Assembly (NCBI GenBank): GCA_043800755.1
Contig: JAZDMQ010000027.1
Span: forward strand, 1 to 31,195
Source of the DNA: a bacterium
GTDB taxonomy: Bacteria > Methylomirabilota > Methylomirabilia > CAVQYV01
Direction of reading: 5' to 3'
DNA: 31,195 nucleotides
Shown here: positions 1 through 31,195 of the stretch, piece by piece
Layout of the letters: the number at the start of each line of letters is the position of its first letter
Numbering within the stretch: the first letter of the stretch is position 1
The notes under the pieces: generated by a model
What the model saw: the letters and a program-made list of their open reading frames with translations, nothing else
Told to the model about the DNA's origin: nothing
Database searches by the model: none
Translations under genes and position numbers: made by a program

Positions 1-66
1 ATCCCTTTTCTTACTATTCAATAGGAGTATTGAGCGACAAGGGGTTCCCGGACAGAAGCCTTCTCG

Positions 67-125
67 CCCGCAAACACAAAAAGGCGGCGTGACCTTTCAA
101 TGCAGAAGATCTGTTCGCTGCCTTT
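67..125 (-). terminator. Leader hairpin with U-tract (copy A of the repeated leader module); terminator/attenuator-like
   Basis: Minus strand reads AGGCAGCG-AACA-GATCTT-CTGCATTGA-AAGGTC-A-CGCCGCCT-TTTTGTGTTTGCGGG: outer and inner stems followed by a T-rich tail. Near-identical architecture at 8523-8579. Confidence 0.65.
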
Positions 126-230
126 CATTTCCCCCCCGGGCCAAAAGAGAGGCCGATTACACAAAATCGCTGAGAAATAGAGGACTGGATGCTTGTTCTG
201 GGTGGTGTTGTTTATTCCCTTCCGTTTTGC

Positions 231-259
231 TATCTATTCCTAATCATTCGGTTTGTCAA
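231..259 (-). promoter_or_regulatory. Putative sigma70-type promoter TTGACA-N17-TAGATA (copy A)
   Basis: Perfect -35 at 259-254, 17-bp spacer, TAGATA at 236-231. The same hexamer pair and spacing occur at 8386-8414. Confidence 0.55.
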
Positions 260-557
260 TCTCTTTTCGCCCTGCACAGAGTTGACTTTCAAATAGCTCT
301 CAAATGCCAAATTTGCAGTTTTCCATTTTTCTGACTCGAAGACCAATGAGCCACCCCATGCCACCGCACCGATCCCTGGACGGGTGGTGGGGGTAGGGGG
401 GTATCTGTCTCGGGGTGGAGAAGACATATCTCTGATGCTGGGGCTGCAGAGAGGAGAAAGCGCAAGGGATAGAGATGTATCGCTGGAGAAGGCAGAAGGG
501 CAGGGGGGTAGCCATTTCCACCCGCCTGCCCTTTGAGAGGTGTCTACCGTCGTGATC

Positions 558-706
558 TTTCTAACGGATTTCTAACGGGCCAACATCAAAAACCGGGGAA
601 ACGACGTAAAGGGACGTCAGGACAAAGGCCCCTTCCCCCTTGAATTTCCTACGGTTACTTGATATTGGCTGATGTTGCTTTATCCTCTTAGATTGGCTCA
701 TAACCC
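558..706 (+). other. Possible relic integrase attachment site (arm-type direct repeats plus tRNA-Met anticodon-loop fragment)
   Basis: TTTCTAACGG twice with an 11-bp period (558-567, 569-578). GGCTCATAACCC at 695-706 matches the tRNA-Met(CAT) anticodon loop region. No full tRNA or integrase in the window. Confidence 0.3.
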
Positions 707-709
707 AGT

Positions 710-1738
710 TCAGCCAATTCGCAGGACCTTGGCCCCCCGAATCTTGCGCTCCTTCAGCTCTGCCAGGGCCTGGTTGGTCTCCTGCAACCCGTACTCTTGG
801 AATTCAGGCCGGATCGGGACCTGGGCAGCGAGGTGCAAGAGCTCCTCCACATCCATCCGCGTGACATTGGCCACGCTCTTGATCTCCTTCTCCATCCAGA
901 GGTGGTGCGGATAATCCAGCCCTAACAGCGATTCCTTATCCGCCGCCTCCTTCCGGATCGCATTGATAATCAGCCTGCCTCCCTTTTCCAGATTCTGCAA
1001 GCCCGTGATGATCGGCCCCCAGGCCGGCGTGGTGTCGATGGCCCGGTGGACCTTCTCCGGGGCCTCTTCCTCGAAGCTGCCGACCCAGGAGGCGCCGAGT
1101 TCCCGGGCAAATGCCCTCTCCCCCTCGGAGCGAGAGAAGACGAAGACCTGGCAGCGGGGATACTGGTGTCGGACCATCTTCATTACCAGGTGGGCGGAGG
1201 CCCCGAATCCGATGAGACCCAGGCGCTCCCCGTCCTGGAGCCCGGAAAGGCGCAGGGAACGGTAACCGATCGCCCCGGCACAGAGGAGCGGGGCGGCCTC
1301 GGCGTCGGAGAAGGCCTCCGGGATGGGATAGGCGAAGGCCTCCGGGACCGTGGTGTATTCGGCATACCCTCCGTCCGCGTCCCTTCCCGTGGCCTGAAAG
1401 TGCTCGCACAGGTTCTCCTGTCCGCTCTGGCAGAGGTGGCATTTCCCGCAGGCCGAGTGGATCCAGGCAATCCCCACCCGCTCTCTGACCTTGAACCTGT
1501 GGGCCTCAGCCCCGGCTTGCTCCACCCGGCCTACGATCTGGTGGCCCAGGATGATGGGAAGCTTCACCGGAGGGGTCCTCCCCTCGATCTCGTCCAGCTC
1601 CGTATGGCAGACCCCACAGGTGGAGACCTTCACCAGGATCTCCTTTGGCTGGGGCAGGGGCATGGGCCAATCCGCTAACTCCAGGGGCGTTGGATTCTCT
1701 CGTAGATCATAGAGATGGCGCAAGACCATGGCCTTCAT
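710..1738 (-). CDS. Zinc-dependent alcohol dehydrogenase family protein (MDR superfamily, AdhP-like)
   Basis: 342 aa; GVCHTE catalytic Zn motif, GHQIVG, structural Zn CGKCHLC...ENLC, PLLCAG, GFGASA Rossmann loop; GGAGG RBS. Confidence 0.93.
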   Translation of the reverse strand: MKAMVLRHLYDLRENPTPLELADWPMPLPQPKEILVKVSTCGVCHTELDEIEGRTPPVKLPIILGHQIVGRVEQAGAEAHRFKVRERVGIAWIHSACGKCHLCQSGQENLCEHFQATGRDADGGYAEYTTVPEAFAYPIPEAFSDAEAAPLLCAGAIGYRSLRLSGLQDGERLGLIGFGASAHLVMKMVRHQYPRCQVFVFSRSEGERAFARELGASWVGSFEEEAPEKVHRAIDTTPAWGPIITGLQNLEKGGRLIINAIRKEAADKESLLGLDYPHHLWMEKEIKSVANVTRMDVEELLHLAAQVPIRPEFQEYGLQETNQALAELKERKIRGAKVLRIG

Positions 1739-1881
1739 GGCGATTCCCTCCCTCCTCTTTTGAGGCAGAAGCCACCGTCTCTTTTATCAGAAATGGGCGA
1801 GCAATTCCACAATTTCATGCACCACAAGGTGACGGTTGTTTCTTCCCTGCTCCCACGGTGTCCGAGTCTGCACTATTTTCC

Positions 1882-1911
1882 TTGAAACGGGCGGGCCAAA
1901 GGCCATAGAAT
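1882..1911 (+). promoter_or_regulatory. Putative sigma70 promoter of addAB
   Basis: TTGAAA (1882-1887)-N18-TAGAAT (1906-1911). Its position favours the ATG at 1942 over 1915. Confidence 0.45.
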
Positions 1912-1941
1912 ACAATGAAGAAGGAGCCGGAAGAATATACC

Positions 1942-4900
1942 ATGTCCCTTTCATCGGTTCTAAATAAAGACCGGGATTGTCAGTTTCCTCACTTCCTGCT
2001 GCTGGAGGCCTCGGCCGGATCGGGCAAGACACAGGCCCTGGCCGAACGGTTCGTCCAGTTTCTCCTCTCCCGCATCATCCCCCATCGCGACCTGTCTCAC
2101 CTCCTTGCGGTGACCTTCACCAAGAATGCGGCCCGGGAGATGAAGGAGCGAATCCTGGAGATGCTCAAGCAGTTGGCCTTGGGACAGGATCAGGGATTGC
2201 GGGAGAAGGTACTGAATCTGGTGAGTTCGAAACCGGATGAGCTGGCCGCCCGGGCCCGCGAGGCGGTAGACCAGATCATCGCGCGATACTCCGATTTCCA
2301 GGTTCAGACCATCGACAGCTTCACCTGGCAGGTGCTGAACTCCTCCGCCTGGGAGCTTGACCTCCGTCCGGACCTGGAGGTGTGTATGGATTACGACGAC
2401 CTGGTAAACTACGCCTTGGCCATGTTGGTCAGGGAGGTGGGGCCGGACAAGGATCCGGAGCTGACCCAGATGATGGAAGGATCGCTGCGGTTGTTGAACC
2501 AGCAAGGGGGAAAAAGCTTCATCTGGAACCCGGAGGCCAGGCTGAGAGAGAGATTCACAAAATTCCTGGAGCTGGAGAGCAAGGAGAGTCGGCGATTGGT
2601 GTTTGTGGACTATCGCGATCAGATGGAGGATTGCCTGCAGGCGATCCGGCAGACCTACGAGGCAATCACCGCCTTGCCTCTGGAAAGGAGAAAGAAAGGG
2701 GAGAGCCTTGCCAGCCACCTGGAACGAAGGGACATCCACGAACTTCTGAAGAGGACCTACAGCTCCTACACCGTTCCCGTCCTAAAACCCGAGTCCAAGG
2801 CGCCCCCGGACAAGATGGACCTATTTGAGGGGGCCCGAGAGAAATGGCTGAATTTGAGCCAGGTGGTGGGCAGGCTGGCAAGTTGTTATGCGCAGGGCCA
2901 CTATCACCCATACGGGGGGCCTTACGAGCGGTTCAAGAGATCCCTCGACCACGCGAAACAGAGGATCGGGGCTATTCACATCGACGATATCGGAAAGAGC
3001 CTTTCGGAGTACCTGGCGCAGGAAGCGGTGATTCCGGAGGTTTATATCCGGCTCGGGGAACGATTGTATCACTTTCTGATCGATGAGTTTCAGGATACTG
3101 ATCCAATTCAGTGGGCGAGCCTGTGGCCTCTGATTGAGGAATCCCTGGCTAAGGATGGCTCGTTCTTCGCGGTGGGCGATCTGAAGCAGGCAATCTTTAT
3201 GTTTCGCAAGGCTGATTACCGAATCATGCGGGACCTGATCCTGCAGATTAAAGATCCAACTCAGCTTGAAGGCTGGCTCCCTCCCAGCGTGAGGGGGCGG
3301 ACGAAGTTGGCCACCCTGGGCCGTAACTATCGGAGTGGGGGTGTCATCCTCGATTATGTGGATCATGTCTTCAAGGGGAGGCTGAAGCAGTTGGTGGGCA
3401 CGGACCTCCTGAAAGAGGATCTGACGGGATTAGCCGATTATGAACAAGAGCCCCTGGAGAAGAGAAAGGATCAGGGCTATGTCCAGGTGCGCCGGTTCCC
3501 CTTAGATTCCGAGGATACGGCGGAGGATTTCCCTCCCGTGCGCGAAACCCTGTCGAAGATTATTCTGGATGCTAAATCCCGGGGTTATCGTTATCGGGAG
3601 ATGGCGATCCTGACTGGGGAGAACAAGCAATTAGAAGTGGCCTTGGAATGGTTGACCGAGGAGGGAATCCCGGCCACGGCCTCCAGCTCGCTGGACATCC
3701 GCAACCGACGGGTAATTGCGGAATTGATTGAGCTCTTGAGGTTCCTGGACTCCCCGGTGGATGACCTGGCCTTTGCCAGTTTCGTCGGGGGCGAGATCAT
3801 GACCAGGGCAACCAGCCAGGAGGATCTGCCCGCTGGCCCTGATCTGCTTGGCCAACTCCTCCTGGAGGGAGAAGGCGCGGTGGGCCCCCAAGGGTATCTT
3901 TATGGGAGGTTCCGAGAAAAGCCGAGCCTGCAACCTTTATGGGAAAGGTATCTTGAGCTCCTCTATCAAAAGACGGGTTACCACCCGCTTTACGACCTGA
4001 TCTCCCTCGCCCTCAGGGTCTTCAGGGTCTTTGAAAACTTCCCGAAGGAGGCAGCCCCGCTGGTCAAATTTATGGAGGCGATCAAATCCCTGGAGTCGAG
4101 GGGGATGAACAGCATCAGGGATTTCCTGGAACTGGCCTCAAAAGAGCGGGAAGAGCTCTTTGAGATGGAGCTCCCGGAATTCAACGATGCTGTCCAACTC
4201 TTGACCTTCCACAAAGCGAAGGGGTTGGGCTTCCCGGTGGTGATCAACCTGCTCTACGACTCGCCCGGGCGGGGGAGGGATGTCCTATATTATAGCAGGG
4301 AGGGCGATGAGGTGAGGCTCTTCCATCTCGACAAACCGATTCTGGAAAAGGGTGCTGACTTCAACCCCGAACTGCGGGAGATCTACGACCGATTCCATTT
4401 GGATGAGCGGATTCAGGAGTTGAATACCCTCTATGTGGCCTGCACCCGGGCTGAGGACGAGCTCCATAACCTGGTGATCATCGAGAAGGAGGAAGAGGGG
4501 GTCATCGGCCAGTTGTTTGAGGAGATCGAAAGAGGTCGGAAACGGGCTGAACTGCCCCAGAGCGAAGAAGGGATTACAGGTCCCACGCCGGCCGTACTGC
4601 CTCCTGCGCGCATACCTCAGGAAGAATGGAGACGGGAGGACGGCTGGTCGCTTACCCGCTGGGAGGAGTCCCGAAGGGGTGAATTCTATCATCGGGTCTT
4701 GGAGCAGGTCGAGTTCCTGCCCGAACCCATCGCCGAGGAGCTCTCCCTCATCTTGGGCCGCTGTCAGGCCCAGGAGATCTTTGAATACGACCTGGCCCGG
4801 GTCCGGTCGGAGATGATTGATTTTTTCAATCACCGCCAGGTCAGGGATTGGTTTCTCCCTGCCCCCGAAAGAAAGGTGCTGCGCGAGGCGGAATATGTGG

Positions 4901-5106
4901 ATGAGTCCGGACAACTTCATCGCATGGACCGGGTGGTGCTGGATCCGGATCGGGTACAGGTGATCGATTTCAAGACCGGGGAGAGGCAGGATTATACGAG
5001 CCAGATGAGGGTTTACATGGAGATCTTGAGGCGGGTTTACCCTAACCGAAACACCGAGGGATATCTCGCCTATGTGGATTCAGGCTGGGTGGAGGAAGTG
5101 AATTGA
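1942..5106 (+). CDS. addA: AddA-like UvrD/SF1A helicase with C-terminal PD-(D/E)XK nuclease
   Basis: ASAGSGKT Walker A, VTFTKNAA, TIDSF, IDEFQD, VGDLKQAIF, NYRS, TFHKAKG, LYVACTRA; nuclease RMDRV...IDFKTG. Alternative start at 1915. Confidence 0.88.
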   Translation: MSLSSVLNKDRDCQFPHFLLLEASAGSGKTQALAERFVQFLLSRIIPHRDLSHLLAVTFTKNAAREMKERILEMLKQLALGQDQGLREKVLNLVSSKPDELAARAREAVDQIIARYSDFQVQTIDSFTWQVLNSSAWELDLRPDLEVCMDYDDLVNYALAMLVREVGPDKDPELTQMMEGSLRLLNQQGGKSFIWNPEARLRERFTKFLELESKESRRLVFVDYRDQMEDCLQAIRQTYEAITALPLERRKKGESLASHLERRDIHELLKRTYSSYTVPVLKPESKAPPDKMDLFEGAREKWLNLSQVVGRLASCYAQGHYHPYGGPYERFKRSLDHAKQRIGAIHIDDIGKSLSEYLAQEAVIPEVYIRLGERLYHFLIDEFQDTDPIQWASLWPLIEESLAKDGSFFAVGDLKQAIFMFRKADYRIMRDLILQIKDPTQLEGWLPPSVRGRTKLATLGRNYRSGGVILDYVDHVFKGRLKQLVGTDLLKEDLTGLADYEQEPLEKRKDQGYVQVRRFPLDSEDTAEDFPPVRETLSKIILDAKSRGYRYREMAILTGENKQLEVALEWLTEEGIPATASSSLDIRNRRVIAELIELLRFLDSPVDDLAFASFVGGEIMTRATSQEDLPAGPDLLGQLLLEGEGAVGPQGYLYGRFREKPSLQPLWERYLELLYQKTGYHPLYDLISLALRVFRVFENFPKEAAPLVKFMEAIKSLESRGMNSIRDFLELASKEREELFEMELPEFNDAVQLLTFHKAKGLGFPVVINLLYDSPGRGRDVLYYSREGDEVRLFHLDKPILEKGADFNPELREIYDRFHLDERIQELNTLYVACTRAEDELHNLVIIEKEEEGVIGQLFEEIERGRKRAELPQSEEGITGPTPAVLPPARIPQEEWRREDGWSLTRWEESRRGEFYHRVLEQVEFLPEPIAEELSLILGRCQAQEIFEYDLARVRSEMIDFFNHRQVRDWFLPAPERKVLREAEYVDESGQLHRMDRVVLDPDRVQVIDFKTGERQDYTSQMRVYMEILRRVYPNRNTEGYLAYVDSGWVEEVN

Positions 5107-7973
5107 GTCGGGCCCTTCTGGTCGATCAGGGAGGTGATCTCATCGCGGCGGTGCAAGGGCTGTTGCTCTCGGAGAAGGAGAGCCTGCCGCAGAGCCTGGT
5201 GATCTTCCCCGGGCGACGTCCCGCCCACTTTCTCCGTCGCTCCCTGGCCGAGCAGCTCGAATCGCCCTTCGTCCCCCCCCAGATCCTGTCTTTGGACGAG
5301 TGGGTGAATCGGGCCTATGAGCGGCTGGGGTACTGCCATCGCCCCCTCTCGGACATTGACGGGGTTGGCCTGCTCTATCGCCTCCACCGTGAAAGAGAGG
5401 GCACGAGCGATCCCGGAAGACCCAAGTGGCTCGGGCTGGGCGGCTTCCTGCCCTGGGGCTTCAAGATCTTTTCCGATTTCGAAGAGCTGGCGATCGAGCA
5501 GATCTCAGGGGAGCAGTTGCGGAGGGTTCAGGTCTTGGCGGAAGAGAAGATGCCGCCAAGAATCCAGCGCCATCTCTCCGACCTGGCCGGACTCTACCAG
5601 GACTTCTACCAGCGGCTTTTTAGAGATGGCCTTTCCACTCGCTCCTCCCGCTATCTCCGGGTGGCCCAGGAGGGGAATCAACTGGATCTATCCGGGTATC
5701 GGCAGATCATTCTGGCAGGTTTCTTTGCCCTGACCCGATCGGAGGTGGAGATCTTCAGCGGCCTGCTTGCACACGATCAGGCCTCCATCCTGCTTCAAGG
5801 CGGGGAGGAGGGGTCAGGGATCGAACAGATCATCGAGCAGTTGGGGGTGCAGCCCGTGCGCTGGATGGGCGAAGGCGCAACCCCGGGACCGGAGATTCAC
5901 TTTTATCGGGCGGTAGACTCGCACGGCCAGGTGATGAAGCTGAATCAGCTTCTGCGGCAGACCCCCAACCTCGATCATCACCAGGTGGTGGTCCTTCCAG
6001 ATCCAGAGACCCTGTTTGCAGTGGTCGAGCAGGCCCTGCCTTCGGCCGCGGAGGGCTATAATATCTCCCTCGGCTACCCTCTCCTCCGGACCCCGGTCTT
6101 CACCTTGATTCAAACCCTGGGTCGCACCGTGGAGACCCGGGAGGGAGATCTTTACTTCTTGCCCGACTATCTCAGGTTGGTGCTCCACCCCTATATCAAG
6201 AACCTCTTCTTTGAGGGCGCCATACAAGGGGCCATTGCAAGGGCCAGCTATCCCACCCGGATCCTCTTTCATGCCCTGGAGGAGGTCTTAACTCGGCGTC
6301 AGGTGAGGTATTTTTCGTTGCGGGAGATCGAGGAAGATCCCCGAATCTTGAAGGAGTTGGCCGGGAGGATGGCCGGTGCCGTTCGGGAGGGCGTCGGCAC
6401 GGAAGAGGTTGCCCAGCATCTGAAGAGGATCCACCAAATGTTATTTGCTCCTATCGAAGGACTGCGCGATATCGGCGATTTCTGCGGGAAGCTGCTGGGT
6501 CTCATCTCCTATGTGGCGCAGCATAGCCCGGCTCAACTTCACTCCTATTCCTCTCAGTTTATCCAGGTCCTGGGCGAGAGCCTGAAGGCGCTCATGACCT
6601 CCCAGATCGGGCAGGAGCGCATGGAAGAGGTCAAGGACTATTTTCGCCTGATGGATGGCTACCTCCGGACGGTGCGCGTCCCCTTTGTCGGCACCCCGCT
6701 AAAAGGCCTGCAGGTGCTGGGTTCCCTGGAGACCCGCAGCCTCAAGTTCGAAACCGTCTACTTCCTCGACGCCAATGAAGGGGTCATCCCCCCGGCCAGA
6801 AAGGCCGACACCCTGCTCCCACTGACGGTGCGCCGACAACTGGGGCTTTCCACTTATCGGCAGCGAGAGACGATTGTCCGCCATTACTTTGAGAACTTGA
6901 TCGTCGGTGCCCGGGAGGCCCACATCTTTTACAGCCAGGGCGAGGGTCGGGAGAGGAGTCGCCTGTTGGAGGGGCTGATGTGGAGGGAGCAGAAACAGAA
7001 CATGGACTTGAAGCTCAAGCACCAGGAGGAGATCTTCTTCCATAGCGACTTCACCCAGGGAGAGCCTCAGCCGATCAAGAAGACGGAGGCGATGCTGCGA
7101 CAGCTATCCGACTTGAAGTTTACGGCTACCAGCCTGGATGCCTATCTGAGATGTCCGTTGCGGTTCTATTACCGCTTCCTGCTACACCTGAAGGAGAAGG
7201 AGGGATGGGGGGAGGAGGTGGAGCAGTCGGAGATCGGCAAACTAGTGCATCGCATCCTGAAGGAGTTCTTCGAGGCCAAGAAAGGCCAGCCGCTGCGCAT
7301 TGTCCAGAAGGATTACCAAGCCATCAAAGGATTGACGGATCAGTTCTTCGAGAATAACTACGGCCGTCATTCAGGCGGTAGCCTGTTCCTGATTCAATCC
7401 CAGGTGAAGGCACGACTTCGGGATATCCTGGACTACCATCGCACCGAATTGCACGGGAGCATCGTCGTGGAATGCGAGAGTCCCCATAGTGCCACGATCG
7501 AGGTGACAAAGGTGGGGCCGAGGCGGATCACCGGCAAACTGGATCGGATCGATCGGAAAGGGGACGAGATCCTCATCTGGGATTACAAGACGGGATCAGG
7601 AGGCAACCGGATGAAGCCAAGCGGCAAGTTTCCCGGCTCGGCCAGGGAGACCTGGCATAAGACCCTGCGCTCGGTCCAGTTGCCGTTCTATCTCATGCTC
7701 TATCTGGCCAATCATCCAGATCAGGGGATCCACCGCATCGACGGCGCCCTGATGATGCTCGGAGAGAAGTCGATTAAGGAAGAGCACCTCTTTAACCAGA
7801 AGGTCGATAGGGAAGCCCTCTACGAGGAATACCGGAAGGCCATATACACCTTGATGCAAGAGATTATGGATCCGGGCCGGGACTTCGACGATACCCAGGA
7901 TCCGGAAGGGGAATGTGGTCGCTGCAACTACAAGGTGCTCTGCGGCCGCCAGTGGGTGAGCAAGAGATGGTAG
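5103..7973 (+). CDS. addB: AddB-like protein: inactive helicase-like N-terminus, PD-(D/E)XK nuclease and four-Cys Fe-S staple
   Basis: 956 aa, TTG start overlapping the addA stop; IFPGRR, GLQVLGSLETR, YLRCPLRFY, GKLVHRIL, GKLDRID...WDYKTG, C-terminal CGRCNYKVLC. Confidence 0.85.
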   Translation: MSRALLVDQGGDLIAAVQGLLLSEKESLPQSLVIFPGRRPAHFLRRSLAEQLESPFVPPQILSLDEWVNRAYERLGYCHRPLSDIDGVGLLYRLHREREGTSDPGRPKWLGLGGFLPWGFKIFSDFEELAIEQISGEQLRRVQVLAEEKMPPRIQRHLSDLAGLYQDFYQRLFRDGLSTRSSRYLRVAQEGNQLDLSGYRQIILAGFFALTRSEVEIFSGLLAHDQASILLQGGEEGSGIEQIIEQLGVQPVRWMGEGATPGPEIHFYRAVDSHGQVMKLNQLLRQTPNLDHHQVVVLPDPETLFAVVEQALPSAAEGYNISLGYPLLRTPVFTLIQTLGRTVETREGDLYFLPDYLRLVLHPYIKNLFFEGAIQGAIARASYPTRILFHALEEVLTRRQVRYFSLREIEEDPRILKELAGRMAGAVREGVGTEEVAQHLKRIHQMLFAPIEGLRDIGDFCGKLLGLISYVAQHSPAQLHSYSSQFIQVLGESLKALMTSQIGQERMEEVKDYFRLMDGYLRTVRVPFVGTPLKGLQVLGSLETRSLKFETVYFLDANEGVIPPARKADTLLPLTVRRQLGLSTYRQRETIVRHYFENLIVGAREAHIFYSQGEGRERSRLLEGLMWREQKQNMDLKLKHQEEIFFHSDFTQGEPQPIKKTEAMLRQLSDLKFTATSLDAYLRCPLRFYYRFLLHLKEKEGWGEEVEQSEIGKLVHRILKEFFEAKKGQPLRIVQKDYQAIKGLTDQFFENNYGRHSGGSLFLIQSQVKARLRDILDYHRTELHGSIVVECESPHSATIEVTKVGPRRITGKLDRIDRKGDEILIWDYKTGSGGNRMKPSGKFPGSARETWHKTLRSVQLPFYLMLYLANHPDQGIHRIDGALMMLGEKSIKEEHLFNQKVDREALYEEYRKAIYTLMQEIMDPGRDFDDTQDPEGECGRCNYKVLCGRQWVSKRW

Positions 7974-8011
7974 GGAGAAGGAGCAAGTACAGGTGAAGGG
8001 GAGGCCTTCAG

Positions 8012-8218
8012 GTCATGGTGATCCTTTGTGAACCAGCGGGGCTCATAGGCGCCCTTGGGAAGGATCGCCGTATCGGGGGGACCGAACTTCCTCCCACATT
8101 CGCGAAACCCGAAGAAGTAGCGCGAGTCTCAAGAGGAATAGAGGTGGTGCCCCTTGCCCTGGATGAGCCAGGAACCGCACAGGCGACGGTTGGTGTCCCA
8201 GAGGGCCCGCTTGCTTCA
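8012..8218 (-). pseudogene. Decayed fragment of an MBL-fold metallo-hydrolase (NAPE-PLD/RomA-like)
   Basis: Manual translation: *SKRALWDTNRRLCGSWLIQGKGHHLYSS*DSRYFFGFRECGRKFGPPDTAILPKGAYEPRWFTKDHH. This matches the family pattern HWS.R...D.N..LWGSW...YFAGD.GY...F..IG..FGP.D.A.LPIGAYEPRWF...H, with two in-frame TGAs and no start. Confidence 0.8.
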
Positions 8219-8385
8219 CAAAGCACTCGCTATGGTGCAGCCCGCGAACAGGCGCTGTCGAAGCAGTTCCTCGGCACACGGGGATTCCAGACAAGCTCGC
8301 GAAGAAGATCTGTTACCCAATCCGAGTGGAAATGTATCCTTTGGAGGCAATGAGGTCGAGACCGGGTGCCGGGTGTAAGTAATGC

Positions 8386-8414
8386 TTGACAGGGGGGGGG
8401 GCGTGTTATAGATA
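8386..8414 (+). promoter_or_regulatory. Putative sigma70-type promoter TTGACA-N17-TAGATA (copy B) with a G10 run in the spacer
   Basis: TTGACA 8386-8391, G10 8392-8401, TAGATA 8409-8414. Confidence 0.55.
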
Positions 8415-8522
8415 AGGTCCAGGGAGCCAGTTAGCGAGCTAAGGTCAACCCACAGGGCTCCATTTCCTCGTCGATGGCAATATGCGGGCTTCGCCCGGAG
8501 GGGAAGAGTGGGCAACAAGGAT

Positions 8523-8579
8523 AGGCACCGTAAGGATCTTTCCGTTCTAAAGATCACGGTGCCTTTTTGTGTTTGCGGG
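8523..8579 (+). terminator. Leader hairpin with U-tract (copy B); terminator/attenuator-like
   Basis: AGGCACCGT-AAG-GATCTTT-CCGTTCT-AAAGATC-ACGGTGCCT-TTTTGTGTTTGCGGG: perfect 9-bp outer and 7-bp inner stems. Lies between the promoter and the CDS at 8812. Confidence 0.7.
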
Positions 8580-8590
8580 GAGTGTAAGGC

Positions 8591-8615
8591 GGGGGTCAGG
8601 GGTCAGGGGCCGGGG
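8591..8615 (+). repeat. GGGGTCA heptamer tandem; four G4-G5 tracts (G-quadruplex motif)
   Basis: GGGGG-TCA-GGGG-TCA-GGGG-CC-GGGG. Confidence 0.6.
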
Positions 8616-8811
8616 AACGGCGAGCAGTCAGTCGGCGGGGAGCGGTAGGCAGAAGCGGGCGGCGGCTCGCAGGAAGGAGGGAGTGTGGAAGATTAACTGT
8701 GATTCACGGCCGGGAAATGGAGTCTCCTCGGGCGGGAGAAGCCAAAAGTTACATGACCCTATCTACCCTCGGTTAGAGGGGGAGGGGAATGGGATTCCCC
8801 AGGAGGATAAC

Positions 8812-9327
8812 ATGGCTGCGATTAGAGTTATGGCGTTCGTCGCGTTAATCGCGTTAGTCGGAATGGCTATAGTGGGCGATGCGGTGGCCGGGGAGAAGGT
8901 TAAGGGGCGCACCGCCTTTTATACGGTCAAGTGGGAGACAGTCAATGTCCCCGAGGAGGAAGGACTCCTGATGGCCCTCGCTGAGTCTAGGGGAATCACC
9001 AGCAATAAGGAAGGGAAAACCTTCGCCGATGGCTGGGTTAGCCGGAGCGTGGGGCTTCTCGATATTAACGTCAAAACCGGACTTGGGTCTGGCCATTGGT
9101 ATGAAGAAGTGACCGATCGGGATGGTGATAAACTCTACTACCGATCGGAAGGCAAGAGGATGAAAGGAAAACTCTGGGCCAGCTACTGGGAAGGTGAATA
9201 TACCATAGTGAGAGGCACCGGCAAATGGGAAGGGATCAAGGGAAGGGGAAACTGGTCTATGTATCCCACAGCCCCAATGCAATCGTATACCGATTGGGAG
9301 ATGGAGGTGGAGTTGCCCAAAAGATGA
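8812..9327 (+). CDS. Secreted hypothetical protein, probable beta-barrel (allene oxide cyclase/dirigent-like motif)
   Basis: AGGAGG RBS before ATG 8812; 171 aa; signal peptide ending DAVA; beta-rich, with TDRDGDKL and IVRGTGKWEGIKGRG. The longer ORF from 8569 starts inside the terminator. Confidence 0.75.
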   Translation: MAAIRVMAFVALIALVGMAIVGDAVAGEKVKGRTAFYTVKWETVNVPEEEGLLMALAESRGITSNKEGKTFADGWVSRSVGLLDINVKTGLGSGHWYEEVTDRDGDKLYYRSEGKRMKGKLWASYWEGEYTIVRGTGKWEGIKGRGNWSMYPTAPMQSYTDWEMEVELPKR

Positions 9328-9395
9328 TATGAGATCTGAAATGTCCTGAGCGGTAATTTTATTGCCAGATAGCCCCGTTAAGGGGCGAAGAGATG

Positions 9396-9437
9396 GGGGG
9401 AGGGGCCAGCGGAATTAGCGCTGGCTCCTCCCCCTTT
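9396..9437 (+). terminator. GC-rich hairpin, probable intrinsic terminator of the 8812-9327 gene
   Basis: GGGGGAGGGGCCAGCG-loop-CGCTGGCTCCTCCCCC-TTT (16-bp stem, one G-T pair, short T tail). Confidence 0.6.
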
Positions 9438-9520
9438 GAAGATCCACTCCTATTGAAGGGAAAAGATGTTAGGCTGAGCCCTTCACCGCCTCCCCGATAG
9501 AGAAATTAAGGAGGAATTAA

Positions 9521-9559
9521 GGACACATCCCTATTTCCTTGAAGAATAGGGATGTGTCC
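9521..9559. repeat. REP-like perfect palindrome
   Basis: GGACACATCCCTATT-N9-AATAGGGATGTGTCC, a 15-bp perfect inverted repeat, preceded by tandem AATTAAGGA. Confidence 0.7.
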
Positions 9560-9651
9560 CTCTTACCTCTTACTTTGGGGGGCAATTATGAAAAGCCAAT
9601 GAAGTAATTCTCCGGTTTCTTGAGAGGCAATTGGATAGATAGAAAGCTGAT

Positions 9652-10011
9652 CTACGGTGTGTGCTGCGTCTCTCCTTCCTGAGAGATGATTCTTTCAAGA
9701 GTGGCAGCGAGTGGGGGCAGGTCGTCTGTTACGGTGTCCCACAATCTGTCAAGGTTGATATCGAAATAAACATGGATGGGACGGTTTCTCATGCCGACGA
9801 TATTTGACCAAGGAATCTCCGTAAACCTGTCTCGGCACTCCTTTGAAGCCTTTGAGGCAGCCTCCCCAACGATCTCAATCGCTTTCATGATGGAGAGTGT
9901 AAGCATTCGGTCTGAATCCAGATCCGCTCTCGTTCTACTCCAGGCAAAAGAGATAGCCTCCTTTGCGGCATCCAACATATGTTGCATACGAACGAGGTCA
10001 TCCTTGCGCAT
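9652..10011 (-). CDS. hepT: HepT-like HEPN ribonuclease toxin (DUF86)
   Basis: 119 aa from MRKDDLVRMQHMLDA; EIVGEAASK, IPW..IVGMRNRPIHVYFDI (RX4HXY motif); overlaps the MntA stop. Confidence 0.88.
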   Translation of the reverse strand: MRKDDLVRMQHMLDAAKEAISFAWSRTRADLDSDRMLTLSIMKAIEIVGEAASKASKECRDRFTEIPWSNIVGMRNRPIHVYFDINLDRLWDTVTDDLPPLAATLERIISQEGETQHTP

Positions 10012-10306
10012 ACTGAGTCTCTGCAGTATCAAGGACTTCCTTTCTAAAATAACGGCTCAGATCCTCTGGCGTTCGTAGGTCGACCTTCCGTCCCAACATC
10101 TCGGAAAGTTCTATTTCCATACCTGCCATGCGCAGTAAACCTATTACCAGCCCAGGCTCAAACTCAACCAGCACATCAATGTCACTCTCAGGGCCAAATT
10201 CCTCGTCCAAGACTGAGCCGAAGAGAGAAAGCTTGCGGATATGATGTCTTTTGCAGAAATCATCGACCTTCTCCTGAGGGATCTCTACGCGCGATTTGCT
10301 GCTCAT
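9998..10306 (-). CDS. mntA: MntA-like minimal nucleotidyltransferase antitoxin
   Basis: 102 aa from MSSKSRVEI; LFGSVLDEEFGPESDIDVLVEF (GSX10DXD), LGRKVDLRTP; directly upstream of HepT. Confidence 0.88.
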   Translation of the reverse strand: MSSKSRVEIPQEKVDDFCKRHHIRKLSLFGSVLDEEFGPESDIDVLVEFEPGLVIGLLRMAGMEIELSEMLGRKVDLRTPEDLSRYFRKEVLDTAETQYAQG

Positions 10307-10484
10307 GAATTCACCCCCAGCCCTTTGTACTTTCGGCGCCTTGGCTATCCCTGTTCCAGATTGATTCGCAGCTACCAGGATAATGACGCCCTCAGCCAAT
10401 GCAACTTCAATGTCGATCGCTGCAAGCCCGACTGGATCAAGCCAGAATTGGGCCACAATATTATCTGTTCAAGAGGAAAGGATT

Positions 10485-11684
10485 TCAGACTGAACCGTTC
10501 ACCGCCTCGGCGAACTTCTTTCCGAACTCGAAGCAGGCCTGGAGCTCCTCCGGGTTGGGGACCCACTTCAGGGTGAGGGCAGGCTGGACGATCTGGACGC
10601 CCCCCTGCTTCAGCTTATCCTCCAGCGTTTTGGCGGCCTCCCCGCTCCAGCCGAAGGAGCCGAAGGCCGCCCCAATCTTGGCCTTGGGCTTCAGCCCCTT
10701 GAGGTCCTCGATGAAGGGGGCCACGGTGGGCAAGAGGTCACGATTGATGGTGGAGGAGCCGACCAGGAGGCCCTTGGCCTCCAAGACTTGGGCGATCACA
10801 TCGGAGCGATCGCTCACCGAGAGCTTGTACAGCCTGCCCTCTACGCCGGCCGCCTTGATCCCTTCCAGCATGGCGTGCGCCATCTTTTCGGTGCTGCCCC
10901 ACATGGTATCGTAGGCGATGACCACCCGGTTCGCCGCCTCCCCTCGAGACCAGCGGAGATAGGCCTGGATGATCTTCTCCGGGTCCTTGCGCCAGATCAG
11001 GCCATGGCTGGGCCCGATGGTTTTGATGGGAATCCCCAGCTTCCCTACTTCCTCGATCTTCTTGATGATCAAGGGGCTGAAGGGGGTGAGGATATTGGCG
11101 AAGTATTTGGTCGCCTCCTCCATCACGATCCCCTCATCCACCTCGTCGGTGAACCGCTCGGTGGTGGCCAGATGCTGGCCAAAGGCATCATTGGGCAGGA
11201 GCAGGGCCTCCTCTTTGACATAGGTAAACATGCTGTCCGGCCAGTGGAGCATGGGGGCCTCCAGGAATTGGAGGGTGCGCTTCCCCAGCTTCAGCTCATC
11301 CCCGGTCTTGACCACCTGGAAATCCCAATCGCCAAAGTAATGCTTCTGCAGGCCTTCTTTTCCCTTCTGGGTGCAGAAGACCTTCGCCTGGGGCGCAAGC
11401 TGCAGAACCTGGGGGATCGACCCCGAATGGTCCGTCTCCACATGGTTAGCGATGAGATAGTCAATGCGAGAGGGATCGATGACCTGGCGGATGCGGCCTA
11501 ACATCTCCCCCGCGAAGGGCCCATAGACCGTGTCGATCAGGGTATTCTTCTCATCCAGGATCAAATAGGCATTATAGGTCGTTCCGCGATGGGTGGTGTA
11601 GGTGTAGCCGTGAAAGTTCCGCGCATTCCAATCCACCGCCCCCACCCAGAAGATCCCCTCGGCCAGTCTTACCTCAGGTGCCAT
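10485..11684 (-). CDS. fprA: Flavodiiron protein (FprA, A-type flavoprotein; rubredoxin:O2/NO oxidoreductase)
   Basis: 399 aa; GTTYNAYLI, NHVETDHSG, PMLHWPDSM, NDAFGQH, PSHG; flavodoxin domain YDTMWGST...FGSFGWSG. Confidence 0.95.
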   Translation of the reverse strand: MAPEVRLAEGIFWVGAVDWNARNFHGYTYTTHRGTTYNAYLILDEKNTLIDTVYGPFAGEMLGRIRQVIDPSRIDYLIANHVETDHSGSIPQVLQLAPQAKVFCTQKGKEGLQKHYFGDWDFQVVKTGDELKLGKRTLQFLEAPMLHWPDSMFTYVKEEALLLPNDAFGQHLATTERFTDEVDEGIVMEEATKYFANILTPFSPLIIKKIEEVGKLGIPIKTIGPSHGLIWRKDPEKIIQAYLRWSRGEAANRVVIAYDTMWGSTEKMAHAMLEGIKAAGVEGRLYKLSVSDRSDVIAQVLEAKGLLVGSSTINRDLLPTVAPFIEDLKGLKPKAKIGAAFGSFGWSGEAAKTLEDKLKQGGVQIVQPALTLKWVPNPEELQACFEFGKKFAEAVNGSV

Positions 11685-11722
11685 GGCAATCCCTCCTCGC
11701 TGCGGATCTTCAAATCGTCCCC

Positions 11723-11887
11723 CTAGCCCTCTGTCTTTTCAAACGCATCCTTGGCGGCCCCACACTGGGGGCAGACCCAATCCTCGGGCAGGTCGGCAAA
11801 AGGGGTCCCGGGCGCGATCCCGTTCTCCGGGTCGCCGAGGGCCGGATCGTAGATGTATCCGCAGATGGTACAAACATATTTATCCAT
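11723..11887 (-). CDS. rub: Rubredoxin (absent from the supplied ORF track)
   Basis: [54 protein letters not shown] (54 aa); two CxxCG knuckles; AAGGAG RBS. Confidence 0.97.
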
Positions 11888-11947
11888 GCTCGACTCCTTT
11901 CCAAGGGGTCTCAGTCAAGAGACGAATGTCCCACTGCCTCCTCGCTC

Positions 11948-11976
11948 AATATAGAGGAAAAAACCCGTGGGTGCAA
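11948..11976 (-). promoter_or_regulatory. Putative sigma70 promoter of rubredoxin-fprA
   Basis: Minus strand TTGCAC-N17-TATATT. Confidence 0.5.
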
Positions 11977-11998
11977 GGCAAAACGAGAACGAGGTCCA

Positions 11999-12550
11999 TC
12001 AGCGATCGATCCCAAAGGGAGAGATAGAATCCCCCAGGACGATGCCGTATTCCCCGGGCTCCAGGGCCTGGGCAGGGGTCATCCGGTAAAGGTCCTTGCC
12101 TGCCAGCTCAACCTTCACCCCCACCAGGTATTCATCCACCACTTTAGCGCTCCCTCCTGCAGAATAGATCGAGTATTGGAACTCCCGCAGTCCGTGCCTC
12201 CTTTCCAACTTCACCAGGGAATAGAAGTCGGCCGGGTTGGCCCCGTACGAATAGAGGATGGGCTGGGGATTCGCGGTTCGAAGCTCCGAGCGCTCCCCGG
12301 AGAGAAAGACCCGGGTGCGATGCATGATCCCCATCACGTAGCCCATCTCCCCCACGGGCACCCGCCTTGCCCGGAGGTAGTTCAGCCGGATCAGGTCATC
12401 TCCTTGTTGCAGGTAGAGGCCGTAAGCCGGGGGAGGGAGGACGGGGTCGGCCTGGGCCAGGACGGGGGCCAGGCCGAGGATCAAAGCGGCGAGCCACAAA
12501 ACGGCGCGCCCAGGGATGCGATGTACGGTCCTTTGGGTCTGGGTCTTCAT
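11999..12550 (-). CDS. Secreted hypothetical protein
   Basis: AAGGAGG RBS before ATG 12550; 183 aa; signal peptide ending PVLA; C-terminal YRMTPAQALEPGEYGIV...PFGID. Confidence 0.75.
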   Translation of the reverse strand: MKTQTQRTVHRIPGRAVLWLAALILGLAPVLAQADPVLPPPAYGLYLQQGDDLIRLNYLRARRVPVGEMGYVMGIMHRTRVFLSGERSELRTANPQPILYSYGANPADFYSLVKLERRHGLREFQYSIYSAGGSAKVVDEYLVGVKVELAGKDLYRMTPAQALEPGEYGIVLGDSISPFGIDR

Positions 12551-12740
12551 CGTTGCCTCCTTTGCAGAGAGGTGGGGCCATTTCGCCATTACGGGGTTTC
12601 TTGCATCTTACCATAAGAGCCCTGGGGACAAATAGTTCCATGATCTAAATCACAAGGGGGCTCCTTCTTCAACAATTTCCGTCCTCCCTCGGCCTCGGCT
12701 TCGAGATCAGGATAGCCATGCGATGCCGAAATGATTTGCC

Positions 12741-12775
12741 TTGACAGGCATTTTCTTCGATGTTAGCTTAACATC
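12741..12775 (+). promoter_or_regulatory. sigma70 promoter of the rib operon with an overlapping palindromic operator candidate
   Basis: TTGACA (12741-12746)-N17-TAGCTT (12764-12769) with extended -10 TG; GATGTTA-GCT-TAACATC inverted repeat at 12759-12775. Confidence 0.6.
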
Positions 12776-12792
12776 CAATTTTCCATCGAGCC

Positions 12793-13920
12793 ATGTGTAT
12801 AGATGCGATCTTTATGCAGAGGGCTCTTTCCCTGGCAGCCCAGGGAAGGGGCAGAACCAGCCCCAACCCCATGGTAGGGGCAGTGGTGACCAAGCAGGGC
12901 TTGGTGGTGGGAGAGGGTTATCATCGCCGTGCTGGAGAAGATCACGCTGAGGTGATCGCCTTGAGAGAGGCCGGCGATTCCGCCTTCGGGGCTACCCTCT
13001 ACCTCACGCTGGAGCCCTGTTGTCATTATGGGAGGACCCCGCCCTGCACCGACCGGATTATCCAAACCGGGATCCAGCGGGTAGTAGCCTCCCTGCCCGA
13101 TCCCAACCCCCTGGTGAGTGGTAAAGGGTTCGAGAGGTTGAGAGAGGCCGGCATCCAGGTGGAATGGGGGCTGATGGAAAAGGAGGCCCGCCGGCTCAAC
13201 GAGGCCTATATCAAGTTTATCACCACGGGCCTGCCCTTCGTCCTCCTCAAGGGTGCGGCTAGCCTGGATGGAAAGATCGCCACCGCTGCCGGAGAATCGC
13301 GGTGGATCACGGGGGCGTTGGCCCGAGAGAGGGTTCACCGCCTCCGGGACGAAGTGGATGCCGTGATGGTGGGAATTGCCACCGCCCTGCAGGATGATCC
13401 TCAACTCACCACCCGCCTTCCCTCGGGCCAGGGGAGGGACCCGCTGCGCATCGTCCTCGATTCATCTGGCCAGCTTCCCTTGGAGGCCAGACTGATCAAC
13501 CCCTGCTCCAGCGCCAAGACCCTTCTGATCACCTCTACCTCATCCCCTGACGAGAAGGTGGAAGACCTAAAGCAAGGAGGGGTTGAAATCTGGCGCATGT
13601 CAGAGGAGGGCGGGAGGATCCCACTCCGTCCCCTGTTGAGCAGGCTGGCCGAATCCGGGGTGACGAGCCTGATGATCGAGGGAGGATCGGAGGTCAATGC
13701 CTCAGCCCTGCAGGAGGGGATTGTAGACAAGGTGATCCTCTTCCTCTCACCCCGCTTCATCGGCGGGAGGGAGGCCCCCTCCCTGATCGGAGGGCGGGGA
13801 ACGGAGCGCTTGGCCACCGCCCCCCGCTTGAAAAATATTTCGCTGGAATGGGTGGGGGATGATATAATGATTGAAGGCTATCTACATCCGCTTGAGGACG
13901 AGCCATGTTCACCGGCCTGA
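12793..13920 (+). CDS. ribD: Bifunctional diaminohydroxyphosphoribosylaminopyrimidine deaminase/reductase
   Basis: TSPNPMVGAV, HAE, LEPCCHYGRTPPC, SLDGKIA, SRWITG, DDPQLT, IEGG. Start could be 12814. Confidence 0.97.
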   Translation: MCIDAIFMQRALSLAAQGRGRTSPNPMVGAVVTKQGLVVGEGYHRRAGEDHAEVIALREAGDSAFGATLYLTLEPCCHYGRTPPCTDRIIQTGIQRVVASLPDPNPLVSGKGFERLREAGIQVEWGLMEKEARRLNEAYIKFITTGLPFVLLKGAASLDGKIATAAGESRWITGALARERVHRLRDEVDAVMVGIATALQDDPQLTTRLPSGQGRDPLRIVLDSSGQLPLEARLINPCSSAKTLLITSTSSPDEKVEDLKQGGVEIWRMSEEGGRIPLRPLLSRLAESGVTSLMIEGGSEVNASALQEGIVDKVILFLSPRFIGGREAPSLIGGRGTERLATAPRLKNISLEWVGDDIMIEGYLHPLEDEPCSPA

Positions 13921-14558
13921 TTGAGGAGATAGGAAAGGTCTTGCACCTGGAGGGGGGAGAGCGTGCTCGCCTCACCATTCAGGCGCAAGAGACCCTGAAA
14001 GACCTGGCCCCTGGATCGAGCATCGCGGTAAATGGGGCCTGCCTCACCGTGAGCCACCTTTTGGAGTCCTCCTTCACCGCGGACCTCTCCCCGGAGACGC
14101 TGAAGGTGACAAATTTGGGGGAAGTGTGCGCCGGAGAGGGGGTAAATTTGGAGAGGCCCCTCCGCTTGGGCGATCGATTGGGGGGCCACTGGGTGAGCGG
14201 CCACATCGATGGGGTGGGGACGATCCGGGAGAGGGCGCCCTCAGCCGATTTCATCCGCCTCTCCTTCTCCTATCCCTCGTTCATGGGGCAGTGGCTGGTC
14301 CCAAAGGGATCAGTGGCCGTAGACGGCATCAGTCTGACCCTGGTGGAGGTGAAGCAGGATTCTTTCACGGTGCAGCTCATCCCTTTCACCTCTCGACAGA
14401 CGACCCTGGGAGGCAAGAGGGTGGGAGAGAGGGTGAACCTAGAGGCGGATCTAGTCGCCAAGTATATCCAAAGTCTGCTCTCGCCATATCAGGGGTTGGG
14501 AGCGGGCCGTGGAATCGATCGGAATTTCTTGTCCCAGCACGGGTTTCTGAGGGAGTGA
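13905..14558 (+). CDS. ribE: Riboflavin synthase (alpha)
   Basis: MFTGLIEE N-terminus, SIAVNGACLTV, VNLER, GGHWVSGHIDG, KGSVAVDGISLT. Confidence 0.97.
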   Translation: MFTGLIEEIGKVLHLEGGERARLTIQAQETLKDLAPGSSIAVNGACLTVSHLLESSFTADLSPETLKVTNLGEVCAGEGVNLERPLRLGDRLGGHWVSGHIDGVGTIRERAPSADFIRLSFSYPSFMGQWLVPKGSVAVDGISLTLVEVKQDSFTVQLIPFTSRQTTLGGKRVGERVNLEADLVAKYIQSLLSPYQGLGAGRGIDRNFLSQHGFLRE

Positions 14559-15830
14559 ATGGGGAGGAGCGAGGTGAGGAATCGGGTGGGATTCAATTCC
14601 ATTGAAGAGGCCATTGCTGATATCCGCGAGGGAAAGGTGGTCATCGTGGTGGATGACGAGGACCGAGAGAACGAAGGGGATCTCACGGTCGCAGCGGAAA
14701 AGGTGACACCGGAGATCATCAACTTCATGGCCCTCCATGGCCGAGGCCTCATCTGTCTCTCGCTGACTGGCAAGAGGCTGGATGAACTGAAGATCCCCCT
14801 CATGGTCGCGGATAATACCGCGCCCTTCGGCACCGCCTTCACCGTCTCCATCGAGGCGAAGCACGGGGTATCCACCGGCATCTCGGCCTACGATCGCGCC
14901 CAGACGATCAAGGCCGTTCTGGACCCCTCCACCAGACCTGAAGACCTGACCCGTCCCGGTCACATGTTTCCCCTGCGGGCCCGGGAGGGAGGGGTGTTGA
15001 GTCGGGCAGGACAAACCGAGGCGGCGGTGGATTTGGCCCGGTTGGCCGGCCTCTATCCGGCTGGGGTAATCTGCGAGATTATGAACCGGGATGGAACGAT
15101 GGCTCGGGTCCCCCAGCTTTCCCGGTTTGCCAAGCATCATCATTTCAAGATGATCACGGTCAAGGATCTGATCGAGTTTCGTATGAAGACGGAGAAGTTC
15201 GTGGAGAGGGTGGTGGAGACCCAAGTCCCCACCCGGCATGGAGAATTCAAGGCGATCCTTTACCAAAGCACGATGGATGGCAAACAGCACCTTGCCTTCA
15301 CCATGGGGGAGTGGAACAAGACGGAGCCGGTCCTGGTGCGAGTTCATTCGGAGTGTCTGACCGGCGATGTCTTCGGATCGCTGCGCTGCGACTGTGGGGA
15401 GCAATTGGATCGCGCCCTCTCCGCCATCGCCCAGCAAGGCAAAGGGGTCTTGCTGTATATGCGACAAGAGGGGCGCGGCATCGGCCTGGCCAACAAGCTG
15501 CGCGCCTATCAACTCCAGGACCAAGGATTGGACACAGTTGAGGCCAATAAGAGACTGGGATTTGGAGAGGATCTCAGAGACTATGGGATCGGTGCCCAGA
15601 TCCTCGCCGATCTGGAGTTGAGCAAGATTCGACTGCTCACCAATAACCCCCGGAAGGTGGTGGGCCTGGAAGGATACGGGCTCCATATTGTGGAACGGGT
15701 CCCCCTGGAGATCAAGCCGAACAGCAACAACCTGATCTATCTTCAGACCAAGCAGGAGAAGCTGGGCCACCTCCTCACCCAGGTCAAGTCGAAGCGGTCC
15801 TCGGCTCCCAAGCCGCGCTCCAAGGATTGA
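14559..15830 (+). CDS. ribBA: Bifunctional DHBP synthase / GTP cyclohydrolase II
   Basis: [57 protein letters not shown]. Alternative GTG start at 14586. Confidence 0.97.
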
Positions 15831-15914
15831 CTGGGCAGAGCGAGTTTCGTCCGTTGAGGCATGAGGTCGGGCGAGGGGAATCTTTCGTTGCCTTTAAAGG
15901 AGAAGGAGGGATTC

Positions 15915-16385
15915 ATGGGAAAGACTTACGAAGGAGAGCTATCCGCCAAGGGACTTCGGCTGGTCCTCATCGTCTCTCGATTCAACGATTTCATTACCTC
16001 TCGACTCCAGGAGGGGGCCTTGGATGCCCTTCTCCGACACGGGGGAGATCGGGAGAAGATCGACATCGTCAAAGTGCCGGGCTCCTTTGAAATCCCCTAT
16101 GTGGCCCGAAGGCTGGCCCAATCCGGCAAATATGACGCCATCATCTGCCTGGGGGCGGTGATCCGCGGGGCAACTCCCCATTTCGAGTACATTGCCTCCG
16201 AGGTGGCCAAGGGCATCGCCCAGACCTCTTTGGAGACCGGGGTTCCCACCATCTTCGGGGTGGTCACCACGGATACGATCGAGCAGGCCATCGAGCGGGC
16301 TGGCACCAAGAGCGGCAACAAAGGCTGGGATGCCGCCCTGGCGGCGATGGAGATGGTGAATCTCTACAAGGCCATGAAGATCTGA
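15915..16385 (+). CDS. ribH: 6,7-dimethyl-8-ribityllumazine synthase
   Basis: AAGGAGG RBS before ATG 15915; [40 protein letters not shown]. Confidence 0.97.
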
Positions 16386-16411
16386 AACAAGGGGGTTGAT
16401 CCCGAACTATC

Positions 16412-16864
16412 ATGGGAAAGCGGCGCCGGGCGAGGGAATTAGCCCTCTCGCTCCTGTATCAACTTGAGTTCCATCCCGGTCGGCCCCAAGAGGCGATGGA
16501 GGATTTCTGGGCCCAGCACCCCAGTTTACCCGAGGCGAAGGAGTTCGCCTCCAGCCTGGTCCTCGGGGTGAGGGAGAGGATAGACCAGATCGACAGCATC
16601 ATTCAGCGGTTTACTGAGCATTGGAGCCTGCAGAGGATCGCCTTAGTGGAGAGAAATATCCTGCGCCTGGGGATATACGAACTACTATTTCGGGATGATA
16701 TCCCGAAGAAGGCGGCGCTCAACGAGGCGATCGAGATTGCCAAGCTCTACGGCTCAGAGGACTCTGGCAAGTTCATCAACGGAATCTTAGATCGGGTCAT
16801 GAATTCCTCTCTCGAGGAGATCCTCGCGCCACCCCAGAAGACCCAGGAGGCGGCGGGTCCGTGA
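16412..16864 (+). CDS. nusB: Transcription antitermination factor NusB
   Basis: RRRARELAL..LYQ, W...RI..VERNILRL, NEAIEIAKLYG, FINGILD; canonical position after ribH. Confidence 0.96.
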   Translation: MGKRRRARELALSLLYQLEFHPGRPQEAMEDFWAQHPSLPEAKEFASSLVLGVRERIDQIDSIIQRFTEHWSLQRIALVERNILRLGIYELLFRDDIPKKAALNEAIEIAKLYGSEDSGKFINGILDRVMNSSLEEILAPPQKTQEAAGP

Positions 16865-17415
16865 ATATCCAATTCCAGAACTCCTGTCTGGAGCAAGTTC
16901 CCGGCGAGGTCCTGGTCCTATTTCATTTTGAAGATCAACACCTTCCTCGGGGTCCGCTGGCGAGGGCAGACTGGATCCTCAATGGACTCGTCTCCCGGCT
17001 CCTTTATCTGGGAAAGTTTCAGGGCCGGCGGGGGGAGTCCTTGCTGCTTTCTACCTCCAACAAGTTCTCGGTGGACAAGGTCCTGGTATTGGGACTGGGG
17101 AGACGATCCGACCTGAGTGGGGAAGGGCTGCTGGAGGGCTATTCATCTGCAGTTACGGCCTCTGCCAAAATGAGGGTTAGGAAGATTGCCCTCACCTTGC
17201 CGGAGGAGATCTTTCCCCACCTGACCGATGAGGCAGGAGCAAGACTCCTCCAGATGATCCTCGCGGCCGGGGTCCGGGCGGAGCTTCCCCTTTCCGATCT
17301 CAGCCTGGTCTTTTACGAAGAGCAGGAGGCGCGGAGGAATTGGCTGGCCAGCAAGCTGCGCGAGGTCTCTTTGCAGCTCTCGGCCGAGTATTCGCTGGAG
17401 ATCTCCTTCGCCTAA
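16861..17415 (+). CDS. Stand-alone peptidase M17 (leucyl aminopeptidase) N-terminal-domain-like protein
   Basis: 184 aa; FEDQHLPRG...DWILNG.VSRL, FQGRRGESLL, KVLVLGLG; no catalytic C-terminal domain; GTG overlaps the nusB stop. Confidence 0.65.
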   Translation: MNIQFQNSCLEQVPGEVLVLFHFEDQHLPRGPLARADWILNGLVSRLLYLGKFQGRRGESLLLSTSNKFSVDKVLVLGLGRRSDLSGEGLLEGYSSAVTASAKMRVRKIALTLPEEIFPHLTDEAGARLLQMILAAGVRAELPLSDLSLVFYEEQEARRNWLASKLREVSLQLSAEYSLEISFA

Positions 17416-17427
17416 AGGAGGCCCCGC

Positions 17428-18155
17428 TTGCTTTACTTCATCTGCTCGGATGTCCATGGGAATCTGGAGGCACTCCAGGCGGTGGTGCAAGCGGCGGAAA
17501 GAGAAAAGGCAGACAGATTCCTGATGTTAGGAGACATCGTGGGATACGGGGCCAACCCCCAGGAGTGCCTTTGGCAGATCCGAAAAGCCGCAGATGTGGT
17601 CTTAGCGGGTAACCACGATTTTGCTGCCGCCTCCCTTACCGACCTCTCCTCTTTTAACCCCGTGGCCAAAGCAGCCATCCTCTGGACCCGGGACCGGCTC
17701 CAGGCAAGAGAGGCCGAATACCTCGCCCAGCTCCCCCTCCTCTACGGGACAGAAGATTTTTTTTTGTCCACTCGACCCCCAGGGACCCTGAGAGGTGGGA
17801 TTACCTGCTCAGCCTGGCGGATGCAGAGCGGGCGTTCTCCGACTTCGTAGGCCAGATCTGTTTCATCGGACATTCTCACTTCCCTCTCTTCTTCGCCCAA
17901 GACGAGGAGGGGGGCTGCTGGATCACCCGAGGTCCCCGGCTCGATCTGCAAAGGGGGTTTCGCTACCTCGTGAACGTAGGCTCCGTGGGGCAGCCTCGGG
18001 ATGGAAATCCCGAGGCCTGCTATCTCCTTTTTGAGGATCGACAGGGCTGGTTCGAGCTCAAAAGGGTCCATTATGAGATACCCATCACCCAAGAGAAGAT
18101 ACGCGCGGCGGGGCTCCCTTTCTCCTTGGCCGACCGCCTCGCCTGGGGAAGGTAA
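17428..18155 (+). pseudogene. Calcineurin-like metallophosphoesterase, frameshifted at a T9 run (17757-17765)
   Basis: SDVHGNL, LGDIVGYG, GNHD in the first frame. Adding one T gives FVHSTP...CFIGHSH...NVGSVGQPRDGNP...LAWGR*. May be an assembly error. Confidence 0.8.
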
Positions 18156-19596
18156 GGTAGCAGGGGCAAGGCCCTGCCGATCTCTGGCCATCATCTTGGG
18201 GGCCCTGGCGATCTTTGGCCTTTCCCTCCTTCCCCCCCGGTTTCCTCTTAGGGATCATTCCCTGGAGGCGGCCACCAAACAACTCGCAGGCGAGCACACC
18301 ATCACCTATGATATCATCAATCCTCTGGGGGTCCTTTTCCTGCCTGATTATTCGATCGATGGCTTTTCCCAGAAGGTGATTGCCCAGGATGAGTACAGCC
18401 GGCGAATCGTGGTGTCGGCGAACCTCTCCCCCTTCTCTTCCCATGCCCCTTTCCCGATTCCCCCTGGATCTCTGAGCGGACTGGATCCTCGCTATTTGAA
18501 ATCGGAAAAGGCCCGCCAGTCTGGTGATCCGGAGATCCTCTCCCTTGCCCGCTCGATTGCGAAGGGGGCAGACCAGGAGGCGGAGGTGGTAGAGCGGGTC
18601 ATGAATTGGATCGCTGATCATCTTTCATATGACTATTCGCTCCAGCTTCCCGCTGACGCCCTGTCGGCATTGAGACAGCGGAAGGCCTCCTGTGTTGGAT
18701 ACACGAACCTGGCCATATCCCTGCTCCGCTCCCTGGGGGTTCCTTCTCGCGGCGCCCACGGATATCTGCCTCCTGGCTATGATTGGGGGATCACCAAGGA
18801 GTATTGGGGGAGAAAGATCAACGGGGGAGGCTTCCATGCCTGGATGGAGGTCTTTTATCCCGATGCAGGGTGGGTATTCTATGACCCTGCCAATTCCATT
18901 CACTTTGTGGACCCTTTTCACATCTTGCTCTGGGTTGAGGGAGGGGAGACGAAGCATTGGGGAAAGGAAAAGGGTTTCATCGATGTGGACCGGGCGACCA
19001 CATTCACCATCATCGGGGAAGTCAACCATGCCGAAGCGGTGGATGAGATAGGGAGTCCCTCGAAGGACATTCTGGGGCGGAGGTGGGTCGGTCGCCCTGT
19101 AAAGGCCTCCCTCTCGGGGACCGTCAGGGATGGAGAGAGAAGACCGATTGAGGAGGGCAGGGCCATCCTTTGGAGAGGGGATCACGGGAAGATCTATCCC
19201 CTGCAACAGGGGGGCGGATTTTCCATCTTGGGGTTGGAGCAGGGAAGCCATGCGATCAGCATTCGTGCCAGGGGTTTTTCCGAGGGGCAATGGACTGGCA
19301 CCCTCCAGGAGGGAGAGCGAAAGATCATTGAATTGGTGCTGGAAGCGGGCGGGGAGGTCGGGGGGAAGGTCACGGATCGAGAAGGGAGACCGATCAGCCA
19401 AGGGAAGGTCTTCTACTGGGTGGAGGGGAAGGGATTGGGGGTTCCACTCAGGAAAGATGGGACCTACCTCTTGGAAGGCCTGAGGACCGGAAGGTACAAA
19501 ATCAGCGTGCGGGCGGACGGTTTCCCTGAGACCTTTCAGGAGGCTTCAGTCTTGCCTGGTCGCGTTGTGGAGCTGAATTTTGTACTGTCCCCTTGA
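18073..19596 (+). CDS. Exported transglutaminase-like protein with two C-terminal carboxypeptidase-regulatory-like (beta-sandwich) domains
   Basis: Hydrophobic N-terminal segment; triad ASCVGY / FHAWMEV / WVFYDP; repeats SGTVRDGERRPI...ISIRARGF and GGKVTDREGRPI...ISVRADGF. Start codon uncertain. Confidence 0.8.
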   Translation: MRYPSPKRRYARRGSLSPWPTASPGEGKVAGARPCRSLAIILGALAIFGLSLLPPRFPLRDHSLEAATKQLAGEHTITYDIINPLGVLFLPDYSIDGFSQKVIAQDEYSRRIVVSANLSPFSSHAPFPIPPGSLSGLDPRYLKSEKARQSGDPEILSLARSIAKGADQEAEVVERVMNWIADHLSYDYSLQLPADALSALRQRKASCVGYTNLAISLLRSLGVPSRGAHGYLPPGYDWGITKEYWGRKINGGGFHAWMEVFYPDAGWVFYDPANSIHFVDPFHILLWVEGGETKHWGKEKGFIDVDRATTFTIIGEVNHAEAVDEIGSPSKDILGRRWVGRPVKASLSGTVRDGERRPIEEGRAILWRGDHGKIYPLQQGGGFSILGLEQGSHAISIRARGFSEGQWTGTLQEGERKIIELVLEAGGEVGGKVTDREGRPISQGKVFYWVEGKGLGVPLRKDGTYLLEGLRTGRYKISVRADGFPETFQEASVLPGRVVELNFVLSP

Positions 19597-19599
19597 AGA

Positions 19600-19914
19600 C
19601 TAAGGATAGACCTGGAGATAGGTCATGCGAGCCCGTTCGCTGAAGGCCCCGTAGTTTGCCTCATAATCCTGGGCCAGCGCTTTTAGATGATTGCTCTTCA
19701 GAAACCCCTCCAGGGTCTCCTGATCCTTGAACTCGTAGACGGCCATATATTGGAACTTATCCTCTCCGGATAAGGCTCTGTAGCGACGCGCAGAGAGACA
19801 GCCCGGGTACTTGAGCACATCCGGGATGTGCACCTCATGATACCACCGGTTGAATTCGGCCTCCTTTTCGGGGGTGATGGTCGCCTTGACAATAAAGAGG
19901 ACGGTCTGGGCCAT
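19600..19914 (-). CDS. DUF4286/EthD-like dimeric alpha-beta barrel protein
   Basis: GAGGAGG RBS, ATG at 19914; 104 aa; EFNRWYHEVHIPDVL..PGCLSARRY...YMAVYE. Confidence 0.8.
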   Translation of the reverse strand: MAQTVLFIVKATITPEKEAEFNRWYHEVHIPDVLKYPGCLSARRYRALSGEDKFQYMAVYEFKDQETLEGFLKSNHLKALAQDYEANYGAFSERARMTYLQVYP

Positions 19915-19957
19915 GGCTTCCTCCTCTGGGAGATGAAGGTTGGAGAATTCTCCTTCC

Positions 19958-19986
19958 ACTTTAACAGAGTCGCCTCGGGCTGACAA
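19958..19986 (-). promoter_or_regulatory. Putative sigma70 promoter of the DUF4286-like gene
   Basis: Minus strand TTGTCA-N17-TAAAGT with extended -10 TG. Confidence 0.45.
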
Positions 19987-20082
19987 GGGATCTTTTTCCC
20001 CTGTCCCTCCTGGCCTCCCTCTTAGGCAAGGGGAAGGAATGGATCGCCCCGGAGAGGGCGCTAAAGGGAGGAAAACCACCAG

Positions 20083-21342
20083 TTGAAAAACGACAGCAGA
20101 GAACACTTCGTGGACTCCCTTTCCTTTCCCTTGTTGGATCCTTTGGATCGGCAGGTCTGGACGGTCTCGCAACTGACCTCCCGGATCAAGAAGATCCTGG
20201 AAAAAAATTTCCCGGCGATTTGGATCGAGGCGGAGATCTCCAATTTCCGGAGGCCGAGCTCCGGCCACATGTATTTTACCCTCAAGGACGAATCCTGCCA
20301 GATTAACGCGGTCATGTTCCGTTCCTTAAATCAGCTGCTTCGTTTTGAGCCGGAGGACGGACTGGCCGTCTTGGCCTTTGGGACGCTCAGCCTCTATGAG
20401 AGGAGAGGGGAATACCAGATCAATGTGGAGTACTTGGAGCCGAAGGGAGTCGGAGCGCTGCAGCTTGCCTACGAGCAATTGAAGGGGCGACTTGCCCGGG
20501 AGGGGCTTTTCGATCGTACGCGCAAGAGGCCGATTCCCCTTCTGCCGAGGAAGATTGGGGTGATCACCTCCCCCACTGGGGCTGCGATCCGGGACATCCT
20601 GCAGGTGCTGCAAAGGCGTTTTGCCAATCTGGAGGTCATCCTCTATCCAGTGCAAGTCCAGGGGGAGACGGCGGCGGGAGAAATCGCCCGCGCCATCCAG
20701 GAGATGAATGACTGGAAGGGCATCGAGGTGTTGATCATTGGCCGAGGAGGTGGGTCGATCGAGGATCTTTGGGCCTTCAATGAGGAGATTGTGGCCCGGG
20801 CCATCTTCGCCTCCAAGATCCCCATTATCTCGGCGGTTGGCCATGAGACCGATTTTACGATCGCCGATTTCGTGGCGGATGTGAGGGCACCCACGCCATC
20901 CGCAGCGGCGGAGATGGTCATCTCTCACAAAGACCAGCTGCGGCAGAGGGTGGATGAGCTTCTCGGGCGAATCCTCTCCTCGGTGCGGTTGTTGCTGCAA
21001 GGTCAAGCGACTTCCGTCTCCGGCCTGAAAGGGAGGCTTCAGGCCTTCAGCCCTGCCGGGATGTTGCGGCTTCAGAGGCAGGAGCTCTCTGCCCTGAGGG
21101 AACGATTGAACAGGGGTGCCCAATCCCATCTGCGAGGCAGGCGAGAATCGTTCCAACGAGTGGTGGAGAAATTGGGGGCCTTGAGCCCCCTGGCCGTGTT
21201 GGAGAGGGGTTTCAGCCTTTGCATGAGCCTCCCTTCTTTCAAGATCCTGCGGGACGCAGGGGAAGTGCAGGTGGGGGATGAGGTGTCGGTGCGCCTTCAT
21301 CGCGGCAGGCTGCTTTGTCAAATAAAGGGACGGGAGAGATAG
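20083..21342 (+). CDS. xseA: Exodeoxyribonuclease VII large subunit
   Basis: TVSQL, EISNF...SGHMYFTLKD, ITSPTGAAIRD, RGGGSIEDLWAFNEE, SAVGHETD, RAPTPSAAAE. Start may be GTG 20110. Confidence 0.97.
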   Translation: MKNDSREHFVDSLSFPLLDPLDRQVWTVSQLTSRIKKILEKNFPAIWIEAEISNFRRPSSGHMYFTLKDESCQINAVMFRSLNQLLRFEPEDGLAVLAFGTLSLYERRGEYQINVEYLEPKGVGALQLAYEQLKGRLAREGLFDRTRKRPIPLLPRKIGVITSPTGAAIRDILQVLQRRFANLEVILYPVQVQGETAAGEIARAIQEMNDWKGIEVLIIGRGGGSIEDLWAFNEEIVARAIFASKIPIISAVGHETDFTIADFVADVRAPTPSAAAEMVISHKDQLRQRVDELLGRILSSVRLLLQGQATSVSGLKGRLQAFSPAGMLRLQRQELSALRERLNRGAQSHLRGRRESFQRVVEKLGALSPLAVLERGFSLCMSLPSFKILRDAGEVQVGDEVSVRLHRGRLLCQIKGRER

Positions 21343-21343
21343 G

Positions 21344-21592
21344 GTGATGAAAGATCTCGGTTTTGAAGAGGCCTTGAAGAGACTGGAGGCGATTGTGACG
21401 AAGCTGGAGGCCGGGAACCTCCTCCTGGAGGAGTCATTGAAGGCATTCGAGGAGGGAGTCGGGCTGGCTCGCATCTGCGCGGTGCGCCTGGAGGAGGGGG
21501 AAAGGAAGATCTCCCAGCTTTTGCGGTCCGAAGGAGGCGAATTGGAGGAGAGGCCATTTGATCAGTTTCCGGAAAGGGAGGAGGAGGCCTGA
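21344..21592 (+). CDS. xseB: Exodeoxyribonuclease VII small subunit
   Basis: FEEALKRLEAIV..LE.G...LEESL..FEEGV.L...C. Start at 21344 or 21347. Confidence 0.95.
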   Translation: MMKDLGFEEALKRLEAIVTKLEAGNLLLEESLKAFEEGVGLARICAVRLEEGERKISQLLRSEGGELEERPFDQFPEREEEA

Positions 21593-22491
21593 TGTCCTTT
21601 GATCTCCAAGGCTATCTCCAGGAGAGAAGGAGATGGGTGGACGAGACCCTCGATCAAGTCCTGCCCCCTGCCTCCTCCTATCCTTTTCCCATCCACGAGG
21701 CGATGCGCTACAGCGTTTTTGCAGGAGGCAAGAGGCTGCGGGCCATCCTGGTCCTGGCTGCGGCGGAGGCCGTAGGTTGCAGGGATTCCCGGGTGCTCCC
21801 CCTTGCCTCGGCCATCGAGTTGATCCACACCTATTCCTTAGTCCACGACGATCTGCCCGCCATGGACAACTCCGATTATCGGCGAGGTCAGCCCTCTTGC
21901 CACAAGGAGTTCGGGGAGGCCGTTGCCATTCTGGCCGGGGATGCCCTCTTGACGCTCGCCTTCTCCCTCATCGCCCAAGAGCCCCTCGTTGACTTGGTGA
22001 AGGGAAAGAGGCTTACCGGAATCGTGCAAGAGGTTTCCCAGGCCTGCGGGACAAAGGGCCTGATCGGGGGACAGACCGTGGATATACTGTCCCAGGGGAA
22101 GAAGGTGGATCATGATTTGCTGCGCTACATCCATGTTCACAAAACCGGGGCCCTCATTCGAGCCTGTGTACGACTAGGAGGCATGGTGGGAGGGGCTTCC
22201 AGTAGGCAGTTGCAGGCTTTAACCGACTACGGGGAAAGGATCGGCCTTGCCTTTCAGATTATGGATGATATCCTGGACGTGGAGGGAGAAGAGGAGAGGG
22301 TGGGAAAGGAATTGCGAAAGGACGAGGCAAAAGGAAAGGCGTCCTATCCGGGTCTCCTGGGACTGGAGCGGTCCAAAAGAGAGGCAAAGAGGCTGGTGGA
22401 GGAGGCGATGGCTACCCTCTCCTCTCTGCCTGCGGAGAGGACCGAGGCCCTCGCGGCTATCGCCAGCTACATCATCCAGAGGAGAAATTAG
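21592..22491 (+). CDS. ispA: Geranyltranstransferase / farnesyl diphosphate synthase
   Basis: GGKRLR, HTYSLVHDDLPAMDNSDYRRG, AGDALL, GGQ, KTGAL, FQIMDDILD. Confidence 0.95.
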   Translation: MSFDLQGYLQERRRWVDETLDQVLPPASSYPFPIHEAMRYSVFAGGKRLRAILVLAAAEAVGCRDSRVLPLASAIELIHTYSLVHDDLPAMDNSDYRRGQPSCHKEFGEAVAILAGDALLTLAFSLIAQEPLVDLVKGKRLTGIVQEVSQACGTKGLIGGQTVDILSQGKKVDHDLLRYIHVHKTGALIRACVRLGGMVGGASSRQLQALTDYGERIGLAFQIMDDILDVEGEEERVGKELRKDEAKGKASYPGLLGLERSKREAKRLVEEAMATLSSLPAERTEALAAIASYIIQRRN

Positions 22492-22496
22492 GCACC

Positions 22497-24422
22497 ATGC
22501 TCTTAGAAAAGATCCATTCCCCCCAAGACCTTAAGGCCCTGGCCCGGGGCGATCTCCCCCAGCTCGCCGAGGAGATTCGCCAGACGATCGTCCAGACGGT
22601 CTCCTCCTGTGGTGGGCATCTCTCGTCCAACTTAGGGGTGGTGGAGCTGACTATCGCCCTCCATTACCTCTTTCATGCCCCGGAAGACAAAATCGTCTGG
22701 GATGTGGGGCATCAAACCTACGCCCACAAGATCCTCACCGGACGCCTGAACGAGTTCTCCACCTTGAGGCAGGGGGGCGGCCTCGCGGGTTTTCCCAAGC
22801 GAGAGGAAAGCCTCTATGATCCCTTCAACACCGGCCATTCCAGCACGGCCATCTCCGCCGCCCTGGGCATGGCCGTGGCCCGCGATCTCCGTGGGGAGAG
22901 GCACCGGGTGATTGCGGTGGTGGGAGATGGCTCCCTCACCGGGGGACAGGGTTGGGAGGGATTGAACCAATGTGGGCACCTGGGCAAGGATTTGATGGTG
23001 ATCCTCAATGACAATGAGATGTCAATTTCCCCCAATGTGGGGGCCCTATCTGCCTATCTGAATCGCCTGATGACCGGGAATTTCCTCCTCAAGATGAAGC
23101 AAAAGGTGAAAGAGCTCCTGGGCCAGATCCCCCAGATCGGTTCCCCCATGGTCAAATGGGCAGGTCGGATCGAGGAGCTGTTGAAAGGGATGATCGTCCC
23201 CGGGCTGCTCTTTGAGGAATTGGGGTTTACCTACCTGGGTCCCATTGAGGGAAACAATCTGAGTCATTTGATGGAGACCTTTGAAGGGGCCAAGAAGCTG
23301 AAGGGGCCGGTGCTGCTTCATGTGCTCACCCGCAAGGGGAAGGGCTATCCCCCAGCAGAGAAGAATCCCTCCGTCTTCCACAGCCCTCCACGCTTTGAAG
23401 TGGCCACGGGGCAGTTGGTGAAAGTGGACTCCCCCCTAAGCTACACCGAGGCCTTCTCCCAAGGGCTGATCGAGCTGGCCCGGGAGGATGATCGAATCGT
23501 TGGGATTACCGCTGCGATGTCCCAGGGAACCGGGCTCGATCGCTTTGCCAGCCTCTTTCCCTCCCGCTTCTTTGATGTGGGAATCGCCGAACAACATGCA
23601 GTGACCTTTGCCGGCGGCCTCGCCGCCTGCGGTTTGTTGCCGGTGGTGGCGATTTATTCCACCTTTTTGCAACGGGCCTATGATCAGCTCCTGCACGATA
23701 TCTGTCTGCAGAATCTGCATGTGGTTTTTGCGCTGGATCGAGCGGGGATCGTAGGCGAGGATGGTCCGACGCACTCCGGGATCTACGATCTTTCCTACCT
23801 CCGCCACCTCCCTCACATGGTCGTCGCGGCCCCCAAGGATGAGAACGAACTCCGCCACCTGCTGAAGACTGCGCTCTGTCATTCTGGCCCGTTCACGGTT
23901 CGTTATCCGCGCGGGTCAGGGCAGGGGGTGAAGTGGGATGAGGAGCCGAAGTGTCTGGAGATCGGAAAGGCAGAGGTCCTGCAAGAGGGAAGAGAAATCC
24001 TCCTGCTGGCGATCGGCTCTATGGTCCATCCCTCGCTCCAGGCGGCGCGACACCTTAGGGAAAAGGAGGGGATCGAGGCGGCGGTGGTCAATGCGCGCTT
24101 CCTGAAGCCCCTGGATTTGTGCCTGATCAGGGAGATGGCCCAAAGGACGGGCAAGGTCCTCACCGTCGAGGAGAATGTCCTGCTGGGGGGATTTGGGAGC
24201 TCGGTCCTGGAGGGCTTGGCCGACTCGAAGGCCGATCTCACAGGCTTAGAGATCGAGCGAATGGGCCTCCCGGATACGGTCATCGCCCAGGGGACGATGC
24301 AAGGGGTCAGGGCCAAATATGGTTTATGCTGGGAAGCCATAGCTGATCAGGCGCGACGAATGATCCGGGAGCACGTTCCCCTGAAATTAAGGCTGGGCAA
24401 AGGCTCGAAGTCCCGCTCTTGA
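22497..24422 (+). CDS. dxs: 1-deoxy-D-xylulose-5-phosphate synthase
   Basis: GGHLSSNLG, WDVGHQTY, GHSSTAIS, GDGSLTGG, LNDNEMSI, DVGIAEQHA, YSTFLQRA, DRAGIVGEDGPTH. Confidence 0.98.
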   Translation: MLLEKIHSPQDLKALARGDLPQLAEEIRQTIVQTVSSCGGHLSSNLGVVELTIALHYLFHAPEDKIVWDVGHQTYAHKILTGRLNEFSTLRQGGGLAGFPKREESLYDPFNTGHSSTAISAALGMAVARDLRGERHRVIAVVGDGSLTGGQGWEGLNQCGHLGKDLMVILNDNEMSISPNVGALSAYLNRLMTGNFLLKMKQKVKELLGQIPQIGSPMVKWAGRIEELLKGMIVPGLLFEELGFTYLGPIEGNNLSHLMETFEGAKKLKGPVLLHVLTRKGKGYPPAEKNPSVFHSPPRFEVATGQLVKVDSPLSYTEAFSQGLIELAREDDRIVGITAAMSQGTGLDRFASLFPSRFFDVGIAEQHAVTFAGGLAACGLLPVVAIYSTFLQRAYDQLLHDICLQNLHVVFALDRAGIVGEDGPTHSGIYDLSYLRHLPHMVVAAPKDENELRHLLKTALCHSGPFTVRYPRGSGQGVKWDEEPKCLEIGKAEVLQEGREILLLAIGSMVHPSLQAARHLREKEGIEAAVVNARFLKPLDLCLIREMAQRTGKVLTVEENVLLGGFGSSVLEGLADSKADLTGLEIERMGLPDTVIAQGTMQGVRAKYGLCWEAIADQARRMIREHVPLKLRLGKGSKSRS

Positions 24423-24518
24423 TCCGGCAATAGGTGCGACGCAGACCTGTAGCTTGCTGGCGAGCGCCAAGGACCGAATTCCCTTGTCGGCCTACCCTTC
24501 AATATCAGGGAGGAGAAA

Positions 24519-25376
24519 TTGAAGAAGATTGGAATTGTCGCCAAACCCCATCGGCCAGAGGCCCGATTGGTCGTGGGAGAGCTCCTGGCCTGGCTGGAGA
24601 AGGAGGGCCTGGAGGTCTTTTTTGATCTGGACTCTGCTGCCTTGGTGGGTCGAGAGCGGCAGGGTCACAAGAAATCAGAACTGCCCTCGCTGGTGGATTT
24701 TCTCATCGTCCTGGGAGGCGACGGAACGCTCCTTTCCGTGGCCCGCTTAGTGGGCGTGAAAGAGGTGCCCATCTTAGGGGTTAACCTGGGGGGCCTGGGC
24801 TTCCTGACCGAGGTCCCCCTGGAGGAGCTTTATGCCATCCTGGAAGAGGTGTTGAGCGGTCAGTACCAGTTCAGCGAGCGACTCATGCTCACCTGTCATA
24901 TTCATCGTCAGGGGGAGAGGATTGCGGAGTACTCGGTGCTGAATGATGTCATCCTGAATAAGGGAGCCCTGGCTCGAATCATTGAAATGGAGACCTATGT
25001 TGATTCGGAATATCTGACGACCTATCGGGCCGATGGCCTTATCATCTCTACCCCGACCGGCTCCACTGCCTACTCGATGGCGGCAGGTGGTCCCATCATT
25101 TACCCTTCCCTGCAGGCGCTGGTACTGACCCCTATCTGCCCCCACACCTTGACCAATCGCCCCTTGGTGATCCCCAACCGGGTCCGGGTGGAGGTGAGCT
25201 TGATCTCCGAGAATGAGGATGTCTATCTGACCCTGGATGGGCAGGTGGGTTTCGCTTTGCGCTATCGGGATGTGGTGGAGATCAAGAGCTCGGAGCATGG
25301 GATCAAACTAGTCAAGTCGAGCCATCGCGGCTATTTCGAAGTGCTCCGCACCAAACTCAAGTGGGGAGAGAGATAG
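24519..25376 (+). CDS. nadK: NAD(+) kinase
   Basis: GGDGTLL, GVNLGGLGFL, LND, ADGLIISTPTGSTAYSMAAGGP; TTG start with GGAGGAG RBS. Confidence 0.97.
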   Translation: MKKIGIVAKPHRPEARLVVGELLAWLEKEGLEVFFDLDSAALVGRERQGHKKSELPSLVDFLIVLGGDGTLLSVARLVGVKEVPILGVNLGGLGFLTEVPLEELYAILEEVLSGQYQFSERLMLTCHIHRQGERIAEYSVLNDVILNKGALARIIEMETYVDSEYLTTYRADGLIISTPTGSTAYSMAAGGPIIYPSLQALVLTPICPHTLTNRPLVIPNRVRVEVSLISENEDVYLTLDGQVGFALRYRDVVEIKSSEHGIKLVKSSHRGYFEVLRTKLKWGER

Positions 25377-25380
25377 CCTT

Positions 25381-27135
25381 ATGTTGCACGAGCTTCGTAT
25401 CCGGGACTTCGCCCTCATCCAAGAGGTCTCCGTGGAATTCCTCCCCGGCTTCAATGTCCTGACCGGGGAGACCGGAGCGGGTAAATCGATCATCATTGAT
25501 GCCCTTGCCTTTCTCCTGGGTGCTCGGGCCCAGAATGAACAGATCCGCTCCGGAGCCGAAGAAGCCGTCGTCGAGGGCAGCTTCGACCCTCTGCCATTCC
25601 CCGAGTTCCGAGATCTCATGGAGGGCGCAGGCCTTCATCAAGATCCAGATCAGTTCTTGCTCCTCAAGCGCCATCTGCTGAACGATGGGAAGAACAAGGC
25701 CTACATTAATGGGAGCCTCGTTTCCTTGTCGGTGCTCCGGGAACTGGGGGATTACCTGGTTGACATCCAGGGCCAGCATCAGAGCCAGTCTCTGCTGGAG
25801 TCCAGGAGGCAACAGGGATTGCTGGACGCCTACGCAGGACATCAGGAGAAGGTGAAGCAGCTGCAGCATTGCTATCAGCGCGTACAGTGGATAAAAAAGG
25901 AGCTGGCCGAGTTGAGCCAGGATCAGGGCGATGTGGGAAAGAGAGAGGAATTACTCGAATTCCAAAGGGCAGAGATCGAGGCCGTCCAATTGAAGCCTGA
26001 GGAGGAGGAAGAGATCGCCCGGGAGGCATCGATTCTGTCCAATGCGGAGCGGTTGTTTGGTTGGTGTGAGGCGACCTGGGGCAAGATCTGCGATGAGCCA
26101 GGGGCCGCCCTCGATTCTATCTCCTCGGCGATCTCCTCTCTGAAGGAGGGGAAGGGGGTTGATCCCCGGCTGGCCACTCCGCTGGAGGCCCTGCAATCGG
26201 CCCGGATTTATCTCGAGGAGGCGGCATCTTTCCTGAAAAGCTATCAAGGCAAGATCGATTTCGATTCCGGACGCCTGGAGGAGCTGGAGGTGCGGCTCTC
26301 GATCATTGCAAAGCTCAAACGAAAATACGGGGGGACCGTCTCGGAGATCCTAAATTATCACCGGCAACTCCTGCGAGAATTGGAGGATATTCGAGGGCTG
26401 GCAGAAAGGCAGGCCCGGATCTCTTCAGAGCGGGAGGGGCTATTGCAGGAAATGGGGCGCCTTGCCCTGGAGATCTCCCGAGCCAGAAGGGAGGCGGGGA
26501 TCTCCATGGGGGAAAAGGTCCAGCAGGAGCTGCGACAGCTCGGCATGCCGGGGGCCATCTTTTTGGTGGAGCTCTCGGATCTGGAGGATCCAGCCGGCGA
26601 GCTGGTGGTGGAAGATAAGAGGTACCCGCCTTCCCCGCGAGGGATAGATGGGGTTGATTATCTATTTTCCTCCAATCCCGGGGAAGAGGTAAAGGCGTTA
26701 TCCAAGATCATCTCTGGCGGTGAACTCTCTCGAGTCGTCTTGGCCTTGAAGACGACCCTGGCAGCCCTTGATGAAATTCAGACCTTGGTCCTGGATGAGG
26801 TCGACACGGGCATCAGTGGAAGCATGGCGGAGGTGGTGGGCCAGAAGCTGAGGACCTTAGGCAGCCAGCGGCAGGTCCTGTGCATCACTCATCTTCCTCA
26901 CATCGCTACCTTCGGGGATGCCCATTTTAGCGTGATCAAGCAACAACAGGGCGACCGAACCGTGGCGCGAGTGCAGAGGTTGAGGGAGACGGAGAGGGTG
27001 AACGAGATCGGACGGATGTTGGGCGACAAGGGGATCTCACAAACACCCCTGCGGCACGCGAGGGAGATCCTCTCTCAAGCCCGGGAATGGAAACGGGGAG
27101 AAGATGCCACTCTCACGACCCCTAAGAGGATATAG
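25381..27135 (+). CDS. recN: DNA repair protein RecN
   Basis: TGETGAGKS, IQGQH, coiled coil, SGGELSR, DEVDTGISG, QVLCITHLP. Confidence 0.97.
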   Translation: MLHELRIRDFALIQEVSVEFLPGFNVLTGETGAGKSIIIDALAFLLGARAQNEQIRSGAEEAVVEGSFDPLPFPEFRDLMEGAGLHQDPDQFLLLKRHLLNDGKNKAYINGSLVSLSVLRELGDYLVDIQGQHQSQSLLESRRQQGLLDAYAGHQEKVKQLQHCYQRVQWIKKELAELSQDQGDVGKREELLEFQRAEIEAVQLKPEEEEEIAREASILSNAERLFGWCEATWGKICDEPGAALDSISSAISSLKEGKGVDPRLATPLEALQSARIYLEEAASFLKSYQGKIDFDSGRLEELEVRLSIIAKLKRKYGGTVSEILNYHRQLLRELEDIRGLAERQARISSEREGLLQEMGRLALEISRARREAGISMGEKVQQELRQLGMPGAIFLVELSDLEDPAGELVVEDKRYPPSPRGIDGVDYLFSSNPGEEVKALSKIISGGELSRVVLALKTTLAALDEIQTLVLDEVDTGISGSMAEVVGQKLRTLGSQRQVLCITHLPHIATFGDAHFSVIKQQQGDRTVARVQRLRETERVNEIGRMLGDKGISQTPLRHAREILSQAREWKRGEDATLTTPKRI

Positions 27136-28784
27136 GAACCTTCAACGCCTGACCCAAATCATCAATGTTTTTGCCAAGCAGGGATTTGGCTACCTGGTCG
27201 TGCTGCTCAGGCTGAGAAATATCCTTCCCCTCAGGCGCCGATTTGAGAGGGAAGGAGAGGGCCTCCGGGCGATAACGATTCCCAAGAGAATCCGTTTAGC
27301 CTTCGAAGAGTTGGGGCCTACCTTCATTAAAATGGGCCAAATCCTGAGTTCCCGCCCGGACCTGATTCCTCCTTCTTTCGTGGAGGAGTTCAAACGCCTC
27401 CAGGATCGCGTCCCTCCCTTTCCCTTCGAGCAGGTGAGGGAGACCGTGGAGAGGGAGCTCGGCGTTCCCATCGAAGAGAACTTCTCCTACTTCTGCGAAA
27501 CCCTGGAAGCCGCCGCTTCCATCGCCCAGGTGCATCGCGCCGTCTTAAGAGACGGCTCGCCAGTGATCTTGAAGGTCCAGCGGCCGCAAGTCGATAAGGT
27601 CATCGAGGAGGATGTCCTCCTGTTGCAGGCCCTGGCGCAGCTCTTAGAACGGCATTTGGCAGAGATACGCATCTACAATCCCACGGGGGATCGTCTCTGA
27701 GTTCTCCCGGGCCATTCGGCGAGAGCTCGATTTCAGCCTCGAATCCTCCAATCTGGAGAGGTTCCGCCAGAACTTCAGAGGCCGTTCCTCGGTGGTCATT
27801 CCGCGAGTTTACTGGAACCAGAGCACCTCACGACTCCTGACCTTGGAGTGGCTGGAGGGAATCCCCATTGATGAGGTGGAGAGGATCAGACAAGATGGCC
27901 ATGACCCAATAGAGATCGCCCGCCTCCTGGTAGATGCTTATCTGGTGCAGATCTTTGAGCACGGACTCTTTCACGCCGACCCCCATCCCGGCAATATCCT
28001 GGTCCTTGAAGGAGGTAAGATGGCCCTCTTGGATTTTGGCATCGTGGGCCGCATCCGCCCGGAGATGATGGGGGTCAATGCCTCCGTGTTCTTAGCCCTG
28101 GTGAAAAGGGATTATGACCGGCTGGTGGAGGAGATCTTGAAGGTCGGACTGGTATCCGACGAAGCCCAGATGCGAGGTTTTCGAGAGGACCTGATCGATT
28201 TCATTGAGCCGCATTATGGGCGGGACCTGGCGCATATCGAGGTGGGAAAGATCGTCTCGGAGGCCACCCAGTTGGCCAACAAATATCATATTCGCCTGCC
28301 CCTGGATCTGGTGCTATTGGGCAAAACCCTGGTGACCGTGGAAGGGGTGGCGCGGCAGCTCAATCCCCACCTGAACCTCCTGGAGATCGCCAAACCTTAT
28401 GCCCACCGGCTCATCCGTCGAGAGAGAAGCCCCTGGAATTTGACCTCCAAGGCCTTTTCCCTTGCTCAGGAATATGGAGAGCTGGTGGAGAAGTTGCCTT
28501 CCCAGATTCACCTCGCCATGACCAAGCTGTTGCACGGCAGGCTGAGGGTGGAATTTAGCCATGTGGGGTTGGAGCATCTGCCGAAGGAGATGGATCGCTC
28601 CAGCAATCGCATCTCTTCCAGCCTCATCATCTCCGCCATCATCGTGGCCTCCTCCCTGATCATCAATTCCGGCAAGGGACCCCTGATTTTTGGGTTCTCC
28701 GCCCTCGGGGTCGTGGGTTTCTCCCTTGCGGGACTTCTCGGCCTTTGACTGGCGATTGACATTTTGAGATCGGGTAGGCTCTGA
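27104..28784 (+). pseudogene. UbiB/AarF (ABC1) kinase family protein, disrupted by a +1 frameshift and a late nonsense codon
   Basis: ELGPTFIKMGQILSSRPDL, AASIAQVH, LKVQRP. G5 at 27685-27689 breaks YNPTG-IVSEF...RELDF. FHADPHPGN and DFG lie in the second frame. TGA at 28746 interrupts GL[W]LAIDILRSGRL*. Confidence 0.85.
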
Positions 28785-28933
28785 TAGGAGATTGGCTTTT
28801 CCGCAAGCAGTCGAACGGGCCCTTAAACAGGAAGGAGTTTTGAGATCGAGTGAAGGAATGCGCCTTATATTCTCATGAAGAATCGGGCGGCTAATTAGGA
28901 AGAGGACAAGGACTGGAGGGATGAATCGTAACG

Positions 28934-30133
28934 ATGGAAAGGGATGAACAGAGAGAGGTCTTGCTCTTGGGATTATCTCATGCCCTGGTGCACGGGTACA
29001 TGCTGCTCTTTCCGGCAGTACTCCTGCTGATCATGAAGGAGTTCGGTGTGGGCTATTTCCGGCTGGGGATCCTGGGAACCATTGCCAATTTTGCCTTTGG
29101 GCTGGGTGCTTTGCCTGCAGGCTTCCTTTCCGACCGTCTGGGAGCGAGGCGACTCATCCTGTTTTACCTCTTCGGCTCCGCCTTTGCTGCGACCCTGGTC
29201 TCCCTCTCCCGATCATTTTTTCACCTGGCGCTCTGTTTGGGGTTGCTGGGTTTGTTTTGCAGCCTCTACCATCCTTGCAGCCTGGCCCTGCTTTCCCGTT
29301 TCAGAGAGCATGGAAAGGCCTTTGGGATCGTGGGGGCCTTGGGGAACGTGGGCCTGGCCCTTTCGCCCCTCTTGGCCGGATATTTTGCCTCGCGTCTCGG
29401 ATGGAGGAGGACCTTTCCCCTGTTTTCCCTGGCAGGCTTGATCGTGAGCTTCGCCTACCTTTTCCTGCAGAGGCACCTCTTCTCTGCAGGCGGGCAGAGG
29501 AAGGCGGAAAGAGGGGCTTCAGCTCCCCCAGAAGAGGGCACATGGATTACCCTCCCCTTTGTCTTGCTCCTTTTTATGCAGATGCTAGCGGGCTTTTCCT
29601 TCCAGGGGGTCACTACCTTCCTCCCGACCTATCTCGCTCGAAGGGTGGAGATCCAGCTATTCGGCCTGGATGCGGTGGGAATTGGAGGGATCATGGCCAG
29701 CATCTCTCTCATCATAGGGGTCTTTGGACAATACCTGGGAGGGTACCTGGGACAAAAGACGAATGCCAAGAGACTCTATCTCTTCATGGTATCCGCCACC
29801 TTTCCTTTCCTGCTGATCGCCGGTTCAACTCGAAATCTGCTCTTGGTAGCGGCCGTTGCCGCCTTCGCCTTCTTTTACTTCTGCGCCCAGCCCATAGGGA
29901 ATATCCTCCTCGCAAGCTTTACCTCCACCAAGGCTCGAGGTAAAGGCTATGGCATCTCCTTCTTTTTCTCCTTCGGGCTTGGGTCCCTGGCCGCCAGCTT
30001 TTGTGGCTTTATTGCAGAGAGGGTCTCCTTGCCCGCAGTCTTTGTTGTTCTTTCCGTCCTCACCTTTCTTCAAGCAAACATGGCCTTTGTCCTCACGCGC
30101 CTCCATGAGTATCCCCGCCCCACCTCCAGATAG
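28934..30133 (+). CDS. MFS transporter (Fsr/MFS_1-like)
   Basis: 399 aa, about 12 hydrophobic segments; motif A GFLSDRLGARR; SLYHP; GNVG. Confidence 0.9.
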   Translation: MERDEQREVLLLGLSHALVHGYMLLFPAVLLLIMKEFGVGYFRLGILGTIANFAFGLGALPAGFLSDRLGARRLILFYLFGSAFAATLVSLSRSFFHLALCLGLLGLFCSLYHPCSLALLSRFREHGKAFGIVGALGNVGLALSPLLAGYFASRLGWRRTFPLFSLAGLIVSFAYLFLQRHLFSAGGQRKAERGASAPPEEGTWITLPFVLLLFMQMLAGFSFQGVTTFLPTYLARRVEIQLFGLDAVGIGGIMASISLIIGVFGQYLGGYLGQKTNAKRLYLFMVSATFPFLLIAGSTRNLLLVAAVAAFAFFYFCAQPIGNILLASFTSTKARGKGYGISFFFSFGLGSLAASFCGFIAERVSLPAVFVVLSVLTFLQANMAFVLTRLHEYPRPTSR

Positions 30134-30346
30134 ATCCGGCCAGGAGAAGTGGCAAGCCAACCGTCGGTTTTCTGGAGAGTCAATCCCATTCTTAGTTGAA
30201 ATTCCTCAGCGACCCCTGTCATGGCCTTATGCAACTTGATCTCCCCTTGCGGTCCTTTCCCCTCGGATCTCCCCCTGCAGGGCAGCCCGCAGGGTGGGAA
30301 GATGCCGGTATCCCTTGACCCGGCGAAGCCTGGGTTCGATGTCCAG

Positions 30347-30373
30347 CCTGCCTGTGCGTGGCACGCAGACAGG
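30347..30373 (-). repeat. 27-bp palindromic micro-insertion (element E1)
   Basis: Minus strand CCTGTC-TGCGTG-C-CACGCA-CAGGCAGG; adds PVCVPRTGR between VASAL and LDIEPRL. Confidence 0.85.
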
Positions 30374-30725
30374 CAGGGCAGAGGCCACCCATCTCTGCTT
30401 CTGATCGCTGTTTCTCCAGCGGTCCACCGGATTCGTTCGTTCCCCCACTTGGGACATCAGGGATTCCAGGCAGTGGGTGGTCTTCAGGCTGAGTCCCAGT
30501 TGAGGAAATACCCCCAACCGGTGCAAGGTGAGGGTCTCCTCCATCCCCTCGTCCAGACTGGCGACCGCGGAGACATTCACCAGGCGCAGCTCCTGCCGGC
30601 AGCGATGGAGCGCAGCCTGAGCTTCGGTGTAGGTAGGCTTCTCGTACGCGGCCTGCAGCCTCCTCCGCCAGAGGGCCTGCTGGGACTTGGGGAGATAGCT
30701 CACCACATTCTCCCGTTTATGCCAC

Positions 30726-30782
30726 TCTGCCTGTGCGTTGCACCTGTCTGCCGTGCTTACGGCACAGGCAGGCGCAGACAGG
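30726..30782. repeat. Nested palindromic micro-insertions: a 27-bp outer element split by a 30-bp inner element (30743-30772)
   Basis: TCTGCCTGTGCGTTGCA[CCTGTC-TGCCGT-GCTT-ACGGCA-CAGGCAGG]CGCAGACAGG. The rejoined outer element differs from E1 at 2 of 27 positions. Confidence 0.85.
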
Positions 30783-30968
30783 AGGGCGATGATCATCTCA
30801 TCCTCGGCGAAGGTTTTCCCATCCAGGATCAGGGCCACGAAGTCATAGGAGTCCAATCGGCGTTCGCAGAGCTCGCGGAGCTTCCGGGCGCTGGCCCGGA
30901 TGAAGCGGCGGGAGAGGGAGGAGGCACTCAGGCCGAAGGCAGCGGGGATCGCCTCCGCACACTCCCCA

Positions 30969-30986
30969 CCTGTCTGCGCAGGCAGG
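30969..30986 (+). repeat. 18-bp palindromic micro-insertion (element E2)
   Basis: CCTGTCTGCGCAGGCAGG; removing it restores ...RSY-GECAEAIP. Confidence 0.8.
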
Positions 30987-31195
30987 TAGGATCGGCAGCT
31001 CAGACCCCGGAGGATCTTCCGGAGGATTCCCGGATCGGCCTGATGGGGCTTCTGCAGGCCCTGGTAGGTCTGGAGGGGAACTTCCCGGTTGTGGGCCCGA
31101 TCCCACAGCCTCCTGTAGATGACGGCCAGCTTCTGATCGGCCAGGTAGACCGAGCCTCTTTGCTGACTCCAGCGGACCACTCCCGGGAGACCTCC

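Follow-up and report, generated by a model that had tools for sequence, protein, structure and literature searches.

The window analysed here comprises 31,195 nucleotides of a genome contig from a bacterium of the Methylomirabilota. Its last kilobase is occupied by an open reading frame on the minus strand (30227–31195), whose 5′ end is cut off by the contig end and which encodes a truncated and internally deleted transposase of the IS256/Mutator family. The assignment is based on the list of open reading frames, on a DNA alignment and on a full-length paralog of 437 aa (P0001) located on contig C134 of the same genome. This paralog matched PF00872 with an E-value of 2.8e-23 and 82.8 bits (cut-off 21), and the protein P0002 reached 195.7 bits against the same cut-off, placing it in the IS256/Mutator family.

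Within this gene, four related palindromic elements were found. E1 (27 nt, 30347–30373) carries its top strand on the minus strand of the window, where it has the sequence CCTGTCTGCGTGCCACGCACAGGCAGG, and it is read in frame as PVCVPRTGR. The second site is a composite. Its 27-nt outer element, also with the top strand on the minus strand, is split into a right-hand part of 17 nt (30726–30742), which has the 3′ end CAGGCAGA and abuts the site QRC|QWHK, and a left-hand part of 10 nt (30773–30782), which on the minus strand reads CCTGTCTGCG and is joined to ...ATCATCGCCCT, the junction of a 210-bp deletion. Between both parts lies inner E2 (30 nt, 30743–30772; top strand on the plus strand), which is nested between G10 and T11 of its host element and runs opposite to it. 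E3 (30969–30986; top strand on the plus strand) is a minimal element of 18 nt consisting of the outer stem and CG, and its minus-strand reading is LPAQTG. In common orientation, all four elements start with CCTGTCTG and finish with CAGGCAG(G/A). An earlier sequence-only reading of the window had reported four related palindromes of the type CCTGTCTG...CAGGCAGG at these positions, with lengths that are multiples of three, in both orientations and without clear target duplication, and direct reading of the DNA bears this out. The pattern CCTGYCTG-N(0-30)-CAGRCAGG had three matches in the window, while 0.00 were expected and none of 100 shuffled sequences reached three.

The elements share a conserved outer stem of 8 bp, in which a T.G wobble occurs on only one of the two strands. 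They also have an asymmetry of 2 nt, and their inner hairpins vary, with both sides changing together; the sizes within the family range from 18 to 36 nt. Among 32 unique 30-mers, the inner pairs were standard in 78–82% of the cells compared to 16–54% when the partner was shifted, and several pair types occurred at each inner pair. Folding of the single sequences with DNA parameters gave z-scores of −0.7 to −3.2, only moderately better than shuffled sequences, so that the support for the hairpin comes from the family comparison and not from the folding energy. Since top and bottom strand fold about equally well with DNA parameters and the energies by themselves are unremarkable, the reading of the element as a single strand is based on the conserved wobble and the asymmetry.

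Exact empty sites were found for all four segments, none of them with a target duplication. In the paralog on C134, E1 is missing as an exact gap of 27 nt and inner E2 is missing as well, while E3 and an uninterrupted outer E2 (25749–25775) are present; thereby C134 provides an exact empty copy of the host element of inner E2. An uninterrupted 27-nt copy of outer E2 at the matching site was also found in protein P0008 from another metagenome. In a DNA alignment of eight metagenome homologs (L163–L168, L197 and L241), E1 was missing in all eight (empty site TCTGCCCT|GCTGGAC), and the same was true for outer E2 (TGCC|AGTGG). E3 was empty in seven of the eight, of which six read TCCTA|TG and L163 had the same uninterrupted sequence; L164 alone was filled, so that among the copies aligned at the DNA level E3 is restricted to the window, C134 and L164. 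A protein alignment of 13 homologs and the two copies of this genome gave E1 in the window only, E3 in the two copies of this genome only, and outer E2 in P0001 and P0008 only. Most of the 120 listed protein homologs have 422–425 aa. The closest ones have 422 aa compared to 437 aa of the paralog, and the excess of 15 aa in P0001 over the 422-aa homologs equals E3 plus outer E2. In the metagenome loci of this transposase family, the element was present in one of 80 (L164).

Contigs from other public sequencing runs were also aligned, the comparison being limited to contigs; each run contained at most 0.29 of the words of the window, and two RNA runs with 0.05–0.06 were left aside. E1 was filled in contigs of X2 and X4 and empty in X3, again as a gap of 27 letters. 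The depth over bins with an element rose to 570–2390 in X1, X3 and X4 compared to roughly 5–300 in the flanking bins; in the small run X2, it was up to 19–94 only. At the level of sequence comparison, these data confirm that the four segments are true insertions of a multi-copy family which occurred exactly and without target duplication. The earlier proposal of a multi-copy inserted family is thus upheld by intact homologs without the segments, by 11 other places with the motif in the genome, by nesting, and by contigs with filled and empty E1. The related proposal that excision restores the transposase holds for E1 (and E3), where a homologous protein results, but not for E2, since 210 bp are also missing beside it.

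At different sites of the same transposase family, we observed a second tiny family of 24 nt with a 2-nt asymmetry (core CGTTCGACTGAGGCTCACGAACG). It is present at L241:1071–1093 and L163:708–730 as well as in the proteins P0005, P0009, P0037 and P0040, and depending on the orientation it is read as VRLRLTNV or TFVSLSRT. Its exact core occurred in 50 genome-contig stretches, all of them from bins, assigned to Chloroflexota, Cyanobacteria, Dadabacteria, Deltaproteobacteria and NC10.

The missing 210 bp correspond to 70 codons of the core (GITLSG...ALIQRC) that are present in the C134 paralog, and the deletion in the window copy is in frame and located directly beside E2. At its junction, the composite E2 meets ...ATCATCGCCCT directly with its left end, while its right end, CAGGCAGA|GTGG, is the same as at the QRC|QWHK site in C134. 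The protein P0008 carries the nested composite (LSAPACAVSTADRCNAQ) at AL|GITLSG and a second copy at QRC|QWHK. Because of this arrangement, which is available at the protein level only, recombination is the simplest reading: the 210 bp were probably lost by recombination between two element copies in the same orientation, with removal of the intervening stretch. Whatever the route of the deletion, the transposase gene of the window is an inactive remnant. The deletion at E2 and the spread of the element across phylum labels (see below) go beyond what had been noticed from the window before.

In the whole genome (2.43 Mb, 166 contigs), ten exact matches were detected, every one with a length divisible by three. 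Five more copies were interrupted, ended with A or had one mismatch, giving a total of 15 with lengths of 18, 27, 30 or 33 nt. Their hosts include two different PF00872 transposases (C58/C134 and C93) and a Type ISP restriction-modification gene (C45), and at least nine of the 15 copies lie within transposase or restriction-modification genes. For the other six, a mobile host gene was not identified, and the hosts of the copies on C19, C50 and C156 have no assigned protein family. On C5 (3053–3326), three copies were found within 275 bp in and 3′ of a GGACT (AIG2-like) gene; the GGACT match spans only profile positions 1–53 of 120, and this gene may be degraded. A fuzzy motif with one mismatch allowed per end was rejected as too noisy (121 matches compared to 33 in the reversed genome). 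Also, two candidate 18-nt insertions at C94:10619–10636 and C43:2705–2722 were rejected, as they are native coding motifs, namely the TCLRRQV motif of dCMP deaminase and the C-terminal peptide of FtsZ, which look alike by chance at one mismatch per end.

Within the class, the element was matched in 10 of 41 genomes, including six of eight in one related genus (4–17 matches each), and in none of 20 genomes of another family of the class. A hand count of 61 copies in relatives, leaving out three likely chance matches in G001 and G021, gave 48 with lengths divisible by three, the rest having 20 nt (eleven copies), 25 nt (one) and 29 nt (one). In 52 of the 61, the outer stem was of the asymmetric T/G form.

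The pattern CCTGTCTGCGTGC-N(1-6)-ACGCACAGGCAGG was found in at least 119 stretches of a species-representative genome collection, labelled with about 20 phyla and one archaeon; none of these stretches has the label of a cultured strain. Some contigs are short and may be mis-binned, including the archaeal one of 3.8 kb. Contigs of 100 kb to 6.3 Mb back the presence of the element at least in Latescibacterota, Spirochaetaceae, Brocadia and Kuenenia, Gallionellaceae, Mariprofundaceae, Opitutales, Actinomycetes and Nitrospira. The sequence of the element was near-identical throughout, also in hosts with a local G+C content of 29–45%. Furthermore, 21 viral stretches carry it, and in a set of viral contigs related to each other, copies are located inside open reading frames matching terminase and capsid families. 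None of 72,556 plasmid records and 50,697 records of isolate phages contained a full copy.

Four long-read chromosomes had 61–101 matches each (strands summed, some overlapping) compared to 0–1 for control patterns. The copies were evenly split between the strands and formed many sub-families of 21–36 nt. A crude test for open reading frames placed 103 of 122 copies outside long ones. The bias to mobile DNA suggested by the sequence-only reading applies only to the genome studied here; elsewhere most copies are intergenic. Rfam gave six matches, four to miRNA and two to snoRNA-type families, all of them small RNAs of eukaryotes or archaea with E-values of 0.65–8.7, the best one reaching 19.4 bits compared to a gathering score of 60. 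A literature search with four 13-mers of the element returned only unrelated eukaryotic contexts, and a word search gave nothing specific. In the stretches L294 (1477–1882) and L295 (1508–1912) of genome G042, a copy of the 28-nt sub-family lies within a larger repeat, either dispersed or in tandem, whose period is about 378 bp. A solo-LTR-like origin, considered for pairs of direct copies in Latescibacterota, was rejected: the genes between two direct copies are ordinary (GNAT, TPP enzyme, WD40, M78 peptidase and FAA hydrolase), and the pair at about 378 bp is inside a larger unrelated repeat.

The lengths in the main sub-family were 27 nt (61 copies), 30 nt (48), 29 nt (10), 28 nt (2) and 31 nt (1). 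Of the copies outside long open reading frames, 92 of 103 had lengths divisible by three, therefore this bias belongs to the family and does not result from selection site by site. The suspected intrinsic preference for such lengths is thereby supported, but it is not absolute, as copies of 20, 25, 28 and 29 nt exist.

Flanking sequences of 142 unique copies had a C at position +1 in 117 cases and a G or A at −1 in 118. Pairing between the flanks at positions −2/+2 to −10/+10 was 0.20–0.29 and thus near the chance value of 0.25. As the first base of the element is C and its last is G, R^C is read at each of its two junctions as well as at the target. A flank stem of at least 6 bp was present in 13 of 140 copies compared to 1.8% in shuffled pairings. 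By our own reading of the matches listed, there were about 14 nested cases among the 122 copies elsewhere, recurring at fixed points of the host element; the nesting point of inner E2 was also used in L041, L085, L126 and L093. In L025, L036, L087 and L110, copies were seen in the loop of a different palindrome, which is widespread and of the type GTCATTCC...GGAATGAC. With respect to orientation, a hand count in G044, in which the origin was not located, gave 10 plus and 10 minus copies in one half and 23 plus and 21 minus copies in the other, without a two-halves pattern. Orientation relative to the ends of neighbouring genes was not biased (17 against 26). Altogether, the data show that the elements enter exactly and without target duplication, prefer R^C, and hit the loops of palindromes, including their own, above chance.

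The sequence-only reading had suggested looking for a RAYT/Y1, IS110 or reverse-transcriptase gene which is flanked by the motif and co-distributed with it. No such gene was found: Y1/HUH, reverse transcriptase, IS110 and TnpB were each missing from some high-copy genomes, and none was flanked by the motif. PF01797 (Y1) was detected in 19 of the 41 class genomes, including genomes free of the element, and was missing from one with six copies. The six Y1 genes of the genome studied here have their own inverted ends GGGGTCA..., not the element, and these ends fit the consensus GGGG[AT][CG]A[CG] given for the TIRYT subclass in PMC6006769. Four of the Y1 (HUH) genes are full length (C53:27–1052, C110:3252–4181, C128:9523–10383 and C134:26786–27673), encode proteins of about 290–340 aa starting with MARPLR, and have the inverted ends GGGGTCA(N)(N)TCTT; one of them follows the C134 transposase at a distance of 540 bp downstream. 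In two relatives, the element did not flank the canonical Y1 genes, and relatives of one Y1 protein, used as a single query, were absent from the 119 listed loci of up to 8 kb. Among five element-carrying genomes, four of them with high copy numbers, full-length PF01797 was present only in G041 and G043, the latter with just seven matches, and G045 (80 matches) contained only a Y1 fragment of 44 aa. RVT_1 was not found in G041 (101 matches), IS110 was found in neither G041 nor G042, and the TnpB domain was found in none of the five. Also, common neighbour genes were not apparent across the 119 listed loci, in which the largest protein cluster comprised six loci; the genes shared by the viral loci were those for terminase and capsid. 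In G044, the stretch L299 (3978–7682) encodes a DUF1156/D12-methyltransferase-like protein of 1235 aa with an in-frame 27-nt element and, about 100 residues downstream of it, a partial Y1_Tnp match (profile positions 40–121).

As the probable explanation, we favor miniature non-autonomous REP-like palindromic insertion elements of 18–36 nt, which would move as single strands by means of an enzyme acting in trans. According to this model, the element would fold as a single strand, and the enzyme supplied in trans would nick and rejoin it at the R^C of either end. Translation through the element is tolerated because the common forms have lengths divisible by three and are free of stop codons. 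The occurrence of one and the same sequence in phage contigs and under many phylum labels makes horizontal travel of the element or its mover probable. Since the copies in the genome studied here are mainly in transposase and restriction-modification genes, some of them may have arrived already inserted. A wider interpretation, which we regard as possible but hold tentatively, is that the elements represent a broad and so far undescribed class of selfish DNA hairpins of about 18–36 nt which cross phyla, insert at R^C and in hairpin loops without a RAYT, and have been selected in their lineage for lengths divisible by three and freedom from stop codons so as to suit coding sequence. They would then be moved either by a new kind of enzyme, which phages may carry, or by a general activity of host replication or repair.

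It is unlikely that the elements lack mobility of their own in this genome, having been inserted in other hosts, brought in together with insertion sequences and defence genes by horizontal transfer, and then spread among IS copies by recombination or gene conversion only. Such passengers are suggested by the concentration of at least nine of the 15 copies in two transposase families and a Type ISP restriction-modification gene, by the same nested composite in P0008 from another metagenome, by the distribution of E3, which is present in the window, C134 and L164 yet missing in the closest relatives L163 and L165, and by the filled form of E1 in the X2 and X4 runs. This would account for the source of the copies but not for their first insertion; the element is found at well over 100 unrelated sites elsewhere, and six copies here have no identified mobile host gene.

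Copying from an RNA or another template by a reverse transcriptase or repair polymerase, followed by pasting into the genome, would make the identity across phyla a consequence of a common template, which we consider improbable. The near-identical sequences under about 20 phylum labels, including those at a local G+C content of 29–45%, are in line with this, as are the T.G wobble, which would be a stable G.U pair in RNA, and the failure to find a transposase. On the other hand, RVT_1 is missing from G041 despite its 101 matches, no candidate template locus appeared, and the many sub-families with different inner hairpins would require many templates. That the palindromes formed de novo at each site, without any mobile element, through slippage during replication or a switch of template at short inverted repeats, is very improbable: quasi-palindrome template switching is an established mutational process and some copies do lie inside other palindromes, but it cannot yield an identical set of 26 specified bases at over 140 sites unrelated to each other, nor exact gains of 18, 27 and 30 nt at sites where nothing in the empty form matches. 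That the segments are artefacts of metagenome assembly or library preparation, to which the missing cultured-strain labels among the 119 listed stretches and the lack of full copies in the plasmid and isolate phage records could point, is hardly credible, because copies are found both in multi-megabase records labelled as chromosomes and in the short-read assemblies of numerous studies, because they differ from each other in loop and length, can be nested, leave reading frames open and occur as filled and empty forms, and because no sequencing adapter is known to match the element.

The preferred REP-like insertion elements can be compared with several known systems. IS200/IS605 ends and their derivatives without a gene, the PATEs, have no target duplication, carry irregular hairpins that mark the strand, and insert beside a short target motif, and in these three respects the elements resemble them. 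IS200/IS605 have two hairpins at least 100 nt apart, a target of 4–5 nt and a replication-strand bias, whereas the element is a single hairpin with a preference for the 2-nt R^C and, in G044 with its origin not located, showed no visible replichore bias. From MITEs, which derive from an IS and have terminal inverted repeats, the element differs by its lack of a target-site duplication at the four exact empty sites and by its size of 18–36 nt compared to 70–300 bp. The small dispersed repeats (SDRs) of heterocyst-forming cyanobacteria, reportedly described by Elhai et al. in 2008, are said to be mobile repeats of 21–27 nt which can form hairpins, occur nested in other repeats and have no known enzyme. 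In these features they are like the element; unlike it, they are reportedly limited to a single group of cyanobacteria, and their sequences differ.

The closest likeness is to REPs and RPEs. In Di Nocera et al. 2013 (PMC3733652), REPs of 20–40 bp inside genes are already described, as are CGTC-type REPs without a dedicated transposase. REPs and the element are both imperfect palindromes of 20–40 bp, multi-copy, mostly between genes and sometimes intragenic in frame, and both form sub-families with different stems, with the CGTC-type REPs also lacking a dedicated transposase (PMC3733652). With 18–36 nt, 61–101 matches in each of four chromosomes and 103 of 122 copies outside long open reading frames, the element has the size and copy number of a REP. 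Unlike REPs, for which the same paper gives an unpaired GTAG/CGTC end tag (PMC3733652), the element ends with CCTG...CAGG and its flanks have only R at −1 and C at +1. It also flanks no Y1 gene, occurs under about 20 phylum labels compared to one species or genus for a REP, and is often nested in its own copies. The missing GTAG/CGTC tag, the missing flanking RAYT, the spread across phyla and the frequent self-nesting are the reasons for which we set it apart from REPs. RPEs are similar in being palindromic repeats in frame inside open reading frames that are probably still coding; RPE-4 and RPE-6 are equated there with short CGTC REPs and RPE-1 is called longer (PMC3733652). RPEs are reported from Rickettsia, whereas the elements described here have 18–36 nt and occur under many phylum labels. 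By these comparisons, the elements would belong with the REP/RPE kind, with the REP tag and the flanking RAYT missing and the mechanism as proposed above.

If this interpretation is true, the smallest class of mobile DNA in bacteria reaches down to 18–30 bases, and one such sequence is common to uncultured bacteria of about 20 phylum labels and to their phages. No REP family is known to span such phyla and phages, and no enzyme co-distributed with the element was found among the Y1, reverse-transcriptase, IS110 and TnpB genes searched. They add peptide loops to proteins, promote deletions, here in a transposase, and break assemblies. For annotation, their recognition avoids that odd intragenic insertions are called sequencing errors and that spurious small open reading frames made by the element are taken as real genes.
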